Source: Phyllobacterium sp. (GTDB lineage: Bacteria; Pseudomonadota; Alphaproteobacteria; Rhizobiales; Rhizobiaceae). Taken from it: a stretch of 64,000 nt of DNA. Location: the NCBI RefSeq assembly GCF_037994425.1, contig NZ_JBBNAM010000325.1, positions 2,438-66,437 of the forward strand. Direction: 5' to 3'. The notes under the pieces are model-generated. The model saw nothing but the letters and a program-made list of their open reading frames with translations, ran no database searches and was not told the DNA's origin. Shown one piece after another: positions 1 to 64,000 of this stretch; within the stretch, counting starts at the first letter, position 1, and each line of letters starts with the position of its first letter. The translations under genes and the position numbers were made by a program.

Positions 1-1
1 A

Positions 2-603
2 ATGCCAGTCAGCCGCACATTACGACTCACGCTCGCCCTTGCCGGCACGCTATCTCCTGCCCTCGCCCATGCCACGTGGGCATGGGGGAAACGAGCGGCC
101 TCGCACACGGATTTGCCCACCCGATAACCGGGCTCGATCACATCCTTGCCATGGTACTTGTCGGCATCCTCGCCGTGCAGATGGGCGGACGGGCGCTGTG
201 GCTCCTGCCGCTTGCCTTTATTATGATGATGATCGGTGGCGCTGCACTTGGCATTGCCGGCATTAGCCTGCCGTTCGTCGAGGCTGGCATTGCCGCTTCG
301 GTGATCGTGCTCGGTGCCGCCGTCGCCTTTGAAGTCAAACCGCCTGTCGCCGGCGCTGTGGTCCTCGCTGCGCTCTTTGCCATCTTCCATGGCCATGCCC
401 ATGGCGCGGAAATGCCAGCTAACGTTGCTGGCTTTGCCTATGGCGCCGGCTTCGTCGCGGCCACAGCCCTTCTTCACCTTGCCGGCATCGTCCTTGGCTT
501 TGGCATCGGCAAGCTTGGCGAGCGCTTCGGTCACAATTTGGCACGGGTCGTCGGCGCTGTTGCCGCCGCAACCGGCGTCGGCATTCTCAGCGGCGCAATC
601 TGA
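2..603 (+). pseudogene. HupE/UreJ family Ni/Co transporter-like membrane protein, frameshifted near 72-73
   Basis: Frame from ATG at 2 gives the signal-like MPVSRTLRLTLALAGTLSPALAHA; another frame from 73 continues HVGMGETSGLAHGFAHPITGLDHILAM...FHGHAHG (HupE/UreJ His motifs). One missing C joins them. Could be a sequencing error. Confidence 0.75.
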
Positions 604-629
604 ACTGATCTGTGTTCAAACACCGAATC

Positions 630-666
630 AAAAAGGCCGGGCAATCGCTTGCCCGGCCTTTTGTTT
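630..666. terminator. Bidirectional intrinsic terminator between hupE/ureJ and lon
   Basis: AAAAA-GGCCGGGCAA-TCGC-TTGCCCGGCC-TTTT: perfect 10-bp stem with A and T tracts between convergent genes. Confidence 0.9.
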
Positions 667-677
667 TGGACGTTCGA

Positions 678-3098
<2,421 letters not shown>

Positions 3099-3235
3099 TT
3101 CATGTCCTTTCTCAGGCCATCTGGCCAGATCGCCACGCCCGTGTACCCATGGGTTGCATGATCATTCCAAAAAGCATCCACCTTCGGGGATCAGGCATTG
3201 AGCGGCGTACTACCGGTTGTGCGGCTTACCTCATT

Positions 3236-3264
3236 ACTTGGAGTGGCGGCCTGCTCGTTTCAAG
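3236..3264 (-). promoter_or_regulatory. RpoH (sigma32)-type promoter upstream of lon
   Basis: Minus strand CTTGAA-N17-CCAAGT, fitting the rhizobial RpoH pattern CTTGAA-N17-CCANNT. Confidence 0.7.
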
Positions 3265-3476
3265 CATCCCGGCTTCAAGCACAGTCACAGAATCGTAATC
3301 TATCCTGCTCCTGCAAACATCGGAGCACAATCTTTCGCAAGGCAACAAATCATCTGTAGCGGTGTGATTATCGTGGAAATCGTCCACATTTGCCGACTGT
3401 TCTTCACTGCCTTGCGATCAGCACTCTATGGTTAACCAAACCTCACTCAATTCTTAGCGCAATTCAGCCGCCATAC

Positions 3477-3516
3477 AAAACAGAAAAGCTCCGCCGTGCG
3501 CGGAGCTTCCTGTTTT
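3477..3516 (-). terminator. Intrinsic terminator after clpX
   Basis: Minus strand AAGCTCCGC-loop-GCGGAGCTT followed by TTCTGTTTT. Confidence 0.8.
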
Positions 3517-3536
3517 CGGCAGCAATACTTCCGCAA

Positions 3537-4811
3537 TCAGGCGGAAACATTGCCCTTCTCTTCTTTGCGTTCGGCATAGATGTAGAGTGGGCGCGAATTG
3601 CCCTCCACCACGTCGCCGGAAATGACCACTTCCTGGACGCCGTCCAGCGTCGGCAACTCGTACATCGTATCGAGCAGGATCTTTTCCATGATCGAACGCA
3701 GGCCGCGTGCGCCGGTCTTGCGGGCAATTGCCTTCTTGGCAATGGCCTTCAACGCGTCCTCATGGAACGTCAGTTCGACGTTTTCCATGTCGAACAGGCG
3801 CTGATACTGCTTGACCAGAGCGTTCTTAGGCTCGGAAAGAATCTGAACCAACGCTACTTCATCAAGGTCTTCGAGGGTTGCTATAACTGGCAAGCGGCCC
3901 ACAAATTCCGGGATGAGGCCGAATTTCAGGAGGTCCTCCGGCTCAAGTTCGCGGAAGATCGCGCCAACGCGGCGATCGTCCGGAGCCTTCACCGAGGCAC
4001 TGAAACCGATAGAGGTCTTTTCGCCGCGAGCCGAAATAATCTTGTCGAGACCTGCGAAGGCGCCGCCGCAGATGAACAGGATGTTCGTCGTGTCGACCTG
4101 CAGGAATTCCTGCTGCGGGTGCTTGCGACCACCCTGCGGCGGAACGGAGGCAACCGTGCCTTCCATGATCTTCAGCAAGGCCTGCTGCACACCCTCGCCC
4201 GACACGTCGCGTGTGATCGAAGGATTGTCCGACTTGCGGCTGATCTTGTCGACCTCGTCGATATAGACGATGCCGCGCTGCGCCCGCTCGACATTATAAT
4301 CGGCGGATTGAAGCAACTTGAGGATGATATTTTCCACATCCTCACCGACGTAGCCCGCTTCTGTCAGCGTCGTCGCGTCTGCCATGGTGAAGGGCACGTC
4401 GATGATGCGCGCTAGCGACTGCGCCAGATAGGTCTTGCCACAACCGGTTGGGCCAACAAGGAGGATGTTGGACTTCGCCAGTTCGACTTCATTGTTTTTC
4501 GATGCGTGCGCCAACCGCTTGTAATGGTTGTGCACAGCGACAGAGAGAACACGCTTGGCATGACTCTGACCGATGACGTAGTCATCGAGAACAGCCATGA
4601 TCTCCTGCGGCGTCGGGACGCCTTCGCGGGATTTCACCATCGAGGATTTGTTCTCCTCGCGGATGATGTCCATGCACAATTCGACGCACTCATCACAGAT
4701 AAATACAGTCGGGCCCGCAATCAGCTTGCGAACTTCATGCTGGCTCTTTCCGCAAAACGAGCAATAAAGCGTATTCTTGGAATCGCCGCCGCCGTTGCTG
4801 ACTTTGCTCAT
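3537..4811 (-). CDS. clpX: ClpX ATPase subunit
   Basis: Zn-binding CSFC...ICDEC, Walker [28 protein letters not shown]. Confidence 0.99.
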
Positions 4812-4899
4812 TGCAGTTTCCTTTCAGTATCAGCCCCGCTCTCCCGGGACTGTCACTTCCTACCGCTGGAAGTGAATAGTCGTATGCAGATAAGGCTAC

Positions 4900-4915
4900 C
4901 TAACTCACACTTAAC
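4900..4915. promoter_or_regulatory. CtrA-box-like site upstream of clpX
   Basis: CTAA-CTCACAC-TTAAC, one mismatch to TTAA-N7-TTAAC. Confidence 0.35.
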
Positions 4916-5015
4916 GTAACGTCTGTTGGCCTCTATGCAAGCCGGTTGTGTGGCAGAAAGTCCGCATCGGTGTCAAAAAATGTTCATTTTCGACCCCGAT
5001 GCGCGAATTAGCCGG

Positions 5016-5645
5016 TTACTTTATCTCGCCTTCAAGGAGTTCGCGGGACTCGAGCAACTTGTCGATCAGCCCGAACTCCAGTGATTCCTGGGCCGTCATG
5101 AAGTGATCGCGGTCGAGCGTGCGCTCGATCGTCTCGTAGTCACGGCCTGTATGCTTCACGTAGATTTCGTTGAGGCGGCGCTTCAGCTTGATGATGTCCT
5201 GGGCATGCCGCTCAATGTCGGAGGCCTGTCCCTGGAAACCGCCCGAGGGCTGGTGCAGCATGATGCGGGCATTGGGCAGGGCGAAACGCATGTCCTTTGC
5301 ACCGGCGGTCAAAAGGAGCGATCCCATTGAAGCGGCCTGACCAAAGCAGAGCGTTGCCACCGCCGGGCGGATGAACTGCATCGTGTCGTAGATCGCCATG
5401 CCGGACGTGACGACACCACCCGGCGAATTGATATACATGTTGATTTCTTTTTTCGGATTTTCCGATTCAAGGAAGAGCAACTGAGCGCAGATCAGGGTTG
5501 CCATCCCGTCTTCGATCGGTCCGGTAATGAAAATAATGCGTTCTTTCAGCAGGCGCGAGAAAATATCATAGGCCCGCTCGCCCCGATTGGTCTGTTCGAC
5601 GACCATGGGCACGAGGTTCATAGCTGTTTCGATTGGATCTCTCAT
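5016..5645 (-). CDS. clpP: ClpP protease subunit
   Basis: [32 protein letters not shown] motifs. Confidence 0.99.
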
Positions 5646-5710
5646 CGGTGGGCCTCAGCGTTTTGAGAATTATGGGGCATGCCCCAGATTCGTGGATTAC
5701 ACTTTCGATA

Positions 5711-5739
5711 CATAGGGCTTCGCAACCCGTTTCCGCAAG
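5711..5739 (-). promoter_or_regulatory. Candidate RpoH/RpoD-type promoter for clpP
   Basis: Minus strand CTTGCG-N17-CCTATG. Confidence 0.45.
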
Positions 5740-5809
5740 ATGTTCGCTTGACCATCCCGGGCAAGTCGCTGACCATCGGGTTGCTACCCGGGCCCGAACC
5801 CGCATGGAA

Positions 5810-7060
5810 ATGTCGATGATCCTTCCCCCATCCTTTCGTTATGATACCGAACGCCGCCATTTGCACCTCGATCCGTTCGATGGGACCTTCTTTGAGGATC
5901 CCTATCCGGCCTATGCGCATCTCCATGCGTCAACCTCGGCCTTCTTTTGGGAAAACTACGGATTTTGGTGCTTCATCGGGTACGATGCTGTCAATCAACT
6001 CTTGCGGGACCGACGTTTCGGCCGGGAGAAGCGTCATACCGACGCCGACTCTCAGGGCAGGTCCGGCAACCGCGCGCACCTCAACGATTTCGATCGCGTC
6101 GAGAAGTTCTCGATGCTGGAACTTGAGCCGCCGGTTCATACGCGGCTGCGTACACTTGTGAACCGTGCCTTCGTTTCGCGCCAAGTCGAACGCCTGCGGC
6201 CGAGAATCGAGGAGCTTGCAAACGACCTGATCGACCGCTACGAGACAAGACGAGACGCCGATCTGATTGCGGAATTCGCTACCCCGATTCCTGTTACGGT
6301 TATTGCCGAGATGCTCGGCGTACCAGTCGAAACCGCGCCGCAACTTTTGGACTGGTCGCATCGCATCGTTGCCATGTATATGCACGGCCGCACGCGGCAA
6401 TCCGAAGAGAGTGCCAATTCAGCAGCGGCAGAGTTCTCCAGCTTTCTGCGCGACTATGCCGGGAGGCGGCGGGCTGAACCAGCCGAGGACCTGTTGAGCC
6501 TGCTGCTCGCCGCCGAGGCCGATGGCGCAAAGCTGACGGAAGACGAAGTCGTCACAACGGCGATCCTGCTTCTCAATGCCGGCCATGAGGCAACGGTGCA
6601 CCAGACCGGCAATGCTGTGAAGACTATCCTCGAATGTGGTCTGGGTACCACAAGCCTCTTTGCCGATACGGAACGTACCGCAAAAACTGTGGAAGAATGC
6701 CTAAGATACGACGCCCCGCTGCATATGTTCACGCGGTATGCCTATGAGAACGTTGATCTCGGCGATGGTGTCCGCCTCAAGCCTGGCGATCAGATCGGAC
6801 TTATGCTTGGCGCGGCCAATCGCGATCCGCGAGCTTTTGCCTTGCCACAGGCATTCCAGCCCGATCGCAAGGACCAGAAAAATCTTTCGTTCGGCGCCGG
6901 CATTCACTTTTGCATCGGGGCGCCGTTGGCGCGTCTGGAACTGCAGGTCGCGTTGAGGGTGTTGTTCGATCGTTTGCCCGATCTACGGTTCAGCCAGCCG
7001 CCACACTATCGCAACACCTATCACTTTCATGGCCTTGAGCGGCTGGACGTCACGTGGTGA
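5810..7060 (+). CDS. Cytochrome P450
   Basis: Heme motif FGAGIHFCIG, ExxR (EECLR), I-helix AGHEAT. Start uncertain (5804, 5810 or 5816). Confidence 0.95.
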   Translation: MSMILPPSFRYDTERRHLHLDPFDGTFFEDPYPAYAHLHASTSAFFWENYGFWCFIGYDAVNQLLRDRRFGREKRHTDADSQGRSGNRAHLNDFDRVEKFSMLELEPPVHTRLRTLVNRAFVSRQVERLRPRIEELANDLIDRYETRRDADLIAEFATPIPVTVIAEMLGVPVETAPQLLDWSHRIVAMYMHGRTRQSEESANSAAAEFSSFLRDYAGRRRAEPAEDLLSLLLAAEADGAKLTEDEVVTTAILLLNAGHEATVHQTGNAVKTILECGLGTTSLFADTERTAKTVEECLRYDAPLHMFTRYAYENVDLGDGVRLKPGDQIGLMLGAANRDPRAFALPQAFQPDRKDQKNLSFGAGIHFCIGAPLARLELQVALRVLFDRLPDLRFSQPPHYRNTYHFHGLERLDVTW

Positions 7061-7405
7061 TCAGAGCCTGACTACGTATTCCTTGCGCGTGGTCTCAACC
7101 ACCTCCCAGGTTCCACGAAACCCTGGACGCAATACGAAACTGTCGCCAGCCCTGACGTGATGCTCGCCGCCTCCATCCTCAGCGATAATGGAGTAGCCGG
7201 ACAGGATGTGGCAAAACTCCCATTCTTCATAGACGATCTGCCATTTTCCGGGCGTTGCCTCCCAGATCCCGGCGTAAAGGTCGCCTTCGGCTTCCTCGGA
7301 ATTCCAGGTGCGGAACTGCGGATTGCCGGAGACAACCCGCTCGGGCGCGGGCGCACCATGTTCCGGTTCAATGCCGTCGACATCGATTCTTACTAGATTG
7401 CTCAT
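7061..7405 (-). CDS. Cupin_3 (DUF861/EutQ-like) protein
   Basis: GIWEATPG...EWEFCHILSG...AGDSFVLRPGFRGTWEV. Confidence 0.9.
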   Translation of the reverse strand: MSNLVRIDVDGIEPEHGAPAPERVVSGNPQFRTWNSEEAEGDLYAGIWEATPGKWQIVYEEWEFCHILSGYSIIAEDGGGEHHVRAGDSFVLRPGFRGTWEVVETTRKEYVVRL

Positions 7406-7407
7406 GG

Positions 7408-8694
7408 TTAACCCGCCTTGCTCAACGCCTGTTCCAGGTCGGTAATGATATCTTCAACGGTTTCGATGCCGATGGAGAGGCGGATAACCTCGGGCCCAGC
7501 CCCGGCGGCGACCTTCTGTTCGTCGCTGAGTTGGCGATGTGTCGTGGATGCCGGATGGATGACCAGCGATCGCGTATCGCCAATATTGGCAAGGTGCGAG
7601 AAGAGCTGCAGTGCTTCAACAAACTTGACGCCGGCGTCATAGCCGCCACGCAGCCCAAATGTGAAAACGGAACCAGCTCCCTTTGGCGCATATTTTTGTT
7701 GGAGGGCGTGATACGGGTCTTCCGGTAGCCCCGCATAACTCACCCAAGCGACCTTCTCGTGTCTTTGCAGCCATCGCGCGACCGCGAGTGCGTTTTCTGC
7801 GTGGCGCTGCATGCGCAGCGGCAACGTCTCGATGCCGGTGAGGATCTGGAACGCGTTGAACGGCGAAAGCGCTGGACCGAGATCCCGCAGGCCGAGAACG
7901 CGGCAGGCGATGGCAAAGGCAAAATTGCCGAAGGTGTCGTGGAGGACGGCACCGTTATATTCCGGGCGCGGCTCCGACAGCAGCGGATAATTGCCGGATT
8001 TCGACCAGTCGAACGTACCGCAATCAACAATGATACCGCCCATTGAATTGCCGTGGCCGCCGAGGAACTTGGTGGCTGAATGGACGATAATATCTGCACC
8101 GTGCTCAATCGGCCGGATGAGATGGGGTGTTGCGAGCGTATTATCGACAATGAGCGGAAGGCCATGGCGATGAGCGATCTCCGCGACGGCCGCAATATCT
8201 GTAATGATCCCGCCCGGATTGGCGATGCTTTCGATAAACACCGCGCGTGTCCGTGCGTCGATCTGGGACTCGAACGACGTCGGGTCATCGCCCTCTGCCC
8301 AGCGCACCTGCCAGCCGAACGACTTGAACGATTGGCCGAACTGGTTGATCGAACCGCCATAAAGTTTGTTCGAGGCAACGAAATTGTCCCCCGGCTGCAA
8401 CAGAGTGTGGAAGACCAGGAGTTGCGCCGCATGACCGGACGCGACGCTGAGCGCCGCTGTTCCGCCTTCGAGCGCCGCAACCCGCTCTTCCAGGACTGCG
8501 TTGGTGGGATTGGTGATGCGGGAGTAAATATTGCCGAAGGCCTTCAAGCCGAACAAAGACGCCGCATGATCGGCATCATCGAAGACAAAGGCTGTCGTCT
8601 GATAGATCGGCGTTACCCGCGCCCCAGTCGCAGGATCGGGCTTGGCGCCGGCGTGGACCGCAAGTGTTTCTATTCCGGGTGCGCGATGCGCCAT
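7408..8694 (-). CDS. metY: O-acetylhomoserine aminocarboxypropyltransferase (PLP)
   Basis: ETLAVHAG, YSRITNPT, PLP lysine in HSATKF; GGAGG RBS before MAHRAPG. Confidence 0.92.
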   Translation of the reverse strand: MAHRAPGIETLAVHAGAKPDPATGARVTPIYQTTAFVFDDADHAASLFGLKAFGNIYSRITNPTNAVLEERVAALEGGTAALSVASGHAAQLLVFHTLLQPGDNFVASNKLYGGSINQFGQSFKSFGWQVRWAEGDDPTSFESQIDARTRAVFIESIANPGGIITDIAAVAEIAHRHGLPLIVDNTLATPHLIRPIEHGADIIVHSATKFLGGHGNSMGGIIVDCGTFDWSKSGNYPLLSEPRPEYNGAVLHDTFGNFAFAIACRVLGLRDLGPALSPFNAFQILTGIETLPLRMQRHAENALAVARWLQRHEKVAWVSYAGLPEDPYHALQQKYAPKGAGSVFTFGLRGGYDAGVKFVEALQLFSHLANIGDTRSLVIHPASTTHRQLSDEQKVAAGAGPEVIRLSIGIETVEDIITDLEQALSKAG

Positions 8695-8851
8695 GGTGTT
8701 CCTCCTGTCGACGGTGGATCGGATCAAACTACGGAAGGGCGACGCTGGCGCCAAGCAAGCCGTTTTGCAAAGGACGACGAACCAATTTCAGGTTCCGATT
8801 TGAGATTCTCATGCCATATGCGGCGATATGGGCGAAACCCGCCAAATTCGC

Positions 8852-9289
8852 TCAGCCTTGGTCCAGACCGAGCAGCGCATATTCGATGGCCGGACAACGA
8901 TCCATGACCACGGTGAGACCAGCTGCTTCCGCTTTTCGTGCCACCTCCTGATCGCGAACGCCGAGTTGCGTCCAAAAAACTCTTGGGCGTTGCTTTAAGG
9001 CCAAAATCTCGTCAATGAGACCAGGAAGGGCAGCAGAATTGCGAAAGACATCGACCATGTCGAATGGCTCTGGAATGTCGGCCAGGCGCGCATAGACGGT
9101 CTGGCCATGGAGAATCTTGCCTTTCTGGCCGGGATTGACCGGGATCACTTTATAGCCTTTCGCCAGCAGGAACTGCATCACCGTGTTGCTCGGCCGCGTT
9201 TCGTTGGGCGATGCGCCGACGAGCGCAATGGTCTTGACGGAACTCAATATGCGGCGAATGAAACTGTCAGAGTAGTGATTGTGGTCCAT
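8852..9289 (-). CDS. CoA-binding protein (YccU-like)
   Basis: IALVGASPN, IPVNPG, DMVDVFR, VVMDRCPAIE. Confidence 0.92.
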   Translation of the reverse strand: MDHNHYSDSFIRRILSSVKTIALVGASPNETRPSNTVMQFLLAKGYKVIPVNPGQKGKILHGQTVYARLADIPEPFDMVDVFRNSAALPGLIDEILALKQRPRVFWTQLGVRDQEVARKAEAAGLTVVMDRCPAIEYALLGLDQG

Positions 9290-9295
9290 GGAGGG

Positions 9296-10111
9296 TTACT
9301 CACCTTTCCAGTCGGGCGAACGCTTTTCGATGAAAGCATTGATACCTTCTTCGGCGTCGCGCGCCAGCATATTCTCGACCATGACCTCGCCCGCGTAATC
9401 ATAGGCTTCAGTCAGTCCCATTTCGAGTTGCCTGTAGAATGCCTCCTTGCCGATCTTGACCGTCAAGGGTGATTTCATTGCAATTGCTTGCGCATATTTC
9501 CTGACAATTTGATTGAGATATTCCTGCGGTACGACACGGTTGACCAAGCCGAACTCGCGCGCCGTGGATGCATCGATAGTTTCACCGGTAAGCAACATCT
9601 CCATCGCCTGTTTTCGCGAAACGTTTCGCGACAGGGCCACCATCGGCGTCGAACAAAAGAGACCAATGTTGACGCCGGGGGTGCAGAAAGTTGCTTTGTC
9701 GGTGCAGATCGCTAGGTCGCACGAGGCGACAAGTTGACACCCGGCGGCCGTAGCAAGCCCGTCGACAGCCGCTATGACTGGTCTTGGATGGCGGACGATC
9801 GCCTGCATTAGTTCGGCGCAGAGGCGCATTGTCCTTTCAAAGAAGGCGCGACCACGATCCTCGCCCTTCCGGTGTGCAGTAAGTTCCTTCAGGTCGTGGC
9901 CGGCGGAAAAGAGCCTGAGGCCCGAGCGGAGGATGATGACCCGCACCGCCTTGTCATCGCGTGCAATTCGCAGCTGATCGAGCAGCAACTGCATCATGGC
10001 AAGTGATAGCGCATTCGCCGGAGGATTTTGCAAAGTCAGTTGCAGAATTCCATCCGACAGTTCGGACGCGATCACGGGCTCTTCCTTGCGGATGGCGTGA
10101 ACTTCTCCCAT
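9296..10111 (-). CDS. Enoyl-CoA hydratase
   Basis: FSAGHDLKE, ATAAGCQLVASCDL, AEEGINAFIEKR. Confidence 0.95.
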   Translation of the reverse strand: MGEVHAIRKEEPVIASELSDGILQLTLQNPPANALSLAMMQLLLDQLRIARDDKAVRVIILRSGLRLFSAGHDLKELTAHRKGEDRGRAFFERTMRLCAELMQAIVRHPRPVIAAVDGLATAAGCQLVASCDLAICTDKATFCTPGVNIGLFCSTPMVALSRNVSRKQAMEMLLTGETIDASTAREFGLVNRVVPQEYLNQIVRKYAQAIAMKSPLTVKIGKEAFYRQLEMGLTEAYDYAGEVMVENMLARDAEEGINAFIEKRSPDWKGE

Positions 10112-10127
10112 GGGGTTCCTCTTGGAT

Positions 10128-10676
10128 CTATTGGCCGGGGGGCGCCCAAAGCTCGTAGAACGGCTTCAGCGTTCGCAAGTGCCGCTGGACGATAGCAAGA
10201 TTCTCCGGCATCGGCTTGGCGCTTTCAACCCGCGCCAGACCGGCCTTCAGCCCGCTTATCATGTCAGCCTTTTCCTGATCGTTCAGATTGGACATGGCCG
10301 GAATCGCTTCGATTGCCTTCTCGACTTCCAGACGCGGATCCGGATTGGTTGCCCAATGATAGGTCACCATGATGGTGTTGGTGGTATTCATCCAGTCGGC
10401 AAAACTGGAGAAGCCATATTTCGCCGCAGTCTGGTCCAAAGCTGCCGTGCGCTGCGCGGCCTCGCCTCGTCCGTCGATCTCTCGCACTTTGGCCGCGACT
10501 GGTGCGAACCCGTAGAGAAATCGCGTAACCATGTCTTCCGTCAGCGCAACCGGCCGCTCCGGCAAGCTGAACGGCTCAATCGCCTGCATGGGCGGCGGCG
10601 GGGTTTGTGTGGCGAGAACCCCGACATAGACAAGTGCGGCGATGCACGATGCAACAACTAATCCTGGCGGTTTCAT
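10128..10676 (-). CDS. Hypothetical exported or membrane-anchored protein
   Basis: Hydrophobic N-terminus MKPPGLVVASCIAALVYVGVL followed by a helical domain; no family recognised. Confidence 0.7.
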   Translation of the reverse strand: MKPPGLVVASCIAALVYVGVLATQTPPPPMQAIEPFSLPERPVALTEDMVTRFLYGFAPVAAKVREIDGRGEAAQRTAALDQTAAKYGFSSFADWMNTTNTIMVTYHWATNPDPRLEVEKAIEAIPAMSNLNDQEKADMISGLKAGLARVESAKPMPENLAIVQRHLRTLKPFYELWAPPGQ

Positions 10677-10754
10677 GCCCTCATCCTTGTCAAGACGATG
10701 CAGTTGCATAGAAATAGCAGCGAAACATGAAAGAAAACAGTCGGGAGGGCTATT

Positions 10755-11186
10755 GTGGGACCATTGATGGACGTGGAAGCGTTGACATCCTTTCTGGAGC
10801 GTGAATTTCCGCAGGTAAATGCCGACGGTATGGCGTTCATCGTGACCGATGCCGGTGCAGGCTTCGCTTCGATGCGGCTTGACCCAAAGGAACGCCACCT
10901 TCGTCCCGGCGGCACAGTCTCCGGACCGACCCTGTTTGCACTTGCAGACCTTACGGCCTATGTCGCGATCCTTGCCCAGATCGGCCCGGTTGCCTTGGCG
11001 GTAACGACGAACCTCAACATCAATTTCCTGCGCAAGCCGGAGCTCGGCGCCATCGACGCCACGGCTCGACTTCTAAAACTTGGAAAGCGTCTGGCGGTCG
11101 TCGAGATTGCCATGACGAGTACCGCCAGTGGCGAACTCGTCGCCCACGCGACATCGACCTATTCGATACCGCCGACCAGTGGTTAA
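10755..11186 (+). CDS. PaaI family thioesterase (hotdog fold)
   Basis: LRPGGTVSGPTLFALAD, TTNLNINFLRK. Confidence 0.93.
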   Translation: MGPLMDVEALTSFLEREFPQVNADGMAFIVTDAGAGFASMRLDPKERHLRPGGTVSGPTLFALADLTAYVAILAQIGPVALAVTTNLNINFLRKPELGAIDATARLLKLGKRLAVVEIAMTSTASGELVAHATSTYSIPPTSG

Positions 11187-11219
11187 GTCAGCAGTTCTGC
11201 GAGCCGAGCCTACGCGCGC

Positions 11220-11636
11220 TCAGAACGTGACCAGGCCGACGGTTTCGGCCACGTGCAACGTGTCGATGTATTCGACGAGCTCAATTACCTTCCCGTCGCG
11301 GAACGTGAAATGATCGACGAATTCGGTCCTGGACGATTGATCGGTAGGAATGAAGCGGACTATGCCCGAACGCACGGCGAAGACAGTTTCGCCGTCGATA
11401 TAGATCCCGGACGTTTCGAGCTTCGTAAAATCCCAATTGTTCATGAATTCCTGCATTGCGGTCCGCATTGCGTCGTTGCCCGTGACGGTGTGGCCCATTG
11501 GCGCCAGCCGTTCAGTACCGGCAATTCGGAAACTACAGTCCGGATGAAGGCATGACATGAGCCCGTCGAGATCGTTGTCGCGGCGCGCCGTGTAAAGGGC
11601 CATCACTGCGGTTTCGAGTATATTGCGCTCTGTCAT
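11220..11636 (-). CDS. NTF2/SnoaL-like protein
   Basis: GGGAGG RBS; HPDCSF, FTFRDGKVIELVEYIDT. Confidence 0.85.
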   Translation of the reverse strand: MTERNILETAVMALYTARRDNDLDGLMSCLHPDCSFRIAGTERLAPMGHTVTGNDAMRTAMQEFMNNWDFTKLETSGIYIDGETVFAVRSGIVRFIPTDQSSRTEFVDHFTFRDGKVIELVEYIDTLHVAETVGLVTF

Positions 11637-11782
11637 GGAAACCTCCCTTGTCCGGAGGCGAATTCTGCTCCGGAACGCGTCCGGCGGCAATTGCCCGAAC
11701 GGCTGTAACCACGACAAGAAATGTGTCGCCCCAACGCGACGTCGGTCTATTCACTCCCGCTAAATGATCCAGAATTTCGCCG

Positions 11783-12424
11783 CTATGACGGACAGGCGGC
11801 GCCAGTCTCCACCCACGCGCGGATCAACTCGCCGAATTCTGCCTGCGTGCCCGGCACCGGCTCACGTCCCTCGCCTGGCCGCCAGCCCCAGCCGACCAGA
11901 TCGTCATGCGCCATATGCTCGGTGATTTGATCGAGCGTCTTGCCGCCGTTGCGCTGCGGATCCTTGATCTGGCTACAGATCTCGCCGAGCGTCTTGCCTT
12001 GCCAGGCCATTTCGATGGGTGCGAGGTGCCAATTGCCGTTGCCGGGAATGCTTTTGATCGTATCCGCCTGCGCGACGACCTTGACGTTCTCGGCGCCGTG
12101 GCAGGTATTGCACATCATGCCCGGTACGCCCATTCCGGCCTCGCCGCGTGTTACCGGCGGTTGATGGACGTGCATCGACATGGACTGCAATGGGCGGTCC
12201 GTCGCCGGATGGCAGTTCACGCAGCGCGGATGCTGGATCACCTTACCTGCTTCCTCGAAGAGCGCTACCGACCGTATTTGTTCGTCGGCGATCGACTGAA
12301 ACGAAGCCGCTGGTTTCAATGAATTCGCCGGGCTGTCCTGCGCAAGAGAGATGTTTGAGATGGCAAGTGCCGCATTGATGGCAAGGCACGCCGCCACGGT
12401 CACGAAGGCGATGTTTCTTTTCAT
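11783..12424 (-). CDS. Exported di-heme c-type cytochrome associated with iorAB
   Basis: Signal peptide; two CxxCH motifs (CVNCH, CNTCH); directly after the IorB-like gene. Confidence 0.85.
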   Translation of the reverse strand: MKRNIAFVTVAACLAINAALAISNISLAQDSPANSLKPAASFQSIADEQIRSVALFEEAGKVIQHPRCVNCHPATDRPLQSMSMHVHQPPVTRGEAGMGVPGMMCNTCHGAENVKVVAQADTIKSIPGNGNWHLAPIEMAWQGKTLGEICSQIKDPQRNGGKTLDQITEHMAHDDLVGWGWRPGEGREPVPGTQAEFGELIRAWVETGAACPS

Positions 12425-12436
12425 CCGAAAGCCCCC

Positions 12437-14593
12437 TCAAACCGAGCCGACATTGACGATCGGCAGGCGCCGAACAGGACCATGGTTCAATCGCCGCCAC
12501 GCATTGGCAATTGCCGGCCCGACGGGTGGCACGCCAGGTTCGCCAACACCCGAGGGTTTTTCGCTTGACGGAATGATCGCAACTTCCACCGCCGGCATTT
12601 CATTGATCCGCAAGGATCGGTAGTCGTGGAAGTTGGATTGCACGATCTTGCCACCCTGACCGAGGGTAATTGCATCGAAAAGAATGGCGCCAACGCCATA
12701 GCCGATGCCGCCTTCCATCTGCGCCTTGATGACATTGGGATTGATCGCCACGCCGCAGTCGACGGCACACCAGACCTTATGCACCCGCGGAGCGCCGTCA
12801 TCGCCAGTCGATACCTCGACGATCTGCGCCACGTAAGTGCCGAAGCTCTTGACCACCGCAACGCCGCGCTGACGGCCTTCGGGAACGGCTGAACCCCAGT
12901 CGGCCATCTCGGCAACCTTCTTCAAGGTTCCCATATGACGGGGCTCCTTGGTCAAAAGCGCAAGACGTCCCTCAACCGGGTCCTTGCCAACTTTCTCGAG
13001 AAGTTCGTCCATGAAGGTTTCGACGGCAAATCCCGTATGGGTATGGCCGACCGATCGCCACCAGAGCGGCGGTACCGCCAGCGAAACATTGTGCGAAATA
13101 ACGCGCAGGTTCGGTATGACGTAGGGAAGGTTCGCGGCCCCCTCCACGGAGGTCTCGTCGAGATCCGCCTTGGCGAGGATGGATTGGCCGACGATCGTCT
13201 GATCCCAGCCGACGATGTTGCCGTCGGCATCGATCGCCCCGCGCATCTTGTGCATGTACATGGGCCGGTAGAAGCCGCCGCGTATGTCGTCTTCCCGCGT
13301 CCACATGTGTTTCATCGGGCGCCCACCGTCAGTCGCGGCGAAAACCGCCGCCGCCTCGGCGATATAGGGCGAGCCAAATTGCGCCTTACGACCGAAACTG
13401 CCACCGGCCAACTGCGTATTTACCCGCACCTTGTCCGGGTCAAGTCCCAGCACCGTCGCCGCTACCTTCTTGTCCATGCCGGGAAATTGAGCGCCGTTAT
13501 AGACGTCCACCGATCCATCTGCAGCTTTGATGAAGACCGCATCGAGCGGCTCCATCGGCGCATGTGCAAGGAATGGAAAAGCGATCTCCGCTTCCAGGCT
13601 TTGCACGCCTTTGGCACTGAACGCTTTCTCCACATCGCCGGTGTTGGCGGCATCATGTCCCTTCGTGCCGAACATCTTGGCGAAATCGGCCGTAAGCTCG
13701 TCAGTTGACCGGGTTTCCGCCTTGGAGAGATCCCATTCAATGGCCAAGGCTTCGCGGCCCTTCAACGCGGCAAAGGTATTGTCGGCATAGACCGCCACCC
13801 CCTGGGGGATCGTCTTGACATCGACAACCCCGGCGATCTTGCGTGCTGCCCCATCGTCGACGGACTTCACGGCCGCGCCGAAATGCTCCGGATGAGCGAC
13901 GACGGCGTAAAGCGTATTGTCAGCCGTGATATCGAGCGTGAACACGGCTGTGCCATTGGTCTTGCTTACCGTATCGAGCTTAGGCAGCTCCTGGCCGATG
14001 AGGACGAAATCCTTGGGATCCTTCAGTTTAGGTTCTGGAGGTGGCGTCTGGGTCGCCGCCTTGTCCGCAAGCGCTCCGAAGCCGCTTTCCTTGCTGGAGC
14101 CCGCATGTCTGATCCGGCCCTTCTCGACCGTGATTTCGCTTGCGGGAACGCCCCATTCGGCGGCGGCTGCGGCGACCAGCATGGCGCGGGCTGTCGCACC
14201 TGCCTTACGCAATTGATCATAGGAGTTGGCGATTGAGGTCGATCCACCCGTACCCTGCAAGCCGAATGCCAGATTGGCGTAGACCTTGTCATCGGCGGGT
14301 GCGTGAACGGCTCGCATCTGGCTCCAATCCGCATCAAGCTCCTCGGCAACAATCGTCGAAAGACCGGTGAAGGGTCCCTGGCCGAACTCGATATGCTTGG
14401 ACAGGACCGTAACCGTGTCGTCGGTACCGATTTTTATGAATGCGTTGATCTGGGAAAGGCTTTTGTCGCCGCCGGCTTGAATCCCTTCCAGGGCTGAGGC
14501 CGTGAAGACTTTCGGCAGGAGCGTGAATCCGATTACCAGCCCGGCACCAGCAAGGAATGATCGGCGTGTCGATGTAATGGCGTTGAAGGTCAT
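12437..14593 (-). CDS. iorB: Molybdopterin oxidoreductase large subunit (IorB/xanthine dehydrogenase family)
   Basis: Twin-arginine TRRSFL, EFGQG, GGSFGRK, WWRSVG, GVGEPGVPP. Confidence 0.92.
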   Translation of the reverse strand: MTFNAITSTRRSFLAGAGLVIGFTLLPKVFTASALEGIQAGGDKSLSQINAFIKIGTDDTVTVLSKHIEFGQGPFTGLSTIVAEELDADWSQMRAVHAPADDKVYANLAFGLQGTGGSTSIANSYDQLRKAGATARAMLVAAAAAEWGVPASEITVEKGRIRHAGSSKESGFGALADKAATQTPPPEPKLKDPKDFVLIGQELPKLDTVSKTNGTAVFTLDITADNTLYAVVAHPEHFGAAVKSVDDGAARKIAGVVDVKTIPQGVAVYADNTFAALKGREALAIEWDLSKAETRSTDELTADFAKMFGTKGHDAANTGDVEKAFSAKGVQSLEAEIAFPFLAHAPMEPLDAVFIKAADGSVDVYNGAQFPGMDKKVAATVLGLDPDKVRVNTQLAGGSFGRKAQFGSPYIAEAAAVFAATDGGRPMKHMWTREDDIRGGFYRPMYMHKMRGAIDADGNIVGWDQTIVGQSILAKADLDETSVEGAANLPYVIPNLRVISHNVSLAVPPLWWRSVGHTHTGFAVETFMDELLEKVGKDPVEGRLALLTKEPRHMGTLKKVAEMADWGSAVPEGRQRGVAVVKSFGTYVAQIVEVSTGDDGAPRVHKVWCAVDCGVAINPNVIKAQMEGGIGYGVGAILFDAITLGQGGKIVQSNFHDYRSLRINEMPAVEVAIIPSSEKPSGVGEPGVPPVGPAIANAWRRLNHGPVRRLPIVNVGSV

Positions 14594-14596
14594 GGC

Positions 14597-15055
14597 TCAG
14601 CCCTCCATCGTGTCGGCGGCGTCGTGGATTGCCTGCCTGATGCGGTGATAGGTAGCGCAGCGACAGATATTGCCCGCCATCGCACCATCGATATCTGCGT
14701 CCGTTGGCTTGGGTGTCAATTGCAGGAGCGATACCGCAGACATGATCTGGCCGGACTGGCAGTAACCGCATTGCGGCACGTCGATCGCGATCCATGCCTT
14801 GCGCACCGCTTCGGCTTCCTTCCCCTCGATGCCTTCAATGGTGATGACCTCCGATCCTTCCACCGTCGAAATCGGGGTAATACAACTGCGCCGTGTCGTC
14901 CCGTCGAGATGAACGGTGCACGCGCCGCATTGGGCAATGCCGCATCCATACTTCGTACCGGTGAGCTTCTCGAAATCGCGCAAGACCCAGAGCAACGGGG
15001 TGTCGGGGTCCCCGTCGAAAGTCCGTTCTTGTCCATTAAGCTTGAAGGTAATCAT
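14597..15055 (-). CDS. iorA: [2Fe-2S] small subunit (IorA/CoxS family)
   Basis: [28 protein letters not shown]. Confidence 0.95.
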
Positions 15056-15338
15056 GGTCGAACTCCGCATCTGGCTTGCAGCACTGGTGCTAGCTTGAGT
15101 TGGCGTCTTTCGTGGAGCTAAGGCATAACACGATTTTTTTTGCCTGCCCCACACGATGTTCTCTACCTCACGCCATCGTGAGAGCGGCGCGTATCGGGTC
15201 GATGTGTCCCGCTTGCAGCGTCGCTCGCCTGCCCGGCCTGTTCAAGGCGCTAAACATTTGTTGAGCATAGAAGTTCCCTCGCCTCTTGTTGCCAACCGGT
15301 CGAACTTCTAGGATCTGGCCGAGGTCGGGAATTGGTCG

Positions 15339-16259
15339 ATGCAGGAGCTTGCAGAAAAATCGCGGAGGCAAATCGGGTGGGGTGCGCCGCTCTCCGCCGT
15401 CGTGCACGTTTGCGTCATCCTCCTCCTGTTGCTGGGATTGCCTCTTCCCTCCCCGGTCGAGACGCCGCAGCAAGAGGTGGATGTGGAGCTTGTCCCGCCG
15501 CCACCTCCGCCGAAACCGCAGGAGAAACCTCCAGAAAATACGAAACGAGCCACGCCGATGCTGGCTTTTGAATCCGCTGCAGGGAAAAAGGACCAGAATG
15601 TGAAGGAGCCGCAGCCGGCACCGGCAGCGCCAAGCGAACCGGTTGAGGCCCCTACCGACAAACCTGCCGAACCAGAAAACAAGGCCGCGGCAGGTGGGAA
15701 ACCCACCGAAGCCGCCGCGAGCGCACCGGATCGACAAAGCCCGGATGGGCTTGCTGCGGCTGAAGCCAAGGTAGCCGACGCGAATGCTGCGGCCGCGGCG
15801 AAACCGGCGCCTGCCCCAACTGCCTCCACCGCCCCAAAGCCGGAGGAAAGCAAGAAACCCGACGCCGCCAAGCCCGCGCCGCGGCGCGGCAAGCTGGTTG
15901 TCGCGCGCGAGCTATATTCCCCAGGGGCTATGTTTGATCCGCGCGTGATGCAGGCGCTCGGGCGGTTACCGCCGCGACAGCGCATGAAACAGGTCTGTAT
16001 GATTGAGGCGCTGGAACAAATCCGCCGGCAAAAGCCAGGCACGGACATACTTGTTCCATTTGGCGCCAGTGGAAGCAGCTACTCCGAAACGTCGCTCGAC
16101 GCGATTGGCGGTGCATTCAGAAACGGTCCGAACTGGTACAACATCGACTTTCATTGCAAGGTCGATACCGAGCGCACCAAAGTCGTGGCATTCAGCTACG
16201 CGATCGGCAGCATGGTGCCGAAAAGCGAATGGGTCAGCCGGCAGTTCCCATCGGACTAG
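15339..16259 (+). CDS. DUF930-like protein: N-terminal TM helix, Pro/Ala-rich linker, C-terminal domain
   Basis: SAVVHVCVILLLL, poly-Pro tract, C-terminal QVCMIEALEQIR...GGAFR...WY...FHC. Confidence 0.75.
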   Translation: MQELAEKSRRQIGWGAPLSAVVHVCVILLLLLGLPLPSPVETPQQEVDVELVPPPPPPKPQEKPPENTKRATPMLAFESAAGKKDQNVKEPQPAPAAPSEPVEAPTDKPAEPENKAAAGGKPTEAAASAPDRQSPDGLAAAEAKVADANAAAAAKPAPAPTASTAPKPEESKKPDAAKPAPRRGKLVVARELYSPGAMFDPRVMQALGRLPPRQRMKQVCMIEALEQIRRQKPGTDILVPFGASGSSYSETSLDAIGGAFRNGPNWYNIDFHCKVDTERTKVVAFSYAIGSMVPKSEWVSRQFPSD

Positions 16260-16356
16260 ACTGGGCCCGTTACTGTTACGTACTTGCACGACAGGCGTAA
16301 GATGGCGAATGTCGATCGTATTTCCGACCAAGCTTTTTTGAGACTGGAGAGGTACT

Positions 16357-16929
16357 ATGTCGATGTCATTGGACCAGGCAGCCGAAGTCTATCGCGAAGC
16401 AATGCGGCAGACCGTGAAGCGGTACTCTCTGTGGTACCTGATCGAAGGAATATTGCTCGTTGTTGCGGGCGTTCTTGCTATCATCTACCCGGTATTTTCG
16501 TCCGTTGCGGTCATCCTGTTGCTCGGCTGGCTGCTCATTTTCAGCGGCATATTACAATGCGTCGGGCTCTTTTATGCCCGCCACGTGCCCAATTTCTGGT
16601 TGCAGCTCATCTCCGTTTTCCTGGCCATCCTTATCGGTTTCCTGTTTCTGCGCGATCCGGCGCAGGGCCTCGTCACCGTGACACTGCTACTCATCGTCTT
16701 CTTCATGATCGAAGGCATATCGAAGGTCGTCTTCTCACTGACAATCCGCCCCTTCCCGCATTGGGGTTGGGTGCTTGCCAGCGGCATCGTCGGCATCCTG
16801 CTGTCGCTGCTCCTCATGGTAAGCCTGCCGATTACGGCGCTGTGGCTCGTCGGCCTGTTGCTCGGTATACAGCTGATCAGTGTGGGTGGAGCGCTCGCCC
16901 AACTCGCCTGGCAGGTGCGGAAGAGCTGA
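16357..16929 (+). CDS. HdeD family membrane protein
   Basis: GGAGAGG RBS; six hydrophobic segments; HdeD/DUF308-like LIEGILLVVAGVLAIIYP. Confidence 0.88.
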   Translation: MSMSLDQAAEVYREAMRQTVKRYSLWYLIEGILLVVAGVLAIIYPVFSSVAVILLLGWLLIFSGILQCVGLFYARHVPNFWLQLISVFLAILIGFLFLRDPAQGLVTVTLLLIVFFMIEGISKVVFSLTIRPFPHWGWVLASGIVGILLSLLLMVSLPITALWLVGLLLGIQLISVGGALAQLAWQVRKS

Positions 16930-16938
16930 CGCGCTCCC

Positions 16939-17694
16939 TTAATTATCACGATCGTCGGGTGGGCATGGCCATCCCGCTGGCGCCTTGAGCCCGGCGGGCA
17001 GCTTGGTGTTTGCGTCGCCACACGCCAGGTCGATCTGCGCCTGCTCAAGCCCCTGCGCCGCTGAAAGATCGAGACCCTCGATCCTCGTCAGGTACATAAA
17101 GGCGTGGTCGAAGACGAGCGGTCCGCCAAATGTTGCTTGGCTAAGATCAGCACGCGACAGGTTGGCGAGCGAAAAGCGCACGCCTGTGAGGACCGCCTTG
17201 TCGAAATCGGCACGTCCGAGCTCGGCTTTCTCAAAATTCGCCCCGGTCAGTTTGGCGTCACCGAAATTGGCGCGCTGAAGTTCAGCATTGGCGAAGTTCG
17301 CACCCTCCGCTGAAATGCCGGCAAAGTTGCTGCGATAGGCTTCAACCTTGGAGAAGTTCGCCTTGTCGGCCCTGGCTCCCGCCAGCGACGCCCGGACCAG
17401 CGTGGCTTTTTCCAGATCGGCTGATTTCAGGTTGGAGTTGCTGAGGTCGGTGACGGCAAAGTCGGTGCTGTAGAGCTTCGCCCCCTCGAGTTCGCTGCCA
17501 GGGATCATGATGTTCCGCTTGCTGCAATCGCTCCAGTCAAGTCCGGGCGCCGCTGTGGCACCGCAATCGGCCGCCATTGCAGGTCTCAACGGCGCCAACG
17601 CCGCAGCACCGACCAATGCGAACGCAGCGAGGATCCAAGGCCTCCACTTTGCCGCTGATATATCTCCGACCGCCGCTCCGACAAAGACCCTCAT
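16939..17694 (-). CDS. Exported pentapeptide-repeat protein
   Basis: Signal peptide then A(D/N)(L/F)xx repeats (ANFANAELQRANFGDAKLTGANFEKAEL). Confidence 0.92.
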   Translation of the reverse strand: MRVFVGAAVGDISAAKWRPWILAAFALVGAAALAPLRPAMAADCGATAAPGLDWSDCSKRNIMIPGSELEGAKLYSTDFAVTDLSNSNLKSADLEKATLVRASLAGARADKANFSKVEAYRSNFAGISAEGANFANAELQRANFGDAKLTGANFEKAELGRADFDKAVLTGVRFSLANLSRADLSQATFGGPLVFDHAFMYLTRIEGLDLSAAQGLEQAQIDLACGDANTKLPAGLKAPAGWPCPPDDRDN

Positions 17695-17810
17695 ATCGCT
17701 ACTCCGACTCTTTGTTGCATCATTGGGGTTTCGAGCATAACGCAGCGCATGGACGAAACCAATTGATTTCACAGGCAAAAGCGCCAGACTGGCCCCGGCA
17801 ATTGCGTTGG

Positions 17811-18221
17811 CTACGGCACCAACGAGTCGAGCTCCGGCAGTAGAACAACGCTTTCCTGCTCGTTTGGGTCCGTACGCGCAATAACCGCGGTACAGGGTGT
17901 ATTGCTGAGATTGGCCGGGAGATGCGGAACGCCCGGTGGAATATAAAAAAGCTCCCCGGCATGAACAATGACATGTTCCTTGAGCCCATCGCCATACCAG
18001 GTATGCGCCTCGCCGGACAGCATATAGATGGCCGTTTCGTGGGCCTCATGCATATGCGCCTTGGCCCGCGCCCCCGGCGGAATTGTCAGTATATGCATGC
18101 AGATTCCCGTTGAACCGACTGTCTCGGCCGCGATTCCCTCAAAGTAATTGAGCCCCTGCTTGCCACCGTAAGTGTGATGGGGTTTGACGATTCGGCAAGT
18201 GGGTTTAGAATTTGCGTCCAT
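17811..18221 (-). CDS. Cupin domain protein
   Basis: AKAHMHEAHETAIY, FYIPPGVPH; GGAGG RBS. Confidence 0.92.
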   Translation of the reverse strand: MDANSKPTCRIVKPHHTYGGKQGLNYFEGIAAETVGSTGICMHILTIPPGARAKAHMHEAHETAIYMLSGEAHTWYGDGLKEHVIVHAGELFYIPPGVPHLPANLSNTPCTAVIARTDPNEQESVVLLPELDSLVP

Positions 18222-18436
18222 CGTTGCCTCCTAACGAGGTAAGGAAAAAGCCTGAGAGTTCGTCGCCAGCATAGCATGCAATGGTCGTAACTGCTGGGAA
18301 AACGGCCGCAATTCACCCAAGCGGGTGATGCGGCGAACCGCAAGTTCGATCAGTATCCGCTTAGCAAGCCAATGATTCGTTACATTCATTATGCGTGCCG
18401 TGCGTCACATCCTCGGTTGAACCTCAGGAGAACAGG

Positions 18437-18862
18437 ATGCCGGACCGACATGAATTTTATCGCATTGAGATCTGCGGCCGCACCTTTACCGGTACCGTCC
18501 ACGCCGACGGTCCGTACTTGAAACTGCTAGAAAGCCGCACCTTTGGTTACGGCGCTCCACTTCGCTCGCATCTGGTTCTTTCGAAGCGTGCTGGTAGACG
18601 CTACTATGCCGTCTACCGCAATGCCGAACCGCTTATATCGCTGCCCCTCTTCCTCGATGAGGACTTGGAGCTGCTCGCCGGGGAGTTCGGCATACCAATC
18701 GATGACAGGTCCAGACATTATTCGTTCGCACGCAGCCCGGCCTCGCAAGCGCTGAAGGAGTGGTCCCTTCAACATCCGGAGATTGCTCGCGCTTGTTCCG
18801 GCATCACGACAATTATCCCCCGCTGGTACCAGTTAGGTCGTCGCCGCCTCGCCTCACTTTGA
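18437..18862 (+). CDS. Hypothetical protein
   Basis: AGGAGAACAGG before ATG; 141 aa; no family recognised. Confidence 0.6.
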   Translation: MPDRHEFYRIEICGRTFTGTVHADGPYLKLLESRTFGYGAPLRSHLVLSKRAGRRYYAVYRNAEPLISLPLFLDEDLELLAGEFGIPIDDRSRHYSFARSPASQALKEWSLQHPEIARACSGITTIIPRWYQLGRRRLASL

Positions 18863-19885
18863 CGGCGGGAAAATCACTTTCCAGTCGTCCTTCATGCTGA
18901 CGACCTGCCAGCCCTTTGCGACTGCTTCGTCCCAGCCCTTATCGAGCTTCGCCAGCTTGTCGGTGCGGTCGTAGGCATATTCGCGTTCTGCGTCGTCATG
19001 ATGGATATAGACCGCCAGCCCCGCCCCACTCCCGGCCGTCGTATATTCCAGCATTTCGCGATCCCCGTCGGAGTTTCCGATCGCTATGATCGGCCGGCGT
19101 CCAATGAACCGGTTGATACCCACGGGTTTGCCGGCACCGTCATCAATAAATTCCACCTTGGGTTCCTTCATCAATTCGGGCTTGCCGTCGGCACCGAGCT
19201 CATATTTGACGACACCGGACGAGCCAATGACCTGCTCCGGCGGCACACCATAGATTTTCTCGGCAAAGACGCGCATGAACTCGACGCCTCCACCCGACAC
19301 GATAAATGTCCTGAACCCATTGTCGCGCAGATAAGTGAGCAGTTCGAGTTGCGGCTGGTAGACAAGTTCGCCATAGGGTTTCTGTCGGACCGGGTGCTTC
19401 GCGGTTGCAAACCAGTCGGCGACATTCTTGGAGAACGCTTCCGTGGTCATGCCCGTGTGCGTTGCCACCATGATCTCGCCAACACCCTTCATGCCGGCCG
19501 CTTCGATACCTGCCATATCGTTGGCAAGCACTGATTTGTAAGGCTCTGTAGCCTTCCATTCCGGGTGCTCAGGCGCCATGCGCTTGATCTCATCCATTGC
19601 AAAGAAAAACTCGAAGGGAACCGGCTTTTCCGCCCATAGCGTTCCGTCATTGTCGAAGACCGCGATGCGATCCGCGGGAGCGACGAAGTCGACTGAGCCA
19701 TCGGTCGTAAACCGCTTGACGAAATCGACGATGGCTGTTCGGTTTGCTCCATCGTTCCAGGATGGCAGCGGGTCGGATTGAGCAAAGGCCGAAGCCGTAT
19801 TCAAGACCAGAAATATGGTGAGGGCAGCCCAGGCCCCGGCCAGCCTTGCGAGGCGACCGCGCCCCGAGCTCGCAAAATCTCTCAT
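18854..19885 (-). CDS. Exported HAD-superfamily hydrolase
   Basis: Signal peptide ending ASAFA; motif I FDNDGTLW, IVSGGG, GNSDGD. Confidence 0.92.
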   Translation of the reverse strand: MRDFASSGRGRLARLAGAWAALTIFLVLNTASAFAQSDPLPSWNDGANRTAIVDFVKRFTTDGSVDFVAPADRIAVFDNDGTLWAEKPVPFEFFFAMDEIKRMAPEHPEWKATEPYKSVLANDMAGIEAAGMKGVGEIMVATHTGMTTEAFSKNVADWFATAKHPVRQKPYGELVYQPQLELLTYLRDNGFRTFIVSGGGVEFMRVFAEKIYGVPPEQVIGSSGVVKYELGADGKPELMKEPKVEFIDDGAGKPVGINRFIGRRPIIAIGNSDGDREMLEYTTAGSGAGLAVYIHHDDAEREYAYDRTDKLAKLDKGWDEAVAKGWQVVSMKDDWKVIFPPSK

Positions 19886-20079
19886 GACTCTCTCCTGCCA
19901 ACAAGTCGCAATTCATTCATATCGGCTCGTGTGGATGGCAACGGGAAGTACGTAACAGTTACATGGGGGCCCGCCGCGAAAGGGTGAGACAAAATCCTAA
20001 TCCTTGTCCGGTGGGCGGCTCCGTGATAATTTGCTGCCATTCCGCTCAAGAGAATCCGAGATAGGGCGGAGGACGTGGA

Positions 20080-20670
20080 ATGAAGATTCTGTATGGTTCC
20101 GTTCTAGGGATCATGCTGGGGATGTCAGCTGTATTGGCAGGCCCGTTGCATGATGCTGCCAAGGACGGTGATGTCGCGCGCGCGAAACAACTGATCGATC
20201 AAGGTGCAAAGGTGGTGGAACCCGATGAAACGGGAGAACCTCCATTGCTCATTGCCGCATTGAATGGTCATGCGGATGTTGTCGTGCTGCTGTTGGAACG
20301 AGGTTCCGACATTGAGATCCGCAATAAAGGCGGCCTGACGGCGTTGCACGCGGCTGCCTATGGCGGACATCTCGATGTGGTGGAATTGCTCGTTTCCAAA
20401 GGCGCGGCCATCAACGACCAGAAGAATTTTTATCACATGTCGCCCCTGCACGCGGCTGCCGAGGAGGGCCATGCGGATATAGTTGCATTCCTCCTGGCAA
20501 ACAAAGCCGAAGTCGAGGCAACGGAAAGAAATGGCTACACGCCGTTGAGCCAGGCAGGATGGCGCGAACACTGGGATTCAGCCGACCTACTGATCAAGGC
20601 GGGCGCGGTCTGCCAGAAGGCCGACCTTGTCGGCGAGCGGCTCTTTAGCGAATGCAGCAAGCGCAAATAG
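20080..20670 (+). CDS. Exported ankyrin-repeat protein
   Basis: Signal peptide; repeats PLLIAALNGH, TALHAAAYGGH, SPLHAAAEEGH, TPLSQAG. Confidence 0.95.
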   Translation: MKILYGSVLGIMLGMSAVLAGPLHDAAKDGDVARAKQLIDQGAKVVEPDETGEPPLLIAALNGHADVVVLLLERGSDIEIRNKGGLTALHAAAYGGHLDVVELLVSKGAAINDQKNFYHMSPLHAAAEEGHADIVAFLLANKAEVEATERNGYTPLSQAGWREHWDSADLLIKAGAVCQKADLVGERLFSECSKRK

Positions 20671-20720
20671 GGCTCGGAACAGCGAGAGCCGCACCAGATT
20701 TACGGAATTGGAGGATTGGA

Positions 20721-21233
20721 ATGTCAGATCACAAGCGGAGACACGCGATAGCGATAGCAGCGGCCGTTGTTGGCGTGCTTTCGTTCGCACAGCCGGTTGT
20801 GGCGAAGGAATTCGTCAATACTGGCTATTTCGGAGACGTTGCGATCAAGGGCTATGACCCGGTCGCCTATTTCACCCAGCATGATGCCGTGCAAGGCAGC
20901 CCGCAGTATTCTTATCACTGGCTCGGCGCCACCTGGCAATTTGCCAATGCCGAAAATCGTGACCTGTTCAAGGGCGATCCAAGCAAATACGCTCCGCAAT
21001 ATGGCGGTTATTGCGCCGACGGGGTTTCCTTCGGCACGGTAACAACCAATATCGATCCGAAGGCATGGCGTATCATCGAGGGCAAGCTTTATATCAGTTA
21101 TGACCCCGGCACGGCGGAAGGCTTCGAAGAGAGCCCGACCAAGCTGACCGACTCGAAAAAGCATTGGTCGGAAGTCGAGCAGACGCTCGTTTCGGAGAAG
21201 CAGAAGAAGGACTGGGAAGGTCCCACCAACTGA
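20721..21233 (+). CDS. Exported YHS-like domain protein
   Basis: GGAGG RBS; signal peptide; GYDPVAYF and YAPQYGGYCA (Cys codon TGC). Confidence 0.92.
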   Translation: MSDHKRRHAIAIAAAVVGVLSFAQPVVAKEFVNTGYFGDVAIKGYDPVAYFTQHDAVQGSPQYSYHWLGATWQFANAENRDLFKGDPSKYAPQYGGYCADGVSFGTVTTNIDPKAWRIIEGKLYISYDPGTAEGFEESPTKLTDSKKHWSEVEQTLVSEKQKKDWEGPTN

Positions 21234-21234
21234 C

Positions 21235-23493
21235 CTACAAAGGCGCTACCGAGAAATACTTGAGGGATTGCGGCGTGACCTGGATATAATCCATGTCATG
21301 CTCATCTGTAGTTGTGTTGCGGTAGACATAGCCGCAAACGGTGCGGTTACGGAAATAGCCTGGATATTTTTCGCAAAGTCGGTTGCCCTGGACCTCGACG
21401 CCTCCGGTGATGTTGGTGTTGGCGCTGCGATAGGCTGTATTACCTGAACTGTCGAAAAATTGGATGAACTGCGTGCCGTTTCTGTGTTTGCCCGCCCATT
21501 TCTTGTTGTTGATCAGGTCCTGCAGTTCCGCCTCGCTCAATTGATCCGCCTGCTTCCCTTCAAAACCGAACGGCCATTGCGGAACGCGGGCCGCTTTCAA
21601 CCCGGCGAGATGGTAGTCGAGATCGTCTTTTTGCCAGTAGTCGTAGAGATAGCTGTAATAGGTCAGATTGGCGTCCGGAAACAGTTCCATCAATTTCGCC
21701 TTTTCCTCGGCCGCTGGAGTAAGCGCACCCTCATTGATATAGGCGGCGGCGAGATATTCTCGTGCGGGTTCCACCTTGGGTAGAGCATCACGCGCAGCCT
21801 CGAGCAATGGTATCGCCCGTTCGTTTTCCCGCGCGGTGTAATAAACGATGCCGGCCAGAAGCTTGAAACTCGGCTCTGGCGACGGGTCAAGCCGCAGGGC
21901 GCGGTCCATTTCGGTCGCCGCCTGCCCGCGGCTGCCGGTCTGCGCAAGGATAAGGGCAAGGTTTGCGACTGCTTCCGGATCGTTCGGCTGGGTAGCCACA
22001 GCCCTGTTCGCGGATTCCCGCGCCTCCACCTCGCGGCCATCGACGAGTTGTAGCAGCGCGAGCACGGTATGCGCCCGGGCATTGTTGGGGTCGATCTTCA
22101 GCGCTTCGCCGGCCGCATCATAGGCAATCTTCCGGGCCACAGCTGCTGACCAGAGGAAATTGTAGTCGTTGCGCCAGACGTCGACCGCCACGCGCGCGAT
22201 ACCAGCGTGGGCATTGGCAAAGTTCGGATCAAGATCAATTGCCTTCTGGTAGTATGACAAGGTCCGGCGATATGTATCAACGTCGGCGTAGAAAAATCCC
22301 TCTTGCTCGGCCCGCATATAATAGTCGTAGGCTTCAAGATTGTCGGTCGGGATACGCGCGAGCTGGTCCCGCTCGCCGTCACTGAGCTTGACCTCGAGCG
22401 CCGAGATGATCTTGCCGATCACATCGTCCTGGACAGCAAAGAGATCCGCATATTGTCGATCGTAGCGCTCGGCCCACAGGGAAAGGCCGGTGACCGCATC
22501 TATCAACTTGACGTTGATGCGCAGGCGGCTGTCCGCGCGCTGCAGCGTACCTTCAAGAATATAGTGCACGCCGAGTTCGGCGGCGACGTCCTGTATCTTG
22601 ATTGCCGAAGTGCTGACGGCGAACACGGAATGACGAGCGATGACGAAGAGGCCCGACACCTTTGAAAGCTCTGTGATGAGATCATCCGTCAGGCCCTCGG
22701 CGAGGTGGTCATGCTCTGTGTCACCGCTGACATTGATGAATGGGAGAACGGCTACCGATGGCTTATCGGGTAAAGGATAGGCAAAGCGCTGGGTGGGTGC
22801 GGAAGGCCAGATCAGGGTCCAGGGTTTGAACCACATCGAAGATCCCGCCAGCACCAAAGCGACAAGCGCGGCCGCAGCCGGAACCCGCCAGGAAAAAATC
22901 CTCTTCGGTGCGCCGAGCGTTTTGCCGGCAGCTGACGGATCGAGCACGACGCGATAGACGCGCACGGGTTCGGCAATGCTTTTAACCTTTTGTTCGCCAA
23001 GCGAGACGTAGCCCACGGGCAGTCGGGATTTGACATGATCGTAGGTCGTGCCCGAAATCGCGATGCCGCCCGGTTCGGCCAGTGCCTGTATCCGGTCGGC
23101 GATATTGACGCCGTCGCCGTGAATATCGTCTCCCTCGACGATAATGTCCCCAAGATTGACACCTATGCGGAATTCCAACCGGTGCGCGGCAGGTTCTCCG
23201 GCGTTTCGCTTTGCCTTCTGTTGCTGGATTTCGACGGCACAACGCAAGGCGTCGACGACGCTGTGAAACTCGACCAGCACACCGTCACCCATGGTCTTGA
23301 CCAGGCGACCGTGATGCTTGGCGATCCTTGGTTCAAAGACTTCATGGAGATCGCTCTGGAACCTCGCACGGGTCCCTTCTTCATCGATCTGGCTCAAACG
23401 GCCATAACCGACTACGTCGGCGATCAGTACGGCAGCGAGGTGACGTTCCATTTCCCCGTTTTCCCCGGAGCGCAATGTAACTCCGTCCGTCAT
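21235..23493 (-). CDS. Class III adenylate/guanylate cyclase with TM helix, TolB_N-like domain, TPRs and an extra C-terminal domain
   Basis: ADVVGY, VKTMGDG, GDGVNIADR; hydrophobic VPAAAALVALVLAGSSMW; KPSVAVLPF...GLTDDLITELSK; TPRs. Confidence 0.93.
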   Translation of the reverse strand: MTDGVTLRSGENGEMERHLAAVLIADVVGYGRLSQIDEEGTRARFQSDLHEVFEPRIAKHHGRLVKTMGDGVLVEFHSVVDALRCAVEIQQQKAKRNAGEPAAHRLEFRIGVNLGDIIVEGDDIHGDGVNIADRIQALAEPGGIAISGTTYDHVKSRLPVGYVSLGEQKVKSIAEPVRVYRVVLDPSAAGKTLGAPKRIFSWRVPAAAALVALVLAGSSMWFKPWTLIWPSAPTQRFAYPLPDKPSVAVLPFINVSGDTEHDHLAEGLTDDLITELSKVSGLFVIARHSVFAVSTSAIKIQDVAAELGVHYILEGTLQRADSRLRINVKLIDAVTGLSLWAERYDRQYADLFAVQDDVIGKIISALEVKLSDGERDQLARIPTDNLEAYDYYMRAEQEGFFYADVDTYRRTLSYYQKAIDLDPNFANAHAGIARVAVDVWRNDYNFLWSAAVARKIAYDAAGEALKIDPNNARAHTVLALLQLVDGREVEARESANRAVATQPNDPEAVANLALILAQTGSRGQAATEMDRALRLDPSPEPSFKLLAGIVYYTARENERAIPLLEAARDALPKVEPAREYLAAAYINEGALTPAAEEKAKLMELFPDANLTYYSYLYDYWQKDDLDYHLAGLKAARVPQWPFGFEGKQADQLSEAELQDLINNKKWAGKHRNGTQFIQFFDSSGNTAYRSANTNITGGVEVQGNRLCEKYPGYFRNRTVCGYVYRNTTTDEHDMDYIQVTPQSLKYFSVAPL

Positions 23494-23638
23494 CTTATCG
23501 CAGGTCCTCTGCCGATACCATTATGCTCAAATGGGTGAACAGTCAGCTGGGCATCCGACCGAGGATCGGAACGGTAATATTTGCCATCGCAGCTTTAATC
23601 GTCCCGAGGTTGCTCTATTTAGAGTGTAGTCTGGACTG

Positions 23639-24907
23639 ATGATGACGGAGAACCTAGTGATGCAAAGCCAATCGACCACCTCTTCTGTTTCTCCGCTCGC
23701 AGATGACGCAACCTGGCCGGTCAAGAGGCGCAGGCTGCTCGACTGGCTTGTCCAGGAGACAAGTGAAGAGCGCTTCATTGACAACATCTTCGTCGATCTC
23801 AACAACCGGCTTGCGAGGGACCACGTCCCGGTCGCGCGCTCGACGCTGCATCTCAGGACGCATCATCCCCAGTGGCTGGGAGCGCGCATTATGTGGAAGA
23901 CCGGCATGGAAAAGGCGGATATCCAGACCTTCGGTTATGATGTCGAGGAAACTGAACGGTATCGCAACAGCCCGATAGACAGGATCAAGAGCGGTGTAGG
24001 CGAGATTAGATGGCGACTAGAGAAGGATAGCAAGGAAACCTATCCTCTATACGATGAATTACGCTCGCAGGGTTATACCGATTACGTCGCCTGGCCGCTC
24101 TATCATACGTTGGGCAAGGAACACGTGGTGACCTTTGCCTCCGACAGTGAAGGTGGTTTTACTGACGAGCACATAGCCTACCTGACCGATCTTCTCCCGG
24201 CTCTGGCGCTCGTCAGCGAGATCCGATTGAAGAACAGGTTGGCGCGCACGCTGCTTGAAACCTATGTCGGGCCCCATGCCAGCGAGCAGATCCTCGCAGG
24301 CGCCACGACGCGCGGCAGCGGCGTTACCGTCGGTGCGGCCATTCTGATCTGCGATCTGCGGGATTTCACCGCGATATCTGACCTCTGGCCACGGGATGAT
24401 GTCATCGAGCTTTTGAATGGCTATTTCGATGCGATGGCGGAACCGATTGCCCGCCACGGCGGCGAAATACTGAAATTCATGGGCGATGGACTCCTTGCCA
24501 TCTTCCCGCTTAGCGATCCCATGGCTTGCCGAAATCTCCTGGAGGCCATCGGCGAAGCGCAGGTTGCGCTCGCCGTGCTCAACAAAGACCTCGTGCAAAA
24601 GGGGCGCCTCCCGCTTGGCTACGGCATCGGTGTCCATGTCGGGGACGTAATGTATGGGAATATCGGATCTCGCAGCCGTCTCGACTTCACGGTGATCGGA
24701 CCAGCTGTGAACATCGCCTCGCGGCTCGAAAGCCTGACCAAGGAAATCAAGCGACCGGTCCTCCTGTCGAAGGCATTCGTCGAGATGGCCGACTGTACGA
24801 AGGAATTCGAAAGTCTTGGTTCACACATGCTGCGCGGTCTTGATCGTCCATTCGATGTTTTTGGCCTGAAGGAGGCTGACAAGGTAGCCGTTCTGACGCA
24901 CGCCTAG
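23639..24907 (+). CDS. Class III adenylate/guanylate cyclase with GAF-like N-terminus
   Basis: ICDLRDFT, LKFMGDG, DFTVIGPAVNIASRLE. Confidence 0.93.
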   Translation: MMTENLVMQSQSTTSSVSPLADDATWPVKRRRLLDWLVQETSEERFIDNIFVDLNNRLARDHVPVARSTLHLRTHHPQWLGARIMWKTGMEKADIQTFGYDVEETERYRNSPIDRIKSGVGEIRWRLEKDSKETYPLYDELRSQGYTDYVAWPLYHTLGKEHVVTFASDSEGGFTDEHIAYLTDLLPALALVSEIRLKNRLARTLLETYVGPHASEQILAGATTRGSGVTVGAAILICDLRDFTAISDLWPRDDVIELLNGYFDAMAEPIARHGGEILKFMGDGLLAIFPLSDPMACRNLLEAIGEAQVALAVLNKDLVQKGRLPLGYGIGVHVGDVMYGNIGSRSRLDFTVIGPAVNIASRLESLTKEIKRPVLLSKAFVEMADCTKEFESLGSHMLRGLDRPFDVFGLKEADKVAVLTHA

Positions 24908-25034
24908 CAGGGACCATTGGCCCCTGCAGCATGTTCATAATTGTTTCAAAAATCCTTCATGCGGACGTGGCATAAGCGACGGCACAGTAGCAGAATAAGC
25001 TCCGCCGTCAGTTGGCCAACCCCGGAGAGGCGAT

Positions 25035-25955
25035 ATGAACAATTCGAAGGAAAATTCCGAAGCCCAGGATTGGCTCGAGGCCGAGCTCGCCGATACGCTC
25101 GACGAAGACTACGAGCTCGAACTCTCCGAGCCGGCGCTCTCGGAGGAAATCCGCAAGATTTATCGCAAGGCACACCCGCCCTCCATGCCGCGCATAGACT
25201 ATTTTCGTGCCCTCCTCTCCCTGCAGTCAGAACTGATCAAGCTTCAGGATTGGGTTGCCTACCACAAGGAAAAGGTCGTCGTAATCTTCGAGGGACGCGA
25301 TTCCGCCGGCAAGGGCGGCGTCATCAAGCGCATCACGCAACGGTTGAATCCGCGTATCGTGCGCGTGGTTGCACTTCCCGCACCGTCCGATCGCGAAAAA
25401 ACGCAGTGGTATTTCCAGCGCTATGTGCCGCACCTTCCGGCCGGCGGCGAAATCGTTCTCTTCGACCGTTCGTGGTACAACCGCTCCGGGGTTGAGCGCG
25501 TCATGGGCTTTGCCACCGAAGACCAGGTCCATGAATTCTTCCACGATGTCCCCGAATTCGAGCGCATGCTCGTGCGCTCCGGTATCCGGCTGGTCAAATA
25601 TTGGTTCTCGATCACCGACGAGGAACAACAGATGCGCTTCCTGATGCGCATCCACGACCCTCTGAAGCAGTGGAAACTTTCGCCGATGGACCTCCAATCT
25701 CGCGTACGCTGGGAATCCTACACGAAGGCCAAGGAAGAGACGTTCGCGCGCACCAATATTCCCGAAGCGCCTTGGTACATCGTCGAAGGCAATGACAAGA
25801 AGCGCGCGCGGCTCAACTGCATCGACCACCTCCTCAGCCGGATACCCTATGAGGACGTGCCGCATGAGGAGATCGCTCTTCCCGAGCGTGTGTTCAATCC
25901 AGATTATGAGCGCAAGGTCCTGCCGCCGGAACTCTATGTGCCGCCGAAATACTGA
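25035..25955 (+). CDS. ppk2: Polyphosphate kinase 2
   Basis: EGRDSAGKGG, FDRSWYNR, LKQWKLSPMD. Confidence 0.97.
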   Translation: MNNSKENSEAQDWLEAELADTLDEDYELELSEPALSEEIRKIYRKAHPPSMPRIDYFRALLSLQSELIKLQDWVAYHKEKVVVIFEGRDSAGKGGVIKRITQRLNPRIVRVVALPAPSDREKTQWYFQRYVPHLPAGGEIVLFDRSWYNRSGVERVMGFATEDQVHEFFHDVPEFERMLVRSGIRLVKYWFSITDEEQQMRFLMRIHDPLKQWKLSPMDLQSRVRWESYTKAKEETFARTNIPEAPWYIVEGNDKKRARLNCIDHLLSRIPYEDVPHEEIALPERVFNPDYERKVLPPELYVPPKY

Positions 25956-26013
25956 TCCCGTATAGTCGCGATCTAAATAACCGTCTGACTCTAGCGATTC
26001 GCGCCCGTGTAGG

Positions 26014-26067
26014 GCATCATCCTCCCAGCGGAGATTTTGTGATGCTGGCAGAGGGAGGATCGCCATG
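26014..26067 (+). promoter_or_regulatory. Leader with anti-Shine-Dalgarno helix before the EF-G paralogue
   Basis: ATCCTCCC (26019-26026) is the perfect complement of GGGAGGAT (26053-26060); a competing helix GCATCA/TGATGC is possible. Confidence 0.45.
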
Positions 26068-28026
26068 CGCTGTGTTACGGTACTCGGACCTTCGCAAACC
26101 GGAAAATCCACACTCGTGGACAAGCTGGGCTCACTTGAAGGTTCCCCACGAAAATCTGTTTCTCCTTATGGACTTGGCCTGACGGAATTCGAGTTCGGTG
26201 GCGAGGCGTGGTGCGCGCTGGACACGCCCGGCTCAGGCGAAGCAATTGCACATGCCCACCACGCGCTCCTGGCGAGCGATGCCTGCATTCTTTGTGTATC
26301 GCCCAACCCGGATGAAGCCGTCCTCGCCGCACCGTATCTGCGCGCGATTGAAGCTTCTGGCACGCCCTGCATCCTTTTCGTCAACAAGATGGACGAGCCG
26401 AGAGGCAGGCTGCGCGACGTCGTCGCCGCACTGCAGGATTACTCCAATCACACGTTGATCCTCCGCCAGATTCCCATTCGCGAAGGCGATAAGATCGTCG
26501 GCAGTTGCGACCTTATTTCCGAACGTGCCTGGCGCTATCGCGAGGGCCAGCCGTCATCGCTGATCGAGATCCCTCCTGATCTTATGGAACGCGAACACGA
26601 AGCCCGGGCGGAACTTCTCGAACATCTCTCAGAATTCGACGATTGGCTGCTGGAAGAACTGATTGAAGATCGTGAGCCGGCCACCGATGCCGTTTATTCG
26701 ATCTCCTCGCGTGTGCTGCGCGAGAACCGGATCATTCCCGTACTTGTCGGTGCCGCAAGCCACAGCAACGGAATCATGCGACTGATGAAGGCGCTTCGGC
26801 ACGAAACCCCGCAAGTTGACACGCTGCGCAAGCGGCTTGCCGCTAAGGGAAGCATCTTCGAAAGTGCGTTGATCGCCGTCAGTTTTCACGCCTATCACCG
26901 CCAGAATGTCGGCAAGACCGTTCTGGTCCGCGCATTCACCGACGGCCTGAAACAGGGTGCATTGCTTGCCGGCGCGCGGCTGGGCCCGGTGCAGGATCCC
27001 GGAACCGGGCGGCCGATCGCTTCGGGTACTGCCCCCGCCGGCGATGTCTTCGCGACTGTCAAGTCGGATCACCTCCCCGTTCCCTCACTCCTTGGCGCCG
27101 ACGGCGCCGTTGTCGCGCCCGGCTGGACTGTGGCGCCGACGCCAATGATGGAACGCATATTGGTTCCGAGCAGCGAGCGCGACGAAACAAAGCTCTCCGA
27201 AACATTGGCGAAATTGGCGGAAACTGATCGCGGCATCAAGGTAATGCAGGAAGAAGGCACCGGCGCCCAACTGATCAGCGCGCAAGGCCCCGTACATCTG
27301 CGCGACATCTGCCGGACCCTAGCCGACGTCTTCCATGTGGAGGTGAGCGAGAAGCCGCCGAGCCCCGTCTACCGCGAGACGATCTCGAAATCATCGGATG
27401 TACACTATCGCCACCGCAAGCAGACGGGCGGCGCCGGACAGTTTGCCGACGTGAAGTTGAGCGTCCGGCCCAATGCGCGCGGCGAAGGCTTCAGCTTTGC
27501 GGAAACGGTCAAGGGCGGCGCGGTTCCGCGCAACTTCATTCCCGCCGTCGAGGCGGGTGCGCGAGAAGCCATGGACAAGGGGCCTCTGGGGCTTCGGGTC
27601 ATCGATGTCGGCGTCACCCTCACCGACGGTCAACACCATTCGGTCGACAGTTCCGAATTCGCATTCCGCGCCGCAGGCAAGATGGGCGTTCGTGATGCAC
27701 TCGCCCAGGCCTCGTCTGTGCTGATGCAGCCGATCTTCCGCGTCGAAATCAACATTCCGTCGATTTACTCCGGAAGCCTCGTGCCGATCATATCCTCCTT
27801 CAAGGGTCAGGTTTTGGGCTTCGATCGCGACGAGAAGGCCAAGGGCTGGGACATCTTCCGGGCCCTCATTCCAGGCAGCGCCCTCGACGAACTCGCACGC
27901 ACATTGCGCTCGGCGACACAAGGCATCGGTACGTTTTCCAAGACATTCGATCACTTCGAGGAGATGTACGGCAAGGAGGCGGACGCGATCATCTTGGCGC
28001 AAGCCGCACACGCGAACGAGCACTGA
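26065..28026 (+). CDS. Elongation factor G-like paralogue with divergent G domain
   Basis: GPSQTGKST, DTPGS, NKMD; domain IV HRKQTGGAGQFA and HHSVDSSEFAF; not canonical fusA. Confidence 0.92.
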   Translation: MRCVTVLGPSQTGKSTLVDKLGSLEGSPRKSVSPYGLGLTEFEFGGEAWCALDTPGSGEAIAHAHHALLASDACILCVSPNPDEAVLAAPYLRAIEASGTPCILFVNKMDEPRGRLRDVVAALQDYSNHTLILRQIPIREGDKIVGSCDLISERAWRYREGQPSSLIEIPPDLMEREHEARAELLEHLSEFDDWLLEELIEDREPATDAVYSISSRVLRENRIIPVLVGAASHSNGIMRLMKALRHETPQVDTLRKRLAAKGSIFESALIAVSFHAYHRQNVGKTVLVRAFTDGLKQGALLAGARLGPVQDPGTGRPIASGTAPAGDVFATVKSDHLPVPSLLGADGAVVAPGWTVAPTPMMERILVPSSERDETKLSETLAKLAETDRGIKVMQEEGTGAQLISAQGPVHLRDICRTLADVFHVEVSEKPPSPVYRETISKSSDVHYRHRKQTGGAGQFADVKLSVRPNARGEGFSFAETVKGGAVPRNFIPAVEAGAREAMDKGPLGLRVIDVGVTLTDGQHHSVDSSEFAFRAAGKMGVRDALAQASSVLMQPIFRVEINIPSIYSGSLVPIISSFKGQVLGFDRDEKAKGWDIFRALIPGSALDELARTLRSATQGIGTFSKTFDHFEEMYGKEADAIILAQAAHANEH

Positions 28027-28056
28027 TTTGCGGCTACGCGCATCGTTCAGCTTAAG

Positions 28057-29512
28057 CTAAGCCAGTCCCATGCGTTCCGCACCGCGGCGGATGGCTTCAA
28101 CGGCGGGAGGATTGGTAATCGGATAGCCGGCAATGAACATTTCCGGGTTGAAATCAGGAAACTCGCTCGCGAGTCGAGCGGCGATTTGGTTCGCTTCTTC
28201 CATCTCACCCAACAGGGCAGGGGCCATGGCCAGGAACATATGGGTCGACGGCATGTCCTGCGGTGCGCGCCTGAACGCTGCAATCGCTTCGCGGTGGCTG
28301 CCGATGACGAAGGTCACGCGGCCGAGCATGCTGAAATACCAGACCGGTGGCAGAGCGTTGATTTGAAGCGCTCGTTCGATCAAACAACGGCCCTCGGCGG
28401 GGTCTCCCGCCGCAAGTGCCCGGCTGCCGGCGACGAGTGCAAGAACGCCGCTGTCGTTGGGAGAATTTCGTAGCGCCCGGGTATTCTCGGCGATTGCGCC
28501 TTCAAAATCCCCGCTCAATGCAAGAAAATCCCCGACACACTGCCGCGCGGGGCTATTGCCGGGATCAAGCTCCAATGCCTTGGTAGCGCAATATTTGAAG
28601 CGCTCAAGCGACGTTGCGGCATTGCCGCCATACCCGTTGGCACCTTGCACGGCGTAGGCAAAGCCCAGTTCGTCCCAACCTTGCGAAAATGAAGGATCCA
28701 ATTCCACGGCTCGGGAGAGCAATCGAATCGCATTCTCGTTCGCTGATTGACTGTAGATATTGAGCTGTTCGACCCCGAGTAGATGGCACTCGTACGCGCT
28801 CATGCTTTCAGGCGGCTTGCGCCGAACAACAATGTTACGGCGAAACTGTGCCAATTTCCCGCAGCAGCTTGCAAGGACGTTGATAACATTTTCGCTCACG
28901 GACTCTGCACCGCAAAGACGTCATCGGTGGGCTCGTCAAACCGCGCCGACCACAGACTCTCACCGCTCTTCGCATCGACAAGCTGAACGGAGATGCGCAA
29001 ATGATCATTTGCCGCTGCCTGCAGGCTGCATTCGACAAGATAATCGGCGTGAAGGTCGCGCCCAATGGAGCGCGGATCGTCATGGCGGCCCTTGAGTGCG
29101 AACATCGTGTAGCGGGAAATCACCGCGAGGTCTGGGTAACGGGCAAGGTCGACGATAAGGTCGGTCGTCAGCCCATCTGCAAGGCGTGACCAGCGATCGT
29201 CGCCAGCCAGATTGTCAAACGGCAAGACGGCGATGATTGGGGGACCGGACGTTTCCTCGGAAGAGTGGAGCGGAGACGGCCCGACATCGTCGGCCTGCTG
29301 AGCGGAAAGTGATTGGCAAGTGCCATTTTATTGTGCACGCCGAGTTTCTGATAAATGACGGAGAGATGCGTTCGTACCGTTGTCGGTGCGATGAAAAGCG
29401 CTTCCCCGATTTCACGATAGGTCATTCCCGCAACGAATTTCGCCGCGACGTCGCCCTCGCGCACCGAAAGGTCGGCGCACAGTTTCGCATCGATGGTGTC
29501 GCGAGGCGCCAA
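28057..29512 (-). pseudogene. LuxR-HTH / TolB_N-like / TPR regulator split by two frameshifts
   Basis: LuxR HTH (LSVREG...TVRTHLSVIYQKLGV), then IIAVLPFDNL...GLTTDLIVDL, then TPRs, in three ORFs; each junction (about 29307 and 28900) is repaired by adding one base. Confidence 0.85.
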
Positions 29513-29681
29513 AACGTGTCCCCTTCATTGGCGAACTGCGTAGACCCCCGCAAAAATACTACAAATGCAGTACCGAGAACACTGCATTTGCGCGATTCCG
29601 GGTTTACGACGGTCAAGCTAATCTCAGGATCGGCTGCAGGGTTGGATACTGCCACGTTTCGAAGCGGCCGAAGGGGGAATC

Positions 29682-29996
29682 ATGAATACGCCACTTCTTG
29701 CCTCAACATTTCTCGGTCTGCTGTTGTTGCAATGCCAGCCGACGATCGCGGACGAACAACCCGGAAAAATCATAATCGCAGAAGAAACGGTCCGGATCAT
29801 CAGCGAGCGCTCCTATGCAAACCTTTTGCGCCAAGCCCATGAAAAAGGCTGGCGCTATCCAAGGAAACAGATCGAGGCCGGCTTCAGGCGCCATTTTGAG
29901 GAGCTCAAACTGCAGTTATTGGCCCAGGGGTTCACGATCGTATACGAGGACGCAAACGACGAAAAACATCCGGCTGAGGTCGGTCAGGAACTTTGA
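29682..29996 (+). CDS. Hypothetical exported protein
   Basis: AAGGGGG RBS; signal-peptide-like N-terminus; 104 aa. Confidence 0.6.
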   Translation: MNTPLLASTFLGLLLLQCQPTIADEQPGKIIIAEETVRIISERSYANLLRQAHEKGWRYPRKQIEAGFRRHFEELKLQLLAQGFTIVYEDANDEKHPAEVGQEL

Positions 29997-30119
29997 TTAT
30001 CACCATGAGTTGGCGTCGAAGGACCAAAGATAATGGCATAAACAATGCGGTAATATAATACCTTTGAAGCAACTTATTGATTTATATCACTTTTCTGACG
30101 TACTGTCCAAAATCTAGTG

Positions 30120-30147
30120 CTTGACGCGCGCGCCTTAGCCCTATATT
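30120..30147 (+). promoter_or_regulatory. Candidate RpoD promoter of rplM-rpsI
   Basis: CTTGAC and CTATAT present, but the spacer is 15 nt rather than the usual 17. Confidence 0.45.
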
Positions 30148-30272
30148 GAACCTCTCGACTGCGGTGGGTCCTTCCCGCCGCTTTTCATTGTTGCCGAAAT
30201 TATCGAATTTCGCGCAACGCAAGCAACAAGAAAAGCCTTCCTTTGTGAAGGATGATCTCAAGGACGAACACA

Positions 30273-30737
30273 ATGGCTACCTTCTCTCAGAAGCCGGCAG
30301 AAGTGACGAAAAAGTGGATACTGATTGACGCCGAGGGTCTCGTCGTCGGCCGTCTCGCCACTCTCGTCGCCAACCGCCTGCGCGGCAAGCATAAAGCGAC
30401 CTTCACCCCGCACGTTGACGATGGCGACAATGTCATCATCATCAATGCCGACAAGGTTGTCTTCACCGGCAAGAAGCTCACCGACAAGGTTTACTACTGG
30501 CACACCGGCCATCCAGGCGGCATCAAGGAACGCACTGCCCGCCAGCTGCTCGAAGGCCGTTTTCCGGAACGCGTCGTCGAAAAGGCCGTTGAGCGCATGG
30601 TTCCCCGCGGACCGCTCGGCCGTCGCCAGATGAAGAACCTGCGCGTATACGCTGGTTCCAATCACCCGCATGAAGCTCAGTCTCCCGAAGTCCTCGACGT
30701 CGGCGCGCTGAACACCAAGAACAAAAGGAGCGCATAA
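30273..30737 (+). CDS. rplM: 50S ribosomal protein L13
   Basis: [36 protein letters not shown]. Confidence 0.99.
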
Positions 30738-30739
30738 GA

Positions 30740-31216
30740 ATGGCTGAGCTCAATTCGCTCGAAGCTCTCGGCACGATTGCCGCCAGCACGCCTGCCGCAG
30801 CGCCGGTCCATGTCCAGAAGCTTGACGCCAAAGGCCGCGCCTACGCGACCGGCAAGCGCAAGGATGCGGTTGCCCGCGTCTGGATCAAGCCCGGTTCTGG
30901 CAAGATCGTCATCAACGACAAGGAATACGGCAAGTATTTCGCACGTCCGGTCCTGCAGATGATCCTGCAGCAGCCGATCGTTGCTGCCAACCGCGCCGGT
31001 CAGTACGACATCATCGCTACGGTTGCCGGTGGCGGCCTTTCCGGTCAGGCTGGTGCCGTTCGTCACGGCATTTCCAAGGCGCTTACCTACTTCGAGCCCG
31101 CGTTGCGCGGCGTTCTGAAGAAGGGCGGCTTCCTGACGCGCGACAGCCGCGTTGTCGAACGCAAAAAGTACGGCAAGGCCAAGGCCCGTCGTTCGTTCCA
31201 GTTCTCGAAGCGCTAA
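30740..31216 (+). CDS. rpsI: 30S ribosomal protein S9
   Basis: [28 protein letters not shown]. Confidence 0.99.
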
Positions 31217-31242
31217 TACAGCGTTCAATCGGACAAGAACAG

Positions 31243-31269
31243 AAAGCGGGCCTTCGGGTCCGCTTTTTT
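31243..31269 (+). terminator. Intrinsic terminator after rpsI
   Basis: AAAGCGGGCC-TTCG-GGTCCGCTTT-TTT; UUCG tetraloop. Confidence 0.93.
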
Positions 31270-31332
31270 GTTGCGATCATCTCTGAATGAAGTTTATCGA
31301 GTAACGGTGACGCGTCACCCACGGAGAGCCAC

Positions 31333-32286
31333 ATGCCATCGAAGTCCATCGACCACGCCTTCACAGCGCGCGCATTGACGGGCGCAGCGACCGATCCGAC
31401 GCACGCGGGTGCGCTTTCCTTCATGCGCCGCCGCTACACGAAGAATCTCAATGGCGCGGAAGCTGTGGTATGGGGCATTCCATTCGATGCGGCCGTCTCC
31501 AATCGGCCTGGCGCACGCTTCGGCCCCCAGGCTATCCGGCGCGCCTCGGCGATCTTCGACAATGATCCGCAGTATCCTTTCCATCGCGACCTCTTTGCCG
31601 ATCTGGCAGTGATCGACTACGGCGATTGCCTTCTCGATTATGGCAACCATCAGAAGACGCCGGCAATGATCGAGCGCGAAGCCGCGAAAATCATCAAGTC
31701 CGGCGCCTTCCTCGTTTCGCTTGGCGGCGACCATTTCGTTACCTGGCCGATTCTCAAGGCGCATGCAGCGAAACATGGACCTGTTGCGCTGGTGCAGTTC
31801 GACGCCCATCAAGACACTTGGTATGATGACGGCAAACGGATCGATCACGGCTCCTTCGTCGGCCGGGCGGCGCGCGATGGCGTGATCGACCCCGCCCATT
31901 CGATCCAGGTAGGTATTCGCACCCATGCCCCGGATGATTGCGGCCTAAAAATCGTCTATGGCTATGAGCTCGAGGAAATGTCTGCGGCGGAGATTGCGAG
32001 AGCGATCATCGAGCGGACTGCCGGCAAGCCAGTATATCTTACCTTTGATATCGACTGCCTCGACCCAGCCTATGCACCGGGAACCGGAACGCCTGTAGTC
32101 GGCGGACCGTCTTCGGCAAAGATACTCTCGGTGCTGCGCCATCTGACAGAGCTTAACATTGTCGGCGCCGATGTCGTGGAAGTTGCTCCTGCGTATGACC
32201 ATGCGGACGTTACCGCCATAGCAGGTGCCACAATCGCGATGTATTACCTTGGTATGCTCGCGGAGAAGAAAGCGCGACGAGGCTGA
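31333..32286 (+). CDS. speB: Agmatinase (ureohydrolase family)
   Basis: GGDH, DAHQD, FDIDCLDP. Confidence 0.93.
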   Translation: MPSKSIDHAFTARALTGAATDPTHAGALSFMRRRYTKNLNGAEAVVWGIPFDAAVSNRPGARFGPQAIRRASAIFDNDPQYPFHRDLFADLAVIDYGDCLLDYGNHQKTPAMIEREAAKIIKSGAFLVSLGGDHFVTWPILKAHAAKHGPVALVQFDAHQDTWYDDGKRIDHGSFVGRAARDGVIDPAHSIQVGIRTHAPDDCGLKIVYGYELEEMSAAEIARAIIERTAGKPVYLTFDIDCLDPAYAPGTGTPVVGGPSSAKILSVLRHLTELNIVGADVVEVAPAYDHADVTAIAGATIAMYYLGMLAEKKARRG

Positions 32287-32359
32287 CCGTTCGACGGCTT
32301 AGACATTGAATCCGCTTATCCCGCCAACTATCTGAATTCAAAGCTTCCAAGGGCATGTT

Positions 32360-33298
32360 ATGAAACCGAAAATCTTTATCGATGGCGAACACGGCACGAC
32401 AGGTCTGCAGATCAGGACACGCCTTGCCGGCCGCAGCGATCTCGACGTGCTTTCTATCCCTGAAGCCGAGCGTCGCAACCGCGATCTGCGTGCCGATTTC
32501 CTGAGGGAAGCGAATATCGCCATTTTGTGCCTGCCAGATGACGCCTCGAAGGAAGCAGTCTCGATCCTCGAAGGACACAATTCAACGAAGATCATCGATA
32601 CTTCGACAGCCCACCGCGTGCATCCAGACTGGGCTTATGGTTTTGCCGAACTCGACCACGCACAACGGCAGAAGATTGTCGGCGCTCGTCTCGTGGCCAA
32701 TCCCGGGTGCTATGCGACAGGGGCAATCTCGCTTGTGCGCCCCCTGCGCGATGCCGGCATTCTTCCTGCTGATTATCCCATCACTGTCAATGCGGTTTCC
32801 GGTTATACGGGCGGCGGCAAACAAATGATCGCCCAGATGGAAGACGAGACCAATCCGGACCACATCACGGCAAACAATTTCCTTTACGCCATGCCGCTCA
32901 AGCATAAGCACGTGCCGGAGCTTCAGATACACGGTCGCCTCGAACGGCGCCCACTGTTTTCTCCAAGCGTGGGAAGGTTCCCGCAGGGCATGATCGTACA
33001 GGTACCGCTATTCACCGACGATCTCAACGGCAACGCTTACTTGCACGATATCCATGCAGCACTCGTTGCGCACTATGAAGGTCAGGACATCGTACAGGTG
33101 GTTCCACTCGCCGAAAGCGTAGAGCTCGCGAGGCTCGATGCTGAAGAACTGCGTGACACGGACATCATGAAGCTGTTCGTATTCGGCACCGAAGGTCAAG
33201 GGCAGGTCAATCTCGTCGCCCTTCTCGACAATCTCGGCAAAGGGGCATCCGGCGCAGCTGTGCAGAATCTTGCTCTCATGATCGGCGGCCATGGATAA
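32360..33298 (+). CDS. argC: N-acetyl-gamma-glutamyl-phosphate reductase
   Basis: [31 protein letters not shown]. Confidence 0.97.
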
Positions 33299-34145
33299 GG
33301 CGGTGAACGAGATTTTCCCTGCCGAATGGGAAGTCTCCTCCCCCGAAATCCTAGCCGGGACTGTTACCAGCCGCATCACAAAGGTGCGGCTCAGGAGTGG
33401 CGCGCCGGCAATCGTCAAGGCTTTGACACCCATCGGCATGAAGGACGAGTTGCCTGGCGTGCACTATCTTGACTGGCACAAAGGCTGCGGTGCGATCCGC
33501 GTCCTTGCAATAAAGGCCAATCTGCTGCTGCTCGAATATGCAGGCAAACGCACACTCCTCGACCATCTCAACGAATTCGGAGACGAGGCGGCGACAGCGA
33601 TCTCGGTCGAAGTCTTGAGCAAACTTCTGAATACGCCGCACCATGATCGGAGCTTCGCGACCGACCTCATCCCCATCCGGCGGCAATTTGCGAGGCTGTT
33701 CATCAAGGCCGAACGCGATCGCAACGATCGGACCGAAAGTTTGTTTGTCGAGGCGGCGCGTATTGCCGATGACCTCATGAACAATCCCGTGGACGTTCAG
33801 CCGCTACACGGCGATGTTCATCACGAGAACATACTTTTCGGCGACAGGGGCTGGCTGATCATCGATCCCAAGGGCCTCCTTGGTGACCCGATGTATGATG
33901 CCGCGAACATGTTCTACAACCCGCTCGACCGCCAGGATCTGCGGGCAAGCGAAGCGCGCATAGCGGCCATGGCGCGGACTTTTTCGCACGCGTTCGATCG
34001 CGATATCCGCACGATACTCAGTTATTCGATGGCCCATGCCGCCCTATCTGCCTCCTGGCACATGGAGGATGAAAATCTCGAGGAGGCGGCTCGCAGCCTC
34101 GAAGTCGCGCGGGCTGTACAAAATGTTCTTGCTTCACTCGTATGA
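33291..34145 (+). CDS. Aminoglycoside/hydroxyurea resistance kinase-like (APH(6)/StrB-like)
   Basis: [23 protein letters not shown]; overlaps the argC stop. Confidence 0.88.
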
Positions 34146-35347
34146 GCGCTTCACGAGACGAGCCACCATCAAAAAAGTAACGACGCCGCAAAGACCGACA
34201 AAGGCAGCTATGGCGAGCGCCGCATGCGGACCGAACTGCTCAAGGATAAAAGCAAAAATGAATGGCGCCGTCGATGAAACGGTGAGCCGTGCCGCGGTGA
34301 TCTTGCCGAGGATTTCGCCATAGCCCTGATGCCCGAACAGTGCGAGCGGCAAGGTTCCCTGAACGATGCTGTTCAGGCCCGAGCCCATGCCGAAAAGCAT
34401 TGCGAACAGGATGGCGCCGGCAATCAGCGGAACAGGCGGCGGCAGAAGCAACATCAGAAAAGCCAACGGGATCAGCGCCGTCGAAAGTATTGCCACGGCC
34501 ACCGCCGAGAACCGGTGTCCAAGAACCATGTTGACCAGGCGGCTCACAAACTGCGAGGGCCCGAAGATTGTGCCGACCAGCACCGCCGAAGTGCCAAGGC
34601 CGACTGCCGCCAGGACCGGCACGAGATGCACGAGCATCGCCGAAAGGGCGAAGCTCCCAAACGAAAATCCGGATGCAATGAGGATCAACGCCGGCCTGCG
34701 GCTCGCTGGCGGCAAAGAGCCGCCATCGAATGTTGCGGCGTCGGCCGACATTTCCGGTTTCAGCCTGGGCGACCGCCTGGTCAATTGCGACAGCCAGAAA
34801 TGGATGGGAAAACAGATGCAGAGCTGGAGGCCCGCGTAGAACAGAAAAATCTCGCGCCAATCGAACTATTGCAGAAGTGCGGTCGCCAAAGGCCAGAACA
34901 GCGTCGAGGAGAAGCCCGCAATCAGCGTCAGCAGCGTGATGCGGCGCGGGGCGGCTTGCGGATCGATCTGCACGAGGACGGCAAAAGCCGTATTGTAGAG
35001 AATGAAGGGGGTCGCAATTCCCGTCGTCACCAGCGCCGGCGCGAATGTGCCCCAATTCGGTGCGAATGCGCAGGCAAGCAAAGACACGCCGCAGCGAGCG
35101 ACCCAAGCGTCATGACCCGCCCTGCCCCGAAACGATCGGCCCAGCGACCTGACCACGGCGAGATGATCCCGCCGATGAGCAGCGTTCCAGAGAAGGCAGC
35201 GAACAGCCATTCGCGCGATCTCGCAAACTCCTCACCCATTGCGGGTGCAAGAATGCTGAAGCTATAATAAAGCGTGCCGTAGCTGATGATTTGCGATACG
35301 CCGAGGCCGGCGACAGCTGCCAGTGAGCGTCTCGCGCTTAGGTTCAT
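34134..35347 (-). pseudogene. MFS transporter (resembles the ArsK-like group), disrupted
   Basis: GLGVSQIISYGTLYYSF and GRWADRFG motifs; frameshift near 35088 and in-frame TAG at 34866-34868, with the frame continuing FDWREIF. Confidence 0.88.
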
Positions 35348-35420
35348 CTTGTTCGTTTCCACTGTCAGACCCGCTTCTTCCGAGGGTAAGCCAGCACTAC
35401 ATCGAGTCTTGGGACAACCG

Positions 35421-36518
35421 CTACTGCCCCGCTACAACTTCCGTCTCCTGCGGATAGCTGCCCTTCGTGGCACGCCAATGCGCGACCGAAAAGCCGAGCA
35501 GGACAATGGCAAAGCCCTGGTGCAGGAGGCCGAGGCCGATCGGCACCATCATCAACAGCGTCGTGATACCGACCGCTGCTTGCAGGGCAACCAGTACCGC
35601 AAGGAGCACGGCGCGGCGGGCATGGGTTGTGCCCGGTGCCTTGCGACCGACAGCTACAGCCTGCCAGATGGCCACAGCCAGCACGAAATAGGCAAAGCAA
35701 CGATGCACGAATTGAACAGTCTTCGGATTCTCGAAGAAGTTATGCCAGAGAGGCTGGATCGGGAACAGATCGCCCGGAAGGATCGAACCATCCATCAGTG
35801 GCCAGGTATTATAGGAAAGCCCGGCGTCTAGGCCGGCGACGAGCGCACCCAGATAGATCTGGATGAAAACAAGAACGACAAACCAGCCAGCGAAGCGCTG
35901 AATCCCACGTCCGGCTGGTGCCTCCGAATAGACCGCAAGACCGCGGGCCACATACATCACCGCGGCGAAGATAAAGCAGGCAAGGGTCAGGTGGGTTGCG
36001 AGGCGGTATTGGCTGACGTCGACGCGGTCGACGAGGCCGGACGCCACCATCCACCAGCCAACGGCACCCTGAAGGGCGCCGAGTGCTAGGATCCCCACCA
36101 TGCGCGGCTTCAGGCGGCGCTCCAAACGACCCGTAAGCCAGAAGAAGGCGAGCGGCAGCGCAACGAGAAAGCCGACGCCGCGCGCGAGGAACCGATGCGC
36201 CCATTCCCACCAGAAAATCTGTTGGAATTCGGCAAGGCTCATGCCCTTGTTCAGCCGTTCGTATTGGGGAATCTGGCGGTACTTGTCGAATTCCTCCACC
36301 CACTGATCGTGGCCGATGGGCGGAATAATGCCGTGGATCGGCTTCCATTCGGTAATTGAAAGACCCGAGCCGGTCATGCGGGTGGCGCCACCTACAATGA
36401 CGATCGTTGCGAGAACAATGAGCACCAGATAAAGCCAGAGCCGCACATATTGGCGGTTCCGGGCCTCGCGACCCTGAATAAAGCTGATCGCGCCTGCGCT
36501 GATTGTCTGATCGGTCAT
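35421..36518 (-). CDS. ctaA: Heme A synthase (COX15/CtaA)
   Basis: [40 protein letters not shown]; CAGGAG RBS. Confidence 0.96.
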
Positions 36519-36671
36519 CGCACACTCCTGTCGGTCGCGGATAGGTGCCGCATAACGGGCGCGATGACAAGCTGGGCTCGCGCGACACGCCGTCGCGTTT
36601 TTCGGCGCGAGTGGCCTTTTTGACTTCCCGATCGGCGCTTTAGCCGCTAGATGGAGCGCTAAACTTGGAGA

Positions 36672-36893
36672 ATGCCGATGCCTGTAAGGCTGAAGAAACT
36701 CATTGGTACATTTCTGCTGGTGGCATTGGTTTGCATTTATGCGGTTCTCGCGACAATCTTTGCCGTCGCGCTCCTCGCCAACGCCAGCCCGTGGATACAC
36801 CTGCTCTATTTCTTCTGTACCGGCATACTTTGGGTCGTCCCAGCCATGTTCATCATAAGCTGGATGGAAAAGGCCCCGAAGAAAAAGGCTTGA
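36672..36893 (+). CDS. DUF2842-like small membrane protein
   Basis: [10 protein letters not shown]...[15 protein letters not shown]; two TM helices. Confidence 0.85.
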
Positions 36894-36915
36894 AGATCCG
36901 CCTGTCTGGAACCTT

Positions 36916-37971
36916 CTAACCGCCCTGAACTACCCTACGCCCCGCATTGGCGATGGGCGTTGTAACGCCGCTCATCATGGTCTGGGCATAGACGAGCTTC
37001 TGAAAGCGCCCATTGATGGATATGCGCGGGAGCGCATGCAGGTTGGCATGGTGCTCGACATGTATTGTGCCATGACGCGTGGTCACCGCCGAGACGAACC
37101 CCTCTTGCGCCGCGATATCAGCTTCCCGCCTGCCAGCAGCCTTGGCCGATCCATAGGGAAAAGCGAAGTGGGCAGGGCGTTTTCCGAGTTCATCGCCGAT
37201 CATGTCAGCCGATTGGCGCATTTCCTGCGCCGCCATGCCTGCGGTCAGACGCTTGAGGTTATAGTGATGAACCGTGTGGCCACCAATCGTGCACAGGGGA
37301 TCCGCCGAAATTTGCCGCAGTTGCTTCCAGGTCATCACGTCCTGATCGGCAGTGACGCCGCACATCATATCCGCCGCGGCGCACATTTCACGTAATACAG
37401 GCAGTTGCTCCAACTCCGTCAAGGTGTATGAGAAATACCGCATAAGTCCATGAAAAGCCGCTCGCTTTTGGAACAACGTCGAACATCGCCACTCGGGTCC
37501 ACCAGGCACCTTGATGTACGCAGCCTTGGCGATAAGCTTTTCTGCCACCTCCCACCAGAGCACCGCCGCGCCCTCGATGAAACCGGGCGCAACATAGACC
37601 GTGAAAGGAACACTATGCTTCTGAAACACGGGATAGGCGTGGTTGAGATTGTCGTTATAGCCATCGTCCAACGTCACCGCAACGAAACGCCGATCACGCC
37701 GGGCGCCGCTTTTGACACGCTCCGCCATTTCGTCCATCGACACGAACTCTGTCCCCTCCGATCTCAGGGAGGCGAGAATCTCATCGAGGAATTTCGGCGT
37801 AATGGAGAGTGAGCGCGTCACGCCTAGGGGACTGATGCAATCGCGGCGGACACGGTGCAACATGATGATCGAACCTAGCCCGCCAAAGCGATTGCGCGTT
37901 CCCTGCGCCAAACCGCTATGCCATGCCATTCGCATCACGGCTTTACGTAATAAATCAGCCGCGTGGTCCAT
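36916..37971 (-). CDS. Polysaccharide deacetylase (NodB/CE4 family)
   Basis: [21 protein letters not shown]. Confidence 0.92.
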
Positions 37972-38098
37972 TGTCTCACCAATTTACGCTAATCAAGAAT
38001 AATCGGAGGGTTGTTTTCACCAATTCATGCAACCTAAATGTTTAAAATATACTGAGCAACGAGGTCCTCTATAATCATCTCCCCAACGGAAAACAATA

Positions 38099-39235
38099 AT
38101 GGTTTCTACCCGGCCCGTGCCTAGAATCGTTGTCGATGTTAGCGAAGCAAAAAAGCTATGGAATGCCTTTTCCGACGAATTTCTCGCGGGAGCCGCACAG
38201 ACGGTCGACTGGTTCTTAAATTGGCAATCATTCGCTAACTCGGACTGTTTGGTTGCCGCCCTCTGCATCGAAGGCAGACCCGTTTTTCTGTTGCCATTGG
38301 AAATTGAACGAAAGGGCAGCCTGCGAATAGCAGGATATGCAGGCGGGCCGCACGCCAATTGCAATTTCCCGGCACTAGAACCCACGCAGCCAGTCAAGTC
38401 GGAAGATCTGGCTAGGCTTTTCGCGGCCCTTCGCAAGGCGAGGCCGGACATCGATGTCGTCGCGCTTGCACGCCAACTCGGAAAACTTGCCGGCGTTCCC
38501 AATCCCCTCATGCAACTGCCGCATCGAGCCAACCCCAATGTCAGTCTTGCGATAAAGCTTGACGGAAACTTTGAGAATATCCTCAACCGGCACAACCCGA
38601 AGCGAAAAACCAAGAAGCACAGGCACGTTACGCGGCGTTATGACGACGGGGGCGGCTACCGGATCGTTACTGCTGCTAATGCAACCGAGGCAGCGGCAAT
38701 GCTCGACAACTATTTCGAATGGAAGGCAGATCGTCTGGGGCGCGCGGGCATCAAGAACACCTACGAGCCCAAGGGCGTGAAAGAGTTCTTTCACCGCCTC
38801 TTTGTCGACGAAACCCGCTCGGACTCACCCCGTTTTCAATTGAGAGCACTTGAAGTTGCGGGCAAATACCGGGCAGTCCTCGGCAAATCCCACGCCAGGG
38901 GTCAGACATTTATCGACTTTGTCGGGATCGCCGATGACGAATTCATCAATACTAGCCCTGGAGAATTCCTTTTCTATAAAGATATCGAGGAAAGCTGCGG
39001 CTCAGACCTTGCCATCTATAGTTTTGGTATCGGCGACGAGCCTTACAAGCGCAGCTGGAGCGATATCGAGACACCTACCTATGACACCGATATCAGCTTG
39101 ACGGCGCGAGGACGGATGCACTCTTTTTACCTCGGCACTCGTGGCGCCCTGGTACGGCGGATCAAGCAGAACGAAAAAATCTGGGCATTGGTCAAGTCGG
39201 CTCGCACCAGACTTCGCGGCCAACATCGAGCGTGA
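38099..39235 (+). CDS. GNAT acetyltransferase, CelD/BcsL-like (UppA-like position)
   Basis: FLLPLEI, SPGEFL, FGIGDEPYKRSW. Confidence 0.85.
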   Translation: MVSTRPVPRIVVDVSEAKKLWNAFSDEFLAGAAQTVDWFLNWQSFANSDCLVAALCIEGRPVFLLPLEIERKGSLRIAGYAGGPHANCNFPALEPTQPVKSEDLARLFAALRKARPDIDVVALARQLGKLAGVPNPLMQLPHRANPNVSLAIKLDGNFENILNRHNPKRKTKKHRHVTRRYDDGGGYRIVTAANATEAAAMLDNYFEWKADRLGRAGIKNTYEPKGVKEFFHRLFVDETRSDSPRFQLRALEVAGKYRAVLGKSHARGQTFIDFVGIADDEFINTSPGEFLFYKDIEESCGSDLAIYSFGIGDEPYKRSWSDIETPTYDTDISLTARGRMHSFYLGTRGALVRRIKQNEKIWALVKSARTRLRGQHRA

Positions 39236-39238
39236 ATG

Positions 39239-39818
39239 TCAGAAGCGCTTGCCGACTGTCAAAGCCTCGCAAAACTCCGTGTTCTCATCGATATAAACCG
39301 GTTCAGGTCCCGCGCCCACAGCATCGAAAAACCGGCTTACGAAACAGCGGAACGAGGCACACAGAGCGATGTCACATATCTGCTGATCGCTGAAGCCGAC
39401 GTCCCGGAGCCGATCGATGCTTGTCTGGGTAATCTGCGAGGCGTCGATCGCTATCTGCTCTGCATAGGCAAGCATCTCGACATCCTTGTCCGAAGGACCA
39501 GCGTTGCCGAAATCTTTGTGTACCGCAATCACCGACTCTTTCGATCCGAGATCGCCAACCAACTGCTTGCCATACACATAGGAGCAATAGGTGGACGGGA
39601 CGTGTTTCGCTGCAACGAGCGTGATCAAGCGCCACTCGCGAATTCCAAGGGAAAAACCAGCACGAACGTTTTCTATGAAATCCGTGTAGATCGGCAAATC
39701 CGGCCGCGGCGTGAACGCCTTTGCCGTCGCCATGACGAAACCCATCTGCGCTTTCTGTGCGTCGTAGATTTCAGCGACCCGCGGTCGCTTGGTCTTCCGC
39801 AATCGTTTGCAAGTACAT
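39239..39818 (-). pseudogene. AhpD/carboxymuconolactone-decarboxylase-like protein, frameshifted near 39782
   Basis: CAGGAG RBS then MYLQTIAEDQAT; a shifted frame continues RVAEIYDAQKAQMGFVM...STYCSYVYG. Confidence 0.7.
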
Positions 39819-39919
39819 TGGCGTCTCCTGCGACAAACGCTTGGAGTTCGAATGTAACAAAACGCCGATTGCTTGGGAAATAACCTATCCGACGGATAGG
39901 TGGAGCGACGAGCCGATCG

Positions 39920-42073
39920 TCAAGCCGAGTGGACGATCCTACCGCCGTCAAGCCGCAATTGTGCCCTGCCAAACGGCGTAAGAAGTTCCGGCTGCAGCAG
40001 CTTTGCTTCAAACACCGCCTTAGCTGTCGCGACAACATCCGGGTCGTCCGGATTGACGACAGCAAGGATCAATTCCGTACCATCGGCGAGCAGATGCTTC
40101 AGTTCCTTGACGGTTGACGCGCCACTGTCGATGACGACAAGATCGTATGCGGATTGCAGGGCATTGAGGATCATCGGCAGGCGGCCAACTGACTGCATTG
40201 CCTTTGCCGGATCGTGATTGCCAAGCGGGATAAGCTCGGCCTGGGAATAGTGATCCGGATGGATCACATCGCTGAAATGCTTGTCGGACACCAAGAGATT
40301 GGTGATGCCGGGAATGTTCTTGTCATCAAGCATGGAGTGGCCGATTTCACCGGAACCTGTCATGTCGACGAGAATGACACGCACGCCACGGTCGGCAAGT
40401 TCTCGCACCAGTAATATCGTCAGGGCGGAAGCCTCATCACCTTCCGGCGAAACCACGACGGCACGCGCCGCGCCGCTCGCCATCAGGCGGTCTGCCAAGT
40501 TGGCGACATCGGAGTGGTCGGATTGAACGACGAGTACGCCGGCAGCCGGCTCTTCTACAGGAGCTGCGATCACGGCGCGTGCGTTCTCTTCGGGGGCTGG
40601 AATCCCCAAGGCGACAGATTTGCTAGGGATCGCGGCAGTCGCGGGTTCGGACGCTATCATCTGCTTGGTGTAGGCAGGACGCAAAGCCGCACCCGTGAAC
40701 AGCGCCCGCAGCAGCGTAACGATGCTTAACAAGAGCAGCGACGCGACGAAAGCGGCGATCGTCATCGGAACGATCTTTGGGAAATATGGCTCGATCGGCC
40801 GGTCGGCGCGCGAGAAAATGCGCGCATCCGCCGGCATTGAACTGCGGTCGATCCGCGACGAGGCTTCGCGATAGCGGGTGAGATATGATTCAAGCAATTG
40901 CCGCTGGGCCGTTGCCTCGCGCTCGAGGGCGCGCAACTCGACCTCTTCTTCGCCCGCTTTAGCTGATTGCGCCTTCAATTCGTTCAGCGAGCGGATCAAT
41001 TGGGCTTCGCGCAGGCGCGCCGTCTGTGCCTCGCTTTCGAGCGAGCCCTGGACCTTGCGGGCTTCGAGCCGGATTTGCTGGTTGAGATCCGCAAGCTGCG
41101 AGCGCAAAGCCTTCATCCGGGGATGGCCACTCAGCAAAGTGGACGACTGATCGGCAATATCGTTGTTGAGCTGTACCTGCCGCTCGCGCAGCCGCTGAAT
41201 TAACGGCGATGCCATGACATCGGGGAGCGTTTCGACGGCGACGCCGTTGGCGAGCGCCGAGCGGACGCTTTCGGCCTTGGCTTCAGTGGCAGCCCGGTTG
41301 GCCCGGACACGCGACAGTTCCGATGAAAGCTCGGACAATTGCTGCGTCGCAAGAACCGCATTGTTCTGCCCGATGAGAAGGTCGGAGGAACTGCGGAAAG
41401 CTGCGACTTTTGCCTCGGCTTCTTGCACGCGTTTGCTGAGATCGGCGATTTCCGGCTGCAGCCACCCCGTAGCAACTTCGTTGGATTGCGACTTCGATGC
41501 CTGCTGTGTCGCGATATATTCGTTGGCAATCGCGTTGGCGACCGCAGCGGCGAGCGCCGGATCCTTCGAGGAGAATTGCACGACGATGACACGCGAGTTC
41601 TGGACGGCGTAGACGACCAATCGGTCACGGACAGCCTGAAGAATATAATCGTCGCGAGTCTCCGCGTCGGGGTTCTTGCCTATGCCGACCTCGCCGAAGA
41701 GCCGCCCAATCGCCGATGGCTCCGCCCCGGCCGAGAGTTCGGCATTCTTGCCGAGGTCAAGCTTGGCGATAACGCGCTTTAGAAGATCGGAAGAATTGAT
41801 GAGCTCGACCTGGCTCTTGATGCCTTCCTGATCGATGACCGCCCGATCATCCGCTTGTTGCGTGGTCGGTCGCGTGAAGATCGACTCCCGCGTCTCTATC
41901 AATATCCGCGTTTCGGCGCGGTATTTTGGTGAAACTGATGACAGGGCGGCAAATGCCAAACCCGTTAGCAGGAGCGAACCGAAAAGGACGCGCCACTTGT
42001 TTCGCCACAGGCTGGCGAACAAGGCACCTATGTCAATGTCTACATCGTTACCGACAGTGCTCGCCCCGGCCAT
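39920..42073 (-). CDS. Polysaccharide co-polymerase (Wzc/GumC/ExoP-like; UppB-like)
   Basis: Two TM helices flanking a long coiled coil; degenerate C-terminal kinase-like domain. Confidence 0.9.
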   Translation of the reverse strand: MAGASTVGNDVDIDIGALFASLWRNKWRVLFGSLLLTGLAFAALSSVSPKYRAETRILIETRESIFTRPTTQQADDRAVIDQEGIKSQVELINSSDLLKRVIAKLDLGKNAELSAGAEPSAIGRLFGEVGIGKNPDAETRDDYILQAVRDRLVVYAVQNSRVIVVQFSSKDPALAAAVANAIANEYIATQQASKSQSNEVATGWLQPEIADLSKRVQEAEAKVAAFRSSSDLLIGQNNAVLATQQLSELSSELSRVRANRAATEAKAESVRSALANGVAVETLPDVMASPLIQRLRERQVQLNNDIADQSSTLLSGHPRMKALRSQLADLNQQIRLEARKVQGSLESEAQTARLREAQLIRSLNELKAQSAKAGEEEVELRALEREATAQRQLLESYLTRYREASSRIDRSSMPADARIFSRADRPIEPYFPKIVPMTIAAFVASLLLLSIVTLLRALFTGAALRPAYTKQMIASEPATAAIPSKSVALGIPAPEENARAVIAAPVEEPAAGVLVVQSDHSDVANLADRLMASGAARAVVVSPEGDEASALTILLVRELADRGVRVILVDMTGSGEIGHSMLDDKNIPGITNLLVSDKHFSDVIHPDHYSQAELIPLGNHDPAKAMQSVGRLPMILNALQSAYDLVVIDSGASTVKELKHLLADGTELILAVVNPDDPDVVATAKAVFEAKLLQPELLTPFGRAQLRLDGGRIVHSA

Positions 42074-42208
42074 TCATGCAACTCCGCTTCGATCGGCGAC
42101 ATGGTAAATGCGCATGGTAACCAGCGCGTTAAGAATATCTTCTGCCAACGCATGATCAAATTGAGGCATCCCAATTCCTATCTTCAAGTGCTTGTCATTC
42201 TCCGATAT

Positions 42209-42224
42209 TTTACCAGCCATTAAC
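42209..42224. promoter_or_regulatory. CtrA-box-like site between the co-polymerase and wza-like genes
   Basis: TTTA-CCAGCCA-TTAAC, one mismatch to TTAA-N7-TTAAC. Confidence 0.4.
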
Positions 42225-42291
42225 CCTAATGAATTGATAATCCCAGCCAGAATCGAGAATTCTCGTTGCAACTGTCGTTAGGGTTCGAGCC

Positions 42292-42858
42292 GTGTTCAGC
42301 AAGCAGATCTTAATGGTCGCCATTGGCGTTCTATGCATGACGCTCGGTGGATGCGCCAGTTACCGGCCGGCTCCCCCTGCCTTCAATGCGGCTATCAACA
42401 AACCCTATCTACTTGATGCGGGGGATCGCATTCGCCTGACCGTGTTCGATCAGGAAGGTATCACCAATACCTATAGCGTCGATCAGGCGGGCTATATTTC
42501 AGTTCCTCTGGTCGGCAGCATCGCTGCTCGTGGCAAGACGATACAACAGATCGAGGCCGCCGTGGCGGCCAAACTTCGCAAGGGCTTCCTGCGTGACCCG
42601 GATGTAGCAGTGGAGATAGACCGCTATCGGCCTGTCTTCATCATGGGTGAAGTTGGTGCAGCAGGGCAATATTCCTACGTTCCCGGAATGACGGCCCAAA
42701 AGGCAATAGCTGCTGCCGGCGGGTTTACGCCACGCGCCAACCAGACGGATATCGATATTACGCGCCAGATCAACGGCGAGAGCCTGACAGGACGCGTTAT
42801 CATTTCCGAACAGGTACTGCCGGGCGACACGATCTATGTGCGCGAGCGGTTCTTCTGA
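42292..42858 (+). CDS. Polysaccharide export lipoprotein (Wza/OPX; UppC-like)
   Basis: Lipobox LGGC; YLLDAGDRIRLTVF; AGGFTPRA. Confidence 0.93.
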   Translation: MFSKQILMVAIGVLCMTLGGCASYRPAPPAFNAAINKPYLLDAGDRIRLTVFDQEGITNTYSVDQAGYISVPLVGSIAARGKTIQQIEAAVAAKLRKGFLRDPDVAVEIDRYRPVFIMGEVGAAGQYSYVPGMTAQKAIAAAGGFTPRANQTDIDITRQINGESLTGRVIISEQVLPGDTIYVRERFF

Positions 42859-42866
42859 TTTTCCCC

Positions 42867-44009
42867 ATGGAAAGGCAACACTCGCTGCGTATCGTCCATT
42901 GTTTTCGCGCACCTGTCGGCGGGATATTTCGACATGTGCGTGACCTCATCCATGCACAGGTGGCTGCCGGGCACAGGGTGGGCGCAATCTGCGATGCTTC
43001 CACTGGAGGCGCATTTGAAGAAGCGCTGCTAAGCGAAATGCGCGGCAAGCTCGACCTCGGGCTCCAGCGGATTCCTATGCAACGCCAGATCGGTCCCGGA
43101 GACGTCGTTGCGGCGTTCCGCACCTACAGGATGATTGGCAAGATGGCGCCCGACATCCTGCATGGACATGGCGCAAAGGGCGGCACCTATGCGCGCCTGT
43201 TCGGATCGATGCTGCGACTTTCCGGCTCCAAGGTCGCGCGCATCTACTCGCCTCACGGTGGCAGCCTCCACTTCGATGCGGCAAGCATGCAGGGCGGCGT
43301 CATCTTTCGCGTCGAACGCCTGCTGGAACGGATGACGGACCGGATCATATTCGTCTCCGCCTATGAGCAGGGCATCTATACGAAGAAGATCGGTGCCCCC
43401 CGCTGCGGCCACGCACTGATCTACAATGGTTTGAGCGACAGCGAATTCGAACCGGTAGCGGTGGAAGATGACGCTGCGGATTTCCTCTACATCGGCGAAA
43501 TTCGTGCCCTAAAAGGTCCAGACATTTTTGTAGGCGCCATTTCAAAGGCGAGCGCCACTTCCGGACGCGACCTCAAGGCGGTGATGATCGGGGACGGCAA
43601 GGATCGGGCCTCGGTGGTCGAGCAGGCGCAATCCGCAGGCATGGGCCCGAATATTCGCTTTCTCATGCCGATGAAGGCGCGCGACGCATTCAGGCTGGCA
43701 AAGGTGGTGGTGATCCCATCCCGCGCCGAGGCCCTGCCCTACATCGTGCTCGAAGCGCTTGCAGCCGGACGGCCCGTGATCGCGAGCCGCGTCGGCGGAA
43801 TTCCTGAGATCCTTGGCGAAGCAACCCCTGCGCTTGTTGAGCCGAATGCAGATGCTCTTGCGAAAACCATGACGCTGGCAATCGGCGATCTGACGGCTTT
43901 CCGCCAGATTCTTCCCGATATACATAGCCTTCGCGAGAAGTTCGGTATCGGTAACATGGCCTCGCGGCTTGAAGCCGAGTATTTCGCTGCGATCCGCACT
44001 AAGGATTAG
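42867..44009 (+). CDS. GT4 glycosyltransferase (UppD-like)
   Basis: HGHGAKGG; PSRAEALPYIVLEALAAG; ASRVGGIPE. Confidence 0.93.
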   Translation: MERQHSLRIVHCFRAPVGGIFRHVRDLIHAQVAAGHRVGAICDASTGGAFEEALLSEMRGKLDLGLQRIPMQRQIGPGDVVAAFRTYRMIGKMAPDILHGHGAKGGTYARLFGSMLRLSGSKVARIYSPHGGSLHFDAASMQGGVIFRVERLLERMTDRIIFVSAYEQGIYTKKIGAPRCGHALIYNGLSDSEFEPVAVEDDAADFLYIGEIRALKGPDIFVGAISKASATSGRDLKAVMIGDGKDRASVVEQAQSAGMGPNIRFLMPMKARDAFRLAKVVVIPSRAEALPYIVLEALAAGRPVIASRVGGIPEILGEATPALVEPNADALAKTMTLAIGDLTAFRQILPDIHSLREKFGIGNMASRLEAEYFAAIRTKD

Positions 44010-44072
44010 TTTCTCTTCTGTATTTCCGGGCGAACCATGCTAATGAGGGCCGCTACAACTTCAGGGTCAATC

Positions 44073-45614
44073 ATGAAAGACAGAAAAGCCGAACACGGGT
44101 TTTCGCGTGATGCTGTGCGCAGCGTCGCGTCGCGGCCCGCTGCGCCGGCGCAGGAGAAGGCCAAACTGAGCCCCATCGCTCATGCCATTGCCTCCCAGTA
44201 TGCGCGCAATACGAATTCTCCCGTCATGGTCAGCGGCATTATGCGGATGGTCGAGTTCGCAATCATCACACTCGCGGGCTTTGGGATTTTCGTCTTCTAT
44301 GTTGGCACACCGGCAAACTCCCTTCTGCACTACACAGCTGCGATTCTCGCAACGGCAACGCTGAGCGTCCTTCTCCTCGAATTTGCCGATAGCTACCAAC
44401 TCGCCGTCATGCGCGACCCGTTTCATACGATCGGGCGACTTATCCTCAGCATTTCCGGTGCTTTTGCGCTGACGTCGCTCGCGGGCTTCTTCCTCAAGAT
44501 CTCCGAGGATTTCTCGCGTCTCTGGTTCGGGGCTTGGTATATTGTCGCGCTCGTCGCATTCGCCGGATTCCGCATCGTCATGTCAAGGCTGATCCGGCGC
44601 TGGGCGCGCAATGGCAAAATGGAGCGCCGTGCGGTAATCGTCGGGGGTGGCAAGCCGGCCGAAGATCTGATCCGGTCAATCGAACAGCAACCCTATAATG
44701 ATATTCGAATTTGCGGCGTGTTCGATGATCGGGACGCCAAGCGATCCCCCGCGGTCGTGGCTGGCTATCCCAAACTCGGTAATATCGTAGAACTCATCGA
44801 ATTCGCGCGTATTGCCCATATCGACATGCTCATCGTCTCGCTGCCGATCACTGCGGAAGCGCGCGTCCTTTCCTTGTTGAAGCAATTGTGGGTGCTGCCA
44901 GTCGATATCCGGTTGTCGGCGCACAATAATCACCTGCAGTTCCGTCCCCGCGCCTATTCCTATATCGGCTCGGTAGCGATGATCGATCTGTTCGACAAGC
45001 CGATCAACGACTGGGATTCGGTCGCCAAGCGCGCCTTCGACATCTTTTTCAGCCTGTTTGGGATCCTCATCTTCAGTCCGGTCATCATCGGTACCGCCAT
45101 CGCCATCAAGCTCGAGAGCAAGGGGCCGATCATCTTCAAGCAGCAGCGGCACGGCTTCAATAACGAGTTGATCGAGGTTTGGAAGTTCCGTTCCATGTAC
45201 ACGGACATGTGCGATCCGACCGCCCGCAATGCAGTGGTGAAAGATGATCCGCGCGTAACGCGTGTTGGCCGCTTCATCCGCAAGAGTTCGATCGATGAGC
45301 TGCCGCAGTTCTTCAATTCGCTGATAGGGACGCTCTCTCTCGTCGGTCCACGGCCGCATGCCGTTTATGCGCATACGCGCAATCTTCTTTATCATGAAGT
45401 CGTCGATGGTTATTTTGCCCGCCACCGGGTGAAACCCGGCGTAACTGGCTGGGCCCAGATCAATGGCTGGCGCGGTGAGGTCGACTCCGACGAGAAGATC
45501 AAGATGCGAACCGAGTTCGACCTCTATTACATCGAGAACTGGTCGTTGTGGTTCGACCTCAAAATTCTGTTTCTCACGCCAATCCGCCTCCTCAACACGG
45601 ACAACGCCTATTGA
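44073..45614 (+). CDS. Undecaprenyl-phosphate glycosyl-1-phosphate transferase (WcaJ/UppE-like)
   Basis: KRAFDI, KFRSM, DPRVTRVG, SIDELPQ, SLVGPRP, VKPGVTGWAQING. Confidence 0.95.
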   Translation: MKDRKAEHGFSRDAVRSVASRPAAPAQEKAKLSPIAHAIASQYARNTNSPVMVSGIMRMVEFAIITLAGFGIFVFYVGTPANSLLHYTAAILATATLSVLLLEFADSYQLAVMRDPFHTIGRLILSISGAFALTSLAGFFLKISEDFSRLWFGAWYIVALVAFAGFRIVMSRLIRRWARNGKMERRAVIVGGGKPAEDLIRSIEQQPYNDIRICGVFDDRDAKRSPAVVAGYPKLGNIVELIEFARIAHIDMLIVSLPITAEARVLSLLKQLWVLPVDIRLSAHNNHLQFRPRAYSYIGSVAMIDLFDKPINDWDSVAKRAFDIFFSLFGILIFSPVIIGTAIAIKLESKGPIIFKQQRHGFNNELIEVWKFRSMYTDMCDPTARNAVVKDDPRVTRVGRFIRKSSIDELPQFFNSLIGTLSLVGPRPHAVYAHTRNLLYHEVVDGYFARHRVKPGVTGWAQINGWRGEVDSDEKIKMRTEFDLYYIENWSLWFDLKILFLTPIRLLNTDNAY

Positions 45615-46879
45615 GCGCAATCACCACCCCGAGTGACGCCACGAAGGCCGAGCACGCCGCAAAAAACCGCGCCCTGGTCGGGCTCATTTCCACTTTCGCG
45701 GTCGGTCTTGGCGTTTTTCTCAGCGGCTTCGTCATCGACGAACCCGCACCCTACGAACTCTATATGGCGGGTCTCATTGGGATCTGGGCGCTTTTTGGCC
45801 TTCGCCTGTCGCGCACCGCTGCCGTGCTGCTCACAATCCTCGTTGTCTTCAACATCGGCGGCGTCATCTCCATGGGCCAGATGGCGGAACTGAAGACTGC
45901 GCCGATGTATATCACCGTCTCCCTGTTTCTTTGCTTCACGGCCGTTTTCTACACCGCCATCATCAGCACCAATGACCGCGTCCTAGCGGTCATGTTCAGG
46001 GCCTACATCCTTTCGGCAGTCTGCACGTCGCTCCTCGGCATACTCGGCTACTTCGACGCCTTTCCGGGCGCCGACATTTTCACACGCTACGGCCGTGCGA
46101 TGGGCGCATTCCAGGACCCGAACGTTTTCGGGCCGTTCCTCATGCTACCCCTTGCCTGGCTGGTTCATGGTGTGCTCGTGGGCGATCTGCGCGCGTTGCC
46201 GGTTCGACTTGTCCCAATCCTCATTATCACACTGGGCGTATTTCTCTCGTTCTCGCGCGCAGCCTGGGGCATGGCGGCTTTCATCATTGCCGGCGTCGCC
46301 TTCGTACTCTTCGTCAGAAACCCCAGTCCGAAATTTCGCCTGCGGATCATCATCCTCGCTGCTCTCGCCGTCGTTTTGGTTCTGCTTGCCGTCCTGATCG
46401 CCTTGCAGATACCAAGCGTCGCCGAACTTTTCACGGCGCGCGCGCAGCTGGTGCAGGACTATGACGAAGCCCAGTTCGGGCGGTTTGCACGCCACTGGTA
46501 TGGTTTGTTGATGTCGATAGACCACCCACTCGGCATCGGGCCACTCGAGTTCGGACCGATCTTCGGCGAGGACACGCACAATATCTGGCTGAAGGCATCG
46601 CTCGACTATGGATGGATCGGCTTCATCAGCTACCTGACGCTGACAATGCTGACGCTTGGATTCGGCCTGAGGATTCTATTTCGCGAGCGGCCGTGGCAGC
46701 CTTACCTACTATGCGCCTATCTCGCCTATGTGGCCCATGTGGCAATCGGCAATATCATCGACACCGACCATTGGCGGCATTTCTGGCTGCTTGTCGGCAT
46801 TGTCTGGGGCTGCGTCGCACTCGAAGCGCGCTATCAGAACCGCGGTTCCAGTTTTCCGGCCAGCCCTGTGGTAATTTAA
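45611..46879 (+). CDS. O-antigen ligase/Wzy-like polymerase (UppF-like)
   Basis: TTG overlapping the wcaJ stop; many TM helices; FQDPN, LSFSRAAW, THNIWL. Confidence 0.88.
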   Translation: MSAITTPSDATKAEHAAKNRALVGLISTFAVGLGVFLSGFVIDEPAPYELYMAGLIGIWALFGLRLSRTAAVLLTILVVFNIGGVISMGQMAELKTAPMYITVSLFLCFTAVFYTAIISTNDRVLAVMFRAYILSAVCTSLLGILGYFDAFPGADIFTRYGRAMGAFQDPNVFGPFLMLPLAWLVHGVLVGDLRALPVRLVPILIITLGVFLSFSRAAWGMAAFIIAGVAFVLFVRNPSPKFRLRIIILAALAVVLVLLAVLIALQIPSVAELFTARAQLVQDYDEAQFGRFARHWYGLLMSIDHPLGIGPLEFGPIFGEDTHNIWLKASLDYGWIGFISYLTLTMLTLGFGLRILFRERPWQPYLLCAYLAYVAHVAIGNIIDTDHWRHFWLLVGIVWGCVALEARYQNRGSSFPASPVVI

Positions 46880-46923
46880 ACATTTTGATTTATAAATCTT
46901 CCCAAGCGCTCCCTGGGGAAAAA

Positions 46924-47208
46924 ATGGGACGCCGAGCTTTGAGGGTGGACCAGCGTTTGACCTTTTTGGACGACGACAATCCAAACTATTCGAAATTGGA
47001 CGGCGAACTGATGCAGTGCGCCTTGGACAATGCGGCCGAGCGACTCGGCCTTTCCGACAAAAATGATCCGGAACTCAATACGCTTGCACGCTTTATCCGC
47101 GCGGCATTCATCATCGGGAATCGCGATGCCGCAGCCATGGCGGAATTTGCGATCGATTCCGTTATTATGCGGCGTAAACGCAACGGCGCCGAGAATACTG
47201 CACCCTGA
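46924..47208 (+). CDS. Small hypothetical protein
   Basis: Helical, about 94 aa (ALDNAAERLGL...LARFIRAAFIIGNRD); start uncertain. Confidence 0.55.
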   Translation: MGRRALRVDQRLTFLDDDNPNYSKLDGELMQCALDNAAERLGLSDKNDPELNTLARFIRAAFIIGNRDAAAMAEFAIDSVIMRRKRNGAENTAP

Positions 47209-47223
47209 ACACAAACTTATTTC

Positions 47224-49380
47224 TCAGCTTTCTCCTTCGGCCGTCTTTGCCGCCTCTGCCGCCTTTTTGCGGTTCAACGTGTCGCGGGCGGCTGCGGCCG
47301 CGCTCGCCGATTGATCTTCATTAGCGGCGACCTGTACCCTGGGTGAGGCAAATTCGATGCCGTTGGCTGCAAAAGCTTCGCGGATCATGGCGTAGGCGCG
47401 GCGACGAATCGTAGATTGGTGCCCTGGTTTGGTCATCATGGCAAAGCTCAAGTTGATCCCGTAATCGCCAAACGCCTCGACCCCCTTCATCTTCACCGTT
47501 TCGATGATCTGGGGGCCAAATTCAGGATCTTCACGCAAAGCTGCGCCGACACCCTTCACCACCTTTTTGACCTTCGCGATATCCGTGTCGTAGTTCACCG
47601 ATATCAGGAACTTGTCGATGACCCAGTCACGGCTCATGTTCTGCACCGCCCCAAGCGAGCCAAAGGGAACCGTGAAAATCGGGCCGCGATGATGCCGCAG
47701 CTTCACCGAGCGGATACTGAACGACTCGACCGTACCCTTATAGCTGCCGCTCTGGATATATTCGCCAACTCGAAACGCGTCGTCGGTCATATAGAACACG
47801 CCGCTGATGACGTCCTTCACCAGTGATTGCGAGCCAAAGCCGATGGCAACGCCAAAAATACCGGCGCCGGCAATCAGGGGACCTATCTCGACGCCCAGTC
47901 CGGAGAGCACCATCATGACCGCGATGGTCGCGATGAGCGCGGCGAGGAAATTTCGCAGGATAGGCAAGAGCGTCAAGAGACGTCCGCTGCGGGCAAGTTC
48001 GGCTTCGTCACCGCCCTCGATGCGGGCACGCTCGATACGGCGATTTATGAGGCCTTTGGTCAACTGCCAGATAAGGTCGGCGGCCAATAGGATGACGACA
48101 CCGCTCAATACCCCCCGGATAAGTCGGGTGGCGTTTTCGTCCCCCATTAGGCCGCTTGCGCGAAATCGGGCGACCGAGGCAAGCCAAGCCACCGCAATTA
48201 CGATGACGAGGGCACGCGCTCCACGCTCCGTGAGCACTTCGAAAATCGTATTGCGGGATCTGACCGCATCGTCGCTACCGGCGAAGAAGGAGCGTACGAC
48301 CGCGCTCGTCGACCTCAAGATCGGTGGCAGCACGAGAGCATAGATTCCGACCCAAAGAAAAAGGTTCAAGCCCGCGACCCAAAGCAGCCAAAGCGCGCAC
48401 AAGTAGAATGTGAGCAGCCATTCCTTTAGCCGATAGACCTTCGACTCCGCGGGCGCTTCGGGGCGGCGCCAAACCGCTTCGACCGCGATCAAAAGCAGGC
48501 CGAGGCCGAGAATGTAGACAAGAAGACTTCGAACATTCGGCGTGAAGTTGAGAATGTCCATAAGGCCCTCAAAGGCCCAGCCGGCGAAGAAAATGCCGGC
48601 GAACGCGCCAACGCGGGGATACCAGAACTTCGCCCTGACGTCGTCCATGGGGATCAGGCGCAATTGCGGGTACACGCCGTCGCTCGCATAGGCACTGTGC
48701 GTGCCGAGGAGAATCGCCGTTATCTGCATGATTGCCCGCCAGGCGATGAGTGCGATCAGCAAAGGCAGGACTAGCTGCCAGAGAAGCGGCGGCCAGGTGA
48801 AGGCGAGGAATGCACCAACGCTGGCGACAGCGAAGACGACGAGCGGCGCGATGGCAACGAATATCGCCTTGCCGATCATGTGATGGCGCGCGGTGGTTCC
48901 GGCCTCCGTCACGCTGGCAAGGCCCCGTACATGCATTCGGCCAACCAGACGTCGGAAGACAAATTCGGCACCGAATCCGAGTGCGGCAAAGGCAGCGAAC
49001 AGCACCAAGATTGAGCCCGGGCCGCGACCATGTACTTCGGTCATGATCGTGTCGCTGGCTTCCTCGAATTCGCCCGGCACTTCGGGAATAGCCTCGCCGA
49101 CCCCGCGCAAATGCGCACGAATGGCATTCGACCATTTCATGAAGTCATTGGCTGAGGCACCCATAGACGCTTCCGGTGCCGGTGCCGAGCTTTTCTTCGC
49201 AATCCAGGCCTTCACCTCCGGATCATCCAAAAGTTTCAGCATTTGCTCGACTTTTTCAGGAGGCGTTGAAGGCGCTGTCTGCGTGCGAGCGATTGCGGCG
49301 CAGCCGACGAAGGCCATGAGGCCAAGTGCGAAGAGCGCGGCCGCCCTCGCTGCCCAGACCCGGAACTCAACATTACCCAT
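47224..49380 (-). CDS. MscS-family mechanosensitive channel with long N-terminal region
   Basis: GVEIGPLIAGAGIFGVAIGFGSQSLVKDVISG, FRVGEYI, GTVESFSIRS. Confidence 0.93.
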   Translation of the reverse strand: MGNVEFRVWAARAAALFALGLMAFVGCAAIARTQTAPSTPPEKVEQMLKLLDDPEVKAWIAKKSSAPAPEASMGASANDFMKWSNAIRAHLRGVGEAIPEVPGEFEEASDTIMTEVHGRGPGSILVLFAAFAALGFGAEFVFRRLVGRMHVRGLASVTEAGTTARHHMIGKAIFVAIAPLVVFAVASVGAFLAFTWPPLLWQLVLPLLIALIAWRAIMQITAILLGTHSAYASDGVYPQLRLIPMDDVRAKFWYPRVGAFAGIFFAGWAFEGLMDILNFTPNVRSLLVYILGLGLLLIAVEAVWRRPEAPAESKVYRLKEWLLTFYLCALWLLWVAGLNLFLWVGIYALVLPPILRSTSAVVRSFFAGSDDAVRSRNTIFEVLTERGARALVIVIAVAWLASVARFRASGLMGDENATRLIRGVLSGVVILLAADLIWQLTKGLINRRIERARIEGGDEAELARSGRLLTLLPILRNFLAALIATIAVMMVLSGLGVEIGPLIAGAGIFGVAIGFGSQSLVKDVISGVFYMTDDAFRVGEYIQSGSYKGTVESFSIRSVKLRHHRGPIFTVPFGSLGAVQNMSRDWVIDKFLISVNYDTDIAKVKKVVKGVGAALREDPEFGPQIIETVKMKGVEAFGDYGINLSFAMMTKPGHQSTIRRRAYAMIREAFAANGIEFASPRVQVAANEDQSASAAAAARDTLNRKKAAEAAKTAEGES

Positions 49381-49458
49381 TAGCTAGCCCCTGATAAATT
49401 TCTTTCACTATTCCCACAATATGCCGAACTGCCTTACGAATAAATTGCTGTATTGATG

Positions 49459-49573
49459 CACCCGAGCGAACCCGGAATCGGCCGCCGAAGCGGTCATGCT
49501 GGCAAGGGAGATCAGCCATCAATTGCCGGGCCCGCTCGGATGGGGCAATCGGAGGGAGGCACCCTGGTTGCCC
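49459..49573 (-). ncRNA. Candidate structured sRNA or 5' leader upstream of mscS
   Basis: Hairpin with CCUCCCUCC, then a 17-bp stem (G-U pairs only on the minus strand) closing a three-way junction with a cUUCGg hairpin and a CUCCC loop; promoter directly upstream. Confidence 0.55.
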
Positions 49574-49578
49574 GTCGG

Positions 49579-49623
49579 ATTTTCGTTCAAATAAATTGCC
49601 GCGTCAAAGTTGTTACAGTAACA
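49579..49623 (-). promoter_or_regulatory. RpoD-like promoter with an upstream palindrome
   Basis: TTGACG (49607-49602)-N17-GAAAAT (49584-49579); TGTTAC-A-GTAACA at 49611-49623. Confidence 0.5.
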
Positions 49624-49730
49624 TCGTTGCAATTCGAGCTGCTGCGCAGCATCCTCTTCAGCGAATGACGCTGGCCCTTCCGGTGCGGCTGGCAGTGTAA
49701 TTTAAATCAACATTTGCTTGGGGTTAGAGC

Positions 49731-50012
49731 ATGAAATTCATCTTGCCGGCTCTCGTCATATTCTCCTTCGGCGCTAGCGCCGCCGCAGCGCAGTCCATGG
49801 AGAGAAATATGCTGGAGCGCCGGACCGCGCGAGCGATCCGCAATGCAGGTTTCTGGTGCGATCAGGTTTCGAACGCCTATGTGGACAAGGTATTGTCCTC
49901 GACCGGCCCTACCGTAGTGCGCGTAACCTGCGACGACAAAACGAGATTTGAGCAATATAAACTGACGATGACTAAGGACAACAAGATCGCCAAGATCGAA
50001 ATCTGGAAATAA
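49731..50012 (+). CDS. Small exported hypothetical protein
   Basis: Signal peptide ending AAAA; two Cys (FWCD, VTCD). Confidence 0.75.
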   Translation: MKFILPALVIFSFGASAAAAQSMERNMLERRTARAIRNAGFWCDQVSNAYVDKVLSSTGPTVVRVTCDDKTRFEQYKLTMTKDNKIAKIEIWK

Positions 50013-50178
50013 TGCCTCGCATTCCTTGAACGCATGTACGCCGGTGACTTGACCAGATACTGTCCTGCAATTTCTGGGTGTATCCATCAGGCAACTGTCA
50101 GCGCGTAAAGTTCCAACTTTCCCAATGGCGTAAAGCATTTCCTTTGTACGAATCAATTCCATCGCCTAGTTTTTCCCA

Positions 50179-51102
50179 ATGTTGAAGCAAGCCTCCTGTC
50201 TGACGGTGCTTCTCCTGGTTGGCGGTTGTGCCTCCGGAGGACCGCCGCAGATTTTGGCGTCCACGCGAACCGTCGATGCGCAGCAAGCTTATGCGCTGCC
50301 GCCGCCTGGCGGACCTTCCATCGTCAGTGTCATCGAGCGCTCCTACAATAATGCGGTGCAACAGGAGATTCTGTTGGCGACGTCCGCCCACACGCCCGGC
50401 CAGAATGTCCTGCGCGTGCAGTTTTTCGGGCCAGTCAGGGCAAACCTTTCAGGCGGCGATACGTTGCGGGATCGGCAGCTTGGCACAACCAACATCGATC
50501 GTGAGTTGCGCGGCACACTGCCGGGCGTTCCCATGCGCCGTTCTCCAAACTATGTGCAGAATCGTTACGGACCGTTCGGCTTTGCCAGCGGGCGCTCGCG
50601 ATCCGGCGATACCTGCATCTACGCCTGGCAACGCATCAGGCCACCTGAATCACAATCGCGCTGGTTTACCGGGCGTGGTTCCATCCAGGTCCGATTGCGT
50701 CTTTGCGATTCGCGGCTCACCGAAGAGCAGTTGCTGGCCTTCATGTATGGTTTCACCATCAATGCGGCTTTCAACGATTATAGCTGGAACCCCTATGGCG
50801 AGCCGGCCGGCGCACCTGAAAATCTTGGCCGCCCGGGCGCCAATATATATCCGGCCGGACCCGGCATGCCGCCGTCTACGTCATTGATGCCTCCGCCCGC
50901 GCCGCAGCCCGCCGCTGTGCAGCCGCAAAGGCGTGTCAGAGCACCGGCAACGCCTGCAGTCCAGACGAGGCCGGTAAGGCCCGCACCGATCGGACCTTTG
51001 GTTCCGCCGCCGCCTGTTTCCGGAACGACCCCGCTTACACCTGCACCGATCCAGATGAATCCCGCCATTGTTCCACCACCACCCACCGAAAACGCACAGT
51101 AA
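50179..51102 (+). CDS. bcsN: Cellulose biosynthesis lipoprotein BcsN (CelK-like)
   Basis: Lipobox VGGC; YGPFGFA...CIYAWQ...IQVRLRLC; directly upstream of bcsA. Confidence 0.85.
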   Translation: MLKQASCLTVLLLVGGCASGGPPQILASTRTVDAQQAYALPPPGGPSIVSVIERSYNNAVQQEILLATSAHTPGQNVLRVQFFGPVRANLSGGDTLRDRQLGTTNIDRELRGTLPGVPMRRSPNYVQNRYGPFGFASGRSRSGDTCIYAWQRIRPPESQSRWFTGRGSIQVRLRLCDSRLTEEQLLAFMYGFTINAAFNDYSWNPYGEPAGAPENLGRPGANIYPAGPGMPPSTSLMPPPAPQPAAVQPQRRVRAPATPAVQTRPVRPAPIGPLVPPPPVSGTTPLTPAPIQMNPAIVPPPPTENAQ

Positions 51103-51219
51103 ACCCGGAGCCTTTACGCAGTTACGTTCGTTAGGGAATGACCCTCCCCATTTAAACCAAAGCGCCAGGAAATGAGATGAATTCTTCGCCCGCCCGCCTA
51201 CCGAAAAGCACGGACGTTC

Positions 51220-53400
51220 ATGCGTAAGTTCCTTATCATCCTGATGTGGCTTGTCATGTCGATCTGCGTTCTGCTGCTGGTCACTTTGCCGGTGAATCTG
51301 CAGACGCAGCTCATCGCTGGTGCTTCGGTCCTGTTCCTCATGATGGTGTTGAAGACGCTGAATGCCGGCGGCATCTGGCGGCTGATCGCACTCGCCTTCG
51401 GTACGGCCATTGTCATGCGTTACGTGTACTGGCGAACGACGAGCACGCTACCGCCGGTGAACCAGCTTGAGAACTTCATTCCAGGGTTCCTGCTCTACCT
51501 CGCCGAGATTTACAGCGTGATGATGCTGGCGCTCAGCCTTTTCGTGGTGTCGATGCCACTGCCCCATCGCGCCGCGAGGCCAGCAACGCGAGGCGAACTG
51601 CCGAGCGTCGATGTGTTCATTCCGACCTACAACGAGGACATTGAACTTCTTGCGAACACGATGGCCGCAGCCAAGGCGATGGACTATCCGGCCGACAAGC
51701 TCACTGTCTGGATACTCGACGACGGCGGAACACTGCAGAAGCGCAACGCCGACAAGATCGTCGAATCACACATTGCAGAAAAGCGCTTCAACGACCTTTC
51801 GGCCCTTTGCGAGGCACTGGGCGTTCGCTACCTCACGCGCGAGAAGAACCTCCACGCCAAGGCGGGCAATCTCAACAACGGCCTCGAACATTCGAAGGGT
51901 GAACTCATCGCCGTGTTCGATGCGGACCACGCGCCAACGCGTGACTTCCTGCTGGAGACAGTCGGCTATTTCGATGAGGACGAGAAGCTGTTCCTCGTCC
52001 AGACGCCGCATTTCTTTCTCAACCCGGATCCGCTCGAGCGTAATCTACGCACGTTCGAGGAAATGCCCTCCGAGAACGAAATGTTCTACGGAATCATCCA
52101 GCGCGGCCTCGACAAATGGAACGCCGCGTTCTTTTGCGGGTCCGCCGCTGTGCTGCGCCGCGAAGCCCTCAATGTGACCGGCGGATTCAGCGGCATCAGC
52201 ATTACCGAGGACTGCGAGACCGCCATTGCCCTTCACTCGCGGGGCTGGAACAGCGTCTATCTCGACAAGCCACTCATCGCCGGTCTGCAGCCGGCTACGT
52301 TTGCCAGTTTCATCGGCCAGCGCAGCCGGTGGGCGCAGGGCATGATGCAAATCCTGCGGTTCCGCTTTCCGCTCTTCAATGGCGGCCTGACGATCCCGCA
52401 GCGCCTTTGCTATCTTTCGTCGACTCTGTTCTGGCTCTTCCCCTTCCCACGCGCCATTTTCCTGGTGGCGCCGCTGTTCTACCTTTTCTTCGGGCTTGAG
52501 ATCTTCACGGCATCGGGCGGGGAATTCCTCGCATACACGCTCATTTACATGGTCGTGAACCTGATGATGCAGAACTACCTTTATGGCGCTTTCCGCTGGC
52601 CCTGGATTTCCGAGCTCTACGAGTATGTACAGACCGTGCATCTTTTGCCGGCTGTGGTTTCCGTTGCGCTTAACCCGCACAAGCCTACGTTCAAAGTCAC
52701 GGCGAAGGACGAGCGTATCGACCGAAGCCGGCTTTCGGAATTGAGCGCGCCCTTCTTTGTCATCTTCTTCGTCCTGCTTGTCGGCGTCGGCGTGACCGTC
52801 TACCGGATATATACAGAGCCTTACAAAGCCGACGTCACGCTCGTTGTAGGCGCGTGGAACCTTCTAAACCTGGTTTTCGCCGGCTGTGCACTTGGGGTCG
52901 TCTCCGAGCGCGGAGATAAACGGCCATCACGGCGGGTGAAGGTGAGCCGCCGCTGTGAATTCCGAGCGGGAGAACGCTGGCTTCAAGGAACGATCGACGA
53001 CGTATCGGTCAACGGCATCCGTGTTCAGGTTCTTGGCGATGTGGTCGACACGGTATCGGTCGGTATGCTTACCGACGTCCGCTTCAAGACATTTGCGACG
53101 GGCGATCTCGGTGATCTTCCATTGCAGGTTCGCAATGTCAGAAAACAGGCTGGGGAGACATCGGTCGGCTGCATGTTTATGCCAGACCAGCCTACCGATC
53201 ATTCACTGATTGCCGATCTGATCTTTGCGAATTCGGCTCAGTGGACAAAATTCCAGCTCGAGCGACGCGGCAATCCTGGCCTCTTCAAGGGAACGATCTG
53301 GTTTTTCGGTGTCGCCATATTCCAGACCTATCGCGGGTTCTCCTATCTTTTCCGCCACTTGACGGGAAAAGGTAAGAGGGAATGGGAGGGCACGCTATGA
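51220..53400 (+). CDS. bcsA: Cellulose synthase catalytic subunit
   Basis: DDG, HAKAGN, DAD, FFCGS, TED, QRSRW; PilZ RxxxR and DxSxxG. Confidence 0.98.
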   Translation: MRKFLIILMWLVMSICVLLLVTLPVNLQTQLIAGASVLFLMMVLKTLNAGGIWRLIALAFGTAIVMRYVYWRTTSTLPPVNQLENFIPGFLLYLAEIYSVMMLALSLFVVSMPLPHRAARPATRGELPSVDVFIPTYNEDIELLANTMAAAKAMDYPADKLTVWILDDGGTLQKRNADKIVESHIAEKRFNDLSALCEALGVRYLTREKNLHAKAGNLNNGLEHSKGELIAVFDADHAPTRDFLLETVGYFDEDEKLFLVQTPHFFLNPDPLERNLRTFEEMPSENEMFYGIIQRGLDKWNAAFFCGSAAVLRREALNVTGGFSGISITEDCETAIALHSRGWNSVYLDKPLIAGLQPATFASFIGQRSRWAQGMMQILRFRFPLFNGGLTIPQRLCYLSSTLFWLFPFPRAIFLVAPLFYLFFGLEIFTASGGEFLAYTLIYMVVNLMMQNYLYGAFRWPWISELYEYVQTVHLLPAVVSVALNPHKPTFKVTAKDERIDRSRLSELSAPFFVIFFVLLVGVGVTVYRIYTEPYKADVTLVVGAWNLLNLVFAGCALGVVSERGDKRPSRRVKVSRRCEFRAGERWLQGTIDDVSVNGIRVQVLGDVVDTVSVGMLTDVRFKTFATGDLGDLPLQVRNVRKQAGETSVGCMFMPDQPTDHSLIADLIFANSAQWTKFQLERRGNPGLFKGTIWFFGVAIFQTYRGFSYLFRHLTGKGKREWEGTL

Positions 53401-55757
53401 GAAGATTTCTCATTGCCTGCTTTTTGATTGGCGTTTCCACTCTGGTTTCCCACGCCCAGGTTGCGCCGTTCGATATGTCGCCCGAGCGTCCGGCCGTACC
53501 AGCAACCCCGCCGACACAACAGCCCGTCAAACCGTTCTCGCCCATACCCGGCGAGCCGCCACCAGCACCCGCGCCCAAGCAGGCGACAGCACCTGCCGCC
53601 AGAACCGACGGCCAGGCGAGGCGCTATATCATTCCCCAGGACAGTCTTTCGTTCAGCGGCGAAACCGGTGACAAGACGTGGGCCGTCTTCATCACAACGG
53701 ATCAGGCGGCCGCCCCGGCCACCCTGTCGCTGACCTATCAGAGCAGCCTCGTCGTAGCACCAGAATGGTCAACGATTACGGTTTCTATCAACAACGCCCG
53801 CATCATCAGCGAGCCGGTCCAGTCGCCGGAAGGCCGCAAAACCTTGACTGCGAAGATCCCCGCCGGAATTCTCAAGGAAGGACTTAACACCTTCCGGATA
53901 ACGACCAGCCTTCGCCATCGCACCGACTGCACGGTGCAATCCACCTATGAATTGTGGACCGAGGTCGATCCTTCAAAAACATATCTTTCATTTGCCAGCG
54001 AAAGTGCCAGCAGGCTCAAGAAGTTGGACGATATACGAGCGATCGGAGTCGATGCGACCGGACGAACCACGTTCAACCTCGTTATACCTGCTATCGACCG
54101 CGCGCAGGCGGCCGCTCCCATGCTGCACGTTGCCCAGGGGCTGGCGATAATGGCCAATATGCCGAACCAGACAGTGACAGTCTCGTCCAACATGCCGACC
54201 GAACAGTCGCCGGGTGCGTTGACGGTCCTCCTTGGCACCGATGACGAACTGCAATCCGTTTCGGCATGGGCGGACAATCGCGGAGCGCCTGGCGCGGGGT
54301 TCATTGAAGACCCGGCGACCGGGAGTTCGATCCTCCGGCTGCGCGGCGCCGACTGGCAGTCTGTCAGCAGCGCGGTAGCAGGATTGGTTGATCCGCTGAA
54401 GCGTGACCTTAGTGTCCCGCGGACATTCCTGTCGACGCAGACATGGCGGTCCCCCGACGTACCGCTCTTCCTTTCAGCTTCGCGGGTAAAGCTGAGCGAA
54501 CTCGGCGTCGATACGAAAAACTTCACCGGACGCCGCCTGCGAACCGAATTTGCCGTCGGCGTTCCCTCGGATTTTTATGCAAACGAGTATGGCAAGGCGA
54601 CGATTCTCCTCGATGCTGCCTATTCGGAAGACGTTATGCCGGGCAGCCAGATCAACGTCTATGTCAACGACAATATTGCCGCCACACTTCCGATAACCAC
54701 ATCTGGCGGCGAGATCCTGCGGCATTTTCCGATCGGCTTCACGATGCGGCACTTCCGCCCCGGCGTGAACCTCATCACCATCGAGGCGGCGCTCAATACC
54801 AAAACGGATTCCGTGTGCGCGCCCGGGACCAATGCGTCCTCGACGACGCGCTTTGCGCTTTTCGATTCGTCTGAATTCGTCATTCCAACCTTTGCAAGGA
54901 TCGGTACCCTGCCCAACCTTGCCGGGACGAGCGGTACAAGCTTCCCCTACAACCGGTCAGAAAAGCCCCTGCCCGTCGTGATGAACAATGCCGGCGAAAA
55001 GAGCCTTTCGGCGGCAGCGACCCTGCTCGCGCGCATGGCCGTGGCAGCGGGTCGCCCGATCGAAGTCGATCCGAGAGCGACAACGAATTCGGCCATGAAT
55101 TCCAATGCACTCTTCGTGGGCGCCATTCCGCAAATTGAATCGAGCGTTCTGACACAGACCGGGATCTCCGAGAACACAAGGACGATATGGAGCGCGGTTA
55201 AAGGCAATGTCGAAGCGGCACCGGAAGAAAATACGCAGTCCGACTTCAACGAATGGCGGGAGCGGCTTTCTGGCAAGGGCTGGCGCGGCCAGATCTCCTC
55301 TTTCGACGACTGGTTGAACCGCACGTTCAATATTTCGCTAAGCAGTCTCTCCCTGCATGACGAAAGCGATGCGCCGTACACGCCCGAACCGGCAGCAACA
55401 CTGCTCATTGCCCAGCGACCCAATCCCAACGGCGACGGTGTCTGGACTGTGGCGACATCGGCCAATGACGACAATCTCATCGAGGGCGTGTGCGCCCTGA
55501 CGCGACAGGATCATTGGCCGGAACTCGATGGCCACATCTCCATTTACAAAGCCGGCACGGACGAAATGCAGAAGGTGCCCGTGGGCAACTACACCTTTGT
55601 TTCGACACAGCCCCTGTCATTTTCCAACATGAGACTAGTCATAGCCAATTGGCTTTCCGGCAATATCCTGTGGTTTTCATTGATCCTCGTTGTCCTGGCC
55701 GGCTTGCTTGGCATTGCAACCTCACGGATGCTGGCGAATCTCGGGAGGCGCATATGA
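53397..55757 (+). CDS. bcsB: Cellulose synthase periplasmic subunit BcsB
   Basis: ATGA overlap with bcsA; signal peptide; HRTDC...ELWT; C-terminal TM helix. Confidence 0.93.
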   Translation: MRRFLIACFLIGVSTLVSHAQVAPFDMSPERPAVPATPPTQQPVKPFSPIPGEPPPAPAPKQATAPAARTDGQARRYIIPQDSLSFSGETGDKTWAVFITTDQAAAPATLSLTYQSSLVVAPEWSTITVSINNARIISEPVQSPEGRKTLTAKIPAGILKEGLNTFRITTSLRHRTDCTVQSTYELWTEVDPSKTYLSFASESASRLKKLDDIRAIGVDATGRTTFNLVIPAIDRAQAAAPMLHVAQGLAIMANMPNQTVTVSSNMPTEQSPGALTVLLGTDDELQSVSAWADNRGAPGAGFIEDPATGSSILRLRGADWQSVSSAVAGLVDPLKRDLSVPRTFLSTQTWRSPDVPLFLSASRVKLSELGVDTKNFTGRRLRTEFAVGVPSDFYANEYGKATILLDAAYSEDVMPGSQINVYVNDNIAATLPITTSGGEILRHFPIGFTMRHFRPGVNLITIEAALNTKTDSVCAPGTNASSTTRFALFDSSEFVIPTFARIGTLPNLAGTSGTSFPYNRSEKPLPVVMNNAGEKSLSAAATLLARMAVAAGRPIEVDPRATTNSAMNSNALFVGAIPQIESSVLTQTGISENTRTIWSAVKGNVEAAPEENTQSDFNEWRERLSGKGWRGQISSFDDWLNRTFNISLSSLSLHDESDAPYTPEPAATLLIAQRPNPNGDGVWTVATSANDDNLIEGVCALTRQDHWPELDGHISIYKAGTDEMQKVPVGNYTFVSTQPLSFSNMRLVIANWLSGNILWFSLILVVLAGLLGIATSRMLANLGRRI

Positions 55758-56803
55758 GGGCATCCGCGTTCCTCCTATCTGTTTTCCTTGCCTTCGCCGG
55801 CAGCGGGGTTGCCATGGCGCAGAACTTGTCCGGGACGGTCAAGCCAGAGGATTGGGCTGCGTATAAAACACGTTTCATCGATGCCGCTGGACGTGTGATC
55901 GATGATGCCAATGGCAATATCAGCCATAGTGAAGGCCAGGGTTACGGATTGCTGCTCGCATATCTTGCCAGTAGCAAGGCAGATTTCGACCAAATCTGGT
56001 CATTCACGCGAACCGAGCTTTTGCTGCGTGACGACGGTCTTGCCATGTGGAAATGGGATCCGTCTGCAAAGCCTCACATTACCGACAGCAACAATGCGTC
56101 GGATGGCGATATTCTTATCGCATACGCCCTGTTGCTTGCTGGCGCAGATTGGGGACGCAACGACTTCGTCGGTGCAGCAAAGACGATCATCGGCGGTCTC
56201 GGCAAGTCCAACGTCGTCAAATGGCAGGACCGGTTGCTGCTGCTGCCGGGTGCGAAGGGATTTTCAGAAGCTGACCGCAACGATGGTCCGATCATCAACC
56301 TGTCCTATTGGGTTTTCGAGGCCTTTCCGAAATTCGCGTCGGTCGACAAGACGACTGATTGGACGCAACTGAGCATCAATGGCGTTGGGCTACTTAATAA
56401 GGCAAGCGCCGGTCCAAGGTCGATGCCTGCGGATTGGATGTCGGCCAAGACTCAATTGAAGCCGGCCAAAGGCTTCGCTGCGGAATTCGGATACAACGCA
56501 TTGCGCATTCCGCTCTATCTGATGCGCGCCCATATCAACGATCAGGAATTGCTGACCAGGTTGCGCAAGGGAATGACCTCGGAGAGCGGCGAGGTCGTCA
56601 TTACGGATAGCGAAAGTGGCAGTGTCAAAGAAACACTTCCTGATGCGGGGTACGTGATTATCCCTGCCTTGATCGGTTGCGTGCTCGACAAGACAAAATT
56701 GCCGGATTCCGTGCGCTCATTCCAGCCGACCCTATACTATCCCTCGACGCTGCATCTATTATCGCTTTCATTTGCCTACAGCCAGCACCCGGAATGTTTA
56801 TGA
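55754..56803 (+). CDS. bcsZ: GH8 endoglucanase (BcsZ/CelC)
   Basis: SHSEGQGYG, NASDGD, FGYNALRIPLY. Confidence 0.96.
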   Translation: MRASAFLLSVFLAFAGSGVAMAQNLSGTVKPEDWAAYKTRFIDAAGRVIDDANGNISHSEGQGYGLLLAYLASSKADFDQIWSFTRTELLLRDDGLAMWKWDPSAKPHITDSNNASDGDILIAYALLLAGADWGRNDFVGAAKTIIGGLGKSNVVKWQDRLLLLPGAKGFSEADRNDGPIINLSYWVFEAFPKFASVDKTTDWTQLSINGVGLLNKASAGPRSMPADWMSAKTQLKPAKGFAAEFGYNALRIPLYLMRAHINDQELLTRLRKGMTSESGEVVITDSESGSVKETLPDAGYVIIPALIGCVLDKTKLPDSVRSFQPTLYYPSTLHLLSLSFAYSQHPECL

Positions 56804-59112
56804 AGAAGCCGGTTCTCATCCTCGCTCCCCTCATAGCCGCATGTGCTGGCGCTATTGCGCTGCAGCAGGGTTATTTGCCAGAGACCGCAACAGCCCGGGA
56901 GTCTTTCCGTTCATCGCTGTTGGAGGCAGATAGAGGTCCAGATCAAAAGAACGCGACTGATGAATATGTCGTCGCCCAGTCCGGCCGCACGCCTGCAGGC
57001 CGCACCCAGCCAGCACCCGAGCAGCCGCCAGCGGCCACCACGCCGCCCAAGGTCGACGAGACGGCGTTGCGTTATTTTGCCCGTCAAGGCGACCAGCGCC
57101 GGCTTGAGGCCGAGATCGCCCGGCTGCGCGCGCTCTATCCAGATTGGACGCCCCCCGCCGATCCCCTTGCCGCCCCGGTTCAGACAGACGCATCGCTCGA
57201 TGCCATGTGGAAGCTTTATGCGGACGGGAAGCTCGCGGAATTGCGGAAAGCCATTCAGGAAAGGCAGAGCAGCGAGCAGGGCTGGACGCCGCCATCCGAC
57301 CTGATCGACCGCCTGGAACTCGCCGAAGCCCGCGAGCAGCTGGTCAATGCCTCCGACCTCAAGCAATACGACACTGTGATCCGTGTGGGCGCTGCCCATA
57401 ACAGCCTCATGACCTGTAGTGAAGTCGACGTGCTTTGGCGGACCGCCGAAGCCTTCGCCAAGACGGATCGCGAGGCCCGGGCAAAGGATGCCTACGCCTA
57501 TATCCTCGACAACTGTGCGGATCCAGCTGAACGACTTGCAACGGTGCAGAAGGCGCTACCGCTTCTGACGCGACCCAACCTCGATGTCCTGCTGGCCAAG
57601 GCCAAAATCACGCCTGACGGCAAAAGCGAATTCGACTCGATCCGCGACGACCTCGCGCGCAAGGCGGTCGCGGACGCAGGTTCCGATCCGAAACTTGTGG
57701 TGTCGCCGGCGGATGTCGAGCGCGTGGAAAAACTGGCGACTGCAACCGGGCCGTCCGATCCGCTCATCCTCGGCTGGTACTATCTCCGCCGCAACAACTT
57801 CGAGGCGGCGGAAAAGTGGTTCAAGCTTTCGCATGACCGAGAAAACGCGCCCTCCTCCGCGCAAGGCCTTGCTCTTGCGATGATTGCGCGTTCGCGGCCG
57901 GCCGAGGCGGAAGCGATCATGTATGAATGGCGTGACAGCTCGGATGGCACCAAGGCAGTCTATATCGCGGCGGTGGCAAATCTTTTGGCGCAGGATCCGC
58001 CGGTCGAGATTGCGCCCGAGATTCTGCAGCGCATGGTGCCCGAGGTCGTCGAAGCAAAAGACGCAAATGCCGCGCAACAACTCGGCTGGTATGCATATCT
58101 GCTCAATCAATTCGAGACCGCCTCGAGCTGGTTCTCAACCGCGCTGCAGTGGAAGCCTGACGACGAACCGTCATCCTATGGTCTCGTGCTGACGCGTCAG
58201 CAACTCGGCGATACCGCAGGCGTAGCAGCGATCCAGCGGCGCTGGGCGGGGCGTTCGGAGCGCATCGCGCGGCTCGGCGAGCTTCGGAAAACACGGCAGC
58301 CAGGGCTTGTTCCCTCACACGAACGATTTGGAGACAGCTTGGAGCCAATGCAACTGCGTCCCACCCTGACTACCCCCCTCGCGCTTCAGGATATGCAGGT
58401 GCCCGATCGCGCCGCGCCCCAACCGGCCAGTCCGAGAACGCTGGCAGACCGGGTGGCCGAGACCATTTCCCGCCAGAGAATGGAAACCACCGAGGCGCCT
58501 TTGATGCAAACCGAACAGATGCCGATACAAAGAGCGCCCGAAGCGCGTCCACGCAGGTCGGCGCCAGCGCCGAACAACGCTGGCACCCGTTCCACTCGCG
58601 GTTGTACCACGACGATAAACCCCCAGACGCTTTCGCCCGAGAATGCGCTTTCCCGCGGCTGGTGTCTGATGGATATCAACCGCCCGCTCGAAGCGGCGGC
58701 AGCTTTTGAACGAGGCCTGCTCAGCCGCACGGAAGCTGCCCGCAGCGACGCAGCCTACGGGCAGAGCCTTGCCTACCTTCGTGCCGGCCTTAGTGACAAG
58801 GCGGCGGTCGCTGCCTCGAAAGCACGGCAACAGCAAACGCGCCAGGTTGAGTTGGATATAGCGCTGCTTTCGTCGCGCGCGACAGAGGCGTTCAACGCCG
58901 GGCGTCCGAACGAAGCCCTTCTTGCGCTCGATCAGCGCGCACGCATAGCGCCGGAACGTACCGACCTCATGATTTTGCGCGGTTATGCCTACGTGAAATT
59001 GAACCGACTTGCTGATGCATTGCGCGTTTTCGAAGCCGTTGCCGCAACCGGCAACAAGGAAGGCTTGCGCGGGATTGCCACAGTCAACGCAATCAGAAAG
59101 CGGGAATACTGA
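56800..59112 (+). CDS. TPR-rich cellulose synthesis accessory protein (CelG/BcsK-like)
   Basis: ATGA overlap; DETALRYFARQGD...EIARLRALYPDW; TPRs; no beta-barrel recognised. Confidence 0.85.
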   Translation: MKKPVLILAPLIAACAGAIALQQGYLPETATARESFRSSLLEADRGPDQKNATDEYVVAQSGRTPAGRTQPAPEQPPAATTPPKVDETALRYFARQGDQRRLEAEIARLRALYPDWTPPADPLAAPVQTDASLDAMWKLYADGKLAELRKAIQERQSSEQGWTPPSDLIDRLELAEAREQLVNASDLKQYDTVIRVGAAHNSLMTCSEVDVLWRTAEAFAKTDREARAKDAYAYILDNCADPAERLATVQKALPLLTRPNLDVLLAKAKITPDGKSEFDSIRDDLARKAVADAGSDPKLVVSPADVERVEKLATATGPSDPLILGWYYLRRNNFEAAEKWFKLSHDRENAPSSAQGLALAMIARSRPAEAEAIMYEWRDSSDGTKAVYIAAVANLLAQDPPVEIAPEILQRMVPEVVEAKDANAAQQLGWYAYLLNQFETASSWFSTALQWKPDDEPSSYGLVLTRQQLGDTAGVAAIQRRWAGRSERIARLGELRKTRQPGLVPSHERFGDSLEPMQLRPTLTTPLALQDMQVPDRAAPQPASPRTLADRVAETISRQRMETTEAPLMQTEQMPIQRAPEARPRRSAPAPNNAGTRSTRGCTTTINPQTLSPENALSRGWCLMDINRPLEAAAAFERGLLSRTEAARSDAAYGQSLAYLRAGLSDKAAVAASKARQQQTRQVELDIALLSSRATEAFNAGRPNEALLALDQRARIAPERTDLMILRGYAYVKLNRLADALRVFEAVAATGNKEGLRGIATVNAIRKREY

Positions 59113-59161
59113 CGACAGTGGCTGGGTGGCCAGTCTCGCGAAATGCTGGCGCTATCTGGGC

Positions 59162-59257
59162 TCACATGCCGGCGCTGCGCAGCAGCATCAGGATCGATAC
59201 CCACAGGACCAGCATGCTGGTTAGACCGATGACGTAGTAGTTTGGCGAGTGCTCCAT
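59162..59257 (-). CDS. Candidate 31-aa single-TM small protein
   Basis: TAAGG-N5-ATG; MEHSPNYYVIGLTSMLVLWVSILMLLRSAGM. Confidence 0.5.
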   Translation of the reverse strand: MEHSPNYYVIGLTSMLVLWVSILMLLRSAGM

Positions 59258-59502
59258 AGGCGCCTTATACAACGTGCAGGTTGTCAAATTCCTAAATCAA
59301 ACCGGTACAAGTTGAGCCAATCGCGAAATTCGATACCATCTATCCGATACCTGATTGCTGACCTGCCAAACAATTTCAGTGCCTTGTGCGGCAAGCTTTC
59401 CCTTGAAAAGATAAGGCACAAGTGCCTGGCTGGAGCGAGCGCTGGTGGACGCAGAAGGCCTCGGGGCAGTTTCGCCAAAATCTTATGCTGTTGGGGAATT
59501 TT

Positions 59503-59579
<77 letters not shown>

Positions 59580-59722
59580 AGCCGCTGAAAGCCCTAGATT
59601 ACTAAGGTTTTCAACGCAAGGGGCAAAACCGAAAAAATCAACAATGTTGCACAGGACCGAGGTTCGAAATCCCCCTGGTCTGTTGCGTAGGCATTTCCCG
59701 CAATAACACGCCGGACGCGAAA

Positions 59723-59737
59723 GTTCCTCATTTGTTC
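59723..59737 (+). promoter_or_regulatory. Alphaproteobacterial LexA (SOS) box
   Basis: Exact GTTC-CTCATTT-GTTC (GTTC-N7-GTTC) about 80 nt upstream of the helicase start. Confidence 0.75.
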
Positions 59738-59819
59738 GCGGATGAAGCTGGGGTAATCTGGTGAACGACTCACTCTTGCCGCACGAACCCAGCCGAAAGG
59801 CTTTCCGCAAAGGGGTAAT

Positions 59820-61889
59820 ATGGGCGCTGCCTACCTGGAAAAACTAAACCCCGAGCAGCGGCTGGCTGTCGAATACGGGACCGACCTACTTCCATTGACG
59901 ATTGGCGGGCCCCTCCTTGTCATAGCAGGCGCCGGATCGGGTAAGACCAATACGCTTGCGCATCGCGTCGCGCACCTGATCGTCAAGGGCGCCGACCCAC
60001 GGCGTATTCTGCTGATGACCTTCTCGCGACGCGCTGCTGCCGAGATGGCGCGGCGCGTGGAGCGCATTTGCGCTCAGGTCTTGGGGGCGAATGCCGCGAT
60101 CATGACCGATGCGTTGGCCTGGGCCGGCACGTTTCATGGAATCGGCGCCAGGCTGCTGCGCGATTATGCCGAACAGATCGGTCTCAATCCGGATTTCACG
60201 ATACACGACCGCGAAGACAGCGCGGACCTGATGAACCTCATCCGCCACGAGCTCGGATTCTCAAAGACGGAAAGCCGCTTTCCAACCAAGGGAACCTGCC
60301 TTGCCATCTATTCGCGTGTCGTGAATTCTGAAATTCCGCTGGCCGAGGTGTTGCAGATGTTCTTTCCCTGGGTTGTCGGTTGGGAGAAACAACTGCGGGA
60401 ACTTTTTGCCGCCTATGTCGAGGCAAAGCAGCTTCAAAACGTTCTCGACTACGACGACCTGCTTCTCTATTGGGCTCAAACCGTTGGCGACCCGATGCTC
60501 GCCGAAGATATGGGCTGCCGCTGGGATCACGTACTCGTCGACGAGTACCAGGACACCAACAGGCTGCAGGCCTCGATACTCCTGGCTTTAAGGCCGGCCG
60601 GAAGGGGTCTGACCGTCGTCGGCGACGACGCCCAATCGATCTATTCCTTTCGCGCCGCTACCGTGCGGAACATCCTCGATTTTCCTGGCGAGTTCACTCC
60701 GCCAGCCAATATCGTCACGCTCGATCGGAACTATCGGTCAACCCAGCCCATCCTCGCCGCGGCGAATGGTGTGATCGACCTGGCGAGGGAGCGTTTTACC
60801 AAAAACCTCTGGACCGAACGGGAGTCGGCCGAGCGGCCGCACATGGTGACCGTCAAGGACGAAGCCGATCAGGCGCGCTATATCGTCGAACAGGTTTTGG
60901 AAAATCGCGAGACCGGAACTTTGCTCAAACAGCAGGCCGTGCTTTTCAGGACCTCGCACCATAGCGGACCATTGGAGGTGGAACTGACGCGCCGCAACAT
61001 TCCCTTTGTGAAATTTGGCGGCCTCAAGTTCCTTGATAGCGCGCATGTGAAAGACATGTTGGCACTGTTGCGCTTTGCCCAGAATCCACGGGACCGCGTG
61101 GCTGGCTTTCGCCTGATGCAACTCATCCCCGGCGTTGGTCCCTCATCAGCGCGTCGGGTACTCGACGAGATGGCCGAACAACCTGATCCGCTTGCAACAC
61201 TCGCCGACCTTCCCGCGCCATCCCGGGCCGGAAATGATTGGAGCACATTCGTCGACGCCCTGAACGACCTAAAGCGCGGCGGCGCAGGTTGGCCCGCCGA
61301 GATCGAGCGGGCGCGCGCCTGGTACGAACCGCATCTTGACCGCATTCATGAGGACGCCGAGGTGCGCAAGGCAGATCTGTTGCAGTTGGAGCAGATCGCG
61401 GCTGGTTATGCGTCCCGCGAGCGCTTCCTCACTGAACTCACTCTCGATCCACCGGACGCTACCAGCGATCAATCCGGCGTGCCGCTGCTCGACGAGGACT
61501 ACCTCATCCTTTCGACAATCCATTCCGCCAAGGGACAGGAGTGGAAGTCCGTCTTCGTCCTCAACGTTGTTGATGGCTGCATTCCGTCCGATCTCGGCGC
61601 CGGAACGACGGCCGAACTCGAGGAAGAGCGTCGATTGTTATACGTGGCGATGACGCGCGCCAAGGACAGCCTTCACCTTGTTCTGCCCCAGCGCTTCTTT
61701 ACCCATGGGCAGAACGCTCATGGCGACCGTCACGTCTATGCTTCTCGCACACGCTTCATCCCTGCAACGCTGCTCCAATATTTTGAAAGCAGGCCCTGGC
61801 CGGTCATGAACCGGGAACAAGCTCGTGCGAACGACGTTCGAAGCCAACGCGTCGATGTCGCAGCGAAAATGCGGGCGATGTGGCGTTAG
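59820..61889 (+). CDS. UvrD/Rep/PcrA-family SF1 helicase
   Basis: AGAGSGKT, VDEYQD, VGDDAQSIYSFR, NYRS, TIHSAKGQEW, EERRLLYVAMTRAK. Confidence 0.96.
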   Translation: MGAAYLEKLNPEQRLAVEYGTDLLPLTIGGPLLVIAGAGSGKTNTLAHRVAHLIVKGADPRRILLMTFSRRAAAEMARRVERICAQVLGANAAIMTDALAWAGTFHGIGARLLRDYAEQIGLNPDFTIHDREDSADLMNLIRHELGFSKTESRFPTKGTCLAIYSRVVNSEIPLAEVLQMFFPWVVGWEKQLRELFAAYVEAKQLQNVLDYDDLLLYWAQTVGDPMLAEDMGCRWDHVLVDEYQDTNRLQASILLALRPAGRGLTVVGDDAQSIYSFRAATVRNILDFPGEFTPPANIVTLDRNYRSTQPILAAANGVIDLARERFTKNLWTERESAERPHMVTVKDEADQARYIVEQVLENRETGTLLKQQAVLFRTSHHSGPLEVELTRRNIPFVKFGGLKFLDSAHVKDMLALLRFAQNPRDRVAGFRLMQLIPGVGPSSARRVLDEMAEQPDPLATLADLPAPSRAGNDWSTFVDALNDLKRGGAGWPAEIERARAWYEPHLDRIHEDAEVRKADLLQLEQIAAGYASRERFLTELTLDPPDATSDQSGVPLLDEDYLILSTIHSAKGQEWKSVFVLNVVDGCIPSDLGAGTTAELEEERRLLYVAMTRAKDSLHLVLPQRFFTHGQNAHGDRHVYASRTRFIPATLLQYFESRPWPVMNREQARANDVRSQRVDVAAKMRAMWR

Positions 61890-61903
61890 TATGGCCTCGG
61901 CAC

Positions 61904-62626
61904 TTAGGGCCGCGCTGCGGGTTTGCGCGCGCGCGTCATGAGTGTCCACCCCAGTCCCATGGACTCCTTCAGCTTGTCCAGCCGGTCGCCTATCACTGCG
62001 CGAATCGGCCGATTGAACGTTCGCGAGTTCAGAATTGCCATAACCCCCTTATTGGCTTTGGGCGTGACGGAGAAGAGGTCGACGATTTCGAATCGCTGCG
62101 AGAGAAGTGACGACAGCTCCGCCCTATCTACCCAACGGCGTAGTTGCCCCGGACTTGGCGGTGGGATGCGGTTGAACTTTTGCAAGACTGTCCGGTTCTG
62201 AGTAGCCAGCAACAAATAGCCGCCCGGACGCAAGTGACTGGCCAGCTTGGCGATGAATGCCGGCTGGTCCTCTACATGCGACAGGACTTCGAGACTAACG
62301 ATTACATCGAAACATTCGAAGCCGAAGTCGAGCTTCATGAAGTCCCCGGCAACGAATTTCACATGGGGCAGGCGCTGTTGTGCCCCTCCAAGTATCTCGT
62401 CGGACAGATCGGTACCGGTGACGCAGCCGAATTGTGAAAGTTCATCGGCGAACCAGCAGGCTCCGCACCCTACCTCGAGAATATCAAGATCTTTCCTGCC
62501 GCTCTGGGCGAGCCAAGCGCGCACGACCGCCGCTTGACGTAACGAAATCTCCTCGAGTTGTACGTGCCGAGTGGACGCGTTCCATTCGTTCCAAAAGCTT
62601 TGCTGTAACGTTATCGGGGCAACCAT
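61904..62626 (-). CDS. Class I SAM-dependent methyltransferase
   Basis: ILEVGCG, GTDLS, FDVIVSLEVLSHV, LRPGG. Confidence 0.92.
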   Translation of the reverse strand: MVAPITLQQSFWNEWNASTRHVQLEEISLRQAAVVRAWLAQSGRKDLDILEVGCGACWFADELSQFGCVTGTDLSDEILGGAQQRLPHVKFVAGDFMKLDFGFECFDVIVSLEVLSHVEDQPAFIAKLASHLRPGGYLLLATQNRTVLQKFNRIPPPSPGQLRRWVDRAELSSLLSQRFEIVDLFSVTPKANKGVMAILNSRTFNRPIRAVIGDRLDKLKESMGLGWTLMTRARKPAARP

Positions 62627-62898
62627 TGGTGTTCCTCGTCATGTCTCGACATTTCGACTGAGACTATCACTTCGAGATTTTGCCCCCGAGTCGTCCAATA
62701 GGACAACGAGGCAGCCCAAGGGCTTATTCGCGGTTATCTTTTATGGTCGCTTTCCGGATCAACGGCACGCAGCGATACCGGTTCGCCGGTATGGCGTTCC
62801 CATTCATGTGCTTCAACTAGGTCTAGGCCACTGGCGCTGATTAGCCGTGGCCGTTTGCAAAACCAGTGGGCCTAATTACCCCTGGGGACAATTACAGC

Positions 62899-62923
62899 GG
62901 AACATTCGCCGGGCGCGGTCGTT
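62899..62923 (+). promoter_or_regulatory. EcfG/RpoE2 general-stress promoter
   Basis: GGAAC-N16-CGTT about 30 nt upstream of the ATG. Confidence 0.75.
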
Positions 62924-62953
62924 ATGGTTCTATCAGTAATAGGAGCTCCCAAA

Positions 62954-63205
62954 ATGGCAATGTTTTCGAAGAATGCGGACGATATTCAGGGTGACGTCGA
63001 GGCGCAGATCGCCGCCTTGCGCAAGGAAATATCGAAAATCTCCGCAAGTCTTTCCGATTTGAGCGGCGAAAGATTTGATGAAGTCAAACGCATGGCGACC
63101 AAGCAGGCGAAATACGCAGCAGCGACCGCACGGGAAAATCCCGTGGCAACCATAGCCATCATTGCTGGAGCGGCTGTTCTTGTAGGCCTGCTCGCACGCC
63201 GTTAG
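62954..63205 (+). CDS. DUF883/ElaB-YqjD-like tail-anchored protein
   Basis: AGGAG RBS; coiled coil then ENPVATIAIIAGAAVLVGLLARR. Confidence 0.85.
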   Translation: MAMFSKNADDIQGDVEAQIAALRKEISKISASLSDLSGERFDEVKRMATKQAKYAAATARENPVATIAIIAGAAVLVGLLARR

Positions 63206-63218
63206 AAGGGATGTCGCC

Positions 63219-63530
63219 ATGGATGATATATCCGTAGAGAATGAGGCGGACAAAGCCCGGCTTAAGATGGAAATCGCCGACCTGAAGCGGGACCTTGCGG
63301 CAATTACCAAGACACTCACCGACAAGGGCGTCAGGTTACTCGACGATTTTACGGACGAAGACGAGGGTGAATCGTCGACATTTGACGAACTTCGCGAGCA
63401 TGGTCGGCGCGCCGCGATCGGTTTGGGGCATCGGGCCAGACAGATCGCCGATACGCCGACTCAGAATTCGGTTTCCACCCTTATGATCATTGCTGGACTC
63501 GGCGTCATCATCGGTATGTTGGCGCGATAA
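63219..63530 (+). CDS. Second DUF883-like tail-anchored protein
   Basis: Coiled coil then TLMIIAGLGVIIGMLAR. Confidence 0.75.
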   Translation: MDDISVENEADKARLKMEIADLKRDLAAITKTLTDKGVRLLDDFTDEDEGESSTFDELREHGRRAAIGLGHRARQIADTPTQNSVSTLMIIAGLGVIIGMLAR

Positions 63531-63630
63531 AAAATAGCGATTCTTTTTTGGAACCTTTTCGCCGCACGTGAGTTTTGCAAGTACTGGTTCCCAACCAGTA
63601 AGGCCGCACCCCACGGCCCAACCCCCAAAT

Positions 63631-63666
63631 CCCAGCTTTCATTCAAATGAAAGCTGGGTTTTTTTT
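63631..63666. terminator. Intrinsic terminator between convergent genes
   Basis: CCCAGCTTTCAT-TCAA-ATGAAAGCTGGG followed by T8. Confidence 0.9.
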
Positions 63667-63670
63667 AAGG

Positions 63671-64000
63671 TTATCTCACCTGATCGAGCAGGCGCTTGCA
63701 CTCCAAAAGGTCGAACAGCGTTTCCTGCAGGAGCGTCCTGTTGTCCTTCGAAAGGCGTTTTCCATCGGCGGTGACCGGACCCTCATCGTCGCCTTGGATC
63801 AAGCCAAAGAGGCGTCGTCCGTGGGCAGCCTGCTTTGGCGTTCCCATGACCGCCGCTTCCTCGGCGGCATCGGCGCGACTTTGCTCGGCGGCGAGCGCTT
63901 CCTCCTGGCGGGCGTTTGCCTGCTTCTGCTGGCTGATCGCTTCGGCGGCCGCGCTGTCGCCACTACCGAGGGCGATGATGAATTGCGTGCCGTTTTCACG
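63671..64000 (-). CDS. 3' part of a MerR-family regulator (partial)
   Basis: Open frame from the window edge RENGTQFIIA...LQETLFDLLECKRLLDQVR*, recalled as the C-terminus of the rhizobial ihfA-linked MerR protein; not in the ORF track. Confidence 0.7.
   Translation of the reverse strand, partial: RENGTQFIIALGSGDSAAAEAISQQKQANARQEEALAAEQSRADAAEEAAVMGTPKQAAHGRRLFGLIQGDDEGPVTADGKRLSKDNRTLLQETLFDLLECKRLLDQVR

Follow-up and report, generated by a model that had tools for sequence, protein, structure and literature searches.

The locus and its genes

The window analysed here is a stretch of 64,000 nucleotides from a Phyllobacterium sp. contig (NZ_JBBNAM010000325.1). Five of its genes—for a HAD phosphatase, an ankyrin-repeat protein, a YHS protein, a receptor-type adenylate cyclase and a second, soluble cyclase—had been predicted from the sequence to form a trans-envelope cAMP module, in which the exported proteins tune the receptor cyclase from outside. 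Open reading frame and domain calls recovered all five genes at the predicted places, and their Pfam and NCBIfam scores and coordinates agree with the domains originally described (Table 1). The stop codons of the YHS gene (21231–21233) and the receptor cyclase gene (21235–21237) lie 1 nt apart, as had been noted, and the second cyclase proves to be divergent and soluble, with no TM-grade hydrophobic segment (maximum KD 1.39).

Table 1. Features of the locus, with positions in the window and the basis of each assignment.
Feature	Position	Strand	Basis
HAD hydrolase, exported (predicted), HAD-IB-like	18854-19885	-	PF12710, 46.4 bits vs cut-off 27
Sigma-70-like promoter element upstream of ank (putative)	20003..20030	+	CTTGTC, 16 nt, GATAAT preceded by TG
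Ankyrin-repeat protein, exported (predicted), 196 aa, about 4 ANK repeats	20080..20670	+	Pfam Ank_4
YHS (seleno)protein-family member, exported (predicted), 170 aa	20721..21233	+	NF041384; longest ORF from 20652
Receptor cyclase, 752-aa ORF	21235-23493	-	PF00211 and single hydrophobic peak
Unnamed C-terminal domain, ~120 aa, aa 630-752	21238..21606	-	AF2 model, no Pfam match
TPR region, periplasmic (predicted), aa ~346-629	21607..22458	-	Several TPR Pfam families above cut-offs
TolB_N/FlgO-like domain, periplasmic (predicted), aa ~240-345	22459..22776	-	PF17680 FlgO
Single TM helix (predicted), aa ~203-222	22828..22887	-	Hydrophobic peak at aa ~199-222, KD hydropathy 1.84
Class III adenylate cyclase catalytic domain, cytoplasmic (predicted), aa 15-195	22909..23451	-	PF00211
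Second class III cyclase, soluble, divergent	23639-24907	+	PF00211, 48.8 bits

The HAD, ankyrin and YHS proteins all have N-termini that resemble signal peptides, as judged from sequence features and hydropathy only, in line with the original view that all three are exported. The N-terminus of the HAD protein is RLARLAGAWAALTIFLVLNTASAFA/QSD and its DxDxT motif is intact; having passed the general Pfam HAD model, it is assigned to the HAD-superfamily hydrolases, and it does not reach the cut-off of the HAD-IB phosphatase model TIGR01488 (29.3 vs 45 bits).

The receptor cyclase and its C-terminal barrel domain

The receptor cyclase passes the gathering score of PF00211 (43.6 bits vs a cut-off of 21.9, aa 21–172). 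Its catalytic residues—D, K, D, R, D, N and R at domain positions 12, 52, 56, 95, 109, 116 and 120, which we take to comprise the two metal-binding Asp, the ATP-specifying Lys/Asp pair, the transition-state Asn/Arg and the phosphate-binding Arg—are each kept in 86–91 of the 91 relatives, and it is a predicted adenylate cyclase that retains its catalytic residues. The orthologues are 738 aa long, so that the real start is probably the MERH at 23451. The hydrophobic segment that had been predicted to follow the catalytic domain as a TM helix is the sole KD-19 peak above 1.6 in the protein, and every full-length relative has an equivalent peak (KD 1.6–2.9, all but one at least 1.84) after its output domain and before the TolB_N-like domain, in keeping with that prediction.

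Beyond the helix, PF17680 (FlgO) matches aa 246–334 with 21.7 bits (E = 2e-4), slightly below its cut-off of 22.6; the homologous region of one relative, P0227, passes both TolB_N (29.3 vs 22.4) and FlgO (29.7 vs 22.6). TPR matches span aa ~410–625. There is weak similarity to the periplasmic/TPR regions of CadC and HilA, and a PDB sequence search with the periplasmic region returned generic TPR proteins only.

The C-terminal domain finds no match in Pfam even at E = 10. Its AlphaFold2 model (pLDDT 91.6, pTM 0.84) has one helix and an 8-stranded beta barrel; the domain carries a VYRN motif, and its WP and its C-x12-C pair (C707/C720) are invariant. Nothing significant emerged from a PDB fold search with this model (best E = 0.04, TM ≤0.52), in which the top matches were Tp17, rhizavidin and lipocalin-like (calycin/avidin-like) barrels. 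Its occurrences in 1.8 billion representative proteins fall into 175 clusters at 50% identity; in those inspected it is C-terminal in the protein, and the window's genome has a single copy. We regard it as a mobile, predicted extracytoplasmic domain without a family name.

The exported ankyrin and YHS proteins

The ankyrin protein, which begins MKILYGSVLGIMLGMSAVLA/GP, passes the cut-offs of Ank_4, Ank and Ank_2 (114.8, 110.3 and 104.8 bits) and carries a C-terminal Cys pair (C178/C192). Among its 87 homologues, a signal-peptide-like N-terminus is found in 84 and a C-terminal C-x13-C pair in 86.

The YHS protein scores 137.1 bits against NF041384, well past the cut-off of 70. Its start at ATG 20721 is backed by a ribosome-binding site (GGAGGA), and from it the N-terminus reads MSDHKRRHAIAIAAAVVGVLSFAQPVVA/KEF; 109 of 111 homologues likewise begin with a signal-peptide-like sequence. 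NF041384, the YHS domain-containing (seleno)protein, corresponds to the 'YHS domain protein' selenoprotein family (PMC1976440, PMC13188914), whose Sec motif is GxU (PMC13188914). The single Cys of the window's protein, in PQYGGYC, sits at the Sec position of the selenoprotein members, in a column that is invariant over 42 aligned members. The YHS gene of genome G388, with its in-frame TGA, was considered as an example of Sec and rejected; the TGA falls at an invariant Trp column and not at the Cys/Sec position. The classical metal-binding YHS/TRASH domain (PF04945) was likewise considered and does not apply, with 21.4–22.3 bits vs a cut-off of 30.3; the Cys ligands of its metal site are lacking, since the only Cys of the mature protein lies outside the YHS core, and what we take to be the metal-ligand positions of the classical domain read A/Y and N/E. 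A PDB sequence search with the YHS protein found no match and a fold search nothing meaningful.

A phylogenetic tree separates the sensor-linked YHS copies from 20 stand-alone YHS genes by one branch (support 98/94), and the residues at and after the Cys are CADG in the former vs CAWAV in the latter. The 20 stand-alone loci contain neither ank nor a sensor, and no recurrent neighbour that might be a clue to function was found around them. Among 401 alphaproteobacterial genomes, the YHS family occurs in 118 vs 7 for the barrel-domain sensor; the family is so much commoner than the sensor that YHS proteins have a function independent of it.

Conservation of the trio

In all 80 orthologous loci, ank and yhs lie tail to tail with the cyclase gene, mostly with 2–30 nt from stop to stop. 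The cyclases are 60–94% identical, and at least eight genera are represented among the loci (Phyllobacterium, Rhizobium, Ensifer/Sinorhizobium, Pararhizobium, Mesorhizobium, Neorhizobium, Mycoplana and Pseudaminobacter). All-against-all clustering of the flanking open reading frames found no other neighbour conserved in more than 14 of the 80 loci. The expectation that the genes of the module would co-occur in other genomes is thus borne out for ank, yhs and the cyclase and fails for the HAD phosphatase and the second cyclase, the orthologues of which each recur in one locus only, that of the closest relative (L001). A cyclase at the relative position of the second cyclase is also present in nine loci of the Rhizobium leguminosarum group; it is non-orthologous, with 39% identity in the catalytic domain only. 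It is very improbable that the five genes constitute one trans-envelope cAMP system: they are contiguous in the window and in L001, and the HAD protein too is predicted to be exported, but the HAD and second cyclase genes are missing from 79 of the 80 orthologous loci and from all of the distant loci described below, and no outer-membrane component is involved, so that the term trans-envelope is not supported. From their distribution we class these two genes as lineage-specific neighbours outside the conserved cassette. The annotation of the locus is corrected, because neither should be read as a member of the system.

Sensors of five other architectures likewise have the barrel domain at their C-terminus; their output is a winged-helix DNA-binding domain (wHTH), a wHTH+BTAD, a wHTH+cyclase, a Ser/Thr kinase, or none (anchor-only). 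At 17 distant loci (L081–L085, L110, L113–L120, L122, L124 and L125), yhs is present in all 17 and ank in 15. Convergent order is seen with the wHTH (L081), wHTH+cyclase (L113) and anchor-only (L114) sensors, at the cyclase loci L084, L085 and L115–L120, and at L082, where the Ser/Thr kinase sensor lies behind an ECF sigma gene. At a further cyclase locus (L083) yhs is divergent and there is no ank, and the four wHTH+BTAD loci (L110, L122, L124 and L125) are co-directional, in the order sensor, ank, yhs, with unrelated flanks. The contexts of the trio are unrelated (beside phage-like recombinases, ParA or pst/phoU genes, for example). Two divergent barrel-domain sensors (L086 and L087, 26–29% identity) have neither partner gene, and the contigs of a stand-alone barrel protein (P0142) and of a 1148-aa cyclase (P0266) are too short to contain neighbours.

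The partner genes, as these comparisons indicate, follow the C-terminal periplasmic barrel domain and not the cytoplasmic output. The window's own genome provides a parallel, in that its sole YHS gene adjoins its sole barrel domain and the 17 TolB_N-TPR paralogues (8 cyclase-TolB_N-TPR proteins and 9 others) have neither barrel domain nor YHS. Inherited synteny without a functional link seems scarcely credible to us. Most of the loci do come from one order, Hyphomicrobiales, and the 8 genomes with a match in a phylum-wide sample are all alphaproteobacteria; however, the trio persists amid flanks that are wholly replaced, it outlasts changes of gene order, strand, output domain and context, and the pairing of barrel and YHS is 1:1 among 18 paralogous sensors of one genome. 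Selection, we conclude from gene order, holds the trio together while its surroundings change. The genome comparisons are strong support for a functional link of the cyclase's periplasmic part with the exported ankyrin and YHS proteins, and the recurrence of the trio with other signalling outputs points to an undescribed three-part envelope sensor.

Promoters and regulation

The promoter element upstream of ank is a weak inference, since a generic promoter scan gave it no score; several orthologous loci do show CTTGTY...GTGATA equally far from ank. A search for signs of cAMP feedback found a Clr/CRP-like box (TGTK-N8-MACA) ahead of this gene in 1 of 87 loci only, and no convincing intrinsic terminators were found between the convergent genes. 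In the wHTH+BTAD loci, the stretch from the sensor gene to ank contains five invariant (A/G)ACG direct repeats with a spacing of 11 nt, the signature of a putative SARP/OmpR-type activator site; no GACG repeats were found in the other output classes. The wHTH+BTAD sensors thus seem to control the transcription of ank-yhs directly, so that the two partners may act as effectors or in feedback and not as pure co-receptors.

These repeats bear on the alternative that the genes are linked as regulator and target only, the sensor alone detecting the signal (a small ligand in the barrel, for example) and its output inducing ank-yhs, whose products would handle the signal—by binding or detoxifying it, perhaps—without touching the sensor. 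Genes for one-component regulators often lie next to those that they control, and in the wHTH+BTAD class the repeats lie just upstream of ank, with ank-yhs downstream on the same strand; moreover, most members of the YHS family function without such a sensor. Nonetheless we rate this alternative as rather unlikely. The cyclase class, with its diffusible cAMP output, convergent genes and conserved, constitutive-looking ank promoter, fits it poorly, the cAMP box is almost wholly absent and the repeats are confined to one class. That the partner genes track the barrel domain over five unrelated outputs is what a shared periplasmic function predicts, although a shared ligand would explain it too.

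Relationships with known systems

Several described systems share parts of this arrangement. CpxP of E. coli is a periplasmic accessory protein of CpxA/CpxR, encoded beside the sensor genes and itself a target of the pathway, and ExoR of Sinorhizobium is a periplasmic Sel1/TPR-like repeat protein acting on ExoS/ChvI. Both systems, like the cassette, combine a membrane sensor with a small exported protein, which in their case modulates the sensor. In those systems the sensor is a histidine kinase and has a single accessory protein, whereas the cassette has two (an ankyrin protein and a YHS protein of a Cys/Sec family), a predicted single-pass TolB_N-TPR-barrel sensor, and as output cAMP or, in relatives, a wHTH, wHTH+BTAD or Ser/Thr kinase.

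ToxR/ToxS and CadC are closer in topology, having, as is predicted for this sensor, an N-in orientation, an N-terminal output domain, one TM helix and a periplasmic sensor, together with a periplasmic Cys pair that is functionally important there and has a counterpart here; wHTH outputs of the ToxR/CadC type also occur on relatives of this sensor. The similarity of the CadC model to aa 257–501 of the receptor cyclase is weak (E = 7e-10, far below the cut-off), and unlike ToxR/ToxS and CadC the sensor described here has a TPR region, the unnamed barrel domain, other partner proteins and a cyclase output.

The Sinorhizobium meliloti cyclases CyaD1, CyaD2 and CyaK are CHASE2 receptor-like proteins that depend on the outer-membrane beta-barrel protein NsrA. 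Like the receptor cyclase, they are class III enzymes of rhizobia with a sensor domain in the periplasm, and their signal perception needs a further envelope protein, as it may here; they lack the ankyrin, YHS and TPR/barrel elements, and the likeness drawn here is one of architecture. In Pseudomonas aeruginosa the periplasmic ankyrin protein AnkB, whose gene accompanies katB, supports the catalase KatB; like the cassette's ankyrin protein it is an exported bacterial ankyrin protein beside a partner gene, with an accessory role in a redox context, although its partner is a catalase and not a receptor and the likeness is drawn on the ankyrin repeats only. As for the YHS protein, it is a clear member of NF041384 with Cys at the Sec position, and the sensor-linked copies differ from the stand-alone ones in forming their own clade. 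Our literature search found no paper combining YHS, ankyrin and cyclase and no published description of the cassette; background on the S. meliloti receptor-like cyclases is available (PMC5498481, PMC13001267), and a 2026 paper on cytokinin and CyaB in S. meliloti does not cover an ank-yhs-cyclase module.

A proposed three-gene sensing cassette

We propose, as the probable reading though by no means a secure one, that the core of the locus is a three-gene extracytoplasmic sensing cassette, consisting of the barrel-domain receptor cyclase and the exported ankyrin and YHS proteins. The receptor would be a single-pass, N-in protein, with its cyclase in the cytoplasm and, beyond the TM helix, the TolB_N-like domain, the TPR region and the 8-stranded barrel in the periplasm. 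There the ankyrin and YHS proteins would work with the TPR/barrel region, and they may be either physical co-sensors or regulated effectors. The input might be the chemical state or a ligand of the reactive Cys of the YHS protein, with the ankyrin protein as adaptor; the receptor would then alter its oligomeric state and thereby cAMP synthesis. Every output found on this sensor (class III cyclase, ToxR-like wHTH, SARP-like wHTH+BTAD or Ser/Thr kinase) is of a kind that dimerisation is known to activate. Where the output is a transcription factor, the ankyrin/YHS pair seems to be the direct target of the sensor as well and would so resemble CpxP in being both product and modulator of the pathway.

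The cysteines admit a different role for the two partners, as factors for the maturation or stability of the barrel domain (through its disulfide or a cofactor) and not as signal-sensing subunits. Conserved cysteines in the sensor barrel, the ankyrin C-terminus and the YHS protein are consistent with this, as are the placing of the YHS Cys at the Sec position, where redox-active sites are typically found, and the precedent of AnkB and KatB for an accessory periplasmic ankyrin protein. We judge it improbable: two dedicated proteins for one 120-aa domain would be unusual, a single disulfide is normally served by the general Dsb machinery, and there is no hint of a cofactor.

Within the proposed sensing cassette, our account of the signal is a guess, drawn from the Cys/Sec position and from a barrel fold that has no significant solved relative. 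Tentatively, and as a possibility that we would not yet favour, the YHS protein could be the primary periplasmic sensor, detecting a redox-active, chalcogen or metal species through its single Cys/Sec, with the ankyrin protein as adaptor and the barrel as a docking module for any dimerisation-activated output. Were this so, the trio would represent a new three-protein receptor architecture and provide the first function for the orphan YHS selenoprotein family, and docking at the barrel would let one pair of proteins drive cAMP synthesis, ToxR- and SARP-like factors, and a Ser/Thr kinase feeding an ECF sigma factor.

Rhizobia and their relatives have dozens of receptor-type cyclases, the signals of which are almost all unknown. 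For one widely conserved member of this group, the cassette supplies a defined sensor domain and two concrete candidates for partner proteins. Since this cyclase is conserved across so many genera, in species as tractable as Rhizobium leguminosarum, R. tropici and Ensifer adhaerens, what it senses becomes testable. The orphan YHS (seleno)protein family likewise gains its first functional context, and the locus offers a candidate modular receptor in which evolution would have plugged one sensor module into cAMP, transcription-factor and kinase outputs.

The receptor cyclase locus

A receptor-type class III cyclase (the sensor), an ankyrin-repeat protein (gene ank) and a YHS protein (gene yhs) are encoded by a self-contained cassette of three genes that is under selection, and what the cassette goes with is the barrel domain, predicted to be periplasmic, at the C-terminus of the sensor, whichever output the sensor carries. 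The source genome is a Phyllobacterium, and the top cyclase matches are to Phyllobacterium sp. YR620 (93%) and P. pellucidum (94%). The original prediction described a trans-envelope cAMP module of five genes at 18854-24907, adding a HAD hydrolase and a second, soluble cyclase to these three, and the presence and layout of the five are borne out by the open reading frames, the domain scores, the single nucleotide between the YHS and cyclase stop codons, and the one hydrophobic peak in the cyclase (aa ~199-222, Kyte-Doolittle hydropathy 1.84), C-terminal to the catalytic domain. Past this peak the cyclase has a FlgO/TolB_N-like stretch scoring slightly below the Pfam cut-off, then TPRs, then ~120 C-terminal residues – the barrel domain – for which Pfam gives nothing even at E = 10.

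The YHS start with a ribosome-binding site is the ATG at 20721, preceded by GGAGGA, and the cyclase start is likely 23451, because orthologues are 738 aa long. The cyclase retains both metal-binding Asp residues, the Lys/Asp pair that goes with ATP specificity, and the Arg/Asn/Arg set; each is kept in 86–91 of 91 relatives, and the enzyme is predicted to be intact. An element in the 5′ leader of ank, TTCCGCTCAAGAGAATCCGAGATAGGGCGGAGGA, is common to the window and the orthologous loci L001 and L005, and its CCGCTC could pair with GGGCGG beside the ribosome-binding site. About 3 kb past the second cyclase is a degraded paralogue of the TolB_N-TPR type; it has a TGA in frame and no barrel domain.

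Locations of genes and sequence features; coordinates without a prefix are those of the window
Feature	Location	Strand	Match or remark
HAD-superfamily hydrolase, predicted exported	18854-19885	-	Pfam HAD, 46 bits
ank leader	20040-20079		
Ankyrin-repeat protein, predicted exported	20080-20670	+	Ank_4, 115 bits
YHS protein, predicted exported (ORF)	20652-21233	+	NF041384, 137 bits (cut-off 70)
Class III cyclase, 752-aa ORF	21235-23493	-	PF00211, 43.6 bits
Soluble class III cyclase, divergent	23639-24907	+	PF00211, 48.8 bits
Degraded TolB_N-TPR paralogue	28138-29243 (G000:C325:30575-31680)	-	
(A/G)ACG repeat array	L110:7520-7620		sensor-ank intergenic
(A/G)ACG repeat array	L122:6575-6675		sensor-ank intergenic
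(A/G)ACG repeat array	L124:6090-6190		sensor-ank intergenic
(A/G)ACG repeat array	L125:6530-6630		sensor-ank intergenic
Ensifer insert	L018:11208-15812		also in L023
ECF sigma-factor gene and kinase sensor	L082:5303-8775		12-nt gap
Tandem yhs paralogues	L113:3913-4648		wHTH+cyclase sensor
Tandem yhs paralogues	L114:1676-2526		anchor-only sensor
Tandem sensors with one ank-yhs pair	L119 (G498:C1:1515000-1530000)		
Stand-alone YHS gene with in-frame TGA	L126:4250-4750 (G388:C1)		

Neighbourhoods of orthologous cyclases

The neighbours of the window's cyclase were searched for in 80 loci with cyclase orthologues (60–94% identity), from Phyllobacterium, Rhizobium, Ensifer/Sinorhizobium, Pararhizobium, Mesorhizobium, Neorhizobium, Mycoplana, Pseudaminobacter and others. 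Both ank and yhs are present in all 80, every time following the cyclase in convergent orientation, and in 78 they are immediately next to it, with a stop-to-stop distance between cyclase and yhs that is mostly 2–30 nt; in the other two, L018 and L023 (Ensifer), a 4.6-kb insert separates cyclase and yhs. The HAD and second cyclase genes were found again only in L001, the closest relative, and no other gene family occurs in more than 14 of the 80 loci when the flank ORFs are clustered all against all. What is conserved is thus a unit of three genes rather than five: the predicted tie of ank and yhs to the receptor gene is borne out, and that of the HAD and second cyclase genes is not.

The two Ensifer strains are sp. 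IC4062 and MPMI2T, and the insert of L018 and L023 carries genes for a thioredoxin-fold protein (DUF899/AhpC-TSA-like), a repeat protein resembling a beta-propeller and an MFS transporter; the first of these may or may not be linked to a redox theme. At L070 (R. ruizarguesonis Vaf-46) and L075 (Rhizobium sp. RCAM05350), both complete genomes, the cyclase match spans only 62–72% of the query and an in-frame stop lies ~500–600 nt early. Disruption or a frameshift of the receptor gene is probable here; ank-yhs is intact in both. Nine loci of the Rhizobium leguminosarum group (L013, L015, L017, L024, L025, L036, L063, L070 and L079) have a divergent cyclase gene immediately upstream of the receptor cyclase, at ~8460-8580 (minus strand). 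It shares 39% identity with the second cyclase of the window, over the catalytic domain alone, and is not its orthologue; there seems to be clustering of cyclase genes.

The barrel domain and its outputs

The window's genome encodes eight more cyclase-TolB_N-TPR paralogues and nine more TolB_N-TPR proteins, all of whose alignments end at aa ~600–640, and has a single YHS gene and a single copy of the barrel domain, side by side. A search of 1.8 billion representative proteins recovered the barrel domain in 175 clusters, and in those inspected it is the C-terminal end of the protein. An AlphaFold2 model from a 31-sequence alignment predicts one helix and an 8-stranded beta barrel (pLDDT 91.6, pTM 0.84). 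No PDB fold matched it significantly (E ≥ 0.04, TM ≤ 0.52), the top non-significant matches being calycin/avidin-like small barrels – Tp17, rhizavidin, lipocalin Bla g 4 and phenolic acid decarboxylase. A WP, a Cys pair (C-x12-C) and one Phe are invariant, and VYRN almost so.

Full-length barrel-domain proteins share the order TM helix, TolB_N-like region, TPR, barrel, and vary in their N-terminal outputs: class III cyclase (about 21 clusters), winged-helix DNA-binding domain plus BTAD (wHTH+BTAD, SARP-like; 8), ToxR-like winged helix (wHTH; 7), wHTH plus cyclase (4), Ser/Thr kinase (1) and a short membrane anchor only (several).

All reachable distant loci with barrel-domain sensors were examined; yhs is present in 17 of 17 and ank in 15, with a contig edge cutting one of the two without it. 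Partner genes are convergent with the sensor at L081 (wHTH), L082 (Ser/Thr kinase, behind an ECF sigma gene), L113 (wHTH+cyclase; two yhs copies, then the contig end), L114 (anchor only; two yhs and ank), and L084, L085 and L115–L120 (divergent cyclases, whole genomes). In L083, also a divergent cyclase in a whole genome, yhs is divergent and ank is missing. The four wHTH+BTAD loci (L110, L122, L124 and L125) are co-directional, with sensor, ank and yhs in that order on one strand, and lie in unrelated surroundings (recombinase/primase genes, ParA, pst/phoU). One ank-yhs pair in L119 neighbours two tandem sensors. Outside this count of 17, neither gene accompanies the very divergent barrel-domain sensors of L086 and L087 (26–29% identity). 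In a sample of 401 genomes from the whole phylum, all eight matches fell in alphaproteobacteria.

The L119 sensors are barrel-domain cyclases, and more cyclase and wHTH-TolB_N-TPR genes lie further along the array. In each tandem yhs pair beside a sensor (L113, L114) one copy is far more diverged. The ECF sigma-factor gene of L082 directly precedes the kinase sensor, which suggests a kinase-controlled ECF sigma factor as an additional output of the same sensor module.

The YHS and ankyrin proteins

Sequence features give signal-peptide-like N-termini in 109 of 111 YHS and 84 of 87 ankyrin homologues, and both proteins are predicted to be exported. Seen from the YHS side, the link does not hold: of 401 alphaproteobacterial genomes sampled, 118 have a YHS-family member and 7 have the barrel domain (strong matches in four); twenty stand-alone YHS loci have neither ank, nor a sensor, nor a recurrent neighbour, and in a maximum-likelihood tree one branch (support 98/94) splits sensor-linked from stand-alone YHS proteins. 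The single conserved Cys of the YHS protein, in PQYGG[YHF]C, is the Sec position (GxU) in selenoprotein members of the family (PMC13188914); the first description of the family is PMC1976440. The protein lacks the metal-ligand cysteines of the classical YHS/TRASH domain and falls short of the cut-off of the Pfam YHS model, and its AlphaFold2 model (pLDDT 83) has no relative among solved structures. A C-x13-C pair is conserved at the ankyrin C-terminus in 86 of 87 homologues. A stand-alone YHS gene, L126, was considered as a selenocysteine site and rejected, its in-frame TGA falling at the family's invariant Trp column instead of the Cys/Sec position; a pseudogene, an error in the sequence or read-through could each account for the TGA.

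Sequences upstream of ank

Between sensor and ank, the four wHTH+BTAD loci have five invariant (A/G)ACG direct repeats with exact 11-nt spacing (from CGAATTGACG to AGACGG). The array resembles the sites of SARP/OmpR-type activators, and no other class has it ahead of ank; in the wHTH+BTAD class, transcription of ank-yhs is therefore probably under direct control of the sensor. This complicates the reading of ank-yhs as the sensor's partner and raises the alternative that it is the target only. In the cyclase class, ank is preceded by a putative conserved promoter of the sigma-70 type, and a Clr/CRP-like box occurs there in just 1 of 87 loci, which favours constitutive expression of ank-yhs as partners in the window's own locus. 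The data are not decisive between 'partner' and 'target only', and the two roles are compatible, as CpxP is both target and modulator of CpxA.

Discussion

On the partner reading, we propose that, in the periplasm, the ankyrin and YHS proteins work with the TPR and barrel parts of the sensor. Residues at Cys/Sec positions are usually redox-active. The input may be the state of the reactive YHS Cys, or a ligand common to YHS and barrel. The single-pass receptor would answer by a shift in oligomeric state, which fits the outputs found, all of them dimerisation-activated.

The logic is like that of CpxA-CpxP and ExoS-ExoR, with their periplasmic accessory proteins, of the ToxR/CadC-type single-pass regulators, and of the S. 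meliloti CHASE2 cyclases requiring NsrA, but the composition – an ankyrin protein, a Cys/Sec-family YHS protein and a TolB_N-TPR-barrel receptor – is unlike any of these. A full-text literature search found no paper uniting the ankyrin, YHS and TolB_N-TPR-barrel/cyclase elements. Judged by its sequences, the trio is an undescribed variant of envelope sensing aided by accessory proteins, and it offers good experimental handles.

What the first reader, a model, noticed from the sequence alone, without database searches (positions are those of the whole stretch)
49459..49573. Highly structured candidate RNA upstream of mscS, with strand-specific G-U pairs and anti-SD loops
Seen on the minus strand: hairpin GGGCAACC-AGGGUGCCUCCCUCC-GAUUGCCC directly abuts a continuous 17-bp stem CAUCCGAGCGGGCCCGG/CCGGGUUCGCUCGGGUG, extended by AAUU/GAUU. 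This closes a three-way junction holding a GCUG/CAGC hairpin with loop AUCUCCCUUGC and a CCGC-UUCG-GCGG hairpin. Four G-U pairs and the cUUCGg loop work only on this strand. A TTGACG-N17-GAAAAT promoter puts +1 at the first G (about 49573). Established: CU-rich anti-SD loops typify rhizobial trans-acting sRNAs (cuckoo/ar14, AbcR, MmgR), but these loops match none exactly as I recall them. No U-tract terminator follows, so it may instead be a 190-nt mscS leader; a 48-codon uORF (MADLPCQHDRF...) without an SD overlaps the mscS start.
Basis: partly seen in the sequence, partly recalled or inferred. Interest (0 to 1): 0.75.

Follow-up and report, generated by a model that had tools for sequence, protein, structure and literature searches.

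The report
Conserved structured RNA leading mscS
A roughly 115-nucleotide folded RNA with two identical pyrimidine-rich loops sits at the very start of the transcript of a mechanosensitive-channel gene in some Phyllobacterium soil bacteria; it is a real, selected, previously uncatalogued RNA element, probably a small regulator of translation, but its expression and targets are untested.

Summary
On the minus strand, 49573-49459 folds into a 5' hairpin that abuts a 17-bp stem closing a three-way junction (MFE -62 kcal/mol, z -3.35).

It is not a repeat and matches no Rfam family. Ten further copies exist, all in Phyllobacterium-like genomes. Nine lie in the leader of the orthologous YbiO/MscS-family gene. 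One lies on a P. zundukense plasmid, beside a paralogue of the divergent 93-aa gene and without mscS.

- **Structure:** 90% of cells pair across the copies, against 25-50% when partners are slid. Six pairs change on both sides. G-U cells favour the mscS-sense strand, 38 to 14.
- **Selection:** element identity is 0.71-0.86 where third codon positions next door are 0.41-0.49.
- **Conserved sites:** both loops carry an invariant CUCCCU core. Junctions and the P4 loop vary, which argues against a riboswitch.
- **Dispensability:** the element is deleted in one close orthologue, absent in four others and half-replaced in two.
- **uORF:** not conserved.
- **Own SD:** no specific pairing to it.

Best reading: a lineage-specific anti-SD riboregulator made as the 5' end of the mscS transcript. 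Whether it acts in cis or in trans is unresolved. Transcript evidence is inconclusive. It is a new member of a known kind, of moderate interest.

The parts
49611..49632 (-). Conserved palindromic box TTGCAACGATGTTAC-T-GTAACA (core TGTTACNGTAACA, 49611-49623), immediately upstream of the -35 hexamer. Candidate operator or activator site of T-N11-A type.
   Evidence: Single occurrence in the window. Present once upstream of the mscS orthologue in the eight mscS-linked full copies and in L003, and beside the L001 plasmid copy. A GTTACAGTAAC core also lies upstream of a paralogous mscS (L022). Absent from L024/L025.
49579..49607 (-). Distal sigma-70-type promoter TTGACG-N17-GAAAAT.
   Evidence: Promoter scan hit. 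Hexamers and the 17-nt spacer are kept in all eight mscS-linked full copies and in L003, which lacks the element. The TSS is inferred, not shown.
49543..49573 (-). P1: 5'-terminal hairpin GGGCAA/UUGCCC with an inner AGGG/CCCU stem. Its loop holds the invariant GCCUCCCU block (anti-SD-like loop 1, about 49564-49551).
   Evidence: The inner stem shows a compensatory AGGG/CCCU to AGAG/CUUU change in L026.
49526..49542 (-). P2, 5' arm of the 17-bp closing stem.
   Evidence: helix 2 is 91% paired, and 4 of its pairs change on both sides.
49498..49516 (-). P3 hairpin GCUG/CAGC. Its 11-nt loop AUCUCCCUUGC holds the invariant core CUCCCUUG (anti-SD-like loop 2, 49512-49502).
   Evidence: P3 lengthens to 6 bp with G-U and U-G pairs in L004 and L020.
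49482..49493 (-). P4 hairpin CCGC-UUCG-GCGG. The stem is conserved; the loop varies.
   Evidence: The loop reads UUCG, UCCU, AUUG, CUCG, CUUG or GAAG in different copies. Its mean pairwise identity is 0.43.
49459..49479 (-). P2b and P2, 3' arms (GAUU + CCGGGUUCGCUCGGGUG). This is the end of the conserved module.
   Evidence: Similarity of the plasmid copy L001 ends here.
49381..49458 (-). Remaining mscS leader. It comprises a variable linker, the A/U-rich AUUUAUUC, a proximal promoter-like AAGGCA (49435-49430)-N17-AATAGT (49412-49407), and the G-run SD AGGGGC (49392-49387).
   Evidence: The 3' part of about 70 nt is conserved in all orthologues, including those without the element. GAGACA-N17-CATAAT/TATAGT scores as a promoter in L023 and L028.
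47224..49380 (-). Downstream gene: a 718-aa MscS-family (YbiO-like) mechanosensitive channel.
   Evidence: Pfam MS_channel_1st, 2nd and 3rd domains. Partial NCBIfam PRK11465 match. Closest homologues are in Phyllobacterium.
49731..50012 (+). Divergent 93-aa gene for a small protein with a predicted signal peptide and no known family. It travels with the palindrome and the RNA element.
   Evidence: Orthologues lie beside L002, L004, L020 and L026. A 60%-identical paralogue lies beside the plasmid copy L001.

Best explanation
The element is a lineage-specific non-coding RNA module of about 115 nt. It is transcribed from a sigma-70-type promoter flanked by a palindromic box, and it forms the extreme 5' end of the long transcript of a YbiO/MscS-family channel gene.

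**Shown**
- It folds into a 5'-terminal hairpin (P1) stacked on a 17-bp stem (P2) that closes a three-way junction (P3, P4).
- The fold is under purifying selection.
- The strongly constrained single-stranded parts are the two hairpin loops. Each displays the same CUCCCU core (GCCUCCCUCC and UCUCCCUUG).

**Inferred**
- The loops act as anti-Shine-Dalgarno seeds that pair with G-rich ribosome-binding sites and lower translation. This is the design of the rhizobial AbcR1/2 and NfeR1 sRNAs.
- There is no terminator, so the active species would be one of two things. It could be the 5' UTR itself. Or it could be a 5' fragment released by cleavage in the A/U-rich linker just after P2, with P2 serving as a protective 3' stem.
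- The plasmid copy keeps the loops without any mscS. This tips me towards a function that does not depend on mscS in cis.
For: **Fold and stability**
- The fold and its stability are confirmed.

**Conservation and selection**
- Eleven copies are known. Pairs form in 90% of cells, against 25-50% with slid partners.
- Six pairs change on both sides (reached by 9 of 500 shuffles). The covariation score is 0.192 (3 of 500).
- G-U cells outnumber A-C cells 38 to 14, which favours the mscS-sense strand.
- Element identity is 0.71-0.86 between lineages whose adjacent third codon positions are 0.41-0.49 identical.
- The identity is 0.58-0.67 for the old plasmid paralogue L001. L001 has no mscS remnant.

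**Which parts are constrained**
- The blocks GCCTCCCT and CTCCCTTG are invariant wherever the loop exists.
- Junction nucleotides and the P4 loop vary.

**Promoter and transcript**
- The promoter hexamers and the 17-nt spacing are conserved, and P1 begins 5-6 nt after the -10 hexamer in all full copies.
- No terminator follows.
- Soil metatranscriptome contigs bridge the element and the CDS.

**Known design**
- Two or three redundant anti-SD motifs in loops is the documented design of AbcR1/2 and NfeR1 (PMC8844928, read).
Against: - No transcript start, end or small RNA species has been shown. The available contigs are read-sized and low in depth, and some cross the predicted +1.
- There is no U-tract terminator. 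The known Hfq-dependent rhizobial anti-SD sRNAs have one (my own knowledge).
- Ten of the eleven copies are tied to mscS, which fits a cis role.
- The plasmid copy has weakened promoter hexamers, an eroded P3 and an eroded upper P2. It may be decaying.
- The element has been lost, or is absent, in several close relatives (L003, L021, L023, L027, L028).
- CUCCCU is complementary to almost any strong SD. Target prediction within the window is therefore unspecific.
Confidence: 0.45

Rival explanations
1. It is a purely cis-acting leader domain of the mscS mRNA. The 5'-terminal hairpin and the long P2 helix would set mRNA half-life, either by protecting the 5' end or by serving as an RNase III/RNase E entry site. 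Alternatively, C-rich segments would mask the G-run SD (GGGGC) and so tune channel synthesis. No trans targets are involved.
For: - Ten of the eleven copies lie at one fixed place in the mscS leader.
- L024 and L025 keep the three-way junction in the leader although the promoter and half of P1 were replaced.
- No terminator follows, and contigs bridge the element and the CDS.
- P1 starts at the predicted +1.
- P2 plus P2b give about 22 bp of near-continuous helix.
Against: - There is no conserved or better-than-shuffled complementarity between the element and its own SD region in seven orthologues. The best-pairing segment differs in each.
- The loops pair with the own RBS at only -9.2 kcal/mol, rank 1055 of 1522 candidate starts.
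- The SD GGGGGC and the 3' leader are equally conserved in species without the element.
- The plasmid copy keeps both loops without mscS.
- A stabiliser role does not explain the invariant loop sequences.
Confidence: 0.3
2. It is a riboswitch or protein-binding sensor. The three-way junction or the loops would bind a small ligand, an ion or an RNA-binding protein linked to osmotic or envelope stress.
For: - The architecture is a three-way junction in a 5' leader of an ion-channel gene.
- The loops are invariant.
- The neighbours are cellulose/EPS and EAL genes.
Against: - Junction strands are variable: mean identity 0.55, with several positions free.
- There is no expression platform or terminator.
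- No Rfam riboswitch matches, even at E<=10.
- The distribution is confined to part of one genus, and the element is dispensable in close relatives.
Confidence: 0.1
3. It is a DNA-level or selfish feature, or neutral junk: a small mobile palindromic insertion (MITE/REP/RIME-like), or a protein-binding inverted repeat with no RNA function.
For: - Presence and absence are patchy along the mscS tree.
- There is a clean indel in L003.
- The plus strand folds almost as well.
Against: - It is not repeated in the window.
- Only one hit turned up in 72,556 plasmids.
- The pattern scan of 185,579 species genomes found only mscS-linked copies.
- The metagenome pattern scan found none.
- One-sided changes go to G-U on the sense strand, 38 against 14.
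- Identity is far above that of synonymous sites.
Confidence: 0.08
4. The region encodes the 48-codon upstream peptide (MADLPCQHDRF...), and the conservation reflects coding.
For: The ORF exists in the window and in its two closest relatives.
Against: - The start codon is absent or the frame stops early in L004, L006, L007 and L020.
- There is no SD.
- The substitutions preserve base pairs, not codons.
Confidence: 0.02

Closest known systems
AbcR1/AbcR2 (alpha-r15 family) of Sinorhizobium, Agrobacterium and Brucella
   Same: - An RNA of about 115-120 nt in Hyphomicrobiales.
- A sigma-70 promoter with a T-N11-A-type box just upstream.
- A 5' hairpin whose loop carries a CU-rich anti-SD motif, plus a second independent anti-SD motif (aSD1 CUCCUCCC, aSD2 UUCCCCUC; PMC8844928).
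   Different: - There is no sequence or structure match (Rfam cmscan at E<=10 is empty).
- The motif differs (CUCCCU), and the second motif sits in a hairpin loop of a three-way junction rather than in a linker.
- There is no Rho-independent terminator.
- It is fused to an mRNA leader.
- It is known only from part of Phyllobacterium.
NfeR1 (alpha-r14 / cuckoo family), an osmoresponsive rhizobial sRNA
   Same: - Redundant, identical anti-SD motifs displayed on several stem-loops.
- A link to osmoadaptation: NfeR1 is stress-induced and needed for osmoadaptation (PMC8844928). Here the partner gene is a mechanosensitive channel.
   Different: - There are two motifs rather than three, with a different sequence.
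- The topology is a three-way junction.
- No Rfam ar14 or cuckoo match.
- It is not a free-standing gene.
5'-UTR-derived or attenuator-derived sRNAs (for example rnTrpL of S. meliloti, or riboswitch-derived sRNAs)
   Same: The regulatory RNA is made from the 5' end of an mRNA and has potential dual cis and trans use (my own knowledge of the class).
   Different: Those are released by a defined terminator or attenuator. Here there is no terminator, and release would need processing, which is untested.
ROSE and other SD-masking leaders of Rhizobiales
   Same: A multi-hairpin 5' leader in the same bacterial order, with pyrimidine-rich segments complementary to an SD.
   Different: - In ROSE the SD lies inside the last hairpin.
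- Here the SD is 70-110 nt downstream.
- No conserved pairing to it was found.
- There is no Rfam ROSE match.

Membership tests
alpha-r15 (AbcR1/2), Rfam | Match to the family covariance model (sequence and structure) | tested here: not met
   cmscan of 49300-49750 at E<=10 gave 0 hits. The whole window at gathering score gave only a tRNA. Orthologues L001, L004, L020 and L026 at E<=5 gave nothing at the element.
alpha-r15 (AbcR1/2), Rfam | aSD1 CUCCUCCC in the 5' hairpin loop and aSD2 UUCCCCUC between SL1 and SL2 (PMC8844928) | tested here: not met
   The loops read GCCUCCCUCC and UCUCCCUUG. Neither 8-mer is present.
alpha-r15 (AbcR1/2), Rfam | Rho-independent terminator at the 3' end | tested here: not met
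   No terminator-like site lies downstream of P2.
alpha-r14 / cuckoo (NfeR1), Rfam | Match to the family covariance model, and three identical anti-SD motifs | tested here: not met
   No Rfam hit. There are two CUCCCU cores, not three.
Generic class: anti-SD base-pairing riboregulator | Conserved, accessible CU-rich motif(s) complementary to the SD | tested here: met
   The CUCCCU core is invariant in both loops in every copy that has the loop. Both lie in hairpin loops of the MFE and consensus folds.
Generic class: anti-SD base-pairing riboregulator | Demonstrated pairing with and repression of target mRNAs | not testable with these tools
   Only unspecific in-window predictions are available.
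Generic class: anti-SD base-pairing riboregulator | Expressed as a discrete RNA | tested here: inconclusive
   No RNA run holds the window sequence. The metatranscriptome contigs on L009 and L007 are read-sized and low in depth, and some cross the predicted +1.
Cis-regulatory SD-masking leader | Conserved complementarity between the element and its own SD or start region | tested here: not met
   Duplex energies are no better than for shuffled SD regions, and the pairing segment differs in each orthologue.
Riboswitch | Highly conserved junction or core nucleotides plus an expression platform | tested here: not met
   Junction identity is 0.55 and the P4 loop 0.43. There is no terminator or SD-sequestering helix.
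Intergenic repeat / MITE (RIME, REP-like) | Many dispersed copies per genome | tested here: not met
   - One copy in the window.
- A single plasmid hit in PLSDB.
- The genome-collection pattern scan returned only mscS-linked copies plus one chance match.
- Whole Phyllobacterium chromosomes could not be scanned with the covariance model.

The most novel reading that the evidence does not exclude
The module is a new osmostress-linked regulatory RNA that is both the 5' UTR of a mechanosensitive-channel mRNA and, after processing, a trans-acting anti-SD sRNA. It would be co-regulated with a divergent secreted small protein through one palindromic operator. In that case channel synthesis and the translation of a set of G-rich-SD mRNAs are coupled by a single transcript, and the plasmid copy is a free-standing descendant of it.
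Probability: 0.25. Interest if true: 0.6.

Novelty: new member of a known kind. Interest (0 to 1): 0.45.

Why it matters
If the loops really act as anti-SD seeds, this adds a new family to the small set of alphaproteobacterial anti-SD riboregulators. It would also be an unusual one, because it is born from an mRNA leader without a terminator.

Natural variants already exist that could serve as ready-made experiments:
- a full deletion (L003);
- loss of P1 with the three-way junction kept (L024, L025);
- a copy without the channel gene (L001).

It would also give a first handle on post-transcriptional control of MscS-type channels in plant-associated bacteria. The taxonomic range is narrow, part of one genus, which limits its general importance.

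Tried and rejected
- **Rfam.** Searched at gathering score on the whole window, and at E<=10 or E<=5 on the region and on four orthologues. Nothing matched.
- **Repeat hypothesis.** Tested with arm searches allowing 3 mismatches, the repeat finder and the covariance model R1 on the window and 32 loci. No extra copy was found.
- **Plasmid BLAST.** Three different copies were used as queries. Only the P. zundukense plasmid copy matched.
- **Genome-collection pattern scan.** It gave three true mscS-linked copies and one chance hit, the reverse complement of an RBS.
- **Metagenome pattern scan.** It gave ten chance hits only. The pattern was too strict for variants such as the GGTACC loop of L020.
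- **uORF.** Rejected, because the frame is not conserved.
- **Cis masking of the own SD.** Rejected as a specific conserved pairing. A loop-1 G-to-A change with SD GGGGGC-to-GGGGGU in L020 looked compensatory. However, L024 has GGGGGU without any loop 1.
- **EcfG-type promoter reading of the palindrome (GCAAC-N16-CGTT).** It fits only the plasmid copy. The mscS copies read CTTT.
- **LsrB box (GCAT-N3-TG-N3-T).** It matches only 5 of 7 positions, so it is a lead rather than a finding.
- **Transcript ends from public runs.** One contig starts exactly at the first G of P1 in L007. A sister run crosses that point, and all contigs are read-sized, so this is no evidence.
- **mscS pseudogene in L001.** None was found downstream of the element.
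- **Literature search for the loop sequences.** Nothing relevant turned up.

Full report
**Observation**

- A 5' hairpin, P1 (GGGCAA/UUGCCC), with a 17-nt C/U- and G-rich loop region.
- A continuous 17-bp stem, P2 (49542-49526 with 49475-49459), that abuts P1 directly and holds three G-U pairs.
- A 4-bp extension, P2b, with a fourth G-U.
- Inside the stem, a three-way junction with two hairpins: P3 (loop AUCUCCCUUGC) and P4 (cUUCGg).

RNAfold gives this fold at -62.0 kcal/mol, z -3.35, with 0 of 200 shuffles as stable. The opposite strand folds a little worse, at -60.2 kcal/mol and z -2.5.

A TTGACG-N17-GAAAAT site lies at 49607-49579, and no terminator-like site follows. Downstream is a 718-aa MscS-family, YbiO-like channel gene at 47224-49380. 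Upstream and divergent is a 93-aa gene for a small protein with a signal-peptide-like N-terminus and no known family.

**Not a known family and not a repeat**

- Rfam 15 has no match, neither at gathering score nor at E<=10 on the region. It also has none on four orthologous loci.
- The arms and the whole module occur once in the 64-kb window.
- BLAST of three different copies against 72,556 plasmids found a single related sequence.
- A three-anchor pattern scan of the species-representative genome collection returned three true copies and one chance hit.
- The same kind of scan on metagenome contigs returned only chance hits.

**Relatives**

The window comes from a Phyllobacterium-like soil organism. 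Its MscS protein is 89% identical to that of Phyllobacterium sp. SYP-B3895, and only soil-metagenome DNA runs hold the sequence.

I collected orthologous mscS loci by exact-protein look-up. They fall into five groups.
- **Full module in the same place in the leader:** L002, L009, L006, L004, L007, L020 and L026.
- **Module deleted:** L003. Its MscS is closer to the window's (80% identity) than those of L004 or L020. It keeps the promoter, half of the palindrome and the downstream leader, but has 27 nt where the others have about 135 nt. Given the tree, this is most simply a secondary deletion.
- **No module and no palindrome:** L021, L023, L027 and L028. They share only the last 70 nt or so of the leader.
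- **Half replaced:** L024 and L025. The promoter, the palindrome and the 5' half of P1 are replaced by unrelated sequence next to an arginase gene. The three-way junction with loop 2 remains.
- **Plasmid copy:** L001, on P. zundukense plasmid NZ_CP104969.1. It carries a paralogue of the 93-aa gene (60% identical at the amino-acid level), the palindrome, the promoter region and the module. It has no mscS and no remnant of one, and a convergent hydrolase gene follows.

The covariance model R1, built from the 11 copies, finds nothing else in any held sequence. That includes the regions upstream of plasmid-borne mscS homologues of Sinorhizobium, Rhizobium, Ensifer and Microvirga. On present evidence the element is confined to part of the genus Phyllobacterium.

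**Is the structure selected?**

The evidence comes from alignment A3, which has 10 distinct rows.
- 90% of cells form standard pairs, against 25-50% when the 3' partners are slid by 1-3 columns.
- Six pairs change on both sides (reached by 9 of 500 shuffles).
- The covariation score is 0.192, against 0.166 +/- 0.009 in shuffles (3 of 500).
- Most changes are one-sided and lead to G-U. There are 38 G-U cells on the mscS-sense strand, against 14 A-C cells that would be G-U on the other strand. That gives 297 canonical cells of 330 for the sense strand and 273 for the antisense strand. The RNA is therefore read on the mscS-sense strand.

The neighbouring 93-aa gene gives a neutral yardstick.
- Third codon positions between lineages are 0.41-0.49 identical.
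- The module is 0.71-0.86 identical between the same lineages.
- The module is 0.58-0.67 identical to the plasmid paralogue.

The module is therefore under purifying selection, and apparently also where no mscS follows it. The sample is small, with about six independent lineages, so the covariation statistics are suggestive rather than conclusive.

**Which parts matter?**

- Invariant blocks are GCCTCCCT in loop 1 and CTCCCTTG in loop 2. Parts of the P2 and P4 stems are also invariant.
- Both loops share the core CUCCCU.
- The junction strands and the P4 loop are free to vary, with mean identities of 0.55 and 0.43. This pattern is the opposite of a riboswitch and points to the two loops as the functional sites.
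- An inner stem in P1 (AGGG/CCCU) is kept by a compensatory change in L026 (AGAG/CUUU).

**Promoter and context**

- The -35 hexamer TTGAC(G/C), the 17-nt spacer and an A2/T6 -10 hexamer are conserved in all eight mscS-linked full copies and in L003. P1 begins 5-6 nt after the -10 hexamer in all full copies. A transcript from this promoter would therefore start at the first or second base of P1. This is inference; no TSS data exist.
- Directly upstream of the -35 hexamer lies the box TTGCAACGATGTTAC-N-GTAACA. It is conserved in all these loci, in L003 and in L001. Its GTTACAGTAAC core also appears upstream of a paralogous mscS in L022. It has T-N11-A form and sits where the LysR-type box sits in PabcR1 (PMC8844928). 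It matches the LsrB consensus at only 5 of 7 positions.
- The last 70 nt or so of the leader is conserved across the genus. In L023 and L028 it scores as a promoter, GAGACA-N17-CATAAT/TATAGT. The window version, AAGGCA-N17-AATAGT (49435-49407), is weaker. mscS may therefore have a proximal promoter of its own, and the module may belong to a distal, separately regulated transcript that reads into mscS.

**Transcription evidence**

- No RNA run holds the window sequence.
- Root metatranscriptome contigs cover the L009 locus evenly at depth 2-6, including the sequence upstream of the promoter. They say nothing about ends, and DNA carry-over cannot be excluded.
- On L007, two soil metatranscriptome contigs (7617-7839 and 7616-7764) run from P3 into the CDS, whose ATG is at 7740. 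This is consistent with co-transcription.
- One contig starts exactly at the first G of P1 (7544). A run of the same sample crosses that point, and all contigs are read-sized. I do not count this as evidence.

**Mechanism**

*Shown:* a selected, strand-specific fold at the 5' end of the mscS leader, with two invariant CUCCCU loops and no terminator.

*Inferred:* the loops are anti-SD seeds. This is the documented design of AbcR1/2, which have two independent anti-SD motifs, one of them in the 5' hairpin loop. It is also the design of NfeR1, which has three identical motifs and is needed for osmoadaptation (PMC8844928).

*Cis or trans is unresolved.*
- For cis: the fixed position in the mscS leader, and retention of the three-way junction in L024 and L025.
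- Against a simple cis SD mask: the own SD is a poor partner for the loops (-9.2 kcal/mol, rank 1055 of 1522 candidate starts in the window).
- Also against it: in seven orthologues the best element-SD duplex is no better than with shuffled SD regions, and it uses a different segment each time.
- Also against it: the SD is equally conserved where the element is absent.
- For independence from mscS: the old plasmid paralogue keeps both loops, although its promoter hexamers, P3 and upper P2 are eroded.

Release of a stable 5' fragment by cleavage in the conserved A/U-rich linker after P2 is a plausible route to a trans-acting species, but it is untested.

**Verdict**

It is a previously uncatalogued, lineage-restricted structured RNA with anti-SD-type loops, made as the 5' end of an mscS-family transcript. 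It works like the rhizobial anti-SD riboregulators but is not a member of alpha-r14 or alpha-r15, because the defining model match, motif sequences and terminator were tested and not met. I rate it a new member of a known kind and of moderate interest. The narrow range and the lack of expression data hold it back. The natural deletion, truncation and orphan variants make it unusually easy to test.

Noticed in passing
window 49611-49632 (- strand); also L001 2451-2461, L003 2862-2872, L022 1848-1858: A palindromic box TTGCAACGATGTTAC-N-GTAACA abuts the -35 hexamer of the distal mscS promoter. It is kept even where the RNA element is deleted (L003). Its core recurs upstream of a paralogous mscS (L022). 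It has T-N11-A form and sits where the LsrB box sits in PabcR1, but matches that consensus at only 5 of 7 positions. It is probably the operator of an unidentified regulator shared by mscS and the divergent 93-aa gene.
   Followed up: partly
window 49407-49435 (- strand); L023 1942-1970; L028 1445-1473: The genus-wide conserved 3' part of the mscS leader scores as a sigma-70-type promoter (GAGACA-N17-CATAAT/TATAGT) in orthologues without the element. mscS may have a proximal promoter downstream of the structured RNA, and the window version (AAGGCA-N17-AATAGT) is degenerate.
   Followed up: partly
window 49731-50012 (+); L001 2073-2357 (-): A 93-aa protein has a signal-peptide-like N-terminus, a conserved RTARAIRNAGFWCD motif and two conserved cysteines. 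It has no Pfam or NCBIfam family. It is always divergent from this mscS and is duplicated, together with the RNA element, onto a P. zundukense plasmid.
   Followed up: partly
L003 2900-2935: In a metagenome-assembled relative (MscS 80% identical), the element is replaced by 27 nt (ACAAGGGCAGGCGCATCGGGATCGAAC). These bases resemble the first bases of P1 joined to the last bases of P2, so this is an apparent clean internal deletion.
   Followed up: yes
L024 1020-1142, L025 641-763: In two near-identical metagenomic contigs, the mscS leader keeps only the three-way-junction half of the element. It lies behind unrelated sequence next to an arginase gene. Between the two contigs a G-U pair in P2 becomes A-U.
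   Followed up: yes
window 50179-56803 (+): A cellulose synthesis cluster lies next door: bcsN (50179-51102; CBP_BcsN, E 1.6e-72), bcsA (51220-53400) and two further ORFs. The RBSs at 53397 and 55754 (GGGAGGGCAC and GGGAGGCGC) are among the best in-window matches to loop 1. This is probably only because they are strong SDs.
   Followed up: no
window 59506-59579 (-): A tRNA gene, the only Rfam hit in the window (64.1 bits). A tRNA gene scoring the same 64.1 bits also lies about 0.5-0.9 kb upstream of mscS in L020 and L026.
   Followed up: no
window 613-680: A 32-nt inverted repeat with a 4-nt spacer (75% complementary) that ends in a T-run. It looks like a bidirectional terminator.
   Followed up: no
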